A stretch of 64,000 nt of DNA from a virus. This document shows positions 1 through 64,000 of the stretch, in pieces. The DNA lies in the IMG/VR virus record IMGVR_UViG_3300036770_008442, positions 64,255 to 128,254 of that record. One strand, written 5' to 3'. The translations under genes were made by a program, and so were the position numbers. How positions within the stretch are numbered: position 1 is the first letter of the stretch; every line of letters starts with the position of its first letter. The notes below the pieces were generated by a model. That model had not been told where the DNA came from. It searched no databases and was given only the letters and a program-made list of their open reading frames with translations.

Positions 1-527
1 ACATAATCAATTATCTCCGAATCCGCATCTTCAAATGAACTGACTAGAACTTGATAAAGATTCTTCGTTGGAAGATTGATTTTTAGATTTAAAGAAACCT
101 CTACCCAATTGGATTTTTGTTTTTTTAATAGTGTATATATCGGAGATTCTTTGATCTCAGCTTTAGCAGAGGAAACATGATTTTTTCTAGTTTCTTGTTC
201 TTCTATTAAATAATTATTGGGTAAAATAGCTGGAGAAGATATTGGGATAATATCATCAGGAATAGGAATCGAGTATTGTTCCATGTACTCTTCTAGAATG
301 TCTAGATTTATCCTTTTACCACTCCTGAAAAGAACATAGGTCATACCCGTTGATTCGTCAATCTCAACATCTTTATATTTCTCAGATGATCCCATGCTTT
401 CACCTTTGATCCAAAGAAAAGTTTTTTCGGAGAGATCCGACTTAATTTCTTCTAAAGTTTTTTCCTTTATTTCCATATTTTTTTTTCTAGAGAAAATCGA
501 ATTTAACCATCTCATAAATTGAGACAT
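1..527 (-). CDS. Hypothetical protein, partial (runs off the window start)
   Basis: Not in the ORF track. Manual translation from ATG at 527 (MSQFMRWLNSIFSRKKNMEIKEKTLEE...) stays open to position 1. Confidence 0.7.
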   Translation of the reverse strand, partial: MSQFMRWLNSIFSRKKNMEIKEKTLEEIKSDLSEKTFLWIKGESMGSSEKYKDVEIDESTGMTYVLFRSGKRINLDILEEYMEQYSIPIPDDIIPISSPAILPNNYLIEEQETRKNHVSSAKAEIKESPIYTLLKKQKSNWVEVSLNLKINLPTKNLYQVLVSSFEDADSEIIDY

Positions 528-579
528 TAAGAAATATTTTAGTCACTATTCAGTAAAATAGTATCCAGGGGATTTAGAC

Positions 580-608
580 TTTTATATTCGATAAAGAAAT
601 TAAGTTCC
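580..608 (-). promoter_or_regulatory. Candidate ECF-type (middle) promoter GGAACT-N16-TATAAAA
   Basis: Variant of the GAAACT-N17-TAAAA motif, in the intergenic gap upstream of the 527 ORF. Confidence 0.4.
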
Positions 609-611
609 GAT

Positions 612-1538
612 TTATCTCTTATAAAATTTAGATCTCGCATCAGAATACATTTCCTCTATGTGTTTTACCGGTATAGTATTCTTTAAAGCATCCATGACTT
701 GAAGTATTTCCAGATGCTCTTTTTTATTTTTCTGTATATCTTCTTTAGAATTTGAATTATCCTTCCAGGTGTGATATTTCAATGATTTCAGCAGATAATC
801 CACCAATTTTTTCTGGCCTGGTTCCGTATCTAAACCTAAACAAACCTGAACGAGATAAGAGTCCATGGGTGAAGATAGCATATCCCCTATCGAGTCATGA
901 GAAGCCTCATACTTACAATGTTGGGTTTTATATTTACATAAAAAATCCCCTCCTGTTTTATTGATTACGAGACATGGATGAACATCAGAGTCCTTTTTGA
1001 AAAAAGAAATTTTCTTAAACAGATTAAGATCATCTTTCTTCAGTATCTCCACAAAATACCCATTTTCCAACTCGCATTCATAGGACTTTTGTCCGAGTCT
1101 ATGGATTTTTTTTACCCTTGAATCTAGACCTAGTGTATCCAGTAAAATTTCTAGATCGTCCGAAATTTGACTGAGCGGATCCTGAATTTTAGAAATTTTA
1201 GAAGTCAGATAATAATCAATGAAATCCTCAAATAATGCAGAGTTCCGATCGTCATTAAACCAATTCATATCGGTTTTTACTGTGATTACACTTTTGGAAT
1301 CTAGATCTTTTTTAGATATGCATTTAGAAGGAATTGATATTTTTTGATCCTTAAAATTAAAGGTCACATTTTCATCATCCTCGTCTAAAGAAATGCGGTC
1401 ATTGTTCCCATTTTTGGAGACCTTGATCTTCAGGGTGCCATCAATAAATGGACCTAATATCCCGGCTTCCTTTTTCGAAAAAGAACCTAGTGATTCTTTT
1501 TTCTTAAAATTTAAAAAGTTAACTGCTTTGTTACTCAT
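612..1538 (-). CDS. Hypothetical protein (308 aa)
   Basis: Long ORF coupled to the upstream gene; no recognisable family. Confidence 0.75.
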   Translation of the reverse strand: MSNKAVNFLNFKKKESLGSFSKKEAGILGPFIDGTLKIKVSKNGNNDRISLDEDDENVTFNFKDQKISIPSKCISKKDLDSKSVITVKTDMNWFNDDRNSALFEDFIDYYLTSKISKIQDPLSQISDDLEILLDTLGLDSRVKKIHRLGQKSYECELENGYFVEILKKDDLNLFKKISFFKKDSDVHPCLVINKTGGDFLCKYKTQHCKYEASHDSIGDMLSSPMDSYLVQVCLGLDTEPGQKKLVDYLLKSLKYHTWKDNSNSKEDIQKNKKEHLEILQVMDALKNTIPVKHIEEMYSDARSKFYKR

Positions 1539-1971
1539 TTTCCCCGAAAAATACGACTATATAAAAATCTTTTGGATTCATTGATTTTTTCATATCAATA
1601 GACAGTGAAACGGGATTGCTTGGAATAATTCTTTCCCCCTTTTTGCACAAAACCAAAGATGGATCAATATTCTCGCCTGGAACTATATCAAACTCAAACT
1701 CTTTTGGTGGATCTGGATATTGATCACAATAAATTTCAATTTCTATATTCGATATTTTGAAGGATAAGTCCTGAATTCCCTCTTTGGATCTTTGAATACT
1801 AACTTGATATTCAATCTCACACTTAAGGTCATCGACGTCAGTCAATTCGGGAGGTCTATTTGACAATTCAACATCCAAAAAAGAAAGATCACAAAAAAAA
1901 GTGTGATCACTCGAAAAGTTTTTATTTTTAGAAACGCTGTATGAATTATAGTCCTGAATTCTAGCCATCAA
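1531..1971 (-). CDS. Hypothetical protein (146 aa), late-promoter associated
   Basis: ORF preceded by GATATATA at 1992-1999. Confidence 0.75.
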   Translation of the reverse strand: MMARIQDYNSYSVSKNKNFSSDHTFFCDLSFLDVELSNRPPELTDVDDLKCEIEYQVSIQRSKEGIQDLSFKISNIEIEIYCDQYPDPPKEFEFDIVPGENIDPSLVLCKKGERIIPSNPVSLSIDMKKSMNPKDFYIVVFFGENE

Positions 1972-1991
1972 AAATCGGGTATTTTACTGCC

Positions 1992-1999
1992 TATATATC
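1992..1999 (-). promoter_or_regulatory. Late promoter motif GATATATA
   Basis: Recurrent octamer about 20 nt upstream of the start codon; analogue of the T4 late TATAAATA. Confidence 0.6.
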
Positions 2000-2062
2000 C
2001 AATAAAAAAATACTATTTCTTTCCAAATCGGATTTTCTAAATCTGAATATATAAAATAAAAT

Positions 2063-2800
2063 ATGCGTACCATGAAGGATTTAAAAGCAACATGGTTTAT
2101 CGAAAATCCTATTGATCAAGAACATAAGCAATATCTGCTGCTTGACTTTCTAAAGAGTGTTAATCAGGATATTTACGACGAAGACATTTACTATCCGATT
2201 AAAAGAATTTTTTCTATGATCAAGGAACTCACCTATTCTAGAATTCTAATTCAGGAAGGAAATGAAATTTCATCCAAAAAATTAAACAGAGAATTAGAAG
2301 CCATCAACAAATACATTCAGGAAGCAAACTTATCAACAGAGGAAAAAGAGGAATGTCTAAAAATCATCGAATCTTCCCTCTCAATTTTATACAAGTATGC
2401 AGAACTCGGAATGGAGTTATGGAAAAATATAGAGAAGAGAATCAGAACTTATGATCTGCAAACAGCCAAAAAATCAGATCATCAAGAATATGGGATCTTG
2501 CTTTTTCGAAACATGGCTTCGGATAAAATTTATCCCTACTGGTGGCAAAAAGAGAAAACAAATTCAGGATCAAAGGGTGGAACCCTTTTAAAATATGTAG
2601 AAATTAAAAATCCATATTTTATATTATCCTATGAGTTCTGTGTTCATGAAATTATCGAATCCATGGGATTAAAAGATAAAAGGGATCCAGTAATCACGAT
2701 CATGGAGGTATATGAAGATTTCAATAAAGAATCTGTGATTTTGAAAATAGCAAAAGAGCTATTCATAAGAAAAATATACCTCGAGGAGAATCAAAGATAA
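2063..2800 (+). CDS. Hypothetical protein (245 aa); the only substantial plus-strand gene
   Basis: Long ORF filling an otherwise empty gap; AATATATA at 2046-2053 upstream; start may be the ATG at 2072. Confidence 0.8.
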   Translation: MRTMKDLKATWFIENPIDQEHKQYLLLDFLKSVNQDIYDEDIYYPIKRIFSMIKELTYSRILIQEGNEISSKKLNRELEAINKYIQEANLSTEEKEECLKIIESSLSILYKYAELGMELWKNIEKRIRTYDLQTAKKSDHQEYGILLFRNMASDKIYPYWWQKEKTNSGSKGGTLLKYVEIKNPYFILSYEFCVHEIIESMGLKDKRDPVITIMEVYEDFNKESVILKIAKELFIRKIYLEENQR

Positions 2801-2802
2801 AT

Positions 2803-3471
2803 TTATTGGGATTCTTTCCAAACATTATCTATGAGTGAAAATCCTTGGTGTTGAACTGCTAATCTTTCTTTGATGATTGCAAATCTAGAATTTCCACTAG
2901 ACCAAAAAGCCTCATTAAACCAAATATCAGGACTATCCCAAGATAAATTTTCTAAAGCATTTAAAATAATCTGTCTAGAACTTTGGGGTATAACCACACA
3001 ATGGGCCAGGATAATCTTGTTAGTGATGTAGAAATTCAGATTCTCCTGATCAAACTCTATATAAGGAGATTGTAAATGACCATTAACGTATCTCGATCCA
3101 AGAGAAAGATAATGCGCCTTCTTTTCATTCAAAAATTCCAAACCCTCCTTCAGTCTATTCACAAATTCATCATGGCTACATACTAGGATACAATCACATT
3201 CACAGAGTACTAAAGCTTCAATGTCCTCTGTAAAATTATCCAGGATAGCCTTTTTAAAAGACTGAAATGCTCCATAATGACCCGGACCGTGATTAGTAAA
3301 AGGTGATTGAGTTACGGCAGGAATTTTTTTCCAATCTTCTCCAGAGTATCTTTGATTGATCTGTTGAATGTAATTAATACCCATATTTCCCAAAGGAGAA
3401 AGGGATTTAATAGATTCCTGTTCTCTCTCCGTGTCTACCTCCGTTAGAATATGAACCAGTTTTATATTCAT
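2803..3471 (-). CDS. Putative glycosyltransferase (GT-A fold, GT25-like)
   Basis: GHYGAFQSF...ALVLCECDC resembles the GT25 G-x-x-G...S / EDD motifs, plus PDIW and AVQHQGFSLID. Start moved to ATG 3471 because 3489-3559 is a tRNA-like element. Confidence 0.55.
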   Translation of the reverse strand: MNIKLVHILTEVDTEREQESIKSLSPLGNMGINYIQQINQRYSGEDWKKIPAVTQSPFTNHGPGHYGAFQSFKKAILDNFTEDIEALVLCECDCILVCSHDEFVNRLKEGLEFLNEKKAHYLSLGSRYVNGHLQSPYIEFDQENLNFYITNKIILAHCVVIPQSSRQIILNALENLSWDSPDIWFNEAFWSSGNSRFAIIKERLAVQHQGFSLIDNVWKESQ

Positions 3472-3488
3472 GATAACAATTAAAATTG

Positions 3489-3559
3489 ACAGGATAGCAG
3501 GATTCGAACCTGCATTTCTGCACACTTCACAGATGCGCTACCCATTGCGCTTTATCCCG
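3489..3559 (-). tRNA. tRNA-like element with a tRNA-Pro-type body and non-canonical anticodon loop (possible pseudo-tRNA)
   Basis: CGGGATA-AA-GCGC AATGGGTA GCGC-A-TCTGT GAAGTGT GCAGA-AAT-GCAGG TTCGAAT CCTGC-TATCCTG-T folds as a cloverleaf with a perfect T-arm; lacks U8, U33 and an encoded CCA. Confidence 0.7.
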
Positions 3560-3596
3560 AAATAAGATTTGTAAAAATAGGATAATCGAATTCCAA

Positions 3597-3965
3597 TTAG
3601 AATTTGTTGGAATCAAATTCATTTAATCTAGAAATGAAGAACTCATAAGATTCATTTTCCGAAGTGTCCATAGTGGCTCTCATCCCAGGATCAATATTAG
3701 TGCTTCCGACCCCGTTAATATAATTTCTTTCGCCAAAAGCATTATATCCTGGAACCTGTATTCCGGCTTTTTCTGGTGAAAAAACAGCATCTGCATATCC
3801 AACCCAATCGTAAGCAGGCTCTCTCTTTATCTTATGTAATCCAGATCTGCCCTCTGTACTTGTCTGATTTTCTTCAGAAAATGGTTTAAAATTTTCATCG
3901 TGGACTTTTTTTCTGAATTGATCAAAGTCTAATATTTCTCTTTTAGAAACGTCGTTTATATTCAT
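3597..3965 (-). CDS. Hypothetical protein, possible head-packaged protein
   Basis: ORF with ILDFDQF and ISRLNEF motifs similar to other late proteins here. Confidence 0.7.
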   Translation of the reverse strand: MNINDVSKREILDFDQFRKKVHDENFKPFSEENQTSTEGRSGLHKIKREPAYDWVGYADAVFSPEKAGIQVPGYNAFGERNYINGVGSTNIDPGMRATMDTSENESYEFFISRLNEFDSNKF

Positions 3966-3977
3966 GACAAATTAAGA

Positions 3978-4631
3978 TTAAGTGAATGCTTTAGCTTCTT
4001 TTGCTCCCCCAGTAGATAAACTAGATAATCTAGATAGAAAATCATCCACCATATTACCCGATTTTTCAGATTGACCAGATTTAGACTGAAGAGCGCTTTC
4101 CATTTTAGACCTTTCTGATGGAGTAAGATTTTTAGCAAATTGATCCTGAGATTCTGGTTGAAACCCAGTAAAGGCTTCCAAATAAAATTTTTCTAGGGAT
4201 TTTCTAAATTGTTCCCTTTTAACTTGATTACTAAATAATTCGGAGATAGTTTTATAAATCAGCCCTTTATTATCGATCCCCAATTTTTCAGCTATTCCAT
4301 CTAGACCCATTTCTACTAAAAATTCCATAGTTGCGTCTGCTGCTTTAGGAGCTAAATATCCAGCTTTAGCTTTACCCTGGAAGATAATTATGAAATAATC
4401 TGTTACTGGTATCTGCTCAATAAAATTCTGAACTAGTTTACTAAAAATAGAATCTTCATTTATTCCTAGCATAGAAAGAAGATAAGCAGTAACCTTAGCC
4501 TTAAAAACATCTCCTATGGAAGTTGCAATAGAACTAAATCCAGATCCAATAGACCCAAAGAAATCCTTTAAGTCCTCATTCATATCAAGGGATCCGTTTT
4601 TATTTATACGAAATTCATGAAAAGTCATCAT
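3978..4631 (-). CDS. Hypothetical protein, possible head-packaged protein
   Basis: ORF-track 3978..4661; start likely MMTFHEFR at 4631, since GATATATA lies at 4652-4659. Confidence 0.75.
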   Translation of the reverse strand: MMTFHEFRINKNGSLDMNEDLKDFFGSIGSGFSSIATSIGDVFKAKVTAYLLSMLGINEDSIFSKLVQNFIEQIPVTDYFIIIFQGKAKAGYLAPKAADATMEFLVEMGLDGIAEKLGIDNKGLIYKTISELFSNQVKREQFRKSLEKFYLEAFTGFQPESQDQFAKNLTPSERSKMESALQSKSGQSEKSGNMVDDFLSRLSSLSTGGAKEAKAFT

Positions 4632-4677
4632 AGATGAATATCTTTTTCTCTTATATATCAAAAGAAAATAGATTTAT

Positions 4678-6072
4678 TTAATCCATGAAAGAGTCAACTA
4701 CTTTTTGTCTATAATTTATCTTGTCAATCTTTATATCTGGATTTTTTAGAGCTTCTTTATCACGATAAACTATCTCATGGGGTAGAAGAACGTCAAAAGT
4801 ATCCTTCAGAATTTTTTTATTCTTTCTCCATTCTAAAGGAAGGTGTAAAGCAAATCTAACTATGTCTAAATTTAAAAAAGGATTACGTAGCTCAAGAGTG
4901 TGGGCCATTGAAAGTTTATCCAGTCTAGGCAAATGATAATAGCTCAGCTCGTCAAAAATATCTGATTTTTGGGAGTCATACTCGTTGATTCTTCTATATC
5001 CTCCAAAAAGTTCGTCTGATCCATCCCCGCTTAGAACTATTCGATACCCTCCAAATTTTTTAACAGCTTCAAAAAGATAGTACTGAGGTATAACAGATCC
5101 AAGATCTATAGGTCCCTCGTTCCATTTTTTGTAAATCTCAGAGTTTTTCTCCTCTGTCATAGAGTAATCCAAAAAAGTAATCTCTCGGGAAAGTCTTGAA
5201 GCAAGAAGATTGACATATTCAGTCTCTCCATTTTCAATACTAAACCATTTTACATCAGATCCAATCTGATCCAAAATGGATGCTATAATAGAAGAATCTA
5301 GTCCCCCGGAAACAAGAAGAGAGACGGGGAAATCCTTGGAAATAAGACGATTTGAAACAGATTCAAACATTTTACCCCAGAGCCACTCCATGTGATCTTC
5401 ATAGCTTGCCCCGATCAATTCCGAAATAGGATGATCAAATCCCTTATAATATTCGGGATATTCCGTTTTAAATTCCGGGTAATCTAATTGGTAATAATAG
5501 AGAGTGTTTGGTAGAAATCTTTTGACCTCCTGGTATGTGGTTCGATTGTTTGTGTTATATCCCCACTTTCTAATCTGTCCCATAGTCACTTGATCTATCT
5601 CGCTATTAGAACTAGTTAAGCCCTTAATCTCAGAACAGATCTCGCCTAAGTTATTGTAATATAAAGGTTTTTTGCCTAATGGATCGGTAAAGCAAATAAC
5701 GCTATTATCCGTAGCATCATAGATAACGATTGCCCAAAAACCATCCCAGGTTTGGATTTCAGGCAAAAAGAGGGAGCAAAACATTTCAAAAGATCCGCCC
5801 CTATATCTAGAAAAAAGTTGATACAAATATTCACTATCTGACGAAAATCTTTCCCTGTCATAGTTGAATATTTCACCATTGAATAGAAGAAATATTCCCT
5901 CTGAAATTTCAAAAGGCTGTTTCCATGAATCCCCATCCTTAGTTTGAATGGGAAGTCTGTGGTGACACAAATACCATTCATTTTTAGAGATTACATTTCT
6001 TTCTATTCCTCGATGACTAATTGAATTTAGGTTAGTCTCCGTTCCTGTTTGAGTGATTAATATTCCGCACAT
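4678..6072 (-). CDS. asnB: Asparagine synthetase B-like glutamine-dependent amidotransferase
   Basis: N-terminal MCGI Ntn nucleophile, HRG, FNGEIFNY, SGGLDSS PP-loop, SGDGSDELFGGY, ELRNPFL. Confidence 0.92.
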   Translation of the reverse strand: MCGILITQTGTETNLNSISHRGIERNVISKNEWYLCHHRLPIQTKDGDSWKQPFEISEGIFLLFNGEIFNYDRERFSSDSEYLYQLFSRYRGGSFEMFCSLFLPEIQTWDGFWAIVIYDATDNSVICFTDPLGKKPLYYNNLGEICSEIKGLTSSNSEIDQVTMGQIRKWGYNTNNRTTYQEVKRFLPNTLYYYQLDYPEFKTEYPEYYKGFDHPISELIGASYEDHMEWLWGKMFESVSNRLISKDFPVSLLVSGGLDSSIIASILDQIGSDVKWFSIENGETEYVNLLASRLSREITFLDYSMTEEKNSEIYKKWNEGPIDLGSVIPQYYLFEAVKKFGGYRIVLSGDGSDELFGGYRRINEYDSQKSDIFDELSYYHLPRLDKLSMAHTLELRNPFLNLDIVRFALHLPLEWRKNKKILKDTFDVLLPHEIVYRDKEALKNPDIKIDKINYRQKVVDSFMD

Positions 6073-6073
6073 A

Positions 6074-6610
6074 TTATAAATTCTCTAATTGCTTATAGAC
6101 CTTGTAGTCAAAAGTGTTCTGAATTTCTTTGACCTTAATTTTATAAGAGGAAGATAGAGTCTGAATAAAATCATCCATGATATTTTTCTCATCCTGGAGA
6201 CCATCTCTGAAATCCCAATTATCTTTATCCCTTTTGTTTTGATTTGGATTATTCCCTGTAACATAAACAATTTGGCAATTCTTTAAAAGACCCTGCTGGT
6301 TGATCATCTGAAGCTCGGAAAAAGCTTTGGCTTCGGAAATTCTGCCCGACATCACACCCCAAGTAAGAACTGTTAAAATTCCCCTATCCAAAATAAAATC
6401 AGGCAGAATACCATCCCTATTTAATTGAAGGAGCATAAGTTCTTTACCCAGAGCAAAGTCATGTGTTCTCTCACCATTATCAGGTAATTTAAGAGAATTG
6501 AACCAGAAAGCAAAATCGAATTTAAAAACAGGAATTGCTTTTAAAAGAGAATATTTATCCACTAAAAAAGTTTTACCCGAGTTTCTGGGTCCTTCAAAGA
6601 TTGTGATCAT
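6074..6610 (-). CDS. P-loop nucleoside monophosphate kinase (thymidylate-kinase-like)
   Basis: IIFEGPRNSGKT Walker A and ILDRG motif. Confidence 0.75.
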   Translation of the reverse strand: MITIFEGPRNSGKTFLVDKYSLLKAIPVFKFDFAFWFNSLKLPDNGERTHDFALGKELMLLQLNRDGILPDFILDRGILTVLTWGVMSGRISEAKAFSELQMINQQGLLKNCQIVYVTGNNPNQNKRDKDNWDFRDGLQDEKNIMDDFIQTLSSSYKIKVKEIQNTFDYKVYKQLENL

Positions 6611-6622
6611 TAAATCTTTTGT

Positions 6623-7480
6623 TTAAATTCTTACAGCATAAGGAGAGATAGATTTCCACAATTCATGATTAAGCCAAACAGAAACAGATTCATCCTCTAG
6701 CCGTAGACGACGATCCTTAAAAACATATTTAGGAAAATCTGCAGGCAGATTTTTATCTAGGATGTGCTTATACATAAGGCATCCTAAAACCTGCTGCTCC
6801 GGACAGAGATGAGTAAAATCAGGATAGGGATTTGGATCAGGAAATTTGGTTAGAAGATTCTTATTTGAGCAGAGGTCCAGATATTCTTTAAAAAAAGATC
6901 TGGACCTTTGAGTATTTCGAATGAAAATCCGGCTAGAAGCTACTTCTCTGCATCTGGAAACTATTTCAGATTTTTGGGGATCTCCTATAATAAAATCTGT
7001 AGTGTATCTTTTTCCATGCATAGATATAAGAGGAACCCTATCTTCATTATATTCAAAAGGAAAGAAGAAATCTGATTGATTAGAATCAAGTAAAAAATTT
7101 ACAGTCTCTCTTATTTTGGGCCAATCTGTTTGCCAATATTGAGGGTATTTAGAAAAGTTACAATCGTGATAAATTAATAAAGATCCCTCCGGGATTGTCT
7201 CCAAAGTTGTGTGAATAAGAAATGATTTAAAGTCTCCACATCCTATCGAGCTTAATCCCGGATTCATAGGAAATTCATCGGGATAAGAATTACAAAATCC
7301 CTCAGATCCAGGAATAGATTTAAGTGTTCTGGGGGTGTGAATAAAGATCTCGTCAAAATATTCCCCGAATAAAGATTTAAGATCGATAGAATTTTGAGAT
7401 AGATTCAGTCCATTGTCAAAAGGAGGACCCTCCGTACAAAAAGTTAAAAAGTATATTTTCTCCATCCTATTTAAATTCAC
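6623..7480 (-). CDS. Putative glycosyltransferase-like protein
   Basis: FKSFLI...LLIYHDCN (DxD-like) and HLCPEQQVL resemble GT-A enzymes in viral glycan clusters. Confidence 0.5.
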   Translation of the reverse strand: MNLNRMEKIYFLTFCTEGPPFDNGLNLSQNSIDLKSLFGEYFDEIFIHTPRTLKSIPGSEGFCNSYPDEFPMNPGLSSIGCGDFKSFLIHTTLETIPEGSLLIYHDCNFSKYPQYWQTDWPKIRETVNFLLDSNQSDFFFPFEYNEDRVPLISMHGKRYTTDFIIGDPQKSEIVSRCREVASSRIFIRNTQRSRSFFKEYLDLCSNKNLLTKFPDPNPYPDFTHLCPEQQVLGCLMYKHILDKNLPADFPKYVFKDRRLRLEDESVSVWLNHELWKSISPYAVRI

Positions 7481-7513
7481 ATCCTTGTATCAAAATCCCC
7501 TAAAATATTTCAT

Positions 7514-7543
7514 AAAAAAAGCAGAAACGAATTCTGCTTTTTT
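7514..7543. terminator. Bidirectional intrinsic terminator
   Basis: AAAAAAAGCAGAA-acgaa-TTCTGCTTTTTT hairpin with A and T tracts, downstream of the 797-aa gene. Confidence 0.7.
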
Positions 7544-7562
7544 AAAATTAGTATGGGGCCAT

Positions 7563-9956
7563 TTAAGATTTTTTCGGCTCAATAATAAAAATAGAATTAC
7601 CCAGATCTCCTGATATTGAGTCTTTATCTATGATTGACATCCTTTTCAGATGATTCTTTTTGCTCTTGAGAATGGCTGGGATTTTTTTAACAGTCTGATA
7701 AACTCTAGAGGTGTGTTGATCCCCCATATCTCCATCCATGTCCCAGCATTCCATACATTGAGAATTATTCGCATCTTCTTTAACGGGAGAGAGTGAACAC
7801 ATTGACTCCTGAACCATCGAAGATCCAGATTTAAACATGGGATTTTTTGTCATCTTTTCGAGAATCTCCTGAGTTTCAATTCCAAATTTTTCAAGCATCA
7901 TTTCTAATGCACATCCCCATTTTTCTTTTTTCTTATCATAAGAAACTAAAGGAGAAAGAAAAACAATATTATTATAGAGAAATCTTTGCTCGGAGGGGGA
8001 AAGTTTGTCCAAGTGAATATCATCCCCGCAAATTCCATGAACGGAAGAGCAAATGGAATCTAAAGATTTCGGGGGAATAAATCCTCTTTGAATGTGATCC
8101 GAAGCAGGCTTCAGAGAATCATGACAGGATCGATATGGTGATTCCATCTCTTTCAAATGGCTTTTTGCAAGATCTGCATTTTTTCCAAAGACTCCATCGA
8201 TGGGTTTACATTTAGTTTCCTTATCAACACCGCAAAAATTCTTGTAATATGAGGTGTAAAGATTGCCATAATCTTTGACATCATCTTCTTCCGTACCAAT
8301 CATAGAAGAGTATTTAGCCCAGTTTAAAGGCTTGTTAACATTAGATGTCAATTTTTTGGTGGGATATAAAGATCCAGGTCCCTTTTCATCCGCAATAAAG
8401 AAGTAGGCAAACTCCTTGTCATTGTTTACAGTATCAGTCCAAGCTGTGACAAAATCCGCAGGATATGATCCTTTAAGACTTCCATCTTCTCTCAAGAAAT
8501 CCTCAGCCTCTGCGTTTTTATTATATCCCTTTACTCTTAAAGATTTTGCCAGCTTTTCTGCAAGCAACGAATCGGAGGGCTTGCTGCTTTCTTCGTTAAA
8601 AGTGCCAAGCTCATCCTGGTATTTTTTAATCTCATTTTCTATTTTTTCAGGATCCAAATAAGTTTTATTTTCAAACGTTCTCATAAATGAATCGACATTT
8701 AAAACAAAGGACTCCGACAAATTAGCATAAGAAGATCTCAGTTTTTCAAGGGAATCCTTTATCCCCTGTTTATCATCACCAGAAACCTGGTCTAGCTTAA
8801 GAATTGAATCAACAAAGGATCTATCAACTTCTCCGTTAGAATTCTTATTGCCCATAACACTTTGTATGGATTTTATAGCAACAGAGGTAGAAGATTCAAA
8901 TTTACCATTAGCTCCACCTGATGGATTTAAGATGCTTTTAATTGGTGCATAAGCATCGATTAAAGCCTTTTGAATCGATTTTATAAGATCTGAATTTTTT
9001 AATCTGGCATCTGAATCTTTATCTCCCATCTTCAAAGGAAAAACCCGATCATTCATCTTAGATTCTTTTTCATCCATATCATCTCTCATTTTGGACTGAA
9101 TTATACCTTCCTGAGTATATGCTTTGGTATAAGAATCTAAAGCTTGAGTTAAAAGATCATTGACATCCCCCATTTTTTTCATAAGATCCTCATTTTTCTG
9201 GATCTTCTGCATAATGAGTTCAGATGACTTAACTATATAATTGTGATACTCCTGAGATAGATTATCCACTTTTTTCTCTAAGTCCAAAAGCTCTTTTCTA
9301 TCTGAATCAGAAACCACATTTTTCTTATCAAAAGATAATCCATCTAATTTTTGATCAAGTTGGGAAAAGATCCTTTGCCAATCCCTTCCATATCCAGATT
9401 TGGCATCTTTGCCCTTGGAATCTATAATCAGAGATGTTAGAATTTTTTTTAACCTATTGTATCTTCCGCTATGGCCAATTCCTAAACTCTCATTCAGTTG
9501 TGACTTTGCAATCAAATTTATTCCAACTAAAATTCTTTCAAGAATTTTTTCCAGAATTTCAATAGTTTTAGCCTCTAGGGAAGAATCAATTTCAATCATC
9601 CTGGAAATAGTTTCCCCCGTTTCTTTCATGGCCTGAAGATAAAGCTGTTTGTTTTCTGCATAAACAGGATCTACAACCTCAGTTTCAGAAGCAATATCTT
9701 TTAGCTTAGCCAGCAGATTTTTAAACTTGGGGGATCCCTTAATAACTTCGACTTTTTTGCTAAAAGATTCCGGATTTCTATTTTTATCCGGAGCTAAATC
9801 AAAGACTATTTTCTTAAATATTCCAGCTAGAATCTCTGCCGACTTTTTAGAAAGATCGATAGCTTCAGAACTCTCATTGAGCATAAAAGAACTAGAAAAA
9901 ATAGATCTAGCAGCAGGATTGTTTCTTAAATAATCGGTTCTCATTTTTTTATTCAA
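7563..9956 (-). CDS. Virion-associated protein with an internal peptidoglycan-binding (PG_binding_1-like) domain
   Basis: FPLKMGD...IKSIQKAL...ANGKFESSTSVAIKSIQ...NGEVD three-helix PGBD pattern; several LNES/LSES sites. Confidence 0.65.
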   Translation of the reverse strand: MNKKMRTDYLRNNPAARSIFSSSFMLNESSEAIDLSKKSAEILAGIFKKIVFDLAPDKNRNPESFSKKVEVIKGSPKFKNLLAKLKDIASETEVVDPVYAENKQLYLQAMKETGETISRMIEIDSSLEAKTIEILEKILERILVGINLIAKSQLNESLGIGHSGRYNRLKKILTSLIIDSKGKDAKSGYGRDWQRIFSQLDQKLDGLSFDKKNVVSDSDRKELLDLEKKVDNLSQEYHNYIVKSSELIMQKIQKNEDLMKKMGDVNDLLTQALDSYTKAYTQEGIIQSKMRDDMDEKESKMNDRVFPLKMGDKDSDARLKNSDLIKSIQKALIDAYAPIKSILNPSGGANGKFESSTSVAIKSIQSVMGNKNSNGEVDRSFVDSILKLDQVSGDDKQGIKDSLEKLRSSYANLSESFVLNVDSFMRTFENKTYLDPEKIENEIKKYQDELGTFNEESSKPSDSLLAEKLAKSLRVKGYNKNAEAEDFLREDGSLKGSYPADFVTAWTDTVNNDKEFAYFFIADEKGPGSLYPTKKLTSNVNKPLNWAKYSSMIGTEEDDVKDYGNLYTSYYKNFCGVDKETKCKPIDGVFGKNADLAKSHLKEMESPYRSCHDSLKPASDHIQRGFIPPKSLDSICSSVHGICGDDIHLDKLSPSEQRFLYNNIVFLSPLVSYDKKKEKWGCALEMMLEKFGIETQEILEKMTKNPMFKSGSSMVQESMCSLSPVKEDANNSQCMECWDMDGDMGDQHTSRVYQTVKKIPAILKSKKNHLKRMSIIDKDSISGDLGNSIFIIEPKKS

Positions 9957-10222
9957 TAAATATTTGTCTTATCCCCGGATTTATCCTTAGCCTCCATAGC
10001 CAAAGCCAATTTGTTCAGTAAAGCGGGGAGTTGGCCATAGAGAAGTGCTTGCTTCTTAATTGAAGCTGCCTTAGCAGAGGTCGTTGTTGCTTTTTTTTCC
10101 ACTGCAGATTCGGCTGAAATTTCTGAAAATTTTAAATTAACATCAGCTTTAGCCTTTGCTAAATCTTCATTAACTCCCTCGTTAATGCTGAATTCTGATA
10201 GATTTGTAATCAATTTATTCAT
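9953..10222 (-). CDS. Small helical protein, possible head-packaged protein
   Basis: Likely start MNKLITNLSEFSINEGVNE at 10222 (ORF-track start 10258 lies deep in the upstream gene). Confidence 0.7.
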   Translation of the reverse strand: MNKLITNLSEFSINEGVNEDLAKAKADVNLKFSEISAESAVEKKATTTSAKAASIKKQALLYGQLPALLNKLALAMEAKDKSGDKTNIY

Positions 10223-11105
10223 ATCTTCTAGCAATAGTAATTTTTGTTCTAAGATCACGGATCTGTCTCATTAAATTTTCTCTAAAATCCTTGAATGCTT
10301 TACTTGCATCCTTATTCTCAGATCCTTTTAAAACTCCCGAAGCTTCTAGACGATCTCTTTCAGTATCGATAAATGCGTATCTCTCGTTTCTCTCTGTCAT
10401 CAAAACCTTTATTAAGACTTTAATTTGTGATTTTTCTAATCCTTGAACATATTTAGTAAACTGAGCTGCATTCATGGCTAGAATGGGATCTAAGGAAAAT
10501 TTAGGTCTGTCCAAATTATAGACCTCCTCTTCATCATCTCTTGCTACTGATTTAGAAAAATCAAGTCTCCCAAATTTCTTTACAAAATTAGCATCTTTTT
10601 CTTTTGCAGAAATTAGTGCTTTCTTATATTTACGATAAAGTTCATCTGAAACTGTTTCATCCGTTAAATCCTTTGAAATCTTGTAGATCTTTTCAGCTAA
10701 ATCTGCTTCTAACCTAGATTTTTTAGAATTCCAGTAAGAAATTAATTTAGAATTTTCTCCAACTATTTCTTCTACCTTATTATCTATTTTAGCTATTTCA
10801 GCCGCCTTTTTCTTATTCAGAGCAGAGATTAAACCTCTATTTCTGTCTATCATTCTCTCCAATTTTTTATACTCCGCTGCATCATTTTTTGTCTGACCTT
10901 TTTGGATATCCAAAGCATCTATCTCGGTTTGAATCTCGTTCCAATCTTTAATATATTTCGTTTCTATCGTATTAATTTTCGACAGAAGATTATCTATTTT
11001 AGAAATAGATCCGCCAAAATTAGAACTGAGCCAGTTCATAATCTTATCCATAGAACTGGACTCGTTTACAGATCTATTATCCCATTCAGAAAATCTTAAA
11101 ATCAT
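10215..11105 (-). CDS. Coiled-coil protein, probable internal head protein (paralog of 11107..12204)
   Basis: MILRFSEW...VNES N-terminus; MDKIMNWLSSNFGGSISKI aligns with LDSIKNFLSKNLLGGLSRL. Confidence 0.7.
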   Translation of the reverse strand: MILRFSEWDNRSVNESSSMDKIMNWLSSNFGGSISKIDNLLSKINTIETKYIKDWNEIQTEIDALDIQKGQTKNDAAEYKKLERMIDRNRGLISALNKKKAAEIAKIDNKVEEIVGENSKLISYWNSKKSRLEADLAEKIYKISKDLTDETVSDELYRKYKKALISAKEKDANFVKKFGRLDFSKSVARDDEEEVYNLDRPKFSLDPILAMNAAQFTKYVQGLEKSQIKVLIKVLMTERNERYAFIDTERDRLEASGVLKGSENKDASKAFKDFRENLMRQIRDLRTKITIARRYE

Positions 11106-11106
11106 C

Positions 11107-12204
11107 TTATTTAATTTTTTTTATAGCGGATTCAACCTGTTGTACATCAGGAACTGGATAAATCTCCAATAGTAGCATTTCACTTGTTAAATTCTTATCA
11201 TCAGAAACCGCTTTATTGATCTTTTTAAATAATTCAGACAAAGAGGGTTGATCCTTAATTTTACCCGAGATTTCTTTTCTGCTGTTACCCAAATCAGAAT
11301 AAAGTTTTATCAGATTATCACAAGAATCAATTTCCTCAGAAAACCCATATATTTTTTTAAGATCTTGATCGAAATAGCTCTGTTTATAAGAAACACCTTT
11401 AGAATTAACATGTTTAATTTTTTTTAGCAGATCTTCCAAATAGTCCTTTAATTCTTTTTTTAGATCTTTAGCCCTATCCTGTGTTTTTTTCTTAAGCTTC
11501 ACAATGGTATCCGGATCGTTTTCTTTAATTACCTTCTTCAGTTCTATTATATTCGATAGATCTTTTTCGTCAATGTTCAATTCTTTATTCTTATTAGTTT
11601 GGGCTTTGAATCTATTAACTAATTCCTCAGCCTTTGATTGAGCTGATGCTAATCTTTTTTCTAATTTTTTAATCTCTACCGCATCCTCACTTCTTTTTTT
11701 AGCATTATCATATTCAAATTTGGCTAGTTCAGAAGCATCTTCTGCCAATCCCGCCTCAAAATATTCCTTCCTTCTTTCATTATCGCCTATTGTTTTTTCA
11801 GCAAGTTTTAGACCTTTTTCGATCTGTGTTTTTTTGAACTTAACCAAAGAAGAATATTCTTTTTTCTTTCTTTCCATTTCATTTTGTACTTGAAGAATAG
11901 CTGATTTTTCACCGGATCCCCTGGTCTTGTCAAGCTTTAATTCCAAAAAATCAATGTCATCCGAAATTTTATCCTTCGCTAAAATTAATTCTTTGTTTAT
12001 TGCAAGATTGTTTTTTCTAATATCGTCTAATATATTTAAGCGGGAGAGACCACCTAATAGGTTCTTTGATAAGAAATTCTTAATAGAATCCAATCCGCTG
12101 GATTCATTTAGTTGCTCATTAATATATTTTACATCACTGCGATTCAGAGGCTCCGTTAGATCCCTTATGATTAAAAAATCGCGATGACTTAAGATTTTTT
12201 TCAT
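11107..12204 (-). CDS. Coiled-coil protein, probable internal head protein
   Basis: INEQLNESS site; late promoter at 12228-12235; lies directly downstream of the capsid gene. Confidence 0.7.
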   Translation of the reverse strand: MKKILSHRDFLIIRDLTEPLNRSDVKYINEQLNESSGLDSIKNFLSKNLLGGLSRLNILDDIRKNNLAINKELILAKDKISDDIDFLELKLDKTRGSGEKSAILQVQNEMERKKKEYSSLVKFKKTQIEKGLKLAEKTIGDNERRKEYFEAGLAEDASELAKFEYDNAKKRSEDAVEIKKLEKRLASAQSKAEELVNRFKAQTNKNKELNIDEKDLSNIIELKKVIKENDPDTIVKLKKKTQDRAKDLKKELKDYLEDLLKKIKHVNSKGVSYKQSYFDQDLKKIYGFSEEIDSCDNLIKLYSDLGNSRKEISGKIKDQPSLSELFKKINKAVSDDKNLTSEMLLLEIYPVPDVQQVESAIKKIK

Positions 12205-12227
12205 AATAAAAAAAGGTTTATTTCATT

Positions 12228-12235
12228 TATATATC
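12228..12235 (-). promoter_or_regulatory. Late promoter motif GATATATA
   Basis: Octamer about 24 nt upstream of 12204, just past the capsid terminator. Confidence 0.65.
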
Positions 12236-12242
12236 TACAAAC

Positions 12243-12278
12243 AAAAAGAAACCCCGGGTTTTTTAACCCAGGGTTTCT
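12243..12278 (-). terminator. Intrinsic terminator of the major capsid gene
   Basis: AGAAACCCTGGGTT-aaaa-AACCCGGGGTTTCT-TTTT hairpin plus U-tract just after the gp23 stop. Confidence 0.85.
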
Positions 12279-12300
12279 AAAATCAATTTAAACTAAAGGA

Positions 12301-13995
12301 TTAGGAAAGTCCTCCAGCAGGTACATTGACGTGCAAGCAGAAGTACATGGTTTCGGGGTGGAAACCAGCTTCGACGAGAGCGTAACGTGACTTAACTGCG
12401 ATCTTCGGAGACATCGTACCCTCTGAGATGGTCTGAATAGATTCAGCCATCATGTAAGGCATAAACTTGAGACCTGGCTCATCATCTCCGCCCTTTCTTC
12501 CAATGAGAATTCTATTGTCGTTGAATTTCATGTTCTGGTCGACGTAAACAGTCATACCAGCGAGAGAACCAACTGGGTAAAGAGTTCCATTGTTCTGGGT
12601 CAGGGTATTAGAGAAAGGAGCAAAAGTAAACTGTGAAATGTCCTGAAGTGCACTTGCAACGTTAGCGTTAGTAACGATAAAGTTAGCAGGGCCTCTTCTT
12701 CCTCTGTTAGCAACTACGTTTGCTCCAGCAAGAATTCTAGAGAAGAGTCTTCTCTGGAGAGTAGACAAGTTCTCGTAGGTTCCTGAAGCAGGACCAGCAG
12801 TACCAGCAAGGGTTAAACCGGTGTCTGATTTTCCAACGTAAGAAGGAATGGAGTAAGAACCAGCAGTACCACCGATAACGAGGTTGAGGTTCAAGTTTTG
12901 TCCTTCTGTAGTGAAGAAATCATAGTGGTTAGACCATCCAAGGGCAAATGCTCTAGAAAGGATGTGCTTATTAATAGCCTGTGAAACTTCGTTAACAAGA
13001 GCATTTTCAATCATTGAAATAACGTCAATTCCAAATTGCTTATTCAAGTCTTGGATTTGCTCAGTGGTAACAGAAGCAGCTACCTGGAATGTATCAGCCT
13101 CCACGAATTTTGTGAAAGTCGAAAGACCCATTGACTGGTAGTAATTACTTTCACCGTATGCTCTAAGCATTGGGTTGTAGGTCTTAGTACCATCAACGAA
13201 AGGTCCTTGCCAATCATCGGAGTTTTGGAAGCCAGCTCCAGAGAATCCTTGGATGTGATCCTCGAGGGCCTTAACCAATTCAGCAGAAGCTGTAGTAGTA
13301 CCAGCTTGTGATCCGTTAATTGAAGTACCTACTTTAGTTGCTCCACCATCAACAACAGCAGCTACAGATTCCCCCGCTGTAATTCCATCAACCTTAAAGA
13401 TTGGGAATCCGTCGATTCTGGAGAGTCCGACAAATTTGGTTGTGATGTATGCACCAGCAGAGGTAGCATTGGTGATGTAGTAAGTTGTACCAACTGCAAA
13501 ATCACCAGGATATCCAGCTGCAGGGCTCGTAAGTCTGAGCTTAATCATAGCAGGAGCTGCTGCCAAAGCATCAGCTGCAGTAGATCCAACAGAGGTTGGG
13601 CTAAGCTTACCACCAGCATAAACGTAATCTAGGTAAGAAAGAACACCGGTAGGTCCAGACATCGGGATAACCGGAACGATGTCAAATCCAACCGTCTTCG
13701 CAGCAACCTGAATTGCCAAGGGAAGAAGTGAAGGAAATTTATCGCCAGATCCTTGCCAAGATGTGTTGTAAAAACCAGCATTAGCGTTAGTGCTAGTTGG
13801 GAAGGTTGGAGGTACAACTGCTCCCATACCGTTTACAACATTGAGCGACTGGTATGCACCAGCAGACTCATTCAAAGAATGGTAGTGGCAGTATTTGCTC
13901 AACCATGTCTTCTTTTCAACATCAGCGATACCTGCTTTTTGCTCAATGATAGGAGCCCAGGTATCGAAGATTTCTGCTTCATTAATCAGTTTCAT
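12301..13995 (-). CDS. gp23: Major capsid protein, T4 gp23 family
   Basis: VIPMSGPTGVL, EQIQDL...GID...ENALVNEVSQAINKHIL, RRGPANFIV, FMPY...PKIAVKSRYAL. Confidence 0.95.
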   Translation of the reverse strand: MKLINEAEIFDTWAPIIEQKAGIADVEKKTWLSKYCHYHSLNESAGAYQSLNVVNGMGAVVPPTFPTSTNANAGFYNTSWQGSGDKFPSLLPLAIQVAAKTVGFDIVPVIPMSGPTGVLSYLDYVYAGGKLSPTSVGSTAADALAAAPAMIKLRLTSPAAGYPGDFAVGTTYYITNATSAGAYITTKFVGLSRIDGFPIFKVDGITAGESVAAVVDGGATKVGTSINGSQAGTTTASAELVKALEDHIQGFSGAGFQNSDDWQGPFVDGTKTYNPMLRAYGESNYYQSMGLSTFTKFVEADTFQVAASVTTEQIQDLNKQFGIDVISMIENALVNEVSQAINKHILSRAFALGWSNHYDFFTTEGQNLNLNLVIGGTAGSYSIPSYVGKSDTGLTLAGTAGPASGTYENLSTLQRRLFSRILAGANVVANRGRRGPANFIVTNANVASALQDISQFTFAPFSNTLTQNNGTLYPVGSLAGMTVYVDQNMKFNDNRILIGRKGGDDEPGLKFMPYMMAESIQTISEGTMSPKIAVKSRYALVEAGFHPETMYFCLHVNVPAGGLS

Positions 13996-14026
13996 TTTTT
14001 GTATTGTTTATTTTTTTTTAATTTTT

Positions 14027-16051
14027 TTAGAACTTGCCTTCTAAAGATTTAGCTACCCAATTCAGATAATCATTTGAGTATCCTTTAACGGGGAGTTCAT
14101 TCTTTACAGACTCTGTGTTTTGTTGATTCTCATTCATCTTTTGAAGACCAATACTATTCAAGCCTAAAGTCCGAGTAGCCCAGAAGTTCTTAATCTGATA
14201 TGGGGTATCTAAGTTATAAAAGGCAGATTGTGCAATAATAGATTGCTTCTGTCCTTCATTTAAAGACTCCCAAATCGGGGAAAAAGACTCTGGCATTTGG
14301 TCGATAAACTTGTAACCAGTTTGTGTTCTTTCAGATTCATTTAGAATCTCATCTGCTTTTTGTGTTTGAGCAGTTGACTGGAATTTCTTCGCAGCCTCAT
14401 TTATGTTTTGTTCGGTTTTTTGTGTTTTAACCGATTCAATTAAAGAATCTATCTTGTTAGAGATTGAAGAATAATCTCCAGCAAATCCAGATTCATTTAA
14501 ATCACCACGAGATGCTACTTCAGCGCTTCTTCTTAAGTTGTTATTATTAGAAGAAGATCCATTAAAATTAAATTTCTCTGAAATAGAATCAACTTGAGAA
14601 ATATTACCGTTTAATTTTTCAGCAAGATAATCAGAATAAGCAATACCCTTATCCAAATTTTCTGCTAGGTATTCCGAATAGTTAATATTCTTATTTAAAT
14701 TCTCAGCAATGTATTCAGTATATTCAATTCCTTGGTCAAGTTTTTCTGCCAGATATTCAGAATAAGCAATACCCTTATCCAAATTTTCTGCTAGATATTC
14801 AGAGTAGTTAATATTCTTCTCTACATTTTCTGCTAGATATTCAGAATAAGAAATACTAGAGTCTAACTTTTCTGCTATGTATTCAGAATAAGAAATGTTC
14901 TTCTCGAGATTTTCAGCAACATATTCTGAATACTGAATTCCATCGTCGACCTTTTCTGCTAAATAATTAGAATACTCGATGGTCTGATCAACCTTTTCCG
15001 CAATGTATTCTGAATATGAAATAGACTTGTCCACATTTTCTGCTAGATACTTAGAGTAAGAAATAGTTTTATCTAGATTTTCAGCTAAGTATTTAGAATA
15101 TGAAATACTGCCGTCGAGATTTTCAGCTAAATACTCTCCGTATTTAATAGCATTCTCTAAATTTTCAGCGAGATATTCTGAATATTTTTCTAACTTGGCA
15201 ACTCTTTTTTCCAGAGCAGCACAATCAACATTATTATTTGAAGATTCGCTAACATTTTTCATACCAGAAATCTGGGCTTCTATATCTTCCATTTTTCTTT
15301 TGAGGAAAATGGAATACTGATTCAGTTCATCAGCAGTAACGTATTCTTTTTTAGACTCCATGATATTGGATTTATTTTTTTCGGTGTTAAATATTTTTTG
15401 AAACTCTTCGTTATTTTCAACTTTATATATCTTCAGATCGGAATGATTTTTTAAACCCAACGACTCATTTACACATTCCAATTTATCTGTAATTGAACCC
15501 TTGGTAATTTTAGAAAAATCATCCATTGTAAATCCTGCGCTTTCGTATACTCTTTCCAATTGTGCATCCTTAAATCCAGGATCTGCAACGAGATCATAAG
15601 TGAAAATTTTCTTGATCTGAACTTTTTTATCGGGTCCGACATTACCTGCAGCTCTAGAAGAAATACAAAGGGGTATTCCTGCATCAACTAATTTTTTAGC
15701 GATTTGTCCAGCCGGGGTATCTAAAAGACGGACCTTAATTTTAATTAGTCTGCCCTCCTTATCGTGTTCTAAATCCTCGATAATATGGGAAATATTTTTT
15801 AAAGAGACATCAAATTCTTTCGGGTGATCCAATTCACCTAAAAGTCTTTTCTGTTTGATTTTTTCCCTTAAGTATTCAAGATGGGGTAAATATTCTCCCT
15901 CTTCGTAGACTCGATTATTATTATTTTCCTTTCCAAATTCAGCAGCAATACCTTTCAAAACATATTCATCCTCCGAAGTTTTAGAAACCGAAAGATTATT
16001 ATTCTGTTTTTCTAAGATAAATAATAAATCCCCATTTGAGAAATTGTGCAT
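14027..16051 (-). CDS. gp21: Prohead protease (gp21) fused to a repetitive scaffold/core domain
   Basis: NNNNRVY, LGELDHP, ISHII, LDTPAGQI, ISSRAAG, TYDLVADPGF; then 14-aa tandem repeats and a coiled coil. Confidence 0.92.
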   Translation of the reverse strand: MHNFSNGDLLFILEKQNNNLSVSKTSEDEYVLKGIAAEFGKENNNNRVYEEGEYLPHLEYLREKIKQKRLLGELDHPKEFDVSLKNISHIIEDLEHDKEGRLIKIKVRLLDTPAGQIAKKLVDAGIPLCISSRAAGNVGPDKKVQIKKIFTYDLVADPGFKDAQLERVYESAGFTMDDFSKITKGSITDKLECVNESLGLKNHSDLKIYKVENNEEFQKIFNTEKNKSNIMESKKEYVTADELNQYSIFLKRKMEDIEAQISGMKNVSESSNNNVDCAALEKRVAKLEKYSEYLAENLENAIKYGEYLAENLDGSISYSKYLAENLDKTISYSKYLAENVDKSISYSEYIAEKVDQTIEYSNYLAEKVDDGIQYSEYVAENLEKNISYSEYIAEKLDSSISYSEYLAENVEKNINYSEYLAENLDKGIAYSEYLAEKLDQGIEYTEYIAENLNKNINYSEYLAENLDKGIAYSDYLAEKLNGNISQVDSISEKFNFNGSSSNNNNLRRSAEVASRGDLNESGFAGDYSSISNKIDSLIESVKTQKTEQNINEAAKKFQSTAQTQKADEILNESERTQTGYKFIDQMPESFSPIWESLNEGQKQSIIAQSAFYNLDTPYQIKNFWATRTLGLNSIGLQKMNENQQNTESVKNELPVKGYSNDYLNWVAKSLEGKF
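14597..15184 (-). repeat. 14 tandem 42-nt (14-aa) repeats, consensus YSEYLAENLDKxIx
   Basis: Counted directly in the translation of the gp21-scaffold ORF. Confidence 0.9.
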
Positions 16052-16076
16052 TCCTATGTATCTTTTATTTTGTTAC

Positions 16077-16084
16077 TATATATC
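16077..16084 (-). promoter_or_regulatory. Late promoter motif GATATATA (gp21-gp23 operon)
   Basis: Octamer about 26 nt upstream of 16051. Confidence 0.65.
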
Positions 16085-16114
16085 GGTTTTATCTGTAAAA
16101 AATTTGACGTTTTT

Positions 16115-18862
16115 TTATCTTGAGCTTTTTATGGAGCTTTCGATGTCATTTACAAATTTCACAGCTTCTTCGAATCCTAATTCCCCTCTTTTAACTACTC
16201 TTTTTCTATCACCTACTCTAGAAAGTTTATTTCTTAAAATAACTTCAGTCGGTTGATCGAATCTGTCATATCTAATTTTTGCATATGTTACATTTTCCCA
16301 ATCTGATATTGCCAGATTGTTTTTTAATTCCTCGGTACCAAATTGCTCAAGTGGATTTATCCCTTCTCTTGGTTTAGTATCCCTAATAATCGATGCATTT
16401 TTTCTAGATTTCAAGGAAAGATCACCACCATCTCCAGTATCTTCTTTATCCTCAACATCCTCTATTTCTATTTTTTCTTCAGGTTCTTCCTGTTGCTCCT
16501 CCTCTTTTTCTTCCTCCTTATATTCAAAAATTCCATATCTGGGGTTTTTCACCTTGTCGTCAGATGTAACCTCCACCCGAATTGGATCACCCTCTGACGG
16601 GCTCATACTAGAATTATCTACTACAAAATAATTGAAATCGCCTGGATTTTCTAAAATTTCAGGATTTGCATATTCCTTTTCAACCACTTTATAAACTATG
16701 ACTGGGATTTGACCATATTCATTGGAACTTGATGCAGGGGATTTTTCAGGATCGGTCTCGGGTTCAGGAAGACCCTGTGCCCATTTTTTATCATCCTCCG
16801 TCTCTTGGTTATCCTCCGTCTCTTGGTCAGGATCCTCTTCTTTCTTTTCTTCTCCTTTCTGATCTTCTTCTCTTTGTCCTTCTGCTTCTTCGCCCCTTGT
16901 TTTTTCCTCCTCCTTTTCATTACCAGCATCTTCTTCTTTCTCAGCTAACAGAGAGAATTCATCAAAAGATAATGCTCTATTTTTAGAGATTCTCTCTTCT
17001 TTATTATCAATCGTAAGAGATTCATTACTTTTCTCATCGATAACAGGAAAAATATTATCTAAGGGAAGATCTTTAATCTGTGATTCTGAAAGAAGAGATC
17101 CTTTTACGTTTACAACCTCTCCCGATTCGTTTGTATAATAGAAAACGTAATCTTCTGAAGCATCTTTAGGAACTGTCAACGGATAGTCAGGTGCTTTTGA
17201 ATATTCGTCCTGCAAGAGATCCCAATCACAAAATCCGACTAAAGAGGTCGAAAGCATGTAATCTTCTATATTAGGAATAGCAAGAATTCTAAGTTCTAGG
17301 TCATCGTTATCGGCAAATCCCCTTGAAAATTCAGAATCATTATCGAAAGAAAGCAGAACTAGATTGTTGTCTTCCACAACATTCTGAAGCATTTTGGAAT
17401 TAACCTGGAGCAAAATAAAGATCGATCTATTCTCTTTTTGTCCTATTTTTACAAGCTCCATGGTAGTTCTAGTGTCATTCTTGCTCATGCTCAATACATC
17501 TATAACAACATCCCATCCGCTTGCTCCTCCGTCACTAGTCCAACAGACAGTAATAGATCTCCCAACCGGAATGTTTTTTGGTTTAAAAGATCCATATGCG
17601 AAATCATCAACCTCTGAAAATTTAGGAGCCTGTTTGTCGCTTAACCAATTCCAGGTTTGATTTATTCCACTGCCTACTACCTGAACAGCTAAAAGTATCC
17701 AACCAATCGGATTAGATGCCTCTGCAGCTACAGTGGCCCCAGCTGCTCCTCCGGCTGCTGCTCTAGCTCCGAAGATAGAAGCTGCTCTTGCTCCACCTGA
17801 AGCAACAAGTCTTTGTGCAGCTTGTTTTACACTTGTAGCTGCTGCTCCTCTTAATAATGCTCCGTTGCTTGCATAAGCAGCACCACCTTTAACAAAAGCC
17901 CCAGAAGGTAAAACCACCTTTCCAGCATTAAGTAAACCGGATAATCCAGCTCTAGATGCAAGTCTAGATCCAAAAGCTTTTAGACCCGCTAGCCCGCCTA
18001 CTCTAGAAGAAGCAGGAGCCAAACTTCTGACAACTGCACTATTACCGAAACTATAAATATTTCTTGCAGTCTTTGCTAAAAGCCAGGTACTATAGATTCC
18101 ACCAACAGCGGTAAGGGCTAAATAAATTCCGCCTATAGCACCCAGCCCAAGGGCAACATCAGCAACATATTTGGATATATCATCCAAAAGACTTTCTGTT
18201 TCTTTCACCTCTCCAGTAGGTATGGCGTAATCAAACTCACATAAAATCAGATTCCCAACATCATATTTTCGGGTAATTCTAAGAGCACTTCTAGAACTAT
18301 AAACAGGATTTCCCGCTTCATCCAAGAAATCAACAATTACAGCTTGTGGATCACCCTCTGGAAAATCTTCATCCACCGTTAATTCAGTCTTCAGTTTTCC
18401 TTCATTAATTAGTTTTTGTACCGCAAAAGTTAACTTCTGAAATTTAGCTAAAAACTCTTTATTTGGTGAATCCTCTTCCGACTCTTCCTCGTTCAGGCGA
18501 ACATATTCAGAAAAAGAAATAACTTTTTTTCTCTCAATCAGATTATAAACTTGATCCTCCGCGTAATCGTAAAAAATATTAGATGTTCTAGATGATTTTT
18601 CAAGGAGAGCTTGAGATTTTTTATAGATGTTTTCTGCAGATTCAGCTTGCCATGATCTAGGATTTGATTCTAGCCATTTTTTCCATTTGTCTGTATACGT
18701 CCACCATTGAAAATCATTCAAAGAGAGTTCTTCTCCTTCAAGATCCATAGGAATATTTATAATGGGAAATAGATTATCCTTAGAAATTTGACTCGGATTT
18801 ACAGATTGGTCAGTTCCAGCAGTTCCTATGAACTTTAGACCTTTTTTAAAAGCTATAATCAT
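16115..18862 (-). CDS. Large virion protein with a Gly/Ala-rich hydrophobic segment and acidic linkers (candidate ejection protein)
   Basis: Hydrophobic stretches (ALGLGAIGGIYLALTAVGG; SNPIGWILLAVQVVG), ISFSEYVRLNEE and LSFDEF motifs, Glu-rich regions; GATATATA at 18928-18935. Confidence 0.6.
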   Translation of the reverse strand: MIIAFKKGLKFIGTAGTDQSVNPSQISKDNLFPIINIPMDLEGEELSLNDFQWWTYTDKWKKWLESNPRSWQAESAENIYKKSQALLEKSSRTSNIFYDYAEDQVYNLIERKKVISFSEYVRLNEEESEEDSPNKEFLAKFQKLTFAVQKLINEGKLKTELTVDEDFPEGDPQAVIVDFLDEAGNPVYSSRSALRITRKYDVGNLILCEFDYAIPTGEVKETESLLDDISKYVADVALGLGAIGGIYLALTAVGGIYSTWLLAKTARNIYSFGNSAVVRSLAPASSRVGGLAGLKAFGSRLASRAGLSGLLNAGKVVLPSGAFVKGGAAYASNGALLRGAAATSVKQAAQRLVASGGARAASIFGARAAAGGAAGATVAAEASNPIGWILLAVQVVGSGINQTWNWLSDKQAPKFSEVDDFAYGSFKPKNIPVGRSITVCWTSDGGASGWDVVIDVLSMSKNDTRTTMELVKIGQKENRSIFILLQVNSKMLQNVVEDNNLVLLSFDNDSEFSRGFADNDDLELRILAIPNIEDYMLSTSLVGFCDWDLLQDEYSKAPDYPLTVPKDASEDYVFYYTNESGEVVNVKGSLLSESQIKDLPLDNIFPVIDEKSNESLTIDNKEERISKNRALSFDEFSLLAEKEEDAGNEKEEEKTRGEEAEGQREEDQKGEEKKEEDPDQETEDNQETEDDKKWAQGLPEPETDPEKSPASSSNEYGQIPVIVYKVVEKEYANPEILENPGDFNYFVVDNSSMSPSEGDPIRVEVTSDDKVKNPRYGIFEYKEEEKEEEQQEEPEEKIEIEDVEDKEDTGDGGDLSLKSRKNASIIRDTKPREGINPLEQFGTEELKNNLAISDWENVTYAKIRYDRFDQPTEVILRNKLSRVGDRKRVVKRGELGFEEAVKFVNDIESSIKSSR

Positions 18863-18873
18863 CTTTTATTTTT

Positions 18874-19665
18874 TTATTCAGAATAAATCCTAGAATAAGA
18901 TTTAGAAATTAGACTTATTAATTTCTCTATATATCCACTATTTCTAAGCTTTTTAAAGACAAGATTACCGACTGAAAATTCCCCGGATTTTTGCAATCCG
19001 TCCTTTCTCATTTTTTGAATTTTTGTTTTTAAATTATTCAGTCTTTTATAAAGATCTTTAGCATTTTCGGGGAGTCTAGAAGCCAAGACAAGATCTGACT
19101 CCATCTTATTTATTTCAGCTACTATTCCCTCAAACTTTTTTGTTACATCTTGCTCATCGATACTAGGCGGATCAAATTTGGGCTTTCTGATCCATTTTCC
19201 ATTTTTTAAAGAGTATAGACCAGATGCAGTGTGAGGTTCAGAGACATCCTGAAGATAGAGCTCAACATCATGACCTCTAATTACAACATCATGTCTCAGA
19301 TTCCAAATAAATCTTATTCCGTCAATAGCGACTTTTAAAGCCTCTTTTGGAACTTTTATTTTAGAAAAATCCACTAAGACATGGACATCTAAATCCGAAT
19401 TTTCAGTGTAATTAAAATTAGAAAGGGATCCGGTGAGCTGAATGTCACTGATTTCAACATTCCCTATCAGTTCCTCAAATTTCTCAAAAAAATCTTTGGA
19501 TATTCTAATTAATTTTTTTCTAACTAGAGAATCAAATACCCACTCTTTTTTACCATCTTTAGTCTTATACGAATCCCAGAATTTTGGATTTAATTCATCA
19601 TTATAAAACTCTCCTATCTTTGATTCGTTTAAAAAATATGAAGAAAAACTTTTAATTTGGCCCAC
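18874..19665 (-). CDS. Pol-beta superfamily nucleotidyltransferase
   Basis: LTGSLSNFNY...SDLDVHVLVD (GS, DxD) plus a third acidic residue in VELYLQD; GTG start; late promoter at 19688-19695. Confidence 0.8.
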   Translation of the reverse strand: MGQIKSFSSYFLNESKIGEFYNDELNPKFWDSYKTKDGKKEWVFDSLVRKKLIRISKDFFEKFEELIGNVEISDIQLTGSLSNFNYTENSDLDVHVLVDFSKIKVPKEALKVAIDGIRFIWNLRHDVVIRGHDVELYLQDVSEPHTASGLYSLKNGKWIRKPKFDPPSIDEQDVTKKFEGIVAEINKMESDLVLASRLPENAKDLYKRLNNLKTKIQKMRKDGLQKSGEFSVGNLVFKKLRNSGYIEKLISLISKSYSRIYSE

Positions 19666-19727
19666 AAAAAAAGGATTATTTGGAATTTATATATCCAAAT
19701 AATCCAGAGTTAATTTTTTATAGTCTA

Positions 19728-20432
19728 CTAGAAAGATACCCTTTGCAAAATTTCTATAACTGTTTTTACATCTCTTTCGCAATAAGATGCAATTTCCTCA
19801 ATTGGGTTTCCGGACCAATAATGGAGATTAACTTTAGATCCATCGATTTGATCCTTGGGAGAATCTATTCCCAGTGAACAAGAAAGAAGATCCAGGGATA
19901 GATATCTTTGTTGGGACCAACTACCAAATGAAAATATTTCAGATGTATCTAAATAATTAATCTCCCATGGTTTTTTATTCCACACCATTAAATTTGAAGG
20001 AAGATATTCTGGACCAAGAGTATACAGAATTCTCTTGCCCAAACAAGGAACATCAAATCCCTTTATGTTGTGCCCAGTCAGCCTCAAATTTTTAAGGTTG
20101 GCATTTGAAATAACTTTAAAGCATTTTTTAAGAATTTCCTCCTCGTTCTCGTCATAAAAAGAATTAATTCGGACCGATCCCTCATGAATTACTCCAAAGG
20201 AGACACAAATAATTTTACAAAATTCAGGCTCCAAAGAAGCTTTTTCGAGGTATATCTGGGCATCGTCAAGATCTCTCATTTCCTCATAAGTAGATCTATA
20301 ATATTTAGCTCTGCGAGACCATAATAATGCAAGACGGGGTGATTCCTCTTCCAGAATACGAAAATCTGATTTCTGCGTGACTGTCTCGATATCTAAAAAG
20401 AGACAGCTTTCTAATATTCTTTTCTCTATCAT
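19728..20432 (-). CDS. PolB-related 3'-5' exonuclease (DEDDy)
   Basis: FLDIET (ExoI), GHNIKGFDVP (ExoII), YCERDV (ExoIII). Confidence 0.88.
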   Translation of the reverse strand: MIEKRILESCLFLDIETVTQKSDFRILEEESPRLALLWSRRAKYYRSTYEEMRDLDDAQIYLEKASLEPEFCKIICVSFGVIHEGSVRINSFYDENEEEILKKCFKVISNANLKNLRLTGHNIKGFDVPCLGKRILYTLGPEYLPSNLMVWNKKPWEINYLDTSEIFSFGSWSQQRYLSLDLLSCSLGIDSPKDQIDGSKVNLHYWSGNPIEEIASYCERDVKTVIEILQRVSF

Positions 20433-21208
20433 TTTTTTGTAATTTTTTTGGGATCATACCAAAATCTACGACCATTTACGTCAACAACATTATTCATAGC
20501 CGGATTTCTATAACATAAAATTAGATCGCTTATGTTTGAAACCTCTCCGAATGGATTTTTCCAGTCCTGTAGTTGTCCCCCGCCTAACTCATAAACTTTT
20601 AGAGGTATATCTCGGCAAAGATCTAGAATTTCCGGATTTTTTTCTATTGCGAGTTTAGAACTAGTCCAGGGATCCAAATCAACCCGATATAAAATTTCGG
20701 CTCTGAGATAATTCCCAATTCCATTAAACCATTTTTGGTTCATTAAAACCTCAAAAATAGGTTTGCTAAAATCCCTGGAATTAAATCCATTCGTATAAAT
20801 ATTTTGACAGAATTCCTCGAATTCAAAGGTGGGATCTGGCCCTCTGTTTTCACTCCAATTTCCCCAATTCCATCTGCCAAATCTTCTAACATCCACAAAA
20901 GACAAAGAACCAAATTCGGATTGAAAACTAAGGTGAGCATGTTTAGCAATCTGACCCGGTTCTAACCATTTAAAAAATCCACCCATGCCCATAGTCATCA
21001 TCAGATTGGATTTTCTTTCGGATTCAAGATCAGCTAGGATAAGCATGATCTCCTTCCCCCTACTCAAGGACCTGATCGTAAAATTAGGAGAGAATTCTAT
21101 CTCTTTTCCTTTATGAACTGGATTTTTTCTAATTGTTTTAAAGATCACCCCTTCCGACATCCGATTGACATAATCAGAAGTCAATTTCAATTCAGCTAAT
21201 TCTGGCAT
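20429..21208 (-). CDS. nei: Fpg/Nei family DNA glycosylase/AP lyase, NEIL1-like (zincless finger)
   Basis: N-terminal MPE, RGKE, DVRRFG, GPDP, H2TH MNQKWFNGIGNYLRAEIL, C-terminal DVNGRRFW with no zinc-finger cysteines. Confidence 0.9.
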   Translation of the reverse strand: MPELAELKLTSDYVNRMSEGVIFKTIRKNPVHKGKEIEFSPNFTIRSLSRGKEIMLILADLESERKSNLMMTMGMGGFFKWLEPGQIAKHAHLSFQSEFGSLSFVDVRRFGRWNWGNWSENRGPDPTFEFEEFCQNIYTNGFNSRDFSKPIFEVLMNQKWFNGIGNYLRAEILYRVDLDPWTSSKLAIEKNPEILDLCRDIPLKVYELGGGQLQDWKNPFGEVSNISDLILCYRNPAMNNVVDVNGRRFWYDPKKITKK

Positions 21209-21250
21209 TATGTTTTTATTGGCCTAAAGTAATCAAATTGAGGTCATTAA

Positions 21251-22141
21251 TTACTTAGAAGAAATTTTAGAAATAACCTTGGGTTTTAAAGAAAGATAAT
21301 CCATCATATATTTAACACAGGATTCATCCCCCGCTGGGGATTCTATAACACAATCCAAATTTAAACTAAAAGTTGGAATTCGGTGGCTTAAAAACTTCGA
21401 TGGTTCTTTAGAAAGGGCTAATCCATTTTCATCTATCTGATCAGGCTCTCCGTGGATCATAATTGGGATTTGTCCTAGTTCCCAAGTGGAAACGCTAAGA
21501 AAAAGTGCTTCTCTAAAAGAAAGACCTCCACTATTAAAAGAATGGGAAAGAGATCTGAAAGTAATTGGAATTCCGCAATCGTAATAAACACCAGACAATA
21601 AATCTGTTACAGAAAAAAGACTGGGTTTTTCATCATTACAGACAGTAATTAATTTCTTGACATTCTGAGGCAATGAATTAACCACCATAGAAAATCTTCT
21701 TGCCGTTTCTTTCCTATTTGAATATGCGGTCCCGATTCTTAAACATATGGATCTGGAAGAAATACCTAACAGATCTAAAAAATGGGAAATTTTTATCAAT
21801 TCTCTTTTAGTCTCCCTGACTACTTCTGATTTTTGAGATCCTAGAAAGAAATAGGACGGTAGATAAAAAATGATACGATGTGGGTTCTCATCGTTAATCT
21901 CTTTCGCAAAGTTTTCAATACTCAAAACCAGGTTTTGTGGTTCTGCTGTAAAGTCAGGAAATATAAAATTAGGGGGTATGGTAAAACAAGAAACTTTAAT
22001 ACCTAAAGAAATATCAGCAAATACCCGGTCTACAAAAATATTCAGAAATCCTTGACCCGTAGAGGGATCAGAAGAATTTATGTTTTTTAAAAAAACATTA
22101 TTTATACACCCAATATTATTGGTTCCCCTGTTAAGTATCAT
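21251..22141 (-). CDS. uvsE: UV-damage endonuclease (UvsE/UVDE)-like protein with degenerate metal ligands
   Basis: FLGS...ELI...LDLLG, AYSNRK..ARRF, LP, NDEK..FSVTDLL, GIPITF, STW...PIMIH follow the UvsE motif order. Confidence 0.7.
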   Translation of the reverse strand: MILNRGTNNIGCINNVFLKNINSSDPSTGQGFLNIFVDRVFADISLGIKVSCFTIPPNFIFPDFTAEPQNLVLSIENFAKEINDENPHRIIFYLPSYFFLGSQKSEVVRETKRELIKISHFLDLLGISSRSICLRIGTAYSNRKETARRFSMVVNSLPQNVKKLITVCNDEKPSLFSVTDLLSGVYYDCGIPITFRSLSHSFNSGGLSFREALFLSVSTWELGQIPIMIHGEPDQIDENGLALSKEPSKFLSHRIPTFSLNLDCVIESPAGDESCVKYMMDYLSLKPKVISKISSK

Positions 22142-22148
22142 ACCATGA

Positions 22149-22177
22149 TTTTTACAGGGTAATTTAATGAAAGTTTC
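22149..22177 (-). promoter_or_regulatory. Candidate ECF-type (middle) promoter GAAACT-N17-TAAAAA
   Basis: Same bipartite motif and spacing as at 26608-26636 and 33833-33861. Confidence 0.6.
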
Positions 22178-22179
22178 CC

Positions 22180-22662
22180 TTAACTGCCAGTCGATTCAAC
22201 CCCTAAATCTGTGTTATTGAAAACAGTAGGAGAATTATAGACATCTGAAGGGAATGAATCAAATTTAAATTTAGAGATCACTTCCATATGTCCCTTATTA
22301 CCATTATCCACAAATTCGACCGTATCTGGAATCAACTCAAGAACTTCTTCTTTCTTTTTTCCCTTAGAATTAACTTGTGCAAAATACCGATATGATTTAT
22401 TATCAGGTGATCTTTCAGATCTAACGATCATACCAGCAACCTTTTTTTTATCATTAATAGGAACTCCAATTACGATGTCCCCTATTTGAAATTCAGATCC
22501 TTTGATATTTCTTTTGACGTTTGGATCTGGTCCTACACTCACAGAAAGATCCTTATAGGGCTTATATTGAATCTTAAATATGCCGTTAGCCCCACCATAT
22601 CCGTAAGTATCTCCAAAAACCCCGACATCAAAAAATTCATTTATGCTCTTTAGGTGTTTCAA
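22180..22662 (-). CDS. Hypothetical protein with an SH3/KOW-like segment, possible head-packaged protein
   Basis: Likely TTG start giving MKHLKSINEFF (ORF-track start 22707 overlaps the upstream gene); FQIGDIVIG. Confidence 0.65.
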   Translation of the reverse strand: MKHLKSINEFFDVGVFGDTYGYGGANGIFKIQYKPYKDLSVSVGPDPNVKRNIKGSEFQIGDIVIGVPINDKKKVAGMIVRSERSPDNKSYRYFAQVNSKGKKKEEVLELIPDTVEFVDNGNKGHMEVISKFKFDSFPSDVYNSPTVFNNTDLGVESTGS

Positions 22663-22681
22663 AATTAAAAAAATATTTCTA

Positions 22682-23224
22682 CTATTTATCCGATTCAGAT
22701 CCAGCATCTGCCAGATCTAAAATATCTTTTATCTTCTTGGCTAATTCGTAATTCTCTTTCTTCAAAGCACTCTCCATCATATCGCTTAAGATTTTATATC
22801 CTGGGTTTTCGGAGATCTGGGATGGTGCTGCATTAACAGTCAAGCAGATTCTCTGGGGAGAATAGATAACCTCTAATCTAGAATCAAAATTAGCAATCTC
22901 TTCTTCCGGAGAATCAGATTCATCCAATTCTTGATCTTGATCTATTTCTATATTTCCCCATTCTTGATTGAACCAAAATATCATCCATTGGCCATAAGCT
23001 AATTTTGAAACATCATTCTCTATGGCAAATTTAATTAAAGATTTAAGCTCATTTTTTATATCGTTTTTTGTCAACGATTCTGAATAAATTTTCCTTTTAA
23101 TTCCGGGAATCACCTCACTTCCTTCCCCTACCCCGAATTTAAATACTTTATGTACTTGATAAATTGAATCCCAATCCAGACTAGATATGGTGGTGTCAAT
23201 TAATTTCTGAAAATCTTTTCTCAT
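22682..23224 (-). CDS. Hypothetical protein with a C-terminal UVR (UvrB/C) motif
   Basis: MESALKKENYELAKKIKDIL; GATATATA at 23241-23248. Confidence 0.7.
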   Translation of the reverse strand: MRKDFQKLIDTTISSLDWDSIYQVHKVFKFGVGEGSEVIPGIKRKIYSESLTKNDIKNELKSLIKFAIENDVSKLAYGQWMIFWFNQEWGNIEIDQDQELDESDSPEEEIANFDSRLEVIYSPQRICLTVNAAPSQISENPGYKILSDMMESALKKENYELAKKIKDILDLADAGSESDK

Positions 23225-23252
23225 ATCGATTATTATATTCTATATATCAAGA

Positions 23253-23684
23253 TTATTTCAGATCCATTGACATTTGTTGAGAAATATGGGCAATCCAATC
23301 AGAATATTCATTGGGATAAAACTTTTTAAGATCCTGAATTTCTCTCTTTGAAATTTCGAATTTTTCCATCACAAACTTTTCAGCCTCTTGATTATGATCG
23401 ACCTTAATTGCTGATTTTAGGGGATTCTCAGATTTTTTTGTCTTGGTAAAAATCCAATTTGGGGTCTTGGTATAATATCTACTTAAATTATTATGCCACC
23501 AATCCACAACAGGTCTTGGGGAGATTTTAGTGTGATTAAATTGGTTAGCTTGGACTGGAAATTGGATACTCATGATCCTATTTACCATAAAGAAATTTTT
23601 GGTCTTATCGTTTCTGCTAACCTTATTCCAGTCTTTTTCGGACTTGAAAATTTTTTTTACTAATTCAAAAAGTTCCATCTTCAA
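23253..23684 (-). CDS. Putative clamp-loader small subunit (gp62-like)
   Basis: FFMVNRIMSIQFPVQANQFN resembles the gp62-family pattern F/Y-x-x-NR-x-LS...ANEMN; same operon as gp44. Confidence 0.5.
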   Translation of the reverse strand: MKMELFELVKKIFKSEKDWNKVSRNDKTKNFFMVNRIMSIQFPVQANQFNHTKISPRPVVDWWHNNLSRYYTKTPNWIFTKTKKSENPLKSAIKVDHNQEAEKFVMEKFEISKREIQDLKKFYPNEYSDWIAHISQQMSMDLK

Positions 23685-24814
23685 AAACTATTAAAAGGAT
23701 CAAAATGTTTAGGAACAGACTGCGTAGTAACCCAATTAGTTCCCTCTAGAATTTTAATACGATCTAGAGTTATAGATTTTTTTTCCAGATTAATTCCCCT
23801 TTTAATTTCCGATATAATCCCACTTATTACGCTCATCGGAATAACTTTCTTATCCAGCCACATAAGCTTGTAATTCAATAAAAGATTTTTTGCAGCCTTC
23901 TCCCTATTTTCCTTATTATCCACGTCTTGCATAAGACGTAGAATTAATTTGGAAATAAAATCAAGAAATTCCTCATCCCCTATCAAAGAATCAAATCCGT
24001 CATTATTCCATCTGGAATCCAAAAAAGACTCCATAATTTGGTCTGCTTTTTTAGGGGTTATCCTGTGGATTTTACCAGATTTCTCCATTTCCCAAGCGCT
24101 AGGAACATTATCTCCCTTGTCCCCTATTAGCATCTTATTAAAGATGTAATATTTTGGATCTACTTCTTGAAGATCAGCTTTCTTAATTAAACTCCGGAGC
24201 TTGTCCTTATCTGGATCTAACAAGGATCCCATACTAAATACAGTAGGCTGATCTACCGTATCTAACCACTTTTCTTTCCATCCAATTGGGGTTGTGAGAA
24301 CATTATTTTTAGAATTATTACTCCAGACCAACGTCCAATTGTCTTTATTCCACCTAGCCAATTGATGCAGATCCTTATCTGCAGAAACAACTATACAATT
24401 TTCTCCCTTTGTTGTAAAATAGTCTGACCAAAAATAAAGAAGGTCATCACCCTCGGCACCTTCGGATTTAGAATAAATAAATCCCATTTTTTCAAGGTGA
24501 TTACCAAAAGAGTGTAACAAATTAAAAAAGATGCTCCAATCAACCTCTTCATCTTTTATCCGGTTTGCCTTATAACCCCCACCTTCTATCTGAACATCCT
24601 TTCTCCAGCTTCTACTATCTGCAGTGAAGATCAATCTTCCTCCAGTGGGAATGCTTCTAAGAGAAGAACAAAGATCTGTCGATATTTTTCGGATAAACAT
24701 GGATTGGTCAGATTCACTGCCAAGAATTTCTGCTGGGTTTTTAGATCCCCAGCCTCCAAAAACACCCAGTGTTTTATGGAAAATATAGTTACCGTCTATT
24801 AGAACGTTTATCAT
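23681..24814 (-). CDS. rnh: 5'-3' exonuclease / T4 RNase H (flap endonuclease)
   Basis: LIDGN, DSRSWRK, YKANR, EGDD, SADKDLHQL, GDKGDNVP. Confidence 0.9.
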   Translation of the reverse strand: MINVLIDGNYIFHKTLGVFGGWGSKNPAEILGSESDQSMFIRKISTDLCSSLRSIPTGGRLIFTADSRSWRKDVQIEGGGYKANRIKDEEVDWSIFFNLLHSFGNHLEKMGFIYSKSEGAEGDDLLYFWSDYFTTKGENCIVVSADKDLHQLARWNKDNWTLVWSNNSKNNVLTTPIGWKEKWLDTVDQPTVFSMGSLLDPDKDKLRSLIKKADLQEVDPKYYIFNKMLIGDKGDNVPSAWEMEKSGKIHRITPKKADQIMESFLDSRWNNDGFDSLIGDEEFLDFISKLILRLMQDVDNKENREKAAKNLLLNYKLMWLDKKVIPMSVISGIISEIKRGINLEKKSITLDRIKILEGTNWVTTQSVPKHFDPFNSF

Positions 24815-25377
24815 GGATTATAATTTTCCGGATTTGTCCAATCACCAGAGATTGGAAAGTATGGGTCAGTAATTTTGAGATCATAATCTCCAAAATTCAA
24901 AAAATCTAAGTTATCTGTGTGAAGCCTTCTTTCAGTTGAATCAGCATCGTTTCTTGCAGAGAGCCTTGCTCTTCTTGTTTCCTCTTCTATATCAAGATAA
25001 ACAATAAAAGAATCAGAACGATCTAGATCATTTAGAGATTTGAGGGATGAAGGGGTCATGATGAAAAGATTAGAGGATCGAAAAGTATTTTCTGGAGTGC
25101 CATAAAACCAATTATTGAAATAAGCATGCTCGTAGAAAAACCCAGCAGACAAAAGACTTCTATGTTCCTCTTCGGAGATAAAGAAATAGTCTATTCCGTT
25201 TTCTTCTTTTTCTCTTTTAGGCCTAGTTGTAAAAGGAACACCAAAAGAAAAACCCCTTTTTTGAAGGGATTTTCTTAAATAATCTTTGCCGGATCCTCCG
25301 GCTCCTGTTATTATTAATCTTTTCTTGAATTCACTATTCTTCATTATCTTCTTCAGTAGATAAAATACCCTCCTCAA
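24811..25377 (-). CDS. gmk: Guanylate kinase-like NMP kinase
   Basis: GAGGSGKD, TTRPKR..E..GIDYFF, FYGT; true start probably the second Met (MKNSEF). Confidence 0.85.
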   Translation of the reverse strand: MRRVFYLLKKIMKNSEFKKRLIITGAGGSGKDYLRKSLQKRGFSFGVPFTTRPKREKEENGIDYFFISEEEHRSLLSAGFFYEHAYFNNWFYGTPENTFRSSNLFIMTPSSLKSLNDLDRSDSFIVYLDIEEETRRARLSARNDADSTERRLHTDNLDFLNFGDYDLKITDPYFPISGDWTNPENYNP

Positions 25378-25645
25378 GATCGTTAAATCTCTTCTCCGCT
25401 AAATGATATCTGCTGCACGCCCACGCCCACTTACCAAAATCTTCATTACCCGGAAATATTTCTCTTTCTGGCATATGAACTCCAAAAACTATTTTGGGCT
25501 TGTCTATTTTGATTTTAAAGACCTCCCATCCTATAGTCATATCCAATTCTGGATCAAATTGTTCATAGATCATGGACTTTTCTCCCCTCTTATTCAACTT
25601 ATAGATAAATCCATTTTTTCTAATCTCAGAAGATAATAATTCCAT
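25334..25645 (-). CDS. Hypothetical protein (103 aa)
   Basis: Coupled ORF in the replication operon; EIFPGNEDFGKWAW. Confidence 0.7.
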   Translation of the reverse strand: MELLSSEIRKNGFIYKLNKRGEKSMIYEQFDPELDMTIGWEVFKIKIDKPKIVFGVHMPEREIFPGNEDFGKWAWACSRYHLAEKRFNDLEEGILSTEEDNEE

Positions 25646-26592
25646 TACTCGATCAATTTTTGTATTTTGAAAATCAGAGACAAAAGGCTGACCACTGGAT
25701 CTATTACCACCTGTCTTTGTGCCTGGTGTTCTGCAACTAAAACAATGACGCCCGGGATAATAACAGCATACGATGATTTGTTCTTAATAATCCAATTGAT
25801 AAACTCTTCGCCTAAGGCTGTCATAACATCATCTACCTTAGAAGAATATTGGCCTACAATAGCCTGATAGTTTTTAACTGGATCTTTAGATTCGAAAATC
25901 ATTCTGTAGATATCCTCATAGGACCATCCAGAATCATTAATTCTAGATGAATCTATTTTATCAACTCCCTCAATTACCCAAGATTGAATTCTATTCAAGG
26001 AAGATCTAAGATCCGGAAAATACTCCTTTTCAAATTCATCCAAAGAATCTTCATCAATTTCAATCTTCAGTTTTTGAAGTATTAGTTTAATTCGGGATCT
26101 CCATTCATTTTTAACATAATCCTCCTCTTCTTGAGAAATCGGATCAAAACTTATAACCTCAAATCTGCTTTGGATAGCTTCAGGAACCTTATTGATCCAA
26201 TTGCAAGTTGCAACGAATCGAGTGTTAGCTGCAAATTTTTCTATCGTTCCTCTTAAAGCTTTATAGAACTGTTCGGATGCTCCATCAAACTCATCGAGTA
26301 CCACTACCTTTTTTGATGATTTACCATCTAAGATAGAAATGGTAGAACAGAAATCATTAATTTTCGTTCTTATGGTTTCAACTGAGCTCTCATCTGACAC
26401 ATTGATAAAAATATGGGGGGATCCGTTAGATAAAATTTTAGCAAGAGTTGTTTTACCACATCCTGGGCTTCCGGTCAAAAGAACATTATGATTTATGCCT
26501 TTATTCTCAAATAAGGATCTAATCCTCTTAGGCAAAATCATATGCCGTATTTCTTTGGGACGAAGTTTTTCAGTTAAAAGCTGATCAATCAT
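25645..26592 (-). CDS. gp44: Clamp loader AAA+ subunit (gp44 / RFC small subunit)
   Basis: EKLRP, GSPGCGKTT, VLDEFD, TCN, QSRF. Confidence 0.92.
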   Translation of the reverse strand: MIDQLLTEKLRPKEIRHMILPKRIRSLFENKGINHNVLLTGSPGCGKTTLAKILSNGSPHIFINVSDESSVETIRTKINDFCSTISILDGKSSKKVVVLDEFDGASEQFYKALRGTIEKFAANTRFVATCNWINKVPEAIQSRFEVISFDPISQEEEDYVKNEWRSRIKLILQKLKIEIDEDSLDEFEKEYFPDLRSSLNRIQSWVIEGVDKIDSSRINDSGWSYEDIYRMIFESKDPVKNYQAIVGQYSSKVDDVMTALGEEFINWIIKNKSSYAVIIPGVIVLVAEHQAQRQVVIDPVVSLLSLIFKIQKLIE

Positions 26593-26607
26593 AAGGATTC
26601 CTTTTGC

Positions 26608-26636
26608 TTTTTACAGGAAAAGGAGCCTTAAGTTTC
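26608..26636 (-). promoter_or_regulatory. Candidate ECF-type (middle) promoter GAAACT-N17-TAAAAA
   Basis: Bipartite motif upstream of the clamp-loader operon. Confidence 0.6.
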
Positions 26637-26641
26637 CCCTT

Positions 26642-27982
26642 TTAAAAAAGATCAGATAGATCGTCTGGATCTTTTTTATCACTTCTCAGCTCTACAAACC
26701 TTGGCAAAAATAGACTCCTGTTATTATGTTTATCTGTGATGGGAACATTATATTGAACGGAAATAATAGATCCAATAAGTGAATCTGGATCTTTACTCAA
26801 TTCAACCAGATCTAGATCTGTAAATCCCGCTCCTATCTTAACTCGAAGGGTTTTGGATAAATCAGTACAAACTAGACCACCAATAAATCCTTCTCTTTTC
26901 CCTTCACCCTCGTACCACCCCGTCACAATCAAATCGCACTCATTTACTTCTTTTAATTTGACCCAATTTTTGCTTCTCTTGCACTCATAAAAGTGATCGT
27001 TTTTACAGATAACACCCTCACCTCCCTCGGAAACAATCTTTTTATAGATGGCCAGGATTTCCTCCATATTGTCCACCTCCCACATTTGACCCAATTTTAT
27101 GAAGGTATAGTCTTCACGAGGATCAAAAAGATCAGATAGATTCTTTCTTCTTTCCGTATACTTAATATTCCCAATTCCCGATTTTAAAGTTTGTGAGGAA
27201 TCTAGGTCAAAAATGTGAAATATGAAGTTTTTATCAATGTCTTCGGGGGCTGTTCCTTTTAGGATCTGCGTCACTTTACCAGAAACGGATTTTCTATTTA
27301 AATCGGTAAGCTCCCCATCGAAAAATATGTTTTTTAATCCCCCTGATATTTTTTTTAGTTCTTTTGCTACATTCTTCATTCTAGAAGAATCAATCTCATT
27401 AAAGGCTCTGGTAAAGAATGAAAAATTTCCATCATCGTTCAGAATTGCAATGACTCTGACCCCATCATATTTTTCTTCACAGTATGCATTTTTCCATTTT
27501 ACAATTTCACCTGAATCATCAGTAGCTAGCATAAGAGAAGGATCAGGGATTATCTCCCTCCCAATTGCCTTATTAATGAGCTTGGCACCAATTCCAATAT
27601 TCATTCTCTTGGAAAGAACTTTGCCTAAAATTTTTCTAATTTCAAGATCCCGATCAGGATCCAAGTGAAATTGATATCTTAAGATATTAGAAGCTCGAAG
27701 TCTCAATGAATCATTAGCAGCTGGTGCCTTTTTCAGATCCTCAACAAGTTCCACAAAGGTGTCCCAGAAAATCTCCTCACTTCCCTCGTAATTAATTCTA
27801 TCGAGTCTAGAATTATCTATTTCTAGTTTATGAATTTTAGTGGTTACAAAGGGATTAAAACATATATCTAAAAGATACAGCATCTTATCAGATAAATTTT
27901 GGGAGATAAGAGATTGCTTTTTTTTCTGCGAACCCTCGCCCGTACATTTTTCCATTTCCAGAAAAACATCTAGTTCTTTCAT
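26642..27982 (-). CDS. lig: ATP-dependent DNA ligase (gp30)
   Basis: EEKYDGVR motif I, FDGEL, FD, EGVICK, WVKLK, LFLPRF..LRSDK. Confidence 0.95.
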   Translation of the reverse strand: MKELDVFLEMEKCTGEGSQKKKQSLISQNLSDKMLYLLDICFNPFVTTKIHKLEIDNSRLDRINYEGSEEIFWDTFVELVEDLKKAPAANDSLRLRASNILRYQFHLDPDRDLEIRKILGKVLSKRMNIGIGAKLINKAIGREIIPDPSLMLATDDSGEIVKWKNAYCEEKYDGVRVIAILNDDGNFSFFTRAFNEIDSSRMKNVAKELKKISGGLKNIFFDGELTDLNRKSVSGKVTQILKGTAPEDIDKNFIFHIFDLDSSQTLKSGIGNIKYTERRKNLSDLFDPREDYTFIKLGQMWEVDNMEEILAIYKKIVSEGGEGVICKNDHFYECKRSKNWVKLKEVNECDLIVTGWYEGEGKREGFIGGLVCTDLSKTLRVKIGAGFTDLDLVELSKDPDSLIGSIISVQYNVPITDKHNNRSLFLPRFVELRSDKKDPDDLSDLF

Positions 27983-28057
27983 GTAATTAAAATCTTTGAG
28001 AAATAATTCTCCTAAAAATAAGAAAGATTAACAACTAAAAAAAATAATTAGGGGGAA

Positions 28058-29050
28058 TTAAAGATAACTTTTTTCCGGTATCTGAATCTTTTTTTCCCCC
28101 ATATACTCATAGATATCATTCGGATCAACAGGTACAGCACCCGAGATTCGACAAACCAAAGATCCGGAGAGATTAGAAACATCTATACAATCAGTAAGGC
28201 TAAATCCGCTCAAGAACATGAGCATAAAAACAGCACTAACTGTGTCACCTGCTCCAGAGACGTCCACTATATTAATCGAATGACCATTTACACTAAAGTT
28301 TGAATCATTCGAAGATAAAGCCATTCCCCTTTCAGACATGGTGATCAATGCATATTGGATGTCATATTTAGAAATTAGATTCTTTGCAAGATCAAAAATC
28401 TCAGCGACTGAAAGATTCTGGTTTTGGTTGATTTTCAATCCATCCTTAAGTTCCGATAGATTGGGCTTCAAAATGGTAGTTCCCTGATATTTAGTAAAAT
28501 CCTTATCCTTAGGATCGGTTAAAACTGGGATTTTTAAGGTCTTACATCTACTAATAATTTCAGAGATCAAACCCCTAGTTAAAACTCCCTTGCCATAATC
28601 CTGAAGAATAACACCGTCTAAATTTTGACAAATGGAATCAAAGGATTCTAGAATAGAGAAAAACACATTCTCTGGAATATCAGAGGTTGTTTCATTATCT
28701 ATTCTTGTTATCTGATGACCATTTCCTATGATTCGGGTTTTTACTGTAGTTGGCCTTTGATCAGAAATTAGGATCGGGGTAATCCCAGCCTGTTCTAATA
28801 AAACATTTAGAATATTAGAATACTCATCCTCTCCTGAAACTGAAATTAAATAGCAGGTGGAACCAAAAACAGAAATATTCTGGGCAACATTAGCAGCTCC
28901 GCCCAAGCAATAGATCTCATCCTCTTTCAGAACAACAGGAACGGGAGCTTCGGGGGAAACCCGGTTAACTTTCCCATAAACGTAATGATCTAAAATGGAA
29001 TCTCCGATTACTGCGATCCTTTTATTCGCAAAAACATTCACAAAATTCAT
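28058..29050 (-). CDS. hldE: D-glycero-beta-D-manno-heptose-7-phosphate kinase (HldE/RfaE domain I, PfkB family)
   Basis: GDSILDHY..G...RVSPEAPVPV, GGAANVAQN, TTVKTR, QDYGKG, DPK, KPNLSE, DVSGAGDTV. Confidence 0.92.
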   Translation of the reverse strand: MNFVNVFANKRIAVIGDSILDHYVYGKVNRVSPEAPVPVVLKEDEIYCLGGAANVAQNISVFGSTCYLISVSGEDEYSNILNVLLEQAGITPILISDQRPTTVKTRIIGNGHQITRIDNETTSDIPENVFFSILESFDSICQNLDGVILQDYGKGVLTRGLISEIISRCKTLKIPVLTDPKDKDFTKYQGTTILKPNLSELKDGLKINQNQNLSVAEIFDLAKNLISKYDIQYALITMSERGMALSSNDSNFSVNGHSINIVDVSGAGDTVSAVFMLMFLSGFSLTDCIDVSNLSGSLVCRISGAVPVDPNDIYEYMGEKKIQIPEKSYL

Positions 29051-29060
29051 TTATCAACTG

Positions 29061-30665
29061 TTAAAGAGTAAACTGTTCTGGTTCATCTTCCCCTCCCTCA
29101 CCCCCTCCTTTTTCCTTAGCTTCCTTCTCCGCTTGCTCTGCTTCTTTTTTCTTATATTCCTCATTTTTCCGATATTCATCCATCGATAATCCTAGCCATC
29201 TCTTAATTAAAAATTCCTTATCAAAATAAGGTTCCTCTTCATCCCCTATTCTTTGATTCATTTCCGACATAGAGTTTACAAATTCAGATCTCTTTGTTAA
29301 ATTTTGGAGATTTAAGAATTCTTCAAAGATGTTTTCCCTTACATAATCCAGTCCTAGATTAGACTTAAAGGATCGGTCTTTAGATAATTCTGGAAAATCT
29401 AAACACATTTGGATATAAAGAGGCTTAACCAATATTTCCTGAAAAACCGATCTAATTCTGGTTAAAAACTTTTCATAACGGATTTCATCCCTCTCTAGCT
29501 GATCTATACTAATCTGATAATTAGCCGGGGTTCCACCTCTAAAAGAAAATCTAGCATATGGAATTTTTGAATCTAGTTTGAGCTTATTGTAGAAATAAAC
29601 AACATTTTCCATCACATTAAAATCTGGTCCATTGGGATCTAAAGTCTCGATAGAAGGGGACTGTCCATCTTTTTCAGGAAAAAGATAGTTCTTGTAGAAT
29701 TGCACCTTAGGTCTACCATTGACTGTCAATTCTCCAGAGAAATCATTCAGTTCTATCTCCTCCTTGTAAATAGACATTAATTGACCCAAAGTTTGCATGG
29801 CTTTCTGCTGGGATTGGCTTCCAACCGGTATAACAAATTTGAGACGATATGAAGCATTCATAACATTCCAAATAACCCGGGTATTCTCCATAATTCTAAG
29901 AATATTGTACGATCTCACAAGTCTTTCTACATAACTAACTCTAGAGATCGTATTTCCCTTAGCATAAGACAAATAAATCACCTGCTCATTTTGGAGCTTT
30001 CTGGTCATATTATTATCATTTGGATATTGGATCCAGATCTGTTTAAATTCACCATTTGGCTGAGGCTCTGTTGCTGGCTGAAGGGAAGTCGGATCCAATT
30101 CTTTGAATCCGACTATCTTTTTACCATTTGTAGAATAAACAATCTCAAAAGCCAAAAATCCATCAATAAGAAACTGTCTGAAATATTGCCAAGCTAAAAC
30201 TGATTGTTGAAACCCAAACATCATATACAGATTCCTATATGATTCATCTATTCGATCTAATATTTCTTTCTTAATTTCTATATTAGCAATGCCGGGATAT
30301 GAAAAGAAGTTCTTATCGTCATAATTTATAGCATCATCTGTCAAGGTATCCAGAATAAAATCAATCTCCCCGTTGAGAGAAAATTTTCTTAGAAAATCCC
30401 TTTTGCCCAGATAGTCTTTATCAAAATAAGCAATATATTTTCTAATTTTTGTGTCCTGATATCCCAAAGTCCAATAGAAGGCGGAATTTTCAGTAAATCC
30501 GGTTCCTTGCTCTTTGAAAAAATTAGATTCAGTTTGGCCAATAGCTTGGGAATTCCGGATTACCATATCCTCGTATTTCATCCCAAACTTCCCTATGCGA
30601 CTCAGGTTTTTATATAAGACGTTTAAAAAACTTCTTTCCTGAACGTTATCCAAAAATCCGGCCAT
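29061..30665 (-). CDS. gp20: Portal protein, T4 gp20 family (paralog 2)
   Basis: FRQFLIDG, SYVERLVRSYNILRIME...I, IETL, YFYNKLK...KIPYARF, RDEIRYEKFLTRIRSVF. Confidence 0.9.
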   Translation of the reverse strand: MAGFLDNVQERSFLNVLYKNLSRIGKFGMKYEDMVIRNSQAIGQTESNFFKEQGTGFTENSAFYWTLGYQDTKIRKYIAYFDKDYLGKRDFLRKFSLNGEIDFILDTLTDDAINYDDKNFFSYPGIANIEIKKEILDRIDESYRNLYMMFGFQQSVLAWQYFRQFLIDGFLAFEIVYSTNGKKIVGFKELDPTSLQPATEPQPNGEFKQIWIQYPNDNNMTRKLQNEQVIYLSYAKGNTISRVSYVERLVRSYNILRIMENTRVIWNVMNASYRLKFVIPVGSQSQQKAMQTLGQLMSIYKEEIELNDFSGELTVNGRPKVQFYKNYLFPEKDGQSPSIETLDPNGPDFNVMENVVYFYNKLKLDSKIPYARFSFRGGTPANYQISIDQLERDEIRYEKFLTRIRSVFQEILVKPLYIQMCLDFPELSKDRSFKSNLGLDYVRENIFEEFLNLQNLTKRSEFVNSMSEMNQRIGDEEEPYFDKEFLIKRWLGLSMDEYRKNEEYKKKEAEQAEKEAKEKGGGEGGEDEPEQFTL

Positions 30666-30685
30666 TTTATTTAATTAACTTTTGT

Positions 30686-32335
30686 TTATGCTGTGGGTTC
30701 TTCAGTTCCTTCCGCGGGTGGAGCGGGCTCGCTCGGGGTGGCTGCGGGAGCTTCTGGCTGCTCGCCTTCTGGACTTTGTCCTTCAGCTTCTCCAGATTTT
30801 TCGCTCTCTTTCTTTTCCTTTTTTCTTTTCTCTTTTGCTTCCATGTTTGCCTTAATATCATCCTCGGTCATTCCCAGATAATTTTCTATCAGATAAGCAA
30901 GAGAAAAGAAAGGTTTTCCATCTGCATCTGTTAATCCATATAGAGACGAAATAGATTCTTTTTTCTTGGACATAGTTTCCATCTCCTGATTAATTCGAAA
31001 TGGATTATCAGAAACAAAGGTTAATCCTAATTGGCTTTTAAACAGATGATCCTTTTCTAGTTCTGGAAAATCTTTACACATCTGGATCCAAAGTGGCTTT
31101 ATGAGGATATCCTGGAAAATAGATCTAAGCCTTGTAATAAACTTAGAGAATCTTATTTCCTCCTTATCCAAACCCTCTGCAGAATTTGAATATTTTCCAA
31201 TTGATCCACCGTCCGGTCCCTGAAATCTCGAAAATGGAATTTTAGATTCTTGAGCAAGCTTATCGAAGAAATAAGCTAAAGGACCAGGGTCATTTAAATT
31301 GGGTCCAGCGTTGCTGATTGGTTCTATTGTAGGAGTACCATTAACACCAGAAGGCATCAGATAATTTTTATAGAACTGAATCTTAGGTCTTCCGTCTATA
31401 GTTAATTCTCCGCTTTCGTCGTTGAATCTGATATCCTCTTTATAGATACTCATTAATTCTCCCAAAGTCTGCATAGATTTTTGAGGAGATTTGGTACCAA
31501 TAGGAACGGTCATTTTCATTCTAAATGAAGCATTCATCACGGACCAAATCACCCGAGTATATTCGATAATTCGGAGAACATTGTATGGTCTAATCAGTCT
31601 TTCGGTATAGCTAATTCTAGAAACCGAATTTCCCTTTGCGTATGAAATGTAAATAATCTGGGAATCGTATAAAAGCCTTCTTCTATTCTCATCCTTTGGG
31701 TATTGGTACCAAACATTTAAATAAGTTCCATCTTTTTGTTTTTCAACAGAAGGCATCAAAGTTGTTGCATCTAACTCCTTAAATCCAATAATTTCTTTCC
31801 CGTTATCATTGTAAATAATTTCAAAAGCTAAAAATCCATCGACCATTAACTGTCTGAAATATTGCCAAGCACTGATATCATCAGTGAAGCCAAACATATC
31901 ATACAGCTTTTTATAGTTAAGATCTATTCTATCGATTACTTTTTCTTTGATACCCGTTAGATTTAAAAAAGCAGGGTAGGCAAAAAAATTAAAAGAATCA
32001 TAAGATATAGCCTCGTCACAAACAGTATCTAAAATGTATTCAATCTCTGGATTAAGAGCAAACTTTCTCAGATAATCTCTTTTTCCTGCATAATCCTTAT
32101 CGAAATACCCAATGAATTGCTTTGTTGAAGTGTCCTGTCTGGCTAAAGAATACAACATGGCCTCATCTTCGATGGGACCTTTTTTCATGAATTCCGCCTC
32201 GACCTGACCGATGGCCTGGGAATTTCTAACCACTAAATCTCCGTACCTCATACCAAAGGTACTAAGAGACTTCACAGAATCTCTGATTCTTTGAAATACT
32301 GGATTCCCCTGTGGGCTTTCTGTAAATCCTGCCAT
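30686..32335 (-). CDS. gp20: Portal protein, T4 gp20 family (paralog 1)
   Basis: PEIE...DEAI, FRQLMVDG, SYTERLIRPYNVLRIIE, YFFDKL...KIPFSRF, EEIRFSKFITRLRSIF. Confidence 0.9.
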   Translation of the reverse strand: MAGFTESPQGNPVFQRIRDSVKSLSTFGMRYGDLVVRNSQAIGQVEAEFMKKGPIEDEAMLYSLARQDTSTKQFIGYFDKDYAGKRDYLRKFALNPEIEYILDTVCDEAISYDSFNFFAYPAFLNLTGIKEKVIDRIDLNYKKLYDMFGFTDDISAWQYFRQLMVDGFLAFEIIYNDNGKEIIGFKELDATTLMPSVEKQKDGTYLNVWYQYPKDENRRRLLYDSQIIYISYAKGNSVSRISYTERLIRPYNVLRIIEYTRVIWSVMNASFRMKMTVPIGTKSPQKSMQTLGELMSIYKEDIRFNDESGELTIDGRPKIQFYKNYLMPSGVNGTPTIEPISNAGPNLNDPGPLAYFFDKLAQESKIPFSRFQGPDGGSIGKYSNSAEGLDKEEIRFSKFITRLRSIFQDILIKPLWIQMCKDFPELEKDHLFKSQLGLTFVSDNPFRINQEMETMSKKKESISSLYGLTDADGKPFFSLAYLIENYLGMTEDDIKANMEAKEKRKKEKKESEKSGEAEGQSPEGEQPEAPAATPSEPAPPAEGTEEPTA

Positions 32336-32361
32336 CTAAAATTATTGTATGTTTTTTAGAT

Positions 32362-32970
32362 TTACTTTGACTTTAATTTCGATCTATATTCACTATATAT
32401 CGAATTTAAAGGAAGTCCCTGTATAAACGAATCTGAAAGATATGCTATTTTACACCAGTCCAGATAATCTACTGTTTTGATACTCCTAAAGTTTTCTTTC
32501 TTAAATCCAGTCACGGCAAAGGAATATCCAGTTCCTTCCAAAAGTCTAGATAATACATTTCCATTTAACTGAATAGGGATCTGGTCTCCCGGAATATTGG
32601 TCTCGTTGTCTTTAATTTTGTCATAAAACTGATTGAATAGTCTTAATAATATCTGACCCCGATAATCGGGAGGAATAATGTTCAAATCAATTGATTTAAG
32701 TATTTTACCAGATTTTATTTCCTCCTCACCTAAAAAAATAAACAAAGGGTATCTATTAATGTACCTAATTTTATCAGAAATACGACTGTTAGTGGCATAT
32801 TCCCCGGTATAAATTTTACCAGGTATCAGGAAAGAACCAATTTTTTCCTTACCTCCCTTTCCCTCTATCCCGTATTTTTCTTTAAAAAATTTATTCGTTG
32901 CATCCGAAAGAGCAGATAAGGAAGGAACCCCTTCTCTGTAATCTTTTATCTGCTGTTCAAAAGGCTTCAC
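32362..32970 (-). CDS. DNA end protector protein (gp2-like)
   Basis: YINRYPLFIF...IDLNIIPPDYR..ILLRL matches the gp2 pattern; adjacent to gp4 as in T4-like phages. Confidence 0.6.
   Translation of the reverse strand: MKPFEQQIKDYREGVPSLSALSDATNKFFKEKYGIEGKGGKEKIGSFLIPGKIYTGEYATNSRISDKIRYINRYPLFIFLGEEEIKSGKILKSIDLNIIPPDYRGQILLRLFNQFYDKIKDNETNIPGDQIPIQLNGNVLSRLLEGTGYSFAVTGFKKENFRSIKTVDYLDWCKIAYLSDSFIQGLPLNSIYSEYRSKLKSK
32394..32401 (-). promoter_or_regulatory. Late promoter motif GATATATA (portal operon)
   Basis: Octamer in the 3' end of the gp2-like gene, upstream of the portal start at 32335. Confidence 0.55.
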
Positions 32971-33452
32971 TTGTCATTAAATAAAAAGTTCTCATCTACT
33001 ATCCCAAACTTGTATCCTCGAATTTCAGCCCAAATTTTAGCAGATTTGAATTTAGCTTGATTGGTAATCCAAATCTGCATTTTTTGGTTATATGATTTGA
33101 GCTTATTTAATGTGCTTGTTCCCTCGAAAACAGGTTTTTTAAATTGAGATTCGGGTTTTACCTCTAAAATCCATTCTTGCTTTTCCCCATTTTCTTTTTG
33201 GATCATAATATAAAAATCCACAAAATAATTGTGGTTTTTTTTATCCAACGGATTAAAATATGGAATTTTTATTGGTTCAGAACTCCATTTTAATATTAAA
33301 CTATTGGTATCACAATACTTGCAAAATCTAAATTCCCAAGAAGATCTGCACACTATTTTATTAATGTCTCCTATATACTTATCTGGATTTTTGGGAACAT
33401 AAAGTCCGGATTTATATCTTCCGTTGGGCTTTACTTTCTTAATATCAGACAT
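32967..33452 (-). CDS. gp4: Head completion nuclease (gp4, TnsA-like)
   Basis: PKNPDKYIGD...RSSWE..FC..CD......WSSE...IPY......YFVDF...EVKP. Confidence 0.9.
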   Translation of the reverse strand: MSDIKKVKPNGRYKSGLYVPKNPDKYIGDINKIVCRSSWEFRFCKYCDTNSLILKWSSEPIKIPYFNPLDKKNHNYFVDFYIMIQKENGEKQEWILEVKPESQFKKPVFEGTSTLNKLKSYNQKMQIWITNQAKFKSAKIWAEIRGYKFGIVDENFLFNDK

Positions 33453-33455
33453 TCT

Positions 33456-33812
33456 TTAAACATTGTAGGAATTATCCTCCCCTGTTATATATGAAAAAGG
33501 AATAGTCTTAGGTGATTTGGGAGGGTGAATTTTTTTCCATCCTTTTGCAAATCCATTTTTAGCTATCTGAGTGTAGTAAGCAAAGGGATTATTAGACTTA
33601 GTGGGATCAAATCTGTTCCAATATCTGCAGAGATCCTCCATGGCAAAAGCCATACAATCCTCTTTATCTTCTGGATCCCGGTAAGCCATTTTTTTGGATA
33701 TACCCTGAATCATCAATGAAAACATTTTAATCGTATCAGGGGTTAATTGACCCCTTTCTTTGGACTCTAAAATTGCTTTCATGAGATCCACATTTTTAAC
33801 ATAATCAGCCAT
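33456..33812 (-). CDS. gp55: Late transcription sigma factor (gp55-like)
   Basis: YVKNVDL, EDC...AME...RY...FDPTKSNNPFAYYTQIA; start reassigned to MADYV at 33812 (ORF-track start 33932). Confidence 0.85.
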   Translation of the reverse strand: MADYVKNVDLMKAILESKERGQLTPDTIKMFSLMIQGISKKMAYRDPEDKEDCMAFAMEDLCRYWNRFDPTKSNNPFAYYTQIAKNGFAKGWKKIHPPKSPKTIPFSYITGEDNSYNV

Positions 33813-33832
33813 CGTACTTAAGGGATTCTTTA

Positions 33833-33861
33833 TTTTTAGAATTAACCCAAAAGTTAGTTTC
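33833..33861 (-). promoter_or_regulatory. Candidate ECF-type (middle) promoter GAAACT-N17-TAAAAA driving gp55
   Basis: Exact motif and spacing about 21 nt upstream of the gp55 ATG. Confidence 0.6.
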
Positions 33862-33864
33862 GGG

Positions 33865-34044
33865 TTAATCTTTTTCCTCCAAATTTTCATCCTCATCGGA
33901 AATGAGCGAATCCCCAGAGGGTTTTTTGCCATCCGGAGCTACGCTCATTCTACCTTCTATATTATCTACAAAAGGCTTTGGAGAATCGGATTGGTCCGCT
34001 GCCGAAGGAGCAAAAGACCAAACCCTACTTAATATTTTTTTTAG
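33865..34044 (-). CDS. Putative -1 frameshift extension (59 aa) of the 841-aa protein
   Basis: Open -1 frame after A AAA AAC TAA: LKKILSRVWSFAPSAADQ...MSVAPDGKKPSG...LEEKD*. Confidence 0.55.
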   Translation of the reverse strand, partial: LKKILSRVWSFAPSAADQSDSPKPFVDNIEGRMSVAPDGKKPSGDSLISDEDENLEEKD

Positions 34045-36566
34045 TTTTTTTTTGACTCTAAACTTTCCCCTAAATTGTAACCCATTTCCTTATTTACCTC
34101 AAAATCCAAAGATGAATCTTCCTTTGAAGTAGGAGCTTGTGCTAATTCCTGATTAAGCTTTGAAATTTCTGGATTCTTTTGCTTCACGTTTGTTACTCTA
34201 ACTGGATATTTAATTCTATTTATACCCCCTGGAGCTTGAGCGAAATTATGGTTGGTCTTTTTTAATTCAGTCTCCGAAATTGGATTATCCGAATCCTCCG
34301 GAGCATATGCCATATTTCCGTTTTTCAAGTTATCTAAATCCTCATCATTTTCATTCACATTATAACCCATTTTTAAATCTCCAGGTCCCTTAATTTTCAC
34401 ATCGAAATTAGTAGCTTTCTCTTTTCCCTCTGGTGCTTCTTCTAGTCCATCATTTCCAGATTTCTTAGAAGATTTTTTATTAGATACCTTTGAATCCTCA
34501 TCAGGTGCACTTGAGGTATTTGATTTTAGAGAAGAAGCCGGAGTTTTAAATTTTGTCTTAGCCGTTTTAGGAGAAGGGGCTACTGATAATTCTTGTTCTT
34601 TAATCTCCTCCTGATATTCCATATCATACTCTGGTTCTTCAGATTTTCCCTTTAATGCCTCTTCAATATCAACAATTTCATCTACTCTAAAATCACCAGT
34701 TCTACCGTTGTCCATTAAAACAGTATAAGATCCACTAGTATTATCAACCGAAATAATTTTCCCAGTGTTTCCCGATTCTTTCACTTTAACATAGCTTCCG
34801 ATGGTAAATCCATCATCCTCATAAAGATTTAAAGGCTGCTCCTTAATTCCAGATTCAATTGTTTCTATCTCTTGATTTACTAATTGCCATTTTTTTCTTA
34901 GAGCATTAAGTTCCATCTCTAAAATATCATGGGCTCTTTCAATTTCTTTAGAATTTGAATAAATAGGATTTCTGTCCATCAGATCATTAATCTTATTTAT
35001 TTCCGATTCGACAATAGCAATATTCTCCATAATTTTAGCTCTATCGTTTATCATGATCGATCTAATCTTGGATTCACCCTGTAAAAACTCTGTTAATCCC
35101 TCCGAAATATCATATTTTAAGAAATCCTTAATCATGGAGGTTGCTTGAGTTCCATTGACCTCATATAAAGAATTTTCTCTCATAGATTCATTAATTCTAT
35201 TGAGATAGATTTTTCCTCCCCATTTAATAAGATTGACGGAAGCTCCTTCATATAGATGTGATTCTAATCTCTTCGCAAAATCTATCTCAACAATAGACTC
35301 ATAGTTTTCAAAAAGTCTTATAATATCAGAAACGACCTTAGACTCGTTGATACCAAAAATTCCCGAGATCTCCAATGAAATTTGTTTTGAAAGACTTAAT
35401 TTATCCAAGGTATTTAATTTGACGTCTCTAGTTGAAACTTGTGTTGATCCATTTTCTTCGAAGATCTTAAAAGATTTATCACCAACATAAACGCTTAGAC
35501 CTTCCTCGTTGACCTTCACATAAGGAGCATAAAAAGATTCTAATAATGATCTATATTCTTCCGGGAATTCCATAAATTCCTTCGAGTTTAATCTTCTTAG
35601 CCCACTGTTGGATGCTTCGAAAATATTGTTTCCAATAGTAAAGACAGTCTTCCCGCCACCTATTAAAACAGGGGAGAATAGTCTTGAAACTTTTGTGTTC
35701 AAAGAATTTACAGGGACATTGAGATTTTTACTACTGCTCTCCATCAATCTCAATGAATTAAGAAGACCTCTGACAGCTGGATTAAAAGACCATCTAGAAA
35801 TATCTTTAGAAAGAAGATTAACAGATTTGTTTTCCGATATCATCCACTTGTTCAGGGATTCCAAAACTGGTGAATAAAAATCAGATCCAGCACTTCTTTC
35901 AATGTTATAAATAGTTTTTGCAACCTCAATCTCTGGCTTTAATAGACCTACTTTATTGCTGATATTTTCAAAGATTCCTTTGACCTTATCATCCCATGTA
36001 AAATTGTGAAGGTCGTTTACAAAAGATTCCACAACCAAAAATTCAGGAAGTCCTTTGGTCTTCAAAAGATTCTGATATTTCTCAGCGACAATCTTCATCT
36101 GCGGATGGTCGTATATTCCGCTTTCCTTGATATCTAAAATAGATTCATAAACCCCCAAATTGAAAACTTTTTGCGATTCAAGGAAAGATCTTGCAGAAGA
36201 ATCTTTTTGAGCGGATTCTGCCAAACTTTCAGATATCATTCCATGAATGTTATTTTCGGGAGCTTCATCAGTCCGATAAGATCCAGCATTATTTAAAGAA
36301 TTTCTGCCCAATCCGCTCCAAGATTCCATGATTTTCTGAGCAGCAGCCTTGGACCTATCCAATTCTTGTGTTCTAATTTGTTGATAGGGATCAGGTTCTA
36401 CTGAAATGGAATTATCCAATGATTGAACAGATTCCATAATTTGCTTCTCGTTTAAATCTGAAATATTCCCAGATTCTATCATATTGATATGAGATTCGCA
36501 TATTGATTTTACCTCTGGAGATTTTGTTGTATCCCTAAGTGTTTTCAATTGGTTGAGTAAATCCAT
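34041..36566 (-). CDS. Large late protein (probable prohead core/structural) with a KOW/SH3-like segment and a low-complexity AP-repeat tail
   Basis: Many xxES/xNE sites, coiled coil, GSYVKVKESGNTGKIISVD; GATATATA at 36594-36601. Confidence 0.7.
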   Translation of the reverse strand: MDLLNQLKTLRDTTKSPEVKSICESHINMIESGNISDLNEKQIMESVQSLDNSISVEPDPYQQIRTQELDRSKAAAQKIMESWSGLGRNSLNNAGSYRTDEAPENNIHGMISESLAESAQKDSSARSFLESQKVFNLGVYESILDIKESGIYDHPQMKIVAEKYQNLLKTKGLPEFLVVESFVNDLHNFTWDDKVKGIFENISNKVGLLKPEIEVAKTIYNIERSAGSDFYSPVLESLNKWMISENKSVNLLSKDISRWSFNPAVRGLLNSLRLMESSSKNLNVPVNSLNTKVSRLFSPVLIGGGKTVFTIGNNIFEASNSGLRRLNSKEFMEFPEEYRSLLESFYAPYVKVNEEGLSVYVGDKSFKIFEENGSTQVSTRDVKLNTLDKLSLSKQISLEISGIFGINESKVVSDIIRLFENYESIVEIDFAKRLESHLYEGASVNLIKWGGKIYLNRINESMRENSLYEVNGTQATSMIKDFLKYDISEGLTEFLQGESKIRSIMINDRAKIMENIAIVESEINKINDLMDRNPIYSNSKEIERAHDILEMELNALRKKWQLVNQEIETIESGIKEQPLNLYEDDGFTIGSYVKVKESGNTGKIISVDNTSGSYTVLMDNGRTGDFRVDEIVDIEEALKGKSEEPEYDMEYQEEIKEQELSVAPSPKTAKTKFKTPASSLKSNTSSAPDEDSKVSNKKSSKKSGNDGLEEAPEGKEKATNFDVKIKGPGDLKMGYNVNENDEDLDNLKNGNMAYAPEDSDNPISETELKKTNHNFAQAPGGINRIKYPVRVTNVKQKNPEISKLNQELAQAPTSKEDSSLDFEVNKEMGYNLGESLESKKN

Positions 36567-36651
36567 TTTTTGGTTTAGTTTTTTTACTTTGTATATATAT
36601 CTTATTTAAGTTAAATAAAATCTGTACTATATATTCAGTATGATTTGAGAA

Positions 36652-37197
36652 TTATCTGGCTATCAGTAGTTCTATTTTAACATTTATATTAGTATGCGGG
36701 TTGGTGAAAATAATACCTCCGTCAGTATATGGAAGATTTGATTCGCTTAAGTTCCATCCCGTATTCTCGGAATCTGTTGAACCCAATTTATTTCCGGTTA
36801 GTATCATTAATTCACCTACATTATACGTCCTCCCCTGATATGTCCAATTGATATATTTTCTAGACTGTGGTGTTCCGTTGGTTGGGGTAGGAACTCCGGG
36901 AATAATTGGTACTTGAGATCCATAAAGAATTGGATTTTCGGGTTCTGGATAATTGACCTTCACGGCTATCCACCTAACGTATCCGTTGATATCACCAATA
37001 TCGGTTTGACTGATTTTTACAGATTTTCCAGAATTTAAGGATATTCTAAGCTTAGAGTAAGCTACTACATCATCCAAAAGATCCTTGAAATCTAAAAAAA
37101 CAGTTTTTTTAAAGTCCTCCTGAAGAACAAACTTATCCCGATTAAATAAAAATCCATTTGGAGAATTTGGGGGACATTGGATAGGTCTAGTTGCCAT
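36652..37197 (-). CDS. Hypothetical beta-rich structural protein (paralog of 37197..37871)
   Basis: MILTG...GWNL...GGIIFTNPHTNINVKIELLIA aligns with MMLTG...GWEV...GGFVFSNPTEYSVKLTILTA. Confidence 0.7.
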   Translation of the reverse strand: MATRPIQCPPNSPNGFLFNRDKFVLQEDFKKTVFLDFKDLLDDVVAYSKLRISLNSGKSVKISQTDIGDINGYVRWIAVKVNYPEPENPILYGSQVPIIPGVPTPTNGTPQSRKYINWTYQGRTYNVGELMILTGNKLGSTDSENTGWNLSESNLPYTDGGIIFTNPHTNINVKIELLIAR

Positions 37198-37871
37198 TAG
37201 TTAGCTGTCAATATTGTTAATTTTACCGAGTACTCAGTGGGGTTTGAGAAAACAAATCCACCAGTTGCAGCTCCAGTGTATCCGACTTGGGATTCAACAT
37301 CAGGCCTAACCTCCCATCCTTTCCAAGAATATCCTTCTTTGATCTGGCCGGTAAGCATCATAATATCACTCATTACATATCTTTCGATTCCGTTATAATG
37401 CCAATAAAGCAATCTTTGATCTTCGGTTGCATCTGCGTAATAATCGGCTTTTGCCAATAAAAGACTGACCTCTCCTAAAGTTGTATCAAAATCACCAGGA
37501 TCCAGGTTAATCGAGGTATTAGCAGGAATAACAAAAGTTTGTTTTTGATATCCGGAGAAACTTTGAAGGGGATGAAAGAAATCAGCTAATCCCAATGATT
37601 CTTCTATATCTGCTTGATAAGTAACATTTAGCGATGAATTAAAAAGTCTAACTTCTTTGGGATCATTAAAATTCGAGAAAGTTAAATTTACTCTTCTTAA
37701 AGATCCCGGGGTGTTTGCTATTAAGGTGTATTTCGTCAGAAAATCTCCGGTTTGACCTGGTGCTAACCCAGAAACACTGCTGCCTCCTACAAACATAGTT
37801 CCCCCTCCTGTCCCACCTAAAGTGGATTGTCCTCCATATATTTCTAAATCTCCTCCTGTGATAGAACTCAT
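37197..37871 (-). CDS. Hypothetical beta-rich structural protein with a Gly-rich N-terminus
   Basis: Coupled ORF; paralogous C-terminal domain. Confidence 0.7.
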   Translation of the reverse strand: MSSITGGDLEIYGGQSTLGGTGGGTMFVGGSSVSGLAPGQTGDFLTKYTLIANTPGSLRRVNLTFSNFNDPKEVRLFNSSLNVTYQADIEESLGLADFFHPLQSFSGYQKQTFVIPANTSINLDPGDFDTTLGEVSLLLAKADYYADATEDQRLLYWHYNGIERYVMSDIMMLTGQIKEGYSWKGWEVRPDVESQVGYTGAATGGFVFSNPTEYSVKLTILTAN

Positions 37872-38690
37872 TTAAATTCGGGTTGGATTCATATCTAGAG
37901 AATCTGGAGATTCAACAACACTTGGTCTCGTCCTCAAATTTTCTAAATTTTTATTTTGATTTACATTTAGTACCTCCTTATTACTATCTATAATCGGGGT
38001 TTTGTAATCCGGAAGATCCGATAAACTAGTAACTTCTTTTAATTCAGGATCTACTTCATTTTCCAGGTTTGAATCGAATAGCATTTCTGATTTTTCAAAA
38101 TTAGAAACAAGGGGCTCATTGATCTGATGATCCTCCTCTGGTATATCAATAGTTTCTAAAGGTGACGAATTTTGTAATCCGTCAGGAGAGGATTCTTCAG
38201 TCTTATCTAAATCTTCATTAGATTTTTCTATATCTACAACAGATTCATCTTCTGGCTTAATATAATCAACTAAAGACTTGATAAAACCTAAGGCAATAAT
38301 AGGAAGTATTGCTCCACTAATAATAGACAGAAGTCTTTTTTGGTAAATTAAGTCCTCCTCAACTAGACCAAAAAGTTCAACCCATTCTTGAAAATCGGTC
38401 AGATTTGTATATGCATAATAGGTATTTCCCATGGCTTGCATAGCAGTAAGAAGAACAAACAATGCCCAAATTATGGTTTTGTTCATTTTTTCTAAAACTA
38501 TTAGGGAAGCCAGGGAAGCAGCAGCTCCAATTTCAAAAGCTATAGCCAAACAGATCGCAAGCCAATCTGGATTGGATATTTTAAAAAAATCAATAACGTG
38601 AATTGTTGAAATCAGAGAAACGATTCCATATAGGGAAACAAATGTCCCTATAATAAACCTATCTACTAATTTTGATTTTTTATTTTTCAC
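37872..38690 (-). CDS. Integral membrane protein (about 4 TM helices) with an acidic tail
   Basis: Four hydrophobic segments in the first 140 aa. Confidence 0.7.
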   Translation of the reverse strand: MKNKKSKLVDRFIIGTFVSLYGIVSLISTIHVIDFFKISNPDWLAICLAIAFEIGAAASLASLIVLEKMNKTIIWALFVLLTAMQAMGNTYYAYTNLTDFQEWVELFGLVEEDLIYQKRLLSIISGAILPIIALGFIKSLVDYIKPEDESVVDIEKSNEDLDKTEESSPDGLQNSSPLETIDIPEEDHQINEPLVSNFEKSEMLFDSNLENEVDPELKEVTSLSDLPDYKTPIIDSNKEVLNVNQNKNLENLRTRPSVVESPDSLDMNPTRI

Positions 38691-38973
38691 TAGTTTCTAT
38701 TCTACTTTTAATTTCAGAGAGAGATGTTTTCTTCTTATCAAAATCATCTTCATAAATTAAGAACTCAAACATCACTTTCCTCATTTCCTCTCTCATTTCG
38801 GCTTTTGTCAAAGTATTAATAGAATCTAATTTATTTACAATGGATTCATTGGATGATTTTTCTTCTTTTTTAATTCTAGAAATCTCTCGATCAATCCCGC
38901 ATTGTTTGAAAAAAATTAAAACTAAAAAAACCAGCAATATGTACTGGAAATTGTCTTTGATTTTCTGTAACAT
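38680..38973 (-). CDS. Small membrane-anchored coiled-coil protein (spanin-like architecture)
   Basis: YILLVFLVLIFFKQCG then a coiled coil; start likely 38973, given GATATATA at 39000-39007. Confidence 0.55.
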   Translation of the reverse strand: MLQKIKDNFQYILLVFLVLIFFKQCGIDREISRIKKEEKSSNESIVNKLDSINTLTKAEMREEMRKVMFEFLIYEDDFDKKKTSLSEIKSRIETSEK

Positions 38974-39078
38974 GTCTAATAATTTTTTAATGTTCATACT
39001 ATATATCAGATTTTCTATTAGTGAATAACATTATTTTGTCCAATCAGAAAAATAGGGTCTAGTGTGAGCAAGACAAAC

Positions 39079-39106
39079 AAAAAAGCCACCCCAATAGGGT
39101 GGCTTT
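39079..39106 (-). terminator. Intrinsic terminator
   Basis: AAAGCCACCC-tattg-GGGTGGCTTTTTT on the minus strand, after the 39135 gene. Confidence 0.8.
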
Positions 39107-39134
39107 AAAAAGAGCGTAGGATTTAGGATAACAA

Positions 39135-39665
39135 CTAAACTAGGTTTATTCCTTGTTGTGCTGCTGCCAGTTCTTTTTCTAGGTTTTGTATCTCCCTGGC
39201 ATCATTCTTAGCGCTTTCCAAAGCGATCTCAAATGGCTTAATCATAGAAATAAATTTTTTAGCTTCCTCCAAACCAGTCCCAGATCTCTTTGACAGGAAA
39301 TAATGACTAGCTTCAAGAGGCAAAGCGTTTAGAAAAACAACATTATCTTTAATATCGCTTTTTTTCAGTCCATCCAAAATTTTACAAATCTCTATAATTC
39401 CAAGGGCTTCTTTTTCCTTCCAAGCTGCATCATTCTTCATAAATTCCTTAAATTCCTCGATTTGTTCCTTGGAATCAAATTTTACAGCATAAACCTTTTC
39501 GTACAATTTTTTCTTTGCATCAATTAAGGTTTTTTCAGCATTTTCAATTCTACCCTGATCTAATTTACTTATCACATCAACTTCATCCGAATTGATGGTA
39601 TTTACCTCAGATGCTGCCACCGAAAGAACTCTTGGATCTGATTGTTGTTTTCTATTTTTAGCCAT
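39135..39665 (-). CDS. Hypothetical protein (176 aa)
   Basis: ORF preceded by GAAACA-N16-TAAAAA (39683-39710). Confidence 0.75.
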   Translation of the reverse strand: MAKNRKQQSDPRVLSVAASEVNTINSDEVDVISKLDQGRIENAEKTLIDAKKKLYEKVYAVKFDSKEQIEEFKEFMKNDAAWKEKEALGIIEICKILDGLKKSDIKDNVVFLNALPLEASHYFLSKRSGTGLEEAKKFISMIKPFEIALESAKNDAREIQNLEKELAAAQQGINLV

Positions 39666-39708
39666 TTTGTTTTTTTATTTTATTTTTAGAAAAAATCATT
39701 TTTTTGTT

Positions 39709-40512
39709 TCATTCAGATATATCGAAAATATCAAATTCCTCCCGATTATGCTCAAGATAAACTTTCAGTCTATCTCTTAGATCTTTTACTGGATAAATCT
39801 TTGGTAATCCAGATGGTCCAATGTGACATAGAAACCCACCGTCTGTTTGGATCCCTGCTTCTTCCTCAATAATTAATCTATAGAGACTAATTTGGATTGA
39901 ATATTCGTTATGGGAATTTTCATATAAATCACTAAAGGGGTGTAACAATTTTTTATATCTTCCCTTATGATGTTTATCATCTTTAAATTCCTTGTTTGTT
40001 TTCCAGTCACCAATCAGGAAAAGAACCTTGTTCTGTTTTTGATCAAACATTAAAAAAGGCTGATCGACAGTTCCTGCAAGTCTCCATTTTTTAGAAAAAA
40101 CTTTGAGTTCGGATTCTAGAGGAATCAAATTTTTAAATTTGGATTCATAGATAGTCATAAACTTTTCTATTCTATCTTTTAAATCTGGACTATCGGGAAT
40201 TTCCGGATTCAGTCCACTCCAAAAATCTTCAATCCATTTATGGACAGCTGTTCCTAAAAAATTAGCATCATCCGTTTTATCCTGCCATTCTTTTTTTACA
40301 ACCTCTGCATCTACTCCTCTCTCTGCTGCTTTCTTTTGAGACCAGTATTCTCGATCAAAGGGAACCTTAAATTTTTTTAGAAATGTAGTAACAGAATCAT
40401 ACTTAACCCCACTAAAATGATAGGTGTGATTAGATTCATTAAAAACAAAATTTGGATTTTTAAAAAAATCCAGTTTCGATTGATAATCTTTTTTAATTTT
40501 AGATAAATCCAT
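39709..40512 (-). CDS. PD-(D/E)XK exonuclease (Cas4/RecB/lambda-exonuclease-like)
   Basis: SVTTFL, GTAVHKWIE, LAGTVD, IGDWKTN, YSIQISLY. Confidence 0.85.
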   Translation of the reverse strand: MDLSKIKKDYQSKLDFFKNPNFVFNESNHTYHFSGVKYDSVTTFLKKFKVPFDREYWSQKKAAERGVDAEVVKKEWQDKTDDANFLGTAVHKWIEDFWSGLNPEIPDSPDLKDRIEKFMTIYESKFKNLIPLESELKVFSKKWRLAGTVDQPFLMFDQKQNKVLFLIGDWKTNKEFKDDKHHKGRYKKLLHPFSDLYENSHNEYSIQISLYRLIIEEEAGIQTDGGFLCHIGPSGLPKIYPVKDLRDRLKVYLEHNREEFDIFDISE

Positions 40513-40516
40513 TCGA

Positions 40517-40966
40517 TTAAAACAGGACCTTGATTGAGTCCCAATTGTAAATTATAAGAATCGTAACAAAAATCTCTATCATAATTCTGGCTATCCAGAT
40601 CCATGATAAATGTCTAAAAAAATAGTAATAGATAACCAGATAAGAGTCACCGTTTGTTTCCTCAATCGGCTTCAAAATTGGTGTCAGAATTTCCTGAAGA
40701 TTTAATTGAGTGAGATATTCATTTACGGGCTTTATCTCCTCAAACACAAATGCAGGTCTAGCATCAGGTGGAAAATCCCGAGACATTGTAACCTCAGGTG
40801 GTAAATTTACTACGGTGTAAATTCTTCCTATCCAATCATATCTTAACCTTAAACGAGTCCAATATGGAGAATTCTGGGATTCTTTTTTAATCAGGGATCT
40901 GTAATCCAGATAGACTTTGAGTTCTTTTAATACTTGGAATATTCTCAGGAAAGCAAAAATTCTCAT
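40517..40966 (-). CDS. Hypothetical protein with a C-terminal TM helix
   Basis: DWIGRIYTVVNLP; hydrophobic C-terminus. Confidence 0.7.
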   Translation of the reverse strand: MRIFAFLRIFQVLKELKVYLDYRSLIKKESQNSPYWTRLRLRYDWIGRIYTVVNLPPEVTMSRDFPPDARPAFVFEEIKPVNEYLTQLNLQEILTPILKPIEETNGDSYLVIYYYFFRHLSWIWIARIMIEIFVTILIIYNWDSIKVLF

Positions 40967-41583
40967 TTATTTTTGTTTTGTTTTTTCTCGAGATCCTCCA
41001 TTTTCTTTCTAATTTTAGTTCTCGCTCTTCGTATCCTTGTAGCAATGGATCTCTTTTTAATTCCATACTTATCCGCAATATCCTTGTACTTCATTCCGTG
41101 TATCTCCCGATCTATCATGATATCCCGATAGAGAATAGGTAAATCACGAATTTCATCAATCACCTGCTCATAAACATCGTCAATATCAGATTCATTCGAT
41201 AAAAATTCCCATAGAGGATCTTTCTCTATGTCATAAGAAGGGTTTATTTCTTCGAATTTAGCAGATACATATTCAATTTCTTCAGACCCGTGTGAAACAT
41301 ATCTGCTTCTGCTTTTAAGCAACAGAAGAGACTCATTTCGAGCAATATTATAGCACCAGGTTGAAAAATTGCCTCTTTCTGTATCGTATTGATCAATCTT
41401 TGTCCAAACCTTGGACATAGCATTCATAAAAGCATCCTGGGCAAGTTCAAAATCCTTCAAGATTGTATAGCAATGGTTCAAAACACCAGGCTTTACTCTC
41501 TCATAAAGCGGATTAAATTCCCGCTGCTCTCTTGTTCTAATGAACTCCTCCGCTAAAACCTGGATATTTTTTTCTTTTGCCAT
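40963..41583 (-). CDS. ECF-type sigma-70 family RNA polymerase sigma factor
   Basis: Region 2 AQDAF...VW..IDQYD...NFSTWCYNIARN; region 4 LP..YR......GMKYKDIA..YGI...SIATRIRRAR. Confidence 0.9.
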   Translation of the reverse strand: MAKEKNIQVLAEEFIRTREQREFNPLYERVKPGVLNHCYTILKDFELAQDAFMNAMSKVWTKIDQYDTERGNFSTWCYNIARNESLLLLKSRSRYVSHGSEEIEYVSAKFEEINPSYDIEKDPLWEFLSNESDIDDVYEQVIDEIRDLPILYRDIMIDREIHGMKYKDIADKYGIKKRSIATRIRRARTKIRKKMEDLEKKQNKNK

Positions 41584-41598
41584 TTTGTACTTCCTATT

Positions 41599-42165
41599 TT
41601 AATTCTTGAGCCTTATTATTTGAATTCCTGCTTGGAATAAAAAGGCTAGAGAATCCGTCTTTCTATATAAATCACGAAAGACAAGTTTTTTTATTCCCGA
41701 TTGTATTATGAGCTTAGAACACTCAAAGCAAGGGGAAACGGTAACATACAAGGTTGAATTATCCGAACTTTGGGTGCTTCTAGCAAGTTTAGTAATAGCA
41801 TTTGCCTCCGCGTGAAGCACGTGCGGAAGTGTTATGTTATTTTCATCCTCGCAATCGTTTGGAAATCCAGAAGGAGACCCATTATATCCATCGGATATAA
41901 TCATTTTGTTCTTTACAATTAAACTCCCAACCTGCATTCTTTTACAATGAGAATTTTTAGACCAAACATGAGACATCTCCAAATAGATAATGTCACTTTT
42001 TTTATCCTTCAAAGAATATGTTGTTTCGTCTATTTCCTGTAAATCAGGCCTAAAAACAAAAATTTCATCCTGAGATGGATTTGCGATCCAAGACATTTCC
42101 GAATATTTATTCAAACCTGAAAAAAAAGCACTAGATTGGATCCTTAGAAGATTGGGACTAGACAT
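41599..42165 (-). CDS. dCMP deaminase
   Basis: SHCKRMQVG, GYNG.P.G, HAEANAI, SPCFECSK zinc motifs. Confidence 0.92.
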   Translation of the reverse strand: MSSPNLLRIQSSAFFSGLNKYSEMSWIANPSQDEIFVFRPDLQEIDETTYSLKDKKSDIIYLEMSHVWSKNSHCKRMQVGSLIVKNKMIISDGYNGSPSGFPNDCEDENNITLPHVLHAEANAITKLARSTQSSDNSTLYVTVSPCFECSKLIIQSGIKKLVFRDLYRKTDSLAFLFQAGIQIIRLKN

Positions 42166-42200
42166 AAAGGTGGTTATGTGTGAATTACTACTTGCCTATT

Positions 42201-42208
42201 CAAATATA
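42201..42208 (-). promoter_or_regulatory. Candidate host (Bacteroidota sigma-A) -7 element TATATTTG
   Basis: Exact TAnnTTTG match upstream of the dCMP deaminase-ECF sigma operon. Confidence 0.45.
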
Positions 42209-42249
42209 AAGGATAGGGACGGATAAAAAAAATGAATGAGTATGAAAAT

Positions 42250-43893
42250 TTAAAACTGATTCGAGTACGGACGATATGGGTCTTCTTTAGATGCACTCAT
42301 AGGACCATTTAAGACATTGAATATACCAGATAAAAGAAATTTTATTTGCTTCAGGTCATCAGTGTATACTACGTTTTCCTCTGATGATTGGTTTTTTATT
42401 TCTTTCTTATTTTTACCAGGATTACCTGTCATCGAATCTGAAGATTTCAGAGTCGTACTAGATTGGGTAATTTCAGCAGTAGAAGGTTTGGGCATTGATT
42501 TTTCCTGTGTTTCCGATGAATTTACTTCTTCTCTTCTCTGAGGATTTAAAGAACCTAAAAAATTGGTTTCTTTCTTCATCTCAACCCTATCCAAAGCTCT
42601 AGATACAGATTCCTCCAATTTTTCCTTTCCTTTTAAAATAGATTCTCTAAGATTAGGAGCAGATTCAGAGATCTTGCCGACTACTTTTTCCATCATGGAT
42701 AAATTATCACCCCCCTTCAGATCCTTATTTGAAGATGTATTATCCAAAAAGTCGGGGGATTCTTCCACAAAAACATCAGATTCCCCAGTAGCAGAAATTT
42801 TAGAAACAGGATTGGAAAGTCTCTGCAGGTTCTCTAATGAAAAATTGTTCGGAGATGAATTAGATATTCTAAATCGATCAAGTTCTTCTTTTAGATAAGA
42901 AGGTTCTTCTACCAAACCTTCTTTCTCCGAAGCTCCCAATTTCTTCACATATTCCATAAATTGGCCAGCCAGGTTCTGGTCCTCAGTCAGGTTAGATAAA
43001 GATTCAGAAATCTGCTTTATTAAAGGGTCCGATTGATCTACAGCGAGTTGTCCGATGTCAATAGAATTACTTAAATCTCGATTCCGGACTAATCCTGGGG
43101 ATTCTTTAGAAAGAACTAAGGGATTATTAAGATCTAGTAGTTGATTTAAATTTTTAGAATTTTCCTCCTGGGTTGGGGATATTTTATTCTTTAGATCGAA
43201 GGAAGCTCCATCAACAATAGCCTGGCTATTTTCAGGATTCCCAATAAGATCAGGGATCTTACCTGAATTATTTTTTTCAGAAATACCTAAAAGCGCCTCT
43301 TCCAATTTTCTCTGTTCAATTTCTCTTTGTTCAAAACTGTTCTGAATATTTCCTAAAATTTCCTCGGTTCTTTTTTCCTCTCTTGGAATTGGGGATTCCA
43401 AATCAGGATTTGTGGTGATAACATTACTTAGATTTGATTGGACCAGTTTCTGTGGAGTTTCTCTTTCAGGAATAGGTAATTTAGATCCCTTGATAATTTT
43501 CGGGGGAGATTCAGAAACTAGGTTTTCCATCGTCCTGTTTTCTGAATTTTTATTTTCAAAAAGATCTATAGCCTTCGAAAATTCATTCATAGAATCCTTA
43601 AAAAATTTAGACACATCAAGAGGAGATTTTTTATTAGTATCCCGATCCATATTGTCTAATTTTTTCGAGATGGAATCAGTAAATTCTCGAAACAATTCCT
43701 TCTGATTTTTGGATTCTATGTTAACCCTGTCATCATCAATTCCTTTTTTTTTCTTCTTTTCATCTTTCGCTGAATTTTTTTCAATCCTATCAACCTTTGA
43801 ACTGTTATCTCGAAGTTCTTTATAAAAGATATCCATATTTTTATTTAGAAGAAGCATTTCCTCTAAAATTTTATTGGTATCTTTTCTGGTCAT
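42250..43893 (-). CDS. Low-complexity late protein, candidate tape measure / baseplate hub protein
   Basis: Follows the tube and chaperone genes; 547 aa, Ser/Asn/Glu-rich; GATATATA at 43912-43919. Confidence 0.45.
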   Translation of the reverse strand: MTRKDTNKILEEMLLLNKNMDIFYKELRDNSSKVDRIEKNSAKDEKKKKKGIDDDRVNIESKNQKELFREFTDSISKKLDNMDRDTNKKSPLDVSKFFKDSMNEFSKAIDLFENKNSENRTMENLVSESPPKIIKGSKLPIPERETPQKLVQSNLSNVITTNPDLESPIPREEKRTEEILGNIQNSFEQREIEQRKLEEALLGISEKNNSGKIPDLIGNPENSQAIVDGASFDLKNKISPTQEENSKNLNQLLDLNNPLVLSKESPGLVRNRDLSNSIDIGQLAVDQSDPLIKQISESLSNLTEDQNLAGQFMEYVKKLGASEKEGLVEEPSYLKEELDRFRISNSSPNNFSLENLQRLSNPVSKISATGESDVFVEESPDFLDNTSSNKDLKGGDNLSMMEKVVGKISESAPNLRESILKGKEKLEESVSRALDRVEMKKETNFLGSLNPQRREEVNSSETQEKSMPKPSTAEITQSSTTLKSSDSMTGNPGKNKKEIKNQSSEENVVYTDDLKQIKFLLSGIFNVLNGPMSASKEDPYRPYSNQF

Positions 43894-43930
43894 TTTATGG
43901 AATTATTTTTTTATATATCGGGAATAAAAA

Positions 43931-44194
43931 TCATCGATTAGAGAAATTAAAAAGCTCGGTTTTTCCAGATTCATTAAGAGATTTCTTATTTTCTTTCTCT
44001 ATAAAAATATTAAGTTTCTCTATCCAAATCTGATATTCATAAAAAGGAATGGATTCAATCCATTCGGGATTAACCTCGTGTTCTTTCCAAAGTCTAAATT
44101 TTAGTTCAAAATAATTCTCCAAAGATATCTGAAATAACGAAAAGAGATCTGAACCCTCCGGGAAAGTAAATAGGAGCAGTGATCTCCCCATCAC
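43931..44194 (-). CDS. Small ORF overlapping the hub/chaperone gene (possible frameshift extension or TTG-start gene)
   Basis: LENYFELKFRL...IESIPFYEYQIWIEKL resembles the small T4-like hub-assembly/tail-chaperone C-terminal module. Confidence 0.6.
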   Translation of the reverse strand: MMGRSLLLFTFPEGSDLFSLFQISLENYFELKFRLWKEHEVNPEWIESIPFYEYQIWIEKLNIFIEKENKKSLNESGKTELFNFSNR

Positions 44195-45122
44195 TGCATT
44201 TATCGCATTTTAATTCTACATTTAGTTTTGTTCCAATCCGGATCTTCTCTGTCAATTGAAAATAAGCAGAAAACTCCTCCTTGCTCCAATTATTAGACTC
44301 GATCATGGCCTCTCTAATTTTTTTATCATCCAGATCCCTCCAATCGTGAAAATAAAAGGGAGCTATTTTCACAAAACTCTCATCTACTGGAATATTCTGT
44401 TTAACTTGTTTTCTGACCCAATCTGTAATGATTTTAGAAACACCAATGGAAGGGATAGACATTCTAATAGTTTTTCCACTTCTCTTAATTCTAAAAACAA
44501 ATCTCCTTTCCTCAGACGAATAAAATTTCATGAGGTTTGGATCTATTTCATAATTACTCAGAACGCCGGTTCTTAATTCTATTGCTTCTATCCCCGGACA
44601 TGCTTCATTCGAACATTTTTTCTTTGGTGTTATGATAATTCTATTTTCTCCCTTTACGAAAGTAAGATCCCGAATTGCCATAATAATAAAAAATCTATCC
44701 TCCTGTTTAAGATCCCGATATGTGACAACACCAAAGGATCCAAATTTTATCCGGGAGCATGAGTCTAAAATCAAGTTCAGTTTCTCGTCAAGATCTAGCA
44801 TATCTCCTTCATCAATCATCGAAAATAGACGGATCTCCTTGACCTCTGCAGGTCTAATAGCTATTTGGGTTTCTAATGGATAAAAAAGTCCTCTGGATGG
44901 AAGAATACCCACAGGTAAATTTTTCCATCCTAAATCCACAATTCCTGGAGAATTAGATTTCGTAAAATCCTCCTCCGGTATAGAATTCTTTTTATCAGTT
45001 ACAAGCTGATCCGGATCGGGTGGCAGATCTGTAACCGGCGCATCAGTCACATCATCAAACTGGATCCCACCGGAAATTTCTTTTTGTTTTAAAATGTCTT
45101 CAGGAGACAAAAAATTATCCAT
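44106..45122 (-). CDS. Baseplate hub assembly / tail assembly chaperone (gp26/gp51-like)
   Basis: LPSRGLFY...IRPAEVKEI, DRFFIIMAIRDLT, two Cys pairs (CSNEAC, CDKC); follows the tail tube genes. Confidence 0.65.
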   Translation of the reverse strand: MDNFLSPEDILKQKEISGGIQFDDVTDAPVTDLPPDPDQLVTDKKNSIPEEDFTKSNSPGIVDLGWKNLPVGILPSRGLFYPLETQIAIRPAEVKEIRLFSMIDEGDMLDLDEKLNLILDSCSRIKFGSFGVVTYRDLKQEDRFFIIMAIRDLTFVKGENRIIITPKKKCSNEACPGIEAIELRTGVLSNYEIDPNLMKFYSSEERRFVFRIKRSGKTIRMSIPSIGVSKIITDWVRKQVKQNIPVDESFVKIAPFYFHDWRDLDDKKIREAMIESNNWSKEEFSAYFQLTEKIRIGTKLNVELKCDKCSDGEITAPIYFPGGFRSLFVISDIFGELF

Positions 45123-45187
45123 ATTGACTTTTTTCTATTATATAACAGAAAAGTCATATTTCTCCAAAAAATCAAGAAATATTAGAA

Positions 45188-45766
45188 TCAGAGGAAAAGA
45201 TCCTGCCAATAATCAGATTTCCAAGTTGTTTCCAAAGTGTAAATGGAATCACCAGCATCGTAGCTTAGTCCCATGGAATTGATTGCCTCCACTGGAAAAC
45301 AATTATTCAGATTTACCCTTCTGAAAACATCTCCTTGTTTATTAAAAATAGAAATTATCATAGATCCAACATAATCCCTTTTTAATCCCATGGCTCCCGT
45401 CAAGGGATTGTAAATAAGATCAGACCATTGGCGTAGAATCTTATAAACAGTCATGGAATTATTCTCATTTAAATTTACCTCAAAGGACACGTTGAATTGA
45501 ACATCAGAAGTTGAGGGTTCACCTCCTGAATACCTTCTTTCTGCGAATTTGTAAAACTGGGTAACGGGAGCGTTGGGCTGAAGATCAATCTGAAGGGCGC
45601 TGATGTTTTTAACCTGCTGGGTTAAAATGCCTTCTCCATTAAAAGTCACATTAGCTTCAGTTATAGCAGCTGGAGGATTAATTAAAACCTCGAACTGGTT
45701 TAAGAATACAGGTTCGTAATTATTCCTGGCTGCTTTTGAATTATTAAAATGAGGTAAACCTGCCAT
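45188..45766 (-). CDS. gp19: Tail tube protein, gp19 family (paralog 2)
   Basis: EPVFLNQFEV, LRQWSDLIYNPLTG..G.K.DY, CFP...Y; follows the sheath gene. Confidence 0.85.
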   Translation of the reverse strand: MAGLPHFNNSKAARNNYEPVFLNQFEVLINPPAAITEANVTFNGEGILTQQVKNISALQIDLQPNAPVTQFYKFAERRYSGGEPSTSDVQFNVSFEVNLNENNSMTVYKILRQWSDLIYNPLTGAMGLKRDYVGSMIISIFNKQGDVFRRVNLNNCFPVEAINSMGLSYDAGDSIYTLETTWKSDYWQDLFL

Positions 45767-45781
45767 TTAAAAGAATTTTTT

Positions 45782-46336
45782 TTAGAGAAATAGATCTTGC
45801 CAATAATCAACCGCCCAAGTCATGTTTATCTCGTATAAGTTAGTACCATTCACATAATCGAGTTCCATGGGATCAATAGCTTTTAAAGGAAAACAGTCTT
45901 TACAAGTTATTCTCCTAAAAACATTACCGTTTTTGTTGAAAACTGAAATTATAATGGTTCCTGTATAGTCTGCTTTGACCCCCTGAGCTCCTGTTAAAGG
46001 ATTATAAATCAAATCTGTCCATTGTCTGAGGGTTTTAAACACATACATAGAATTTGCATCATCCAGATTAACAGTGAATTTAAGAGCAAGGTCTAATGTT
46101 GTAGTGTCAGGTTTACCACCTGCATAATTTCTTTTAGCAAACTTATATTTTTGAGCAACAAATCCTGGGTTTTTATCAACATCAAGACCACCAACAGACA
46201 CCACATGTTCTAATAGAATAGGGCCTCCTGCAACAGCAGCAGGTGGTACAACATTCACCTCAAACTGATTGAGATAAACAGGCTCAAATTTATTGATCGA
46301 ATTCAGTGAATTTTGATAATGTGATAATCCAGCCAT
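45782..46336 (-). CDS. gp19: Tail tube protein, gp19 family (paralog 1)
   Basis: Near-colinear paralog of 45188..45766; GATAAATA at 46356-46363. Confidence 0.85.
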   Translation of the reverse strand: MAGLSHYQNSLNSINKFEPVYLNQFEVNVVPPAAVAGGPILLEHVVSVGGLDVDKNPGFVAQKYKFAKRNYAGGKPDTTTLDLALKFTVNLDDANSMYVFKTLRQWTDLIYNPLTGAQGVKADYTGTIIISVFNKNGNVFRRITCKDCFPLKAIDPMELDYVNGTNLYEINMTWAVDYWQDLFL

Positions 46337-46384
46337 TTAATGATTTTGATTTTTATATTTATCTAATTATCTCAATTTTTCAAA

Positions 46385-49300
46385 TTATACAAACTGAATA
46401 AATCCACCCGAAGAAATACCTCCAGTTCTAGTAACAGTAACTCTATTAATAAATTTCTGGATACCTCTTGCGGGTTCTATGATAACGTCGATAATACCAA
46501 TATTTTGGTCTATGATAGCAGGGGTATTATTAGAAGAATCCATAATAACCTGGTAAGCATAAATGCCACCTCCTGCTCTTACACCATCTAAATAATTATC
46601 TACCAGAGTTTTAATTTCTAGTCTGATTGAATCCTCGTTGAAATCAAAGAGATAGTTAGCAAGGATTTCTTCAACATCAGATTCTAAGCTAATTAAAAGA
46701 TCCCTGACGTGAACTAGATTAAACGCAGAATTTACTGTTTGGTATGCTGTCTGGTTTCCAAATATAACTACTCCGATTCCTCTCTTTTTAATTAAGGGGT
46801 TAAGACCCACTGGCTCGAGCCAACCTCTATCTGAATCGGTAAAATCATATTCAACTCCAACGAGGTTGGTGGCAGATATAATTCCTCTTTTTTGACCGGC
46901 AATAATATTGTAAGGTTCACCATTTGAAAATTTTCGAACAAAATTATTGGAAATGTATGCAGCCGGAGGAACATTAATATTCTTGTTGTTCTCTCTAATC
47001 GTTAAATATGGTGTATAGAAAGCTGCAAATTTAGCTCCCTGATCCTCAGTCGGTAAAGAGAATGTATAAGAAGGATTAAGCGATAAATTTCCGCCCTCTG
47101 AGATGTACTGAGCTTGTAAAGACGGTGCTGGATTAGCTGGGGTTGGAGCATTTGTAAATCTAGGATCAGTCGAAGATCTAAACTGAGCCATTGAGGGGGC
47201 ATTAATCAGGGCCAAAGCCTTCTGCCTCATCATAGCCAATTTACTCAATTGATATTTAGAATTGGGTAGGATTTGACCACTGAAGGTATCCACAATATAT
47301 CTAAAGCTTATAACATCCTTAGTTGCCAAAGTTGCAGCTATATTGGTGTCATACATAACGTCCAGAATCTCAGAAACTCTAGCATCAGTTCCATTAGGTC
47401 TATGAGAATCCTTCATTGTAAATCCGTTGAGGTAAGTGAAATCAAAGGATCTGGTAAACTGGGGGATAGACTTGAATTTCTGAACTTGGAGAGGACTACC
47501 AGCATAATAGAGAACCGGTCGAGCAGTAGTAACTTTAACTATTCCTGCAGTTGAGGTTTGAGCTACTGATGTGACTTTGGTCAATCTGCCCTGACGATTT
47601 GCTCCTTCAGTTTCACAAATATCCAAATCTGTCGATACTAAAAGATCTCCAACAGAAATAGGAGAAGATGGAGAGGATGATATAGTGAAATTAGTTGGGT
47701 CAATTTTAGTAACAACACTGACGTATTGATTAATCGATCCAACAGAAGAAACTATGTCAGTTTTTCCAGCAGAAACTGTATTACCTATATTATCAGAAGC
47801 GTAAACACTACCAAAAGCTGGGTAGTCCTCCAATTGCGATGGATTTTGTCTAGCTTCATTATTGAATGCTCTTGCATAAGAGATGTTGTATTGATCTCTA
47901 TCTACAGTATTTTGATAGGTGATATAATTAATACTGGTTCCAGTATCATTTAGCCAGAGCTGATCCCCATCGGCAAGTTCACCATATAAGAGATCCTGAT
48001 AGAAAGGAGTTTCAATCTGTCCAATTAAAGCATTGGAAGCAGTTCCACCTGTGACAGAGGCCACACTGACAATATCTAAATAATCAGAAGCTACTATTTG
48101 GAAATATCCAGGATTAACATCTCCGGTTGCTCCGTCTAAATCAGCATAAGGTTCAACTGAAATGCCCTGAGCTGAATAAGAGGGAGTATCTAAAGGATGA
48201 GAGAAAGTTAGAAGAACGTTTCCTCCAGTTTCAATAGCTCCAGATATTTTAAGTTTAACCAGATCATTTTCAGAAAACTGATTAATCACAGTTCCAGTTA
48301 ATCCAACGATTCCTGTCAGTTTACCAATAATATATGGTTGGGATGTAGCTGTCGGTGTTGCAAATTCAACAAGTGATTGTTTTTGAACCGATGTTAAAGT
48401 ACCGGAAGAAGAGGTGACGATATAATGAAGTCCCCCGTATTTCAAGGCCGGGTCATAAGAATCAAAATTAGAAGTAGCAATACCAGCAGTAGCTCCACCA
48501 GAGTAAAGGGTAAACAAAGATCCAGTTTTAATAGAAGCTGTAGCTCCGGTGGCACTATCTGTTATTGTATTAACATTCTGAGAATATAGATAATCTGCCA
48601 ACAAGTTTTGATCATAACTTAGAAAGTTCAATCGGGCATCAACTAGATCTCTATCCGAAGTTAATTCATCGATTAGGTGATTCCCTACCAAATCAATCTT
48701 GTATGGATTGCTACAAATATTATCCAAAGCCTGCTCATCAACAGCACAGAAGAGTCCAGTTGATGGGGTATTATTATTAATCAGGGTTTGGATGTATTGG
48801 TTATTCCCATTGAGATCGACAAAATCAGGAATTAAACATCCGGTTTGATTAACCACTATATTGACATCAGGCTGGGATAAAAAGCTAACAATCTGACTTT
48901 TGATGAAACCATTTCTGGTAAAATAAGAGCTCCATCTTGGATCCAATGAAAGTGTTTCATAATCCGTCCAATCTCCAGAAACTGCAATAACGTCTATGAA
49001 ATAGTCAGAAATATAATCATATGGATGCATAAAACTTGGAACGTTATCAGCTCCATACCAATCAACAGCAAAAACATCGAATCCCTGTAAAGGTGGAGTT
49101 GCATCCGTTGATTTTCTCACAATAACACTCATGGATTCTTTTCCAAGATTCACAAGGTTAAAGATTCTACCGGTGTCTACAGATGACATGGTAGCCAAGA
49201 AATATTCAGGGTCTGCAAACCAAAATCTCTCCTTATTAAAAAATGAAGAGTAAAGTCTAGATGTTAAAACGCCATTGGATTGTTCTGTATCTACAGAATA

Positions 49301-49642
49301 TCCAAAATAATTGACAACGTCTGCTGTTGAGCTATCGATGTCATTATTTAAAGCAAGTAGGTTTAGCGCGAAAACGGGACCTGTTGATAAACAAGCAAAA
49401 ATAGATCTATGAAAGAAAGATCCCTTTGCCTCTAGTGTTTTATCTATATCACCAAAAATAGCCACCGCTGTAGTGACATCCGGTAAATAAACAGGAGCAT
49501 TAAATGGTCCCTTGTTGGAAAATCCAACTACTAACCTAATTGTTTGTGACGTCAGAATAATATTTTCCGAAGCGTCGAATTCTAGAGTGTAAACACCCGA
49601 GGCTTTGAATTGTGATAAATCAAGTTTGATTTTCTTTGCCAT
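46385..49642 (-). CDS. gp18: Tail sheath protein, gp18 family, with a large insertion (1085 aa)
   Basis: SGVYTLEFD, GFSNKGPFNAP, C-terminal VPP, AG..RG, LNP...G.VIFGNQT, VHVRDLL, FDFN, NTPAIID. Confidence 0.93.
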   Translation of the reverse strand: MAKKIKLDLSQFKASGVYTLEFDASENIILTSQTIRLVVGFSNKGPFNAPVYLPDVTTAVAIFGDIDKTLEAKGSFFHRSIFACLSTGPVFALNLLALNNDIDSSTADVVNYFGYSVDTEQSNGVLTSRLYSSFFNKERFWFADPEYFLATMSSVDTGRIFNLVNLGKESMSVIVRKSTDATPPLQGFDVFAVDWYGADNVPSFMHPYDYISDYFIDVIAVSGDWTDYETLSLDPRWSSYFTRNGFIKSQIVSFLSQPDVNIVVNQTGCLIPDFVDLNGNNQYIQTLINNNTPSTGLFCAVDEQALDNICSNPYKIDLVGNHLIDELTSDRDLVDARLNFLSYDQNLLADYLYSQNVNTITDSATGATASIKTGSLFTLYSGGATAGIATSNFDSYDPALKYGGLHYIVTSSSGTLTSVQKQSLVEFATPTATSQPYIIGKLTGIVGLTGTVINQFSENDLVKLKISGAIETGGNVLLTFSHPLDTPSYSAQGISVEPYADLDGATGDVNPGYFQIVASDYLDIVSVASVTGGTASNALIGQIETPFYQDLLYGELADGDQLWLNDTGTSINYITYQNTVDRDQYNISYARAFNNEARQNPSQLEDYPAFGSVYASDNIGNTVSAGKTDIVSSVGSINQYVSVVTKIDPTNFTISSSPSSPISVGDLLVSTDLDICETEGANRQGRLTKVTSVAQTSTAGIVKVTTARPVLYYAGSPLQVQKFKSIPQFTRSFDFTYLNGFTMKDSHRPNGTDARVSEILDVMYDTNIAATLATKDVISFRYIVDTFSGQILPNSKYQLSKLAMMRQKALALINAPSMAQFRSSTDPRFTNAPTPANPAPSLQAQYISEGGNLSLNPSYTFSLPTEDQGAKFAAFYTPYLTIRENNKNINVPPAAYISNNFVRKFSNGEPYNIIAGQKRGIISATNLVGVEYDFTDSDRGWLEPVGLNPLIKKRGIGVVIFGNQTAYQTVNSAFNLVHVRDLLISLESDVEEILANYLFDFNEDSIRLEIKTLVDNYLDGVRAGGGIYAYQVIMDSSNNTPAIIDQNIGIIDVIIEPARGIQKFINRVTVTRTGGISSGGFIQFV

Positions 49643-49669
49643 TACTGTTCAAAAGATATTTTTGCTTTG

Positions 49670-49677
49670 TATATATC
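49670..49677 (-). promoter_or_regulatory. Late promoter motif GATATATA (sheath operon; second copy at 49723-49730)
   Basis: Two octamers in the terminase-sheath intergenic gap. Confidence 0.65.
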
Positions 49678-49747
49678 TAAGAAAGGGATCCATAAAAAGA
49701 TACGATCTCCACTTTCTTTTTCTATATATCAAAAGAAAATATGACTT

Positions 49748-51541
49748 TTACAACAGTTGGCTGAACGATGAATAAAATCCTCCTTCTTTCGTTCCACTTT
49801 CGTTCGTATTTCCTCCATTTAGCTTTGAATCTATCAAATCCCTATACTCATCCTCTAAAGAATCATACATTTCCCCAATCATATCATAAAAAGCGGAGGA
49901 TTCAAAAATCGAACTAATGTTAACTATTGTCATGGCGACGTCATCATGACCAGTCTGGCTGGAATAAGTCCCACTAGAATTTAGACCAAATGAAAAAAGC
50001 TCAGGGATAGTCCAATCTTTTTCATTAATAATGATTTTATTGGATCGGATAAGGGATCTTACTATCTCGCAATATTTAAGCTTATTTTTCTCATTGTATT
50101 TAATGCCGGGCTTTAGAGATTTAGAAGATTCCGAATGTTTGGTGTGGATGATAATCTCCTGTGAAAGATCATCATTTACAAGCAATTTATCCAACAGGAA
50201 TTCGCCCTTGAAATTAACCTCCATTAGGATTTTAATATTTTCAGGATTAAAAACTTTGACAATCAGACATTCTAGGAGTCTTCTAAAATCCTCTATTTGG
50301 ATTTCATTATCCCGATAAACCCCAACTTGAAGGAGTCCAAAGAAATCAGATTCGTCATTGAACTCCCTGGTGTTTTCTATTACTTTTCTAGGCAGAGGAA
50401 CAACCTTGAAAACATTTAAGACAGTAAAATCCCCTCTGCTCCCCCCTGCCAAATCTATGGAGATAATAAATCTATTTCTTTCTAATACTTCACCCTCCAA
50501 TTGAAACTTAGGATGCCATTTAAAATTTTCATAGGATAGACCTAAATCATGAAGCACATCTATCTCTTTCCAGACGTATTCAGTTTCATTGAATTTCATT
50601 TTTCTGAGCTCATTAGAACCCAATAAAAGCGTAGATGAACTTAAAAACTGATTACCGTATTCCTGATTGAAAAGTTCTTGTGATCCAAGGTTAGAGACCT
50701 CTTTTTTTTTCCATTCTTCATCCCTTCCTGGAACTTGCCACCAATCAACCCGAATAGGATTAAAACTATTTTCTCCCCTAAGTGCTCCTTGATAAATCTC
50801 ATAAAACTTATTCATCCCATTGGGAGTAGAAGTAATGATTATTCGAGATACATTAGAGGAGGATACAGTAGGATATGTAGATCTGAAGAAAGATTCAATA
50901 AAATTTGGATGAATGTGTGCAAACTCATCCATATAAAGAAAGTGGATCGTAAAACCGATCGCTGAGGTTTTAGTGGTTGTTTTCGCGATTGCCCTGCAGC
51001 CATTATCAAATTTCATGGACATCACATTATTTACGATGATACCAGGTTTTAAGAACCATGGAAGTCCCTTAACAATGGATTTAATCTTATCCATTAATTC
51101 TTCTGCAGTTGAACCCACGTTTGCTAATATCATAGCATTTTTATCGTGATTGAAAAGCAGATACCATACTAAAATAATAGCAGAGGTAATAGATTTACCA
51201 ACTTGTCTGGGTGCTAAAAAAATATTAAATCTATGAGCCTGATATTCTCTTAAAACAGATTCTTGATAGTCTCTAAGTTTAACGTAAAAAAGTCCATCGT
51301 CAGTCATAACTCTGCAATATTTAGCAAAATAAACGACGTCCTTTGCACACTTCTGCATTTCTAGAATCTCCTCCTCTGTATATTGCCAGAGTAGATTTGA
51401 TCTTTTTAATTCAGGATCACCGTCATGAAATGGGTTGTCTACTGATTTATAATCCAGACCTTGCTCTTCTATCTCATAAAGAAGTCTTTCTACTTTTTTA
51501 GTACTCCAATAATTAGAGCTTATTTCTTCAGGTTCGTTCAT
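49748..51541 (-). CDS. gp17: Terminase large subunit (gp17)
   Basis: LRDYQ, PRQVGKS Walker A, YMDEFA Walker B, TSTPNGMNKFY, QEYG, IDLAGG..GDF, HDDVAM. Confidence 0.95.
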   Translation of the reverse strand: MNEPEEISSNYWSTKKVERLLYEIEEQGLDYKSVDNPFHDGDPELKRSNLLWQYTEEEILEMQKCAKDVVYFAKYCRVMTDDGLFYVKLRDYQESVLREYQAHRFNIFLAPRQVGKSITSAIILVWYLLFNHDKNAMILANVGSTAEELMDKIKSIVKGLPWFLKPGIIVNNVMSMKFDNGCRAIAKTTTKTSAIGFTIHFLYMDEFAHIHPNFIESFFRSTYPTVSSSNVSRIIITSTPNGMNKFYEIYQGALRGENSFNPIRVDWWQVPGRDEEWKKKEVSNLGSQELFNQEYGNQFLSSSTLLLGSNELRKMKFNETEYVWKEIDVLHDLGLSYENFKWHPKFQLEGEVLERNRFIISIDLAGGSRGDFTVLNVFKVVPLPRKVIENTREFNDESDFFGLLQVGVYRDNEIQIEDFRRLLECLIVKVFNPENIKILMEVNFKGEFLLDKLLVNDDLSQEIIIHTKHSESSKSLKPGIKYNEKNKLKYCEIVRSLIRSNKIIINEKDWTIPELFSFGLNSSGTYSSQTGHDDVAMTIVNISSIFESSAFYDMIGEMYDSLEDEYRDLIDSKLNGGNTNESGTKEGGFYSSFSQLL

Positions 51542-51549
51542 AGATATTT

Positions 51550-52317
51550 TTAATTAAAAAGATCATCATCAATTTGCAGCGAGTCTTCGTCATCTGGGGA
51601 TTCATTTTCTGAATCAATCTGAGATTTTTTTCGGGCATTAACAACAGAGTTTTCATTCTGTTCATCGTCAATCTTGATGTCTTCAATTTCAGTTCCAATG
51701 ATATCACGAAGTCCCTCCATTAATCCCTTGGTTCCTCTAACTCTAATTCCAGTATCATTCTTAAATTTATCATAGACTCCAGATCCATCATCGCCTTGTT
51801 CCAACTGAACAATTCCTTTGTCTATTTTTTGCTCTATCTGAGATTGCAATTTCTTGTATCCCTGTTCCATTTTATCAAGGTATGCTTGATAATCTTTGGG
51901 CATTTGCATGATTTGAGATTGAAGCTGAGCTAAAACTTCAAACATTCTGGGATTACTATTTCCCATATCAATCTCTTCCAACAGCTTAGTAATAGCGTGT
52001 TGAGCAGTCTTTAGCTGAAGCATCATAGAAGCTAAATTAGTTGAATCAGCTTTTTTCTTATATTCGATGTAATCTGCTTGACTTATTAAATTATCATCTA
52101 TGTAAAATCTAACAACCGAATCTAATAGGGATTTTGCATCCCCTCCAGTTGTTTGGGTAGCATCAGTAAAATTGAGCATACCGATGGATTTAATTCGGGG
52201 TATATCTTCAGAGGTGACGGATTCTATTTTAAAATTCTCATCATTCATGATGGAATCCAATGAAGCCTTCAGCTGCTCCTGTAGAATCTTCTCAGATTTT
52301 GGTTGTCTTCTAGGCAT
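51550..52317 (-). CDS. Hypothetical helical protein, candidate terminase small subunit
   Basis: Directly upstream of gp17; PRMFEVLAQL resembles the gp16 PR.YEV motif. Confidence 0.5.
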   Translation of the reverse strand: MPRRQPKSEKILQEQLKASLDSIMNDENFKIESVTSEDIPRIKSIGMLNFTDATQTTGGDAKSLLDSVVRFYIDDNLISQADYIEYKKKADSTNLASMMLQLKTAQHAITKLLEEIDMGNSNPRMFEVLAQLQSQIMQMPKDYQAYLDKMEQGYKKLQSQIEQKIDKGIVQLEQGDDGSGVYDKFKNDTGIRVRGTKGLMEGLRDIIGTEIEDIKIDDEQNENSVVNARKKSQIDSENESPDDEDSLQIDDDLFN

Positions 52318-52336
52318 ATTAATTTTTTAGAGGATC

Positions 52337-54880
52337 TTATTTATTTCGAGCAAATTTTGAGAGAACGAGCTTGGGTTTGGCGTTATCAATAATATAAGCT
52401 AGCTGTTCGTCCCTAACTACATTCTGATTTAAAACAATAGATTGCTTATCAATATCTATCATATTCTTAAAAAGTCTGATATTACTAAGCAAAACAGGGG
52501 ATGTCCAAATTTTATAGGAATTGGAATCTGTTCCATAAAGAGGATTATTGGGATCCGTAATTATCTCAGAGGGAGCATTAAAAGTGTAAGACTTAGACAA
52601 TGATCTATAGTCCTCGTGGACCTTGACCAGATCACTAGATTGCTCTGTCGGATTGGTTGGATCATAGGACATTTTCCAGATATTAATCCCCATTTGACGG
52701 TATTTATTAGATATATTAACAACAAGTCCATACCATTCACCCTGCTCAGGTACGAACTGAAGTCGAGAATCGTATGTTAGTTCATTTAGGTTTATCTGAA
52801 TACTACCTTGCTGAATAAAATTATTATTAGCAGGGAGATTAGTTCCGGAATGAACAATGTCTATTCGTAATCCTTGGGTAGTAAAATCAGGTCCGATATA
52901 AGTTCCATCGATCAGATTTCGGGCCTGGGCTTTTTGCATCTTATAGGGAAGAGGATTGGATTGATACGGAAGATTGGGATTAGGAATTGTGAATCTATAT
53001 TCGTCAGGAGTGGCTAAAACCTTAAATCCCCCGGAATGATTAGAATCAATTTGAACTGACACATAACCTTCCGGATTTCCTGAAAAATCAAGAAAGGGAG
53101 AAAGACCGTGCTTATAGGGATGGGTTGAAAATAGTATATTAGAACTATTTTCAGAAATTTTTGTTATACCAAGAGGGGAAAATGGTTTTTTGGAAAGACT
53201 ATTTTCATTGACATAATTTTTCAGACTAAACCAGCATGTATATGCTATTTCCCCTTCATTATCCAGAAATGGCATGTTTTTGTACTTAACCGCAGTTCTG
53301 TATTTATTAGGTTCATAGATAAATTCACTATCAGAAACAAAAGCATCAGACATGTCATAATAGTTATTGAAAACTATCGTCCAATTGTTATTTAGATCAT
53401 ATCCAATAATTGGCAGTTTATCATAGATATAAGATCTAGCAGGATCATCCTCCCTTCTTTGACTAGAGGTAACATATTGTTGGGGTTTGGTAATTTTTAA
53501 TTCCTCTGACTCAACTTCGGATCCAAATAGTTTTTCTGTGGTAACTACTATCCCATCCAATTCTTCCTTATATGCAGGATCCCTAAAATAGGTGTTTGAT
53601 TTTGGATTGTATTTTTTGAGCTCAACCTTAAAATAAACTGGGGAATACATGAAATCTCTGAACAAATAAGTAGAATTGATCTCATAAATTCTATTAGTGA
53701 AAGGAAAATATATGATGTCCCTTTTTCTGGGTTGAGCCCCTCTACCAAAAATACTCTCAAAATAAACCTTATCTATATGAACCTCAAAAGGCTCCTCAAA
53801 TTGAATTCCAAAAGGGTCGTAATTAACCTTGGAGTCAGGAAACATATTAGAAGGAACGACTACCTTTACACACTTCTCGTCGACGACGTTAAAAAGGGTG
53901 TATTCCTTGAGCACAACGTCTTTTCCTCGAGCCTGAGGTTGAACTGAATAATAATTTGTATCAAAACCAAATACCTTATTGACAATCAGGCTCAGATCCT
54001 TGTAGAGATTAACAGCTTTGTTAATAGCATAAGGATTAAAAGTGAAATTACAATCATCAAAAACAACAGGCCTGTTTGATTTTTCAGCAGAACAGTTTGG
54101 GATCGGTTTGGGTATGATGGGTCCTACAGGACCATTGGGATCCGTTGCATAAACCAAATCCAAGTTAAAATCGACTATAACTACAGAAGGATCAATAGGT
54201 TCATCAGATTCATAAGCTATGGATCCATCGGGATTCAAAACAACTGAGGTGAATCTGAATTCCGGATAAAATGGTTTTTCAGGATCTAAGGGTATAGAGA
54301 ATATATTCGAATCTAAATTGGAGGTATAATTCTGAGAAACCCCGGTTAAAGCAGTTCCAACATTAGTCCAAAGAGACCATGAATTGCCATCGACAGAATA
54401 CCTAAAATCAATCGCTATATCATTAGCTATATCAGAATTTGATTCACCATTAAGAAAAACAGATTCATTCACAAAAGCACCAGCCACGTCTATGATCCAA
54501 CCATCAAAAGATTGAACCCCTCTAAACGGGGAATCCCAGGACAAAACCCGATAATTCCCTATATAAGTGAAATTTAGAGCACTCTCTAATTGTTCTATTC
54601 TCTGGGAATACCACTCGGGGGTTTCACAAGGAACATAATAATAAATTCCATCTGAAGCAAGAGCAGTATGATATCCATTACACCCCAATTGAACTGCTCT
54701 TGCCAAAGCAGCTCCTGTAGTTCCATAATAATTTCTCGTTGATGAATCTACTATTTTTTCAGTATTAGCTAATTCATCCTGATATCTAAATCTAGGATCA
54801 GACAGGTTTTTTTGATCCCCGTTGCCGTCATAAATGGGAATTCCTCTTTTAGGAGGTCTATTTTCTGGTGTAAATGGCAT
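52337..54880 (-). CDS. Neck/head-closure protein (gp14-like) with extra beta-sandwich domains
   Basis: DVVLKEY...FGIQFEEPFEVHIDK..FE.......PRKRDIIYFPFTNRIYEI core; LamG-like C-terminus; GATATATA at 54924-54931. Confidence 0.65.
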   Translation of the reverse strand: MPFTPENRPPKRGIPIYDGNGDQKNLSDPRFRYQDELANTEKIVDSSTRNYYGTTGAALARAVQLGCNGYHTALASDGIYYYVPCETPEWYSQRIEQLESALNFTYIGNYRVLSWDSPFRGVQSFDGWIIDVAGAFVNESVFLNGESNSDIANDIAIDFRYSVDGNSWSLWTNVGTALTGVSQNYTSNLDSNIFSIPLDPEKPFYPEFRFTSVVLNPDGSIAYESDEPIDPSVVIVDFNLDLVYATDPNGPVGPIIPKPIPNCSAEKSNRPVVFDDCNFTFNPYAINKAVNLYKDLSLIVNKVFGFDTNYYSVQPQARGKDVVLKEYTLFNVVDEKCVKVVVPSNMFPDSKVNYDPFGIQFEEPFEVHIDKVYFESIFGRGAQPRKRDIIYFPFTNRIYEINSTYLFRDFMYSPVYFKVELKKYNPKSNTYFRDPAYKEELDGIVVTTEKLFGSEVESEELKITKPQQYVTSSQRREDDPARSYIYDKLPIIGYDLNNNWTIVFNNYYDMSDAFVSDSEFIYEPNKYRTAVKYKNMPFLDNEGEIAYTCWFSLKNYVNENSLSKKPFSPLGITKISENSSNILFSTHPYKHGLSPFLDFSGNPEGYVSVQIDSNHSGGFKVLATPDEYRFTIPNPNLPYQSNPLPYKMQKAQARNLIDGTYIGPDFTTQGLRIDIVHSGTNLPANNNFIQQGSIQINLNELTYDSRLQFVPEQGEWYGLVVNISNKYRQMGINIWKMSYDPTNPTEQSSDLVKVHEDYRSLSKSYTFNAPSEIITDPNNPLYGTDSNSYKIWTSPVLLSNIRLFKNMIDIDKQSIVLNQNVVRDEQLAYIIDNAKPKLVLSKFARNK

Positions 54881-54946
54881 AAATTGGATATAATATTTGA
54901 GACCTGTCGGTTAGGTCTTCATTTATATATCCAGATTCAAAAGATC

Positions 54947-56128
54947 TTAAAGCCTCTCTTCCCAAATTAGCTTATCAATAGCATCCTGAACCATCTTGGG
55001 AGTGATGGAGGTAGTACAGAGAAATCGATCCGGAGTTTCTTTAAGTCTAGGACACCAGTTCCAATCACCCCTGTCAAATTTATGGGCAGGATCATTGAAG
55101 CATCCATGACAAACAGATTTATTAATCACCCGGTAGTTCTTATGAGTAAATTCGCACTTGGGTAAAGAAAAACCAGAAATCATCACAACGGGTTTATGAA
55201 GAGCCCAAGCAAGCCAGGATAATCCAGATCCAATCCCGATAAAAAATTCACAGTGATAAAGATCTATAGCACGTTGGAGAATCCCAATTTCACCAGATTT
55301 ATCCAGAATACCGTTCAGTTCAGCTGGCTGTTTTTGAATTAAAACCGGGGTATATCCCAAAGAAATAACATAATCCACCACAGATTGCCATCCTGAAGGA
55401 TAATGCCAATGTTTGGCATTTGCAGTTGATTCTATTGCTATACAAACGTACTTACCATCAATGGTGGGCTTACTGTTTTTAATAAGATCCGGAACTTCCG
55501 GAAATAAAATATCCCCATTAAAATCAATTCCAACATGATCTCCTGCAACTTGCTGCAGAGAAATAGTTCTTGGATCTCTTTTATGTTTATTCTCATCATC
55601 CTCGTCATACCAGCCTATCCCAAATACAGCCTCTGTGTTTCTTTCCCGATATCCAGGTGGAAAAAATCTAATGTCTGGATAAAAAAGAGTCAAAAGATCG
55701 TTCCAGAAAGTTGTGACGTAAAGATCACATGAATATTTCTCTTTTAATTTGTGCACAACAGGGATCCATGCGAGAGTATCTCCTAGGGAAGAACTGTCGA
55801 AAGAAACCCCGATTTTAGATCCATGTAATGAATTTTCTAGATCGTATCGATAAACAAGTTCATCCTGGACATAGCATTCACCGATCCATGGATAAAACCA
55901 TTTTCTGAATAAACTTGTGTACATTCCTGAGGATGTATCCCCTTGATAGACAACACTCCCGGATAATTTATCGATAAATTTAACCACTGCAGAGCCAGAA
56001 GCCTTAGATCCCTTGGCATCAATTCTTGGACCATAGTCAAAAACAAATTGAAAATCAAGAGGTCTTTTGAAATGAAGATCTCCAGCTTTTTTATTATCTA
56101 AATAAACTTTAATGCCTCTGTTTTTCAT
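54947..56128 (-). CDS. Autotransporter-type protein O-heptosyltransferase (Aah/TibC, BAHT family)
   Basis: SLGDTLAWIP, STANAKHW...GW, FFIGIGSGLSWLAWA...PVVMISGFS...EF, iron-finger VCHGCFND...FD..DWNWCPR...FLCT. Confidence 0.88.
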   Translation of the reverse strand: MKNRGIKVYLDNKKAGDLHFKRPLDFQFVFDYGPRIDAKGSKASGSAVVKFIDKLSGSVVYQGDTSSGMYTSLFRKWFYPWIGECYVQDELVYRYDLENSLHGSKIGVSFDSSSLGDTLAWIPVVHKLKEKYSCDLYVTTFWNDLLTLFYPDIRFFPPGYRERNTEAVFGIGWYDEDDENKHKRDPRTISLQQVAGDHVGIDFNGDILFPEVPDLIKNSKPTIDGKYVCIAIESTANAKHWHYPSGWQSVVDYVISLGYTPVLIQKQPAELNGILDKSGEIGILQRAIDLYHCEFFIGIGSGLSWLAWALHKPVVMISGFSLPKCEFTHKNYRVINKSVCHGCFNDPAHKFDRGDWNWCPRLKETPDRFLCTTSITPKMVQDAIDKLIWEERL

Positions 56129-57180
56129 CTTAATTGAAGAATTTGAAGAATAGAATTGATATCTTTTTGAACATCCTCATAGGGACCGGACTGAGAAAGA
56201 TAGGTCACCAAAGGATTATTGTCATAGCTATCCATATAAGGCTCCAGTCTTCTCATAAGAACAGGAAGATTCCAAGAAAGAGTCTCCTTAATAACAATCG
56301 GATTTAATTCCCACACAGAAGTAAAAACGAAAAGATCCGCTGCCTGGTAAAAGTTATCCACATCATTTCTTTCGCCCCAAATTCTACAATTACCAGGAAC
56401 GTTTTTCATTAAAGGGGACCAATAGTCAGAAAAATTTGGAGCTTGATTTCCGATGAAATGAAATTCTATTGGATAATCCTCCATTTTTCTGGCAATGTCC
56501 ATCAGGTATCCTTGGTTTTTACCAGGAGTAAAAAGTCCCACATTGATAATGTGCTTCTTATGAGCATCAAGTCCCAAGAGAGATAAAGCCTCCTGCCGTG
56601 GTGGACGTTGATAATTTTCTATTGGATATTCTAAAATATCTAAAGGGGTATCCAACTCAGAAAACTTATTCACCATCCACTGATTAACCATTACAAATTT
56701 ATCAGGTCTCCAAGTTTTATCATATGGAGAAATATTTGAGCTGTGACAAGTTTCATAGATATAATAAGGACGAGAACTATCAAAGATTTTCTCTATAATC
56801 GACTCATCCACAAAAAACTCTACAAAATCATCGAAATGAATGATATCTGGACAAATATCCTGGATCAGGTCCAGAATTTTATTCTTGTCTTCACCTAGAG
56901 TAAAAAACCGATCCCCAAGCATTCCCTGAATTCGGTTTCTCTGAACCACGTATTCATCAGACACGTTGCTATATTCAATACAGAATATTTCAGCCTGATC
57001 TAGAAAACACTCTATTTTTTTACAAAGGTATTGAGGCATCCCACCAGTAGACAGATGCGGAGCAACATAGAGAATTCTGGGTCTATCCCCAGAAGCCAAC
57101 TTGATCCTATTCTCCAGATCTGCTAGAGTTTTGGATAGTCCATATTTAATTTTTCTAAGTTCTGTAGATGTATTCATCAT
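56125..57180 (-). CDS. Glycosyltransferase family 4
   Basis: PHLSTGGMPQY, NVGLFTPGKNQ, DLFVFTSVWELNPIVIKE (Ex7E). Confidence 0.85.
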   Translation of the reverse strand: MMNTSTELRKIKYGLSKTLADLENRIKLASGDRPRILYVAPHLSTGGMPQYLCKKIECFLDQAEIFCIEYSNVSDEYVVQRNRIQGMLGDRFFTLGEDKNKILDLIQDICPDIIHFDDFVEFFVDESIIEKIFDSSRPYYIYETCHSSNISPYDKTWRPDKFVMVNQWMVNKFSELDTPLDILEYPIENYQRPPRQEALSLLGLDAHKKHIINVGLFTPGKNQGYLMDIARKMEDYPIEFHFIGNQAPNFSDYWSPLMKNVPGNCRIWGERNDVDNFYQAADLFVFTSVWELNPIVIKETLSWNLPVLMRRLEPYMDSYDNNPLVTYLSQSGPYEDVQKDINSILQILQLR

Positions 57181-57452
57181 GAATTTTTAGTGTAAACTCC
57201 AGTGGCAAAATCCAACTGGCCTTCTCCATATCTACCTACAATATCTTCGGTTAGAGATCTTTCTAATTCACCAAGTTCAAGAGATTTTTTAAGCCCCTCT
57301 GAAATATTATCACTCAGAACCTGGAGTTCATTTTCTAGGAAATACTTTTGAATATTAAGTTTTCCAATGATCTCGACATTTTCCCTGATTTGATCTCTTA
57401 GGTCAATGATCGATTTTAGTTCATCCTCCGATAGTTTGATTTCGTTTTCCAT
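57177..57452 (-). CDS. Small coiled-coil hypothetical protein
   Basis: Ends RYGEGQLDFATGVY; start likely MENEIK at 57452, after GAAATA-N17-TATAAT (57467-57495). Confidence 0.7.
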   Translation of the reverse strand: MENEIKLSEDELKSIIDLRDQIRENVEIIGKLNIQKYFLENELQVLSDNISEGLKKSLELGELERSLTEDIVGRYGEGQLDFATGVYTKNS

Positions 57453-57501
57453 TGTGTATTTTTTCAATTATAGACCCTATTTTTAGTTTTATTTCAGTCC
57501 T

Positions 57502-58272
57502 CTAGTCCATAGAATCCCACAATTTTTTCCAATCAATGAATTTATCTTTTTGTTCTTCAAACTGCATATGGAGGGCTAGAGATGGGATAGGGGTGAACAA
57601 AACCACATTATTTCTCCAGATTTCATTAATCGTAGTTCCCTCGTGGATATTATTCTTTTCTCCCCATTCTGTCATATATTCAGTAGCCAGAAGCTTAAAT
57701 TTTTCCCAATGTTCTCTAATTATCTCAGGAGAACAAAAGATGGAAAAAGTGGTGTATGTATTGACTCTCCAGTGTCTCTTGTCCCCTAAAACAATCCGAG
57801 TTGGGAAAATATATTCAGGCCTATAATTATCTGGATCGTCAAAAGGGTGTAAACAAACTTCCCTGCCTAGATTTCTTTTGAATGTCTGATAATCTTCTAT
57901 CATTTCCTCTAGAGCAGAAGGAAAATGTAGATAGTCATCCTCGATGAGATAGACAAGATCCGCTTTACTTTTTTTTGCCTGTGAAAAAAATTGCAGAGCA
58001 CTATAATTATGACCCGTCCTTTTCAAAGCAACGAATTGGCTTGGATGTTTAGATCCAGCCAAAATTGCTAAGATCATTTCCTTAGTTTCTGGAGTAGAAT
58101 GATCATCTAAACAGACGATCTTTGCTTCTTCGACCCTCTCTAAGGCAATAACTAAAGATTTAAGACACCTCTTAATAATCTGTTTTTTATCACTGCAGCA
58201 ATATCTCTGTTGAAGAGGATGCTCGTGAATATTCGTCCGGTCGTGAGTTCTGATAATAACTTCTAACTTCAT
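57502..58272 (-). CDS. Glycosyltransferase family 2-like (GT-A)
   Basis: CLDDHST, LVYLIEDDYLH. Confidence 0.8.
   Translation of the reverse strand: MKLEVIIRTHDRTNIHEHPLQQRYCCSDKKQIIKRCLKSLVIALERVEEAKIVCLDDHSTPETKEMILAILAGSKHPSQFVALKRTGHNYSALQFFSQAKKSKADLVYLIEDDYLHFPSALEEMIEDYQTFKRNLGREVCLHPFDDPDNYRPEYIFPTRIVLGDKRHWRVNTYTTFSIFCSPEIIREHWEKFKLLATEYMTEWGEKNNIHEGTTINEIWRNNVVLFTPIPSLALHMQFEEQKDKFIDWKKLWDSMD

Positions 58273-64000: not shown

Follow-up and report, generated by a model that had tools for sequence, protein, structure and literature searches.

A retained tandem pair of T4 gp20-type portal genes in an uncultured aquatic jumbo phage and its relatives

Introduction

No machine of the tailed phages and the herpesviruses is more conserved than the portal, which to our knowledge is invariably depicted as twelve copies of a single protein arranged in a ring. 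Identical subunits are assumed throughout: in models of how the capsid is nucleated, of how DNA is gated and of the 12:5 mismatch in symmetry with the packaging motor. Departures from a single gene are familiar elsewhere: the duplication of the capsid protein in T4 gave gp23 and gp24, specialists for the hexamers and for the pentamers at the vertices, and the proteasome, CCT and Mcm are hetero-oligomeric rings made from paralogs of a homomer. The portal ring of T4 is described as a homododecamer (PMC4493910; PMC12929587), gp24 is placed at 11 vertices (PMC12929587), and the TET peptidase is reported to be heterododecameric (PMC4220976). For megaphage G, a preprint describes two tail-tube genes that are adjacent in the tail module together with a single lambda-like portal gene (bioRxiv 10.1101/2024.12.16.628780).

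The DNA analysed here, a stretch of 64,000 nucleotides referred to as the window, derives from an uncultured aquatic jumbo phage. Its two portal genes, named U and D for upstream and downstream, share with T4 gp20 (PDB 3JA7, 6UZC, 9MKB and 9LU6/9LU7) the family profile and the wing, stem, clip, tunnel loop and crown layout, and T4 gp20 is their best structural match, even though the identity to gp20 in structural alignments is just 15-21%. The locus is likewise of the T4 type in that the portal genes lie near genes for a gp4-like head-completion protein and a gp55-like late sigma factor. T4, however, like all the GenBank phage records that were matched, has one portal gene, whereas the clade of the window has two tandem paralogs that are 51% identical.

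Outside this clade, the nearest portal in GenBank is that of LR756500 (462 kb), with 45-47% identity to U and D; the portals of LR756501, LR756503, LR756502, LR756504 and LR745206 (635-735 kb) and of the Lak phages are 34-37% identical. The genome of the window's lineage appears to be smaller than those of the huge phages, as the contig of 128 kb is at 46% estimated completeness and the longest related contigs measure 267-345 kb.

Two full-length portal genes

The pair occupies the following positions of the window:

30686-32335, strand (-), upstream portal paralog U, 549 aa (ORF call, Pfam PF07230, PHROG 213, AlphaFold2 model, T4 gp20 as best PDB match)
30666-30685, strand (-), U-D spacer of 20 nt, A/T-rich, from the U stop to the D start
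29061-30665, strand (-), downstream portal paralog D, 534 aa (ORF call, Pfam PF07230, PHROG 213, AlphaFold2 model, T4 gp20 as best PDB match)

Both genes are on the minus strand, so that U is transcribed before D. Both proteins start with MAGF and align over 503 residues with 51% identity, 73% positives and 8 gaps, the low-complexity charged C-terminal tails being the sole part that does not align. Against the Portal_T4 profile PF07230, with a curated cut-off of 22.9 bits, D scored 201.1 bits (E 3.5e-59, profile positions 9-433 of 433) and U 197.7 bits (E 3.8e-58, positions 7-431 of 433), and both proteins matched PHROG 213 (portal protein). The AlphaFold2 models (mean pLDDT 76.8 for U and 75.7 for D) agree in the order of their helices and strands, and the best PDB matches of both in Foldseek were chains of T4 gp20 (9mkb, 6uzc, 9lu7 and 3ja7), with E values of 3.6e-18 for U and 9.3e-20 for D and TM scores of 0.5-0.69. 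HMMER alignments of the two proteins to 3JA7 and 6UZC span gp20 residues 250/251 to 511/514, from the stem through the crown. With the domain limits given for gp20 by Sun et al. 2015 (PMC4493910), the wing, stem, clip, tunnel loop and crown are all retained in both models. U and D thus each encode a full-length portal protein of the T4 gp20 type, which bears out the original prediction of two intact, full-length and diverged gp20 homologs, colinear from MAGF onwards.

Recurrence of the pair

Related loci were collected from two groups, the close relatives of the window and a deeper sister group that was reached with the query P0121. U lies directly upstream of D in 73 of the 80 close loci, and in the remaining seven the contig breaks off no more than 371 nt from the D start. 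Among the close loci, 61 have complete copies of both genes and 60 have intact ones. All 80 loci of the deeper group have two tandem copies, with both complete in 66 and intact in 65. Taken together, the pair is found in 153 of 160 loci, both copies being complete in 127 and intact in 125, where all such cross-locus counts are phylogenetically non-independent. Every related locus with room for both genes, i.e., all 153, has two portal paralogs, and neither copy has been lost. T4-type portals come with one gene per genome; the window and these 153 loci have two. The identities among orthologues run in parallel, with 75-88% for U and 74-89% for D in the close loci and 54-59% and 51-58%, respectively, in the deeper group. 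A recent duplication confined to the close relatives of the window is ruled out by the pair in 80 of 80 deeper-group loci.

The tandem could in principle have been produced by the assembly, and a chimera had been named beforehand as an outcome that would undo the original prediction. A contig of 1813 nt from another sample (run X3) is identical to positions 30150-31962 with zero differences and therefore bridges the junction between U and D; runs X4, X5 and X7 contain pieces of both genes at 99% identity or more, none of those listed bridging the junction. With the pair in more than 150 independent contigs and the bridging contig from run X3, an assembly chimera and a split gene are both ruled out. 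Two old portal copies side by side are a trait of every sampled member of a large clade.

Age and origin of the duplication

The single-copy lineages nearest to the clade have one portal in 15 of 15 loci, 12 of them with flanking sequence on both sides, and the four huge-phage genomes that were searched have one full portal each. Among GenBank phage records, D matched 1969 records at 1971 places, the only doubles being LR756501 and LR756503. The apparent second portal of the 735-kb phage LR756501 turned out to be a C-terminal fragment of 101 aa, located about 57 kb from the one full gene, and was rejected. The duplication of the portal is specific to this clade, and the relatives outside it carry one portal.

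In the portal tree, the D copies of both groups, the U copies of both groups and D and U together each received an SH-aLRT value of 99; the two paralog branches have stem lengths of 0.23 and 0.19 and carry mirrored trees, and LR756500 is placed near the duplicated clade, outside of it. Three indel sites and eight substitution sites distinguish the paralogs in both groups, against none and one, respectively, that distinguish the groups. An AU test did not reject two independent duplications (p 0.168), the constrained tree being 34.6 lnL units worse. Because of the branches with SH-aLRT 99 and the shared indels and sites, one duplication is preferred over two, and the copies probably go back to a single old event ancestral to both groups.

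A probable late operon

The following features neighbour the pair:

32394-32401, strand (-), GATATATA, candidate late (gp55-type) promoter element, 59 nt upstream of the U start codon
32967-33452, gp4-like head-completion gene (Pfam/PHROG match)
33456-33932, gp55-like late sigma gene (Pfam/PHROG match)

The window also has capsid, protease, terminase, sheath and tube genes. The GATATATA copy at 32394-32401 sits within the 3′ end of the preceding ORF of 202 aa, and the motif was found at most 120 nt upstream of U, at conserved offsets, in 82 of 82 distinct upstream regions. It occurs 16 times in the window, always on the minus strand, compared with 3.84 expected, and 11 of these copies are located 17-59 nt upstream of the start of a listed ORF, a distribution that would fit a late promoter element. 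Between 29061 and 32335 there is none, so none stands directly before D, and the 20-nt spacer at 30666-30685 holds neither a promoter-like motif nor a terminator. Sigma-70-like promoter sites around the pair are at chance level (21 vs 21.9 expected), and terminator-like sites are in weak excess (8 vs 4.4 expected, sd 2.1); one of the latter is inside D, at 30380-30365 on the minus strand.

Where both genes are intact, the spacer ranges from 2 to 23 nt among the 60 close loci and from 2 to 11 nt among the 65 deeper ones; in some relatives the two portal genes share a reading frame and are separated by 3-9 nt. One promoter-like motif and so short a spacer leave little room for separate regulation of U and D, which would form one late operon, presumably with co-transcription and equimolar synthesis of the two proteins.

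Selection on the two copies

Both copies evolve at nearly the same pace, with a median dN of 0.162 for D and 0.156 for U over 990 pairs, and the 18 unsaturated pairs give a median dN/dS of 0.010 (D) and 0.015 (U). Synonymous sites are saturated over the divergence across which both copies persist. With type II sites left aside, strict classification gave 101 sites that show conservation in the single-copy outgroups; both copies retain 90 of them, U alone five and D alone six. Purifying selection has therefore been equally strong on U and D ever since they were duplicated, and relaxed selection on one copy is ruled out by these dN/dS values. The phylogeny and dN/dS comparison that had been suggested as a check on the two copies thus came out with mirrored trees and a value of about 0.01 for each.

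The only lesions are premature stops in two of the 127 complete pairs (L078 and L134), one in-frame TAG each, both in U; no suppressor tRNA that would explain them was found in the window, L078 or L134. These two stops are what could be held in favor of a decaying duplicate, or of an artefact of assembly or binning, and we give that explanation almost no credence in view of the dN/dS of about 0.01 in both copies, the many independent contigs, the bridging contig without differences and the mirrored paralog trees.

Where the two copies differ

Divergence is unevenly spread over the portal elements. U and D are most alike in the stem helix alpha5 (identity 0.83), less so in the clip (0.58), and least alike in the tunnel loop (0.36) and the crown (0.27). 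The tunnel loop is acidic or neutral in U and basic in D, whose loop is the more positive one in all 86 pairs. The inner clip loop is uncharged in U and carries E, K or D residues in D, where it is the more negative of the two in 84 of 86 pairs; three of the eight strict type II sites fall within it. The tips of the clip are similar (VGSQSQQKA and IGTKSPQKS), and an asymmetry in the clip, with 12 U-only vs 3 D-only sites, is not significant (Fisher p 0.14). In the crown, the sum of the charges of U and D is stable (-6.3 and -6.8) while the roles of the copies swap between the groups; compensation of charge is mixed there, with Spearman coefficients of -0.85 for the deeper group and +0.53 for the group of the window. 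As placed on the predicted domains, the largest differences between U and D are those of the loops that line the DNA channel. Loops and indels specific to each paralog are fixed in both deep groups, and so U and D are not interchangeable.

This bears on the idea that the two genes provide alternative portals, either with each particle using a ring made of U alone or of D alone, or with an unordered mixture without functional meaning, for redundancy, for dosage or for two types of virion suited to different hosts or conditions. Judged from sequence and models, both proteins look like fully competent portal subunits, and the nonsense codon that is restricted to U at two loci could mean that U is sometimes dispensable. 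Simple redundancy, however, does not predict that both copies are present wherever there is room for them, in 153 of 160 loci, at a dN/dS of about 0.01 each while synonymous sites are saturated, nor does it predict paralog-specific loops fixed across both deep groups, and the single promoter-like motif and the spacer of 2-23 nt also speak against it. Alternative portals of this kind seem to us quite improbable.

A proposed mixed portal ring

The most economical reading of one late operon, symmetric constraint and an oligomerisation core that is the best conserved part of both proteins suggests a mixed ring of U and D (e.g., 6+6). Both would be working portal subunits, made together late in infection from the bicistronic operon, and would co-assemble in one ring at one portal vertex, with alternating 6+6 as the simplest arrangement. 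The ring-forming core, i.e., the stem helix and the clip strands, would be nearly unchanged in both copies, so that both could still pack together. Specialisation would have affected the tunnel loop, the inner clip loop, the crown and the N-terminus, which point towards the DNA or the inside of the capsid. Basic loops and acidic or neutral ones would then both line the channel. Co-expressed paralogs of a homomer usually still cross-assemble; the co-assembly of U and D and the order of the subunits are predictions here. The eight type II sites, unplaced on the interface, give no sign of complementary interface changes that might enforce alternation. A single ring of two subunits at the one portal vertex, most simply alternating, is given about an even chance.

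Two separate homo-oligomeric rings with different jobs, one being the true portal and the other a second ring that is stacked on it, sits at another vertex or acts transiently as an initiator or plug, would account for the persistence of paralog-specific traits in both deep groups (three fixed indels and the charges of two loops, in 86 of 86 pairs for the tunnel loop and 84 of 86 for the inner clip loop), and nothing observed forbids U or D from assembling alone. A ring that is not at the portal vertex would nevertheless be expected to have lost or remodelled the wing or crown that face the capsid or the clip tip that faces the terminase, and yet both copies keep all portal domains, symmetric constraint, symmetric branches after the duplication and a similar clip tip. 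Insulating changes would also be needed, and none were seen in oligomerisation elements that are the best conserved of all. Each of five long contigs of the two-portal clade has a single full major capsid gene and a single large terminase gene, which lends no support to the second specialised vertex considered in the original prediction and counts against separate rings, a reading that we consider rather unlikely.

A mixed ring of U and D would have counterparts in other assemblies. As in gp23 and gp24, a structural protein of the virion was duplicated and both copies were kept, each of which would have a fixed place in one assembly; the T4 proteins, however, form separate capsomers, whereas U and D would share one ring, and their fold is that of a portal. 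As in TET, the proteasome, CCT and Mcm, a self-assembling subunit was duplicated and both copies would be retained in one particle, but there is no viral portal among these, and co-assembly is demonstrated there and inferred for U and D. No description of two portal genes or of a heteromeric portal was found in the literature searched, which covered few subscription journals; those matches to "two portal proteins" that titles and abstracts allowed us to judge all compared the portals of different phages.

A second duplicated gene in the DNA conduit

The window contains another tandem duplication, downstream of the tail sheath gene:

45782-46336, strand (-), tail-tube paralog 1, 184 aa
45188-45766, strand (-), tail-tube paralog 2, 192 aa

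The two are 52% identical. All five long contigs searched from the two-portal clade have two tail-tube copies, compared with one in 5 of 5 long contigs of the single-portal relatives and one in each of the four huge-phage genomes, which gave one full portal and one tail-tube match apiece where the window's lineage has two of each. Phage G has the tube duplication without duplication of the portal; the clade of U and D has both. The two duplications share their distribution in this clade, and may be linked.

A portal has 12 subunits and a tail tube has six per layer. The clade could have turned both rings of the DNA conduit, portal and tail tube, into two-gene rings on one ancestral branch, giving an obligate alternating 6+6 portal and a 3+3 tube, a tentative and on balance doubtful proposal; we know of no tailed virus with such two-gene rings in both. 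If it were true, the symmetry of the channel would be lowered from C12/C6 to C6/C3, and basic loops of D would alternate with acidic loops of U around the portal tunnel, a charge pattern by which a very long genome might be gripped and released.

Implications

For annotation, marker-gene surveys that rely on the portal gene will double-count this clade or mix its paralogs. For the biology of the portal, a large and widespread clade with two equally constrained portal genes offers a natural test of the assumption that the subunits are identical. Such a test would help to separate the functions that depend on all twelve subunits from those that depend on six, and would bear on whether the ring is ordered and whether alternating channel loops affect how a genome of about 270-350 kb is packaged or retained.

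Two full-length portal genes in tandem

The window makes up the latter half of an IMG/VR viral contig of 128,254 bp, estimated to be 46% complete, and carries two adjacent ORFs for homologs of gp20, the portal protein of T4, designated U (the upstream copy) and D (the downstream copy). The surroundings of the pair are as follows.

Features at and around the portal pair
Upstream of U: 841-aa protein
Upstream of U: gp4-like head-completion nuclease
Upstream of U: 202-aa ORF without a family
33456-33932: gp55-like late sigma factor, upstream of U
32394-32401, minus: motif GATATATA, near U
30686-32335, minus: portal ORF U, 549 aa, on the upstream side in transcription
29061-30665, minus: portal ORF D, 534 aa, starting 20 nt after U
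28058-29050, minus: PfkB-type sugar kinase, downstream of D and before the DNA ligase
Downstream of D: ATP-dependent DNA ligase

The major capsid protein, prohead protease, large terminase, tail sheath and tail tube are also encoded in the window. The PfkB-family kinase gene is set in a region otherwise made up of structural and replication genes, and the only tRNA found in the 64 kb is a tRNA-Thr (anticodon AGT, 3488-3559, minus strand).

Both portal proteins start with MAGF, and their alignment is colinear for 503 residues (51% identity, 73% positives, 8 gaps), with only charged low-complexity tails left unaligned. Pfam Portal_T4 (PF07230) covers both ORFs nearly end to end (E 3.5e-59 and 3.8e-58), both match PHROG 213, and T4 gp20 chains align with both from the stem through the crown using HMMER. 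The AlphaFold2 models of U and D (pLDDT 76.8 and 75.7; pTM 0.69 and 0.67, respectively) agree in the order of their helices and strands, and the best PDB match of each is T4 gp20 (9MKB, 6UZC, 9LU7, 3JA7). Since ORF, alignment, family and model evidence agree, the original prediction of two full-length, diverged gp20 homologs, colinear from MAGF onwards, was right in every detail. The nearest portals in GenBank are those of uncultured huge phages (LR756500, 45–47% identity), followed by those of 635–735 kb genomes (~35–37%) and of Lak phages (~34%). A related protein that one source assigns to a Chitinophagia MAG gives a slight hint of the host.

Distribution of the pair

IMG/VR was scanned with D, which returned 197 relatives, and the best 80 loci were analysed. 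Among these best 80 of 197, 73 have a U-type gene (71–88% identical to U) immediately upstream of a D-type gene (74–89% identical to D), and in the remaining seven the contig ends at most 371 nt from the start of the D gene. Both genes are complete in 61 of the close loci and intact in 60, with spacers of 2–23 nt. A deeper group was reached through P0121, a database protein representing the sister to the U clade, which gave 80 further loci that are merely 54–59% identical to U; every one of the 80 has tandem portal genes, both complete in 66 and intact in 65, with spacers of 2–11 nt.

The sole two broken genes among the 127 complete pairs are both upstream copies, each with one TAG in frame, at U codon 201 in locus L078 (4373-5863) and at codon 328 in locus L134 (1542-3035). 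A search of these two short loci for a suppressor tRNA found none, and the TAG codons could reflect errors in sequencing, amber variants or sporadic read-through.

That the duplication might be an assembly chimera was checked as well. A contig of another sample spans window positions 30150-31962 with zero differences and thereby bridges the U/D junction; together with the recurrence of the pair across loci, this makes the chimera reading fail.

Other relatives have one portal gene. Each of four huge-phage genomes has one full copy, and the nearest other lineages, reached via the database proteins P0123 and P0122 and 35–48% identical to both copies, are single-copy in 15/15 loci (12 with flank on both sides, three cut at the gene). 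In GenBank, 1969 phage records match D at 1971 places, the extras being in LR756501 and LR756503, and the second match in LR756501 is a 101-aa fragment. This open frame (LR756501.1:15166-15351, locus L091 of a 735-kb phage) covers only the last 58 positions of the portal profile and lies ~57 kb from that phage's full portal gene.

Probably one old duplication, two constrained copies

A 99-row tree unites the D genes of the two groups in one clade (SH-aLRT 99) and their U genes, with P0121, in another (SH-aLRT 99), and the two clades are sisters (SH-aLRT 99), with every single-copy sequence outside. The subtrees are mirror images, with similar post-duplication branches (0.23 and 0.19). The alternative of independent duplications was modelled by constraining U and D of the window's own group as one clade; this tree is 34.6 lnL units worse, and the AU test does not reject it (p 0.168). 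The rare changes in the alignments favour a single duplication: three indel sites hold fixed U/D differences in both groups against zero group-specific indels, and eight substitution sites are paralog-diagnostic versus one that is group-diagnostic. The duplication is old, and the pair has been retained intact with its gene order unchanged.

Selection was followed in 45 distinct close pairs. Median dN/dS, taken from the 18 comparisons with unsaturated synonymous change, is 0.010 for D and 0.015 for U, so that relaxed selection is not seen on either copy; median dN over all 990 comparisons is 0.162 (D) and 0.156 (U), with r = 0.96. Sites were classed over 86 distinct pairs from both groups: 129 are conserved and identical in both paralogs, 49 are conserved in U alone, 31 in D alone, and eight are conserved in both yet different (type II). 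Of 101 strictly classed sites conserved in the single-copy outgroups (type II apart), 90 are kept in both, five in U only and six in D only. Neither paralog is in decay, and the few ancestral residues lost are shared evenly between the two. Artefact or decay is excluded for practical purposes.

Where the two portals differ

Domain limits of gp20 were taken from Sun et al. 2015 (PMC4493910) and transferred through the HMMER register.

Identity between U and D by portal region
Stem helix alpha5: 0.83
Second wing part: 0.59
Clip: 0.58
First wing part: 0.53
N-terminal 82 residues: 0.42
Tunnel loop: 0.36
Crown: 0.27

Strands of the clip, which in T4 make the sole main-chain contacts between neighbouring portal subunits, are near-identical between the copies (SGEL..G.PK.QF.KNYL). 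The inner clip loop holds three of the eight type II sites (LFPEKDGQSP in D vs LMPSGVNGTP in U), and is more negative in D in 84/86 pairs, while the tunnel loop is more positive in D in 86/86, the pairs in both counts not being independent events. Tunnel-loop net charges in the two groups are +1.0 and +1.9 for D and -0.6 and -1.7 for U, and the charge pattern of both loops is present in both deep groups. The two copies thus share a conserved ring-forming core, and have specialised on the surfaces that face the DNA and the interior.

In the crown (D residues 444-505, 86 pairs) the net charges swap between the two deep groups, with D -1.2/U -5.0 in one and D -7.7/U +0.8 in the other, and the sum of U and D is steady near -6.5. 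The Spearman correlation of the U and D crown charges is strongly negative (-0.85) in the deeper group and +0.53 in the window's own group.

A putative shared late promoter

The motif GATATATA occurs at conserved offsets within 120 nt upstream of U in 82/82 distinct upstream regions. The window has 16 copies against 3.84 expected, all on the coding (minus) strand, a number reached in 0/100 shuffles, and 11 of the 16 sit 17–59 nt ahead of an ORF start. The copies include those at 12228, 16077, 18928, 19688, 23241, 32394, 36594, 39000, 43912, 49670 and 54924; the motif scan of the window found none inside or between U and D. GATATATA probably serves the gp55-like sigma factor (33456-33932) as its late-promoter element, and its placement, with the presence of that sigma gene, suggests a single late bicistronic transcript for U and D.

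Other duplicated genes

An all-against-all comparison of ORFs over the whole 128-kb contig revealed five similar pairs: portal, tail-tube, tail-fibre, a weak capsid-adjacent pair, and a short look-alike of the capsid N-terminus. The tail-tube paralogs are 52% identical, both start with MAGL, and lie in tandem next to the 1085-aa tail sheath gene, on its downstream side.

Tail-tube pair
45188-45766, minus: tail-tube paralog
45782-46336, minus: tail-tube paralog

Two tail-tube genes are present in 5/5 long two-portal contigs, with both groups represented, and one in 9/9 single-portal relatives (5/5 long single-portal contigs and 4/4 huge-phage genomes).

The weak paralogs (10215-11105 and 11107-12204, minus strand; 27% over 177 aa) are adjacent, directly downstream of the major capsid gene; neither has a PHROG match, and they may decorate the capsid or serve as vertex proteins. 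A further ORF of ~150–160 aa has ~46–65 residues in common (49–56% identical) with the N-terminal region of the major capsid protein, a stretch that could be a propeptide or head-targeting segment found in both. Such look-alikes lie at G000:C1:948-1403 (this contig, outside the window), G006:C1:133510-133692 and G007:C1:39268-39408 (related genomes).

A portal of two subunits?

The two portal genes form one apparent operon, and their sequences indicate equal and strong constraint. In each of the five long two-portal contigs there is a single full capsid gene and a single large terminase gene; since these contigs are 53–85% complete by estimate, the absence of further copies is provisional. Given a lone capsid protein and a lone motor, the simplest mechanism would place U and D subunits together in a single portal ring, a mixed assembly to which we give an even chance. 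An alternating 6+6 arrangement has its appeal but no support. The two proteins might instead form separate rings with different roles, which we consider unlikely, and an alternative or unordered use of them seems a shade less probable still. Full-text literature searches turned up neither a virus described with two portal genes nor a heteromeric portal, and a review of jumbo-phage genomics speaks of the portal as one gp20 orthologue. In T4 the symmetry changes from 12 to 6 between gp13 and gp14, beneath a homododecameric portal (PMC12929587). One may speculate that a portal with two kinds of subunit would shift such a step into the portal itself.

Follow-up and report, generated by a model that had tools for sequence, protein, structure and literature searches.

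A conserved nine-adenine tract at the end of an undescribed phage gene is a candidate programmed slippage site for a C-terminally extended isoform

The window analysed here is a 64,000-nt stretch of viral DNA. According to the ORF list and its translation, standard decoding of the minus strand gives an 841-codon ORF (34041..36566) that ends GAG TCA AAA AAA AAC TAA, and the protein terminates in SKKN. The same strand carries a homopolymer of nine A's (34045..34053) and the 0-frame stop codon TAA (34041..34043), which adjoins the tract with only the C at 34044 between them. The sequence A_AAA_AAC (34044..34050) lies in the 0 frame and is a formal match to the X_XXY_YYZ heptamer. A first-pass annotation had called attention to this slippery heptamer before the stop and to 59 open codons in the -1 frame, and both are borne out. 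Read from CTA (34044) on the minus strand, the -1 frame forms an extension (33865..34044) of 59 sense codons (33868-34044) followed by a TAA stop (33865-33867), whereas the +1 frame closes within 5 codons of the tract. The extension peptide is LKKILSRVWSFAPSAADQSDSPKPFVDNIEGRMSVAPDGKKPSGDSLISDEDENLEEKD, and its C-terminus is acidic. Annotation pipelines call the 841-aa protein and annotate nothing in the 180 bases that follow. Because annotation stops at 841 aa, a long isoform is missing from the database entries inspected, and the extension is absent from all of the 120 homologous proteins listed.

The neighbouring gene on the minus strand encodes a gp55-like late sigma factor of 118 aa (33456..33812, ATG at 33812; phrog_234, E 3.7e-15) and lies outside the recoded gene. 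In relatives, an ORF of 118-119 aa starts 49-61 nt after the extension stop, and one clade has terminator-like hairpins with T runs 3' of that stop. A motif search also identified a promoter-like sequence, GATATATA, 28 nt upstream of the 841-aa ATG (36594..36601, minus strand). This motif matches 16 sites, every one of them on the minus strand, compared to 3.8 expected, and it also precedes the genes for the sheath and the protease. The canonical T4 late promoter TATAAATA is not enriched (7 matches versus 7.6 expected). Together, the adjacent gp55-like sigma factor and the shared promoter-like motif suggest that these genes may be transcribed by the host RNA polymerase.

The 841-aa protein has 284 homologues, and its family is undescribed and has no assigned function. 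It matched no PHROGs family, its Pfam matches were SH3-like only and all sub-threshold, and no named relative was found in the ESM Atlas. The AF2 model has a folded core at approximately residues 110-640, followed by a tail (641-841) with predicted disorder (pLDDT <40). Foldseek comparison of the model with the PDB gave no matches at E <= 1e-3, a BFVD structure search recovered uncharacterised phage proteins only, and a wide search with VIA-align matched only a generic helical hairpin at residues 496-585. Lak phages also appeared among the protein matches. A distant homologue in LR756500 is 631 aa long and lacks both the tail and the slip site. The disordered tail contains five copies of the motif [LFMWIVY][ASE]x[AST]P between residues 660 and 812, and the extension contributes two more, in agreement with the original proposal that the -1 frame continues a motif of the upstream protein. 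Profile searches with the extension recovered only small ORFs and repeat-motif matches in three longer proteins. Two of the profile matches, P0131 (a WD40 repeat protein) and P0133 (a repeat protein), were rejected as coincidental hits on the APxGK motif, which is short. A complex prediction that paired the core (110-640) with the extension scored 0.01 against a mark of 0.32, which is evidence neither for nor against an interaction.

Related loci were retrieved through the central domain or the extension peptide, never through the slip site; a single-protein query retrieved none, and an alignment query was needed. The site is present in 149 viral and metagenome loci, and every one of them has at least nine A's, which excludes an error in run length as the source of the frame change. 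These loci represent 85 distinct sequence contexts, 82 of which share the layout of A9, one further base (Z, the last of the heptamer) and TAA or TGA. Among these loci, both the site and the -1 extension are conserved. Z is C in 60, T in 19 and G in 3 of the 82 contexts, and A in an A10 form; an A_AAA_AAN heptamer is present in the 0 frame of every variant. Since Z varies, the A-site codon is not what has been conserved. The run begins at a third codon position that is synonymous and lies outside the heptamer, yet all 82 contexts have A there, whether the codon is TCA, TTA, GTA or CTA. Third positions nearby vary (the commonest base has a frequency of 0.41-0.73), and these genes use TCA for just 22% of their Ser codons. 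By comparison, a control A9 run inside the window's 597-aa terminase-like ORF is lost in five of five relatives. Conservation of the A-run therefore exceeds what the protein sequence requires, and it shows that the feature is not a chance occurrence.

The 0-frame stop directly 3' of the tract is also conserved; of the 82 contexts, 75 have TAA and 7 have TGA. When the second codon of the extension specifies Ser, AGY is chosen in every one of 25 contexts, compared to a usage of 16%, and CTT never appears, though it makes up 31% of Leu codons. These biases indicate that synonymous codon choice in the -1 frame preserves the stop. The extension itself has a dN/dS of about 0.24, versus 1.10 and 1.40 for the two remaining frames, and pN is lower than pS in 178 of 181 pairs, indicating that the -1 extension is coding and under purifying selection. 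Across 51 distinct sequences, the extension never has an ATG, GTG or TTG upstream of its codon 24, and the first 24-32 codons are conserved without a start codon. A Met opens MSVAPDGK in many relatives and is replaced by Leu or Phe in several clades, and seven complete extension sequences contain no start at all. The earlier expectation of two isoforms is supported by this conserved, selected and startless extension, and a short protein of 841 aa and a long one of 900 aa are the expected products.

We also considered RNA elements that might stimulate frameshifting; a 3' structure of this kind would be expected 5-9 nt downstream of the heptamer. A hairpin with a UUCG loop (33988..34024, minus strand) had been suggested as a stimulator. 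It exists in the window, where the 111-nt region folds with an MFE of -29.9 kcal/mol (z -3.7) and none of 200 shuffled sequences is as stable. However, the hairpin begins 19-22 nt past the heptamer, and RNAalifold predicted no conserved pairs downstream of the site in alignments of either 25 or 11 sequences; the structure is therefore lineage-specific. No conserved upstream SD-like stimulator was found: GAGGAG is limited to some members of one clade, and both this window and two clades lack it. A search of Rfam over positions 33700-34300 produced no relevant match.

Slippage by RNA polymerase on homopolymers is a textbook mechanism. We propose that the A9 tract is a programmed recoding site, worked more likely than not by RNA-polymerase slippage that inserts one A, and that ribosomal -1 slippage may contribute. 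Most transcripts would be faithful and would produce the 841-aa protein ending in SKKN. The phage is inferred to use the host RNA polymerase with its own gp55-type sigma factor; with the RNA-DNA hybrid filled by A9, this enzyme would occasionally realign and add one A. Normal translation of the A10 mRNA would then read ...SKKK-LKKILSRVWSFAPS... and end 59 codons on, and the 900-aa isoform would gain two more tail xxAP(x)G(K) motifs and the acidic C-terminus. Ribosomes that slip into the -1 frame on these A's may raise the yield. We favour polymerase slippage on a hybrid-length A9 over a classical stimulated -1 frameshift because all nine A's are invariant, Z is variable and no RNA structure is conserved. 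Slippage is also favoured because the run persists through changes in frame layout. L079 has a different register with no adjacent stop and retains the run; in L150, the gene and extension are in frame, and it is the -1 frame that stops 3 codons past the run. Slippage by bacterial RNA polymerase, like selection against such runs, sets in at a run length of nine (PMC1088944, PMC5009743), and PMC5009743 describes A_AAA_AAC as far less shift-prone than A_AAA_AAG in E. coli. On the other side, the E. coli enzyme slips less on A than on T runs (PMC6260861). No A10 run was observed in RNA either; the only RNA-library contig over the site has no gap and an A9 consensus, and it may derive from DNA. 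The X4 contigs end at 34029, short of the tract. These contigs are Logan assemblies, and assembled contigs hide minority run-length variants.

Programmed -1 ribosomal frameshifting at A_AAA_AAC, which would leave the mRNA unchanged and produce ...SKKN-LKKILS..., is the main alternative, one that we take seriously without considering it likely. The shift could occur by tandem slippage of tRNA-Lys and tRNA-Asn, or by P-site slippage with the stop codon waiting in the A site. This route is consistent with the formally correct 0-frame heptamer in every variant and with a 0-frame stop directly 3' in 82 of 85 contexts, and IS1 is a proven bacterial example of shifting on A_AAA_AAC with no established stimulator (PMC4066793). 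Moreover, two other A9 runs are tolerated inside ORFs of the window, so A9 slippage cannot be very efficient in this system; the polymerase would slip little on such runs. Ribosomal frameshifting accounts less well for the missing conserved 3' structure, the window's own hairpin being distant and confined to its lineage. Z is free to vary, though the shiftiness of AAG and AAC differs greatly in E. coli (PMC5009743), and a heptamer leaves the invariant, synonymous ninth A unexplained. The first-pass annotation thus identified a real recoding site, but its focus on the heptamer does not fit the variable Z or the invariant A outside it.

Heritable switching by replication slippage, in which A9 genomes would exist alongside A10 genomes and only the latter would make the long protein, is improbable. 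Homopolymers are mutable, and an A10 form (L157 and L158) and the in-frame form (L150) do exist. However, the A10 form is compensated and a -1 shift is still required, and no locus among the 149 differs from its relatives simply by having A10 or A8. Contigs from another study (X5) carry A9, and the extension is absent from the 120 homologous proteins listed. Additional A9 or A10 runs were observed in L076, L079, L080 and L081. All four have such a run in the 5' leader, immediately before the start codon, and L081 has a further, in-frame run within the gene; a second frame change is associated with none of these runs. Homopolymers are error-prone and many relatives have the Met of MSVAPDGK, but an assembly error that hides a continuous ORF, or an independent small gene in the -1 frame, is very improbable given a frame layout shared by loci across many separate metagenome records, the stop kept by synonymous choice, and the startless first codons, Met replacements and startless complete sequences described above.

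Polymerase slippage and ribosomal frameshifting predict different proteins, because residue 841 of the long isoform would be Lys after polymerase slippage and Asn after a ribosomal shift. The peptide VWSFAPSAADQSDSPKPFVDNIEGR was named in the first-pass annotation as a marker for the long isoform. The 85 contexts, which include A10, in-frame and shifted-register variants, also provide a natural data set on selection at a homopolymer recoding site.

Several known systems resemble this locus. T7 gene 10A/10B produces a minor capsid isoform with a C-terminal extension of about 50 residues through a -1 shift just before the stop codon. The gene described here is likewise a phage gene in which a -1 shift before the stop would add a C-terminal extension to a minor isoform, but it has an A9 tract and encodes a protein of unassigned role rather than a capsid protein. 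The T7 site is a ribosomal heptamer of the G_GUU_UUC type (PMC5009743). The bacterial IS1 insA-insB' frameshift uses the same A_AAA_AAC heptamer and has no established stimulator (PMC4066793); here, by contrast, nine A's are conserved rather than six, and Z is free. Shigella mxiE and spa13 have been shown experimentally to make extended products by transcriptional slippage, as summarised in PMC5009743 and PMC1088944. As those accounts describe them, a one-nucleotide insertion in a homopolymer yields a C-terminal extension from two overlapping frames, as proposed for the phage gene; mxiE and spa13 are bacterial secretion-system genes, whereas the phage case is built on comparative evidence.

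The closest parallels are Thermus thermophilus dnaX (tau/gamma) and the orfA-orfB fusions of IS elements, for which Baranov et al. 2005 (PMC1088944) and Atkins et al. 2016 (PMC5009743) describe transcriptional slippage on runs of 9A or 9T, the dnaX run being A9. Our literature search turned up no report of programmed transcriptional slippage from large or jumbo phages. We raise, tentatively, the idea that A9 acts as a frame-independent isoform splitter, a phage counterpart of dnaX and perhaps the first site of programmed transcriptional slippage by a gp55-directed polymerase. If so, the ratio of short to long protein would set the number of xxAP(x)G(K) docking motifs in the disordered tail, five versus seven in this phage. 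The phage differs from dnaX and the IS elements in that slippage would make the longer product in nearly all lineages, in that its protein has no assigned function, and in that it is known from DNA and assembled contigs rather than from mRNA heterogeneity. As in those systems, a hybrid-length run of nine A's within the coding region is conserved among homologues, and two products with a common N-terminus and different C-termini would arise with no need for RNA structure. As with dnaX, related genes have the long form either in frame or out of frame around the tract: out of frame in nearly all members of this phage family, and in frame in L150.

The 841-aa open reading frame (ORF) lies on the minus strand (34041-36566) and ends GAG TCA AAA AAA AAC TAA, such that a run of nine A residues (A9; 34053-34045) is followed by C (34044) and the TAA stop (34043-34041). 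The -1 frame extension begins at C 34044 (CTA AAA AAA ATA) and is open for 59 codons to a TAA at 33867-33865; the +1 frame reaches a stop after 5 codons. The extension contains WSFAP and MSVAPDGK, the same motif that is present in five copies within residues 660-812 of the 0-frame tail. The first-pass annotation had described this site accurately, and its coordinates, frames, tail motif and gp55-like downstream gene were all borne out. Assembled contigs also agree on the length of the run. A DNA contig obtained in another study (X5) spans 33830-34093 with zero differences and zero gaps, an RNA-library contig from a relative of ~91% identity (X20) is gapless across the tract, and the source run (X1) is consistent with the window. 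Because all three are assemblies, the run length they report is only a consensus. The A9 site is not an artefact.

The libraries searched returned no fold or family name for the 841-aa protein. An AlphaFold2 model built with 30 homologues (mean pLDDT 63) contains a helical region (residues 110-280), beta-rich domains (290-470), a coiled-coil hairpin (489-571) and a small SH3/Tudor-like barrel (592-633). The tail (641-841) was modeled with low confidence (pLDDT <40), and therefore recoding would alter the length and end of a segment that is probably disordered. With the extension, the protein gains two more copies of the motif and an acidic end (13 Asp+Glu versus 8 Lys+Arg in 59 residues). We speculate that the tail repeats are docking motifs.

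A protein search with the 841-aa sequence identified 284 homologues. A KKN ending is shared by 119 of the 120 listed (42-91% identity), and the extension is absent from all 120. We then compared nucleotide sequences from two samples. The first consists of 80 viral contigs retrieved independently of the C-terminus, using central-domain peptides from an alignment of 30 homologues. In 76 of these loci the contig includes the gene end, and 75 of the 76 read xxA AAA AAA AAY followed by TAA or TGA. In these 75 standard loci, the -1 frame has 50-62 open codons (L032 is cut by the contig end) and the +1 frame meets a stop within 1-26 codons. The second sample, 73 metagenome-contig loci retrieved through the extension's own second motif, has the standard layout in 68 cases; two others carry an A10 run, one has gene and extension in frame, one is too short upstream for frame assignment and one starts inside the extension. 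Of the 154 merged sequences, the site is present with 30 nt upstream in 147 and in truncated form in two more, and the contigs of the other five do not include it; a run shorter than nine A's occurs in none of the sequences that hold the site. Because some contigs are present in both samples, we counted distinct contexts, and 82 of 85 have A9, one further base and TAA/TGA. We conclude that this recoding site is genuine and deeply conserved; its kind is known, and the phage gene family that carries it is undescribed.

The extension evolves as coding sequence. Across 45 distinct extensions, -1 frame codon positions 1-3 differ at 0.39, 0.31 and 0.56, with the third highest. Nei-Gojobori analysis gave pN/pS of 0.36 and dN/dS of 0.24, and pN was below pS in 178 of 181 moderately divergent pairs; the same bases gave ratios of 1.10 and 1.40 in the other two frames. 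None of 51 distinct sequences has an ATG, GTG or TTG in the -1 frame between the upstream stop and extension codon 24, seven complete extensions have no start codon at all, and the Met of MSVAPDGK is replaced by Leu or Phe in some clades. In clade 3 (loci L063-L081), terminator-like hairpins with T runs, such as GAGAACGTAG...CTACGTTCTC TTTTTTTT, follow the extension stop and not the 0-frame stop. Together, these patterns indicate that the extension would be translated as part of the 841-aa gene. An extension profile searched against 1.84 billion representative proteins recovered only small ORFs of 27-79 aa, one fragment of the 841-aa protein's family and matches to repeat proteins, which were attributed to chance. 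In clade 1 (L002-L049), the extension stop is followed closely by a short palindrome, AACCTCGAGGTT, whose paired changes give AACCCCGGGGTT.

The run opens at the third base of the codon that precedes Lys-Lys. That position holds A in all 82 standard contexts, within TCA (36), TTA (29), GTA (9) or CTA (8). The heptamer A_AAA_AAC does not need this ninth A. Usage in these genes is 22% TCA for Ser, 44% A-ending for Leu and 29% GTA for Val, and the six codons before it vary at the third position (commonest base 0.41-0.73). Immediately past the run stands C (60 contexts), T (19) or G (three). Extension codon 1 is CTA, TTA, CTG or GTA and never CTT, though CTT accounts for 31% of Leu usage; codon 2, when it encodes Ser, is always AGY (25 contexts), compared with 16% usage. 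Thus, the 0-frame stop is maintained through codon choice in the -1 frame. The layout itself varies. Loci L157 and L158 have A10 followed by GCT TAA. L079 carries A9 in a different register (GAA AAA AAA ACC); a -1 shift is still required, and the 0-frame stop comes 12 codons later. In L150, A9 is present with gene and extension in a single frame (...GSKKNPSRNFYFAPK...); its -1 frame ends three codons past the run, and slippage there would therefore yield the short form. A 74-aa database ORF (P0127), known here from protein sequence only, reads KKN-LSRNFYFAPK in one frame. Across these variants the tract, rather than any particular frame layout, is the constant feature.

As a control, the A9 run in a 597-aa terminase-like ORF (50702-50710, minus strand; W-KKK-E) is lost in five of five relatives. 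A further run lies inside a 547-aa ORF (43744-43752, minus), and the 64-kb window has no A run of at least 10, versus about 3.5 expected. Intergenic-leader A9 runs occur on the minus strand at 14011-14019 and 478-486, one of which sits between the protease-gene stop and the major head gene start. In the distant relatives L076, L079, L080 and L081 (~3484), an A9/A10 run separates a TATATAAT element in the leader of the homologous gene from the ATG, and reiterative transcription could occur there as the mRNA is started.

A gp55-like late sigma factor gene (phrog_234, E 3.7e-15) lies downstream, with its likely start (ATG 33812) 52 nt past the extension stop. The virus record is 128 kb (CheckV completeness 46%), and the window is half of it. 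The window encodes a tail sheath, a T4-type prohead protease, a major head protein, two portal-like genes, a gp4-like head completion protein, DNA ligase and clamp loader, and therefore the source is a large T4-related myovirus. Upstream of the 841-aa gene is the motif GATATATA (36594-36601), also found upstream of the sheath and protease genes. It has 16 matches in the window (for example 12228, 16077, 36594, 43912, 49670 and 54924) versus 3.8 expected, every one on the coding (minus) strand and often 20-30 nt upstream of structural-gene starts; the window shows no enrichment of the canonical T4 late promoter TATAAATA. GATATATA is probably the late-type promoter of this lineage, and its presence upstream of the sheath and protease genes as well fits, without proving, late expression of the 841-aa gene. 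The portal-like genes are adjacent on the minus strand (29061-30665, 534 aa; 30686-32335, 549 aa), and both match phrog_213 across almost the entire profile (E ~1e-55); tandem portal duplication is unusual. The prohead protease homologue (14027-16051, minus, 674 aa) matches the protease families only in the first ~240 residues, and the remainder may be a fused scaffold-like part.

The first-pass annotation had proposed a candidate programmed -1 frameshift at A_AAA_AAC and had noted a downstream hairpin that lies farther away than typical stimulators. Recoding is upheld by the conserved site and the constrained extension, but the hairpin-stimulated heptamer is not. The hairpin is real in the window, begins 19-22 nt from the heptamer and is unshared among relatives, and the last heptamer base varies. 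RNAalifold found zero consensus pairs in the 100 nt downstream for 25 sequences from two clades or 11 from a third, and an SD-like GAGGAG upstream is confined to part of one clade. A9 slippage describes the mechanism better, and on balance we favor RNA-polymerase slippage as the main route. This reading is preferred because the invariant element is a homopolymer of hybrid length rather than a codon pair, because no stimulator is conserved, and because nine is the reported slip length of bacterial polymerase and the run length used in Thermus dnaX. Counting against this route, no heterogeneous mRNA over the tract was seen in the assembled contigs, which are consensus only.

Ribosomal -1 slippage would also yield the 900-aa product. 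A formal slippery heptamer is retained in every variant, and IS1 shifts at A_AAA_AAC with no stimulator known (PMC4066793). Two points also count against polymerase slippage: two other A9 runs are tolerated inside window ORFs, and E. coli RNA polymerase slips less on A than on T runs (PMC6260861). Ribosomal slippage is therefore a strong rival, plausible if not probable, and both processes may contribute. We consider heritable A9/A10 switching unlikely, and likewise an artefact.

Our literature search, with supplements outside its scope, found nothing on the 841-aa gene family and no account of programmed slippage in a large phage. In bacteria, PMC1088944 and PMC5009743 report that polymerase slips efficiently once runs reach nine bases, that selection against runs sets in at that same length, and that Thermus dnaX generates two products from one A9 run. 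By sequence comparison, the window gene resembles dnaX in its A9 run and would likewise give two products, and it shares its heptamer with IS1.
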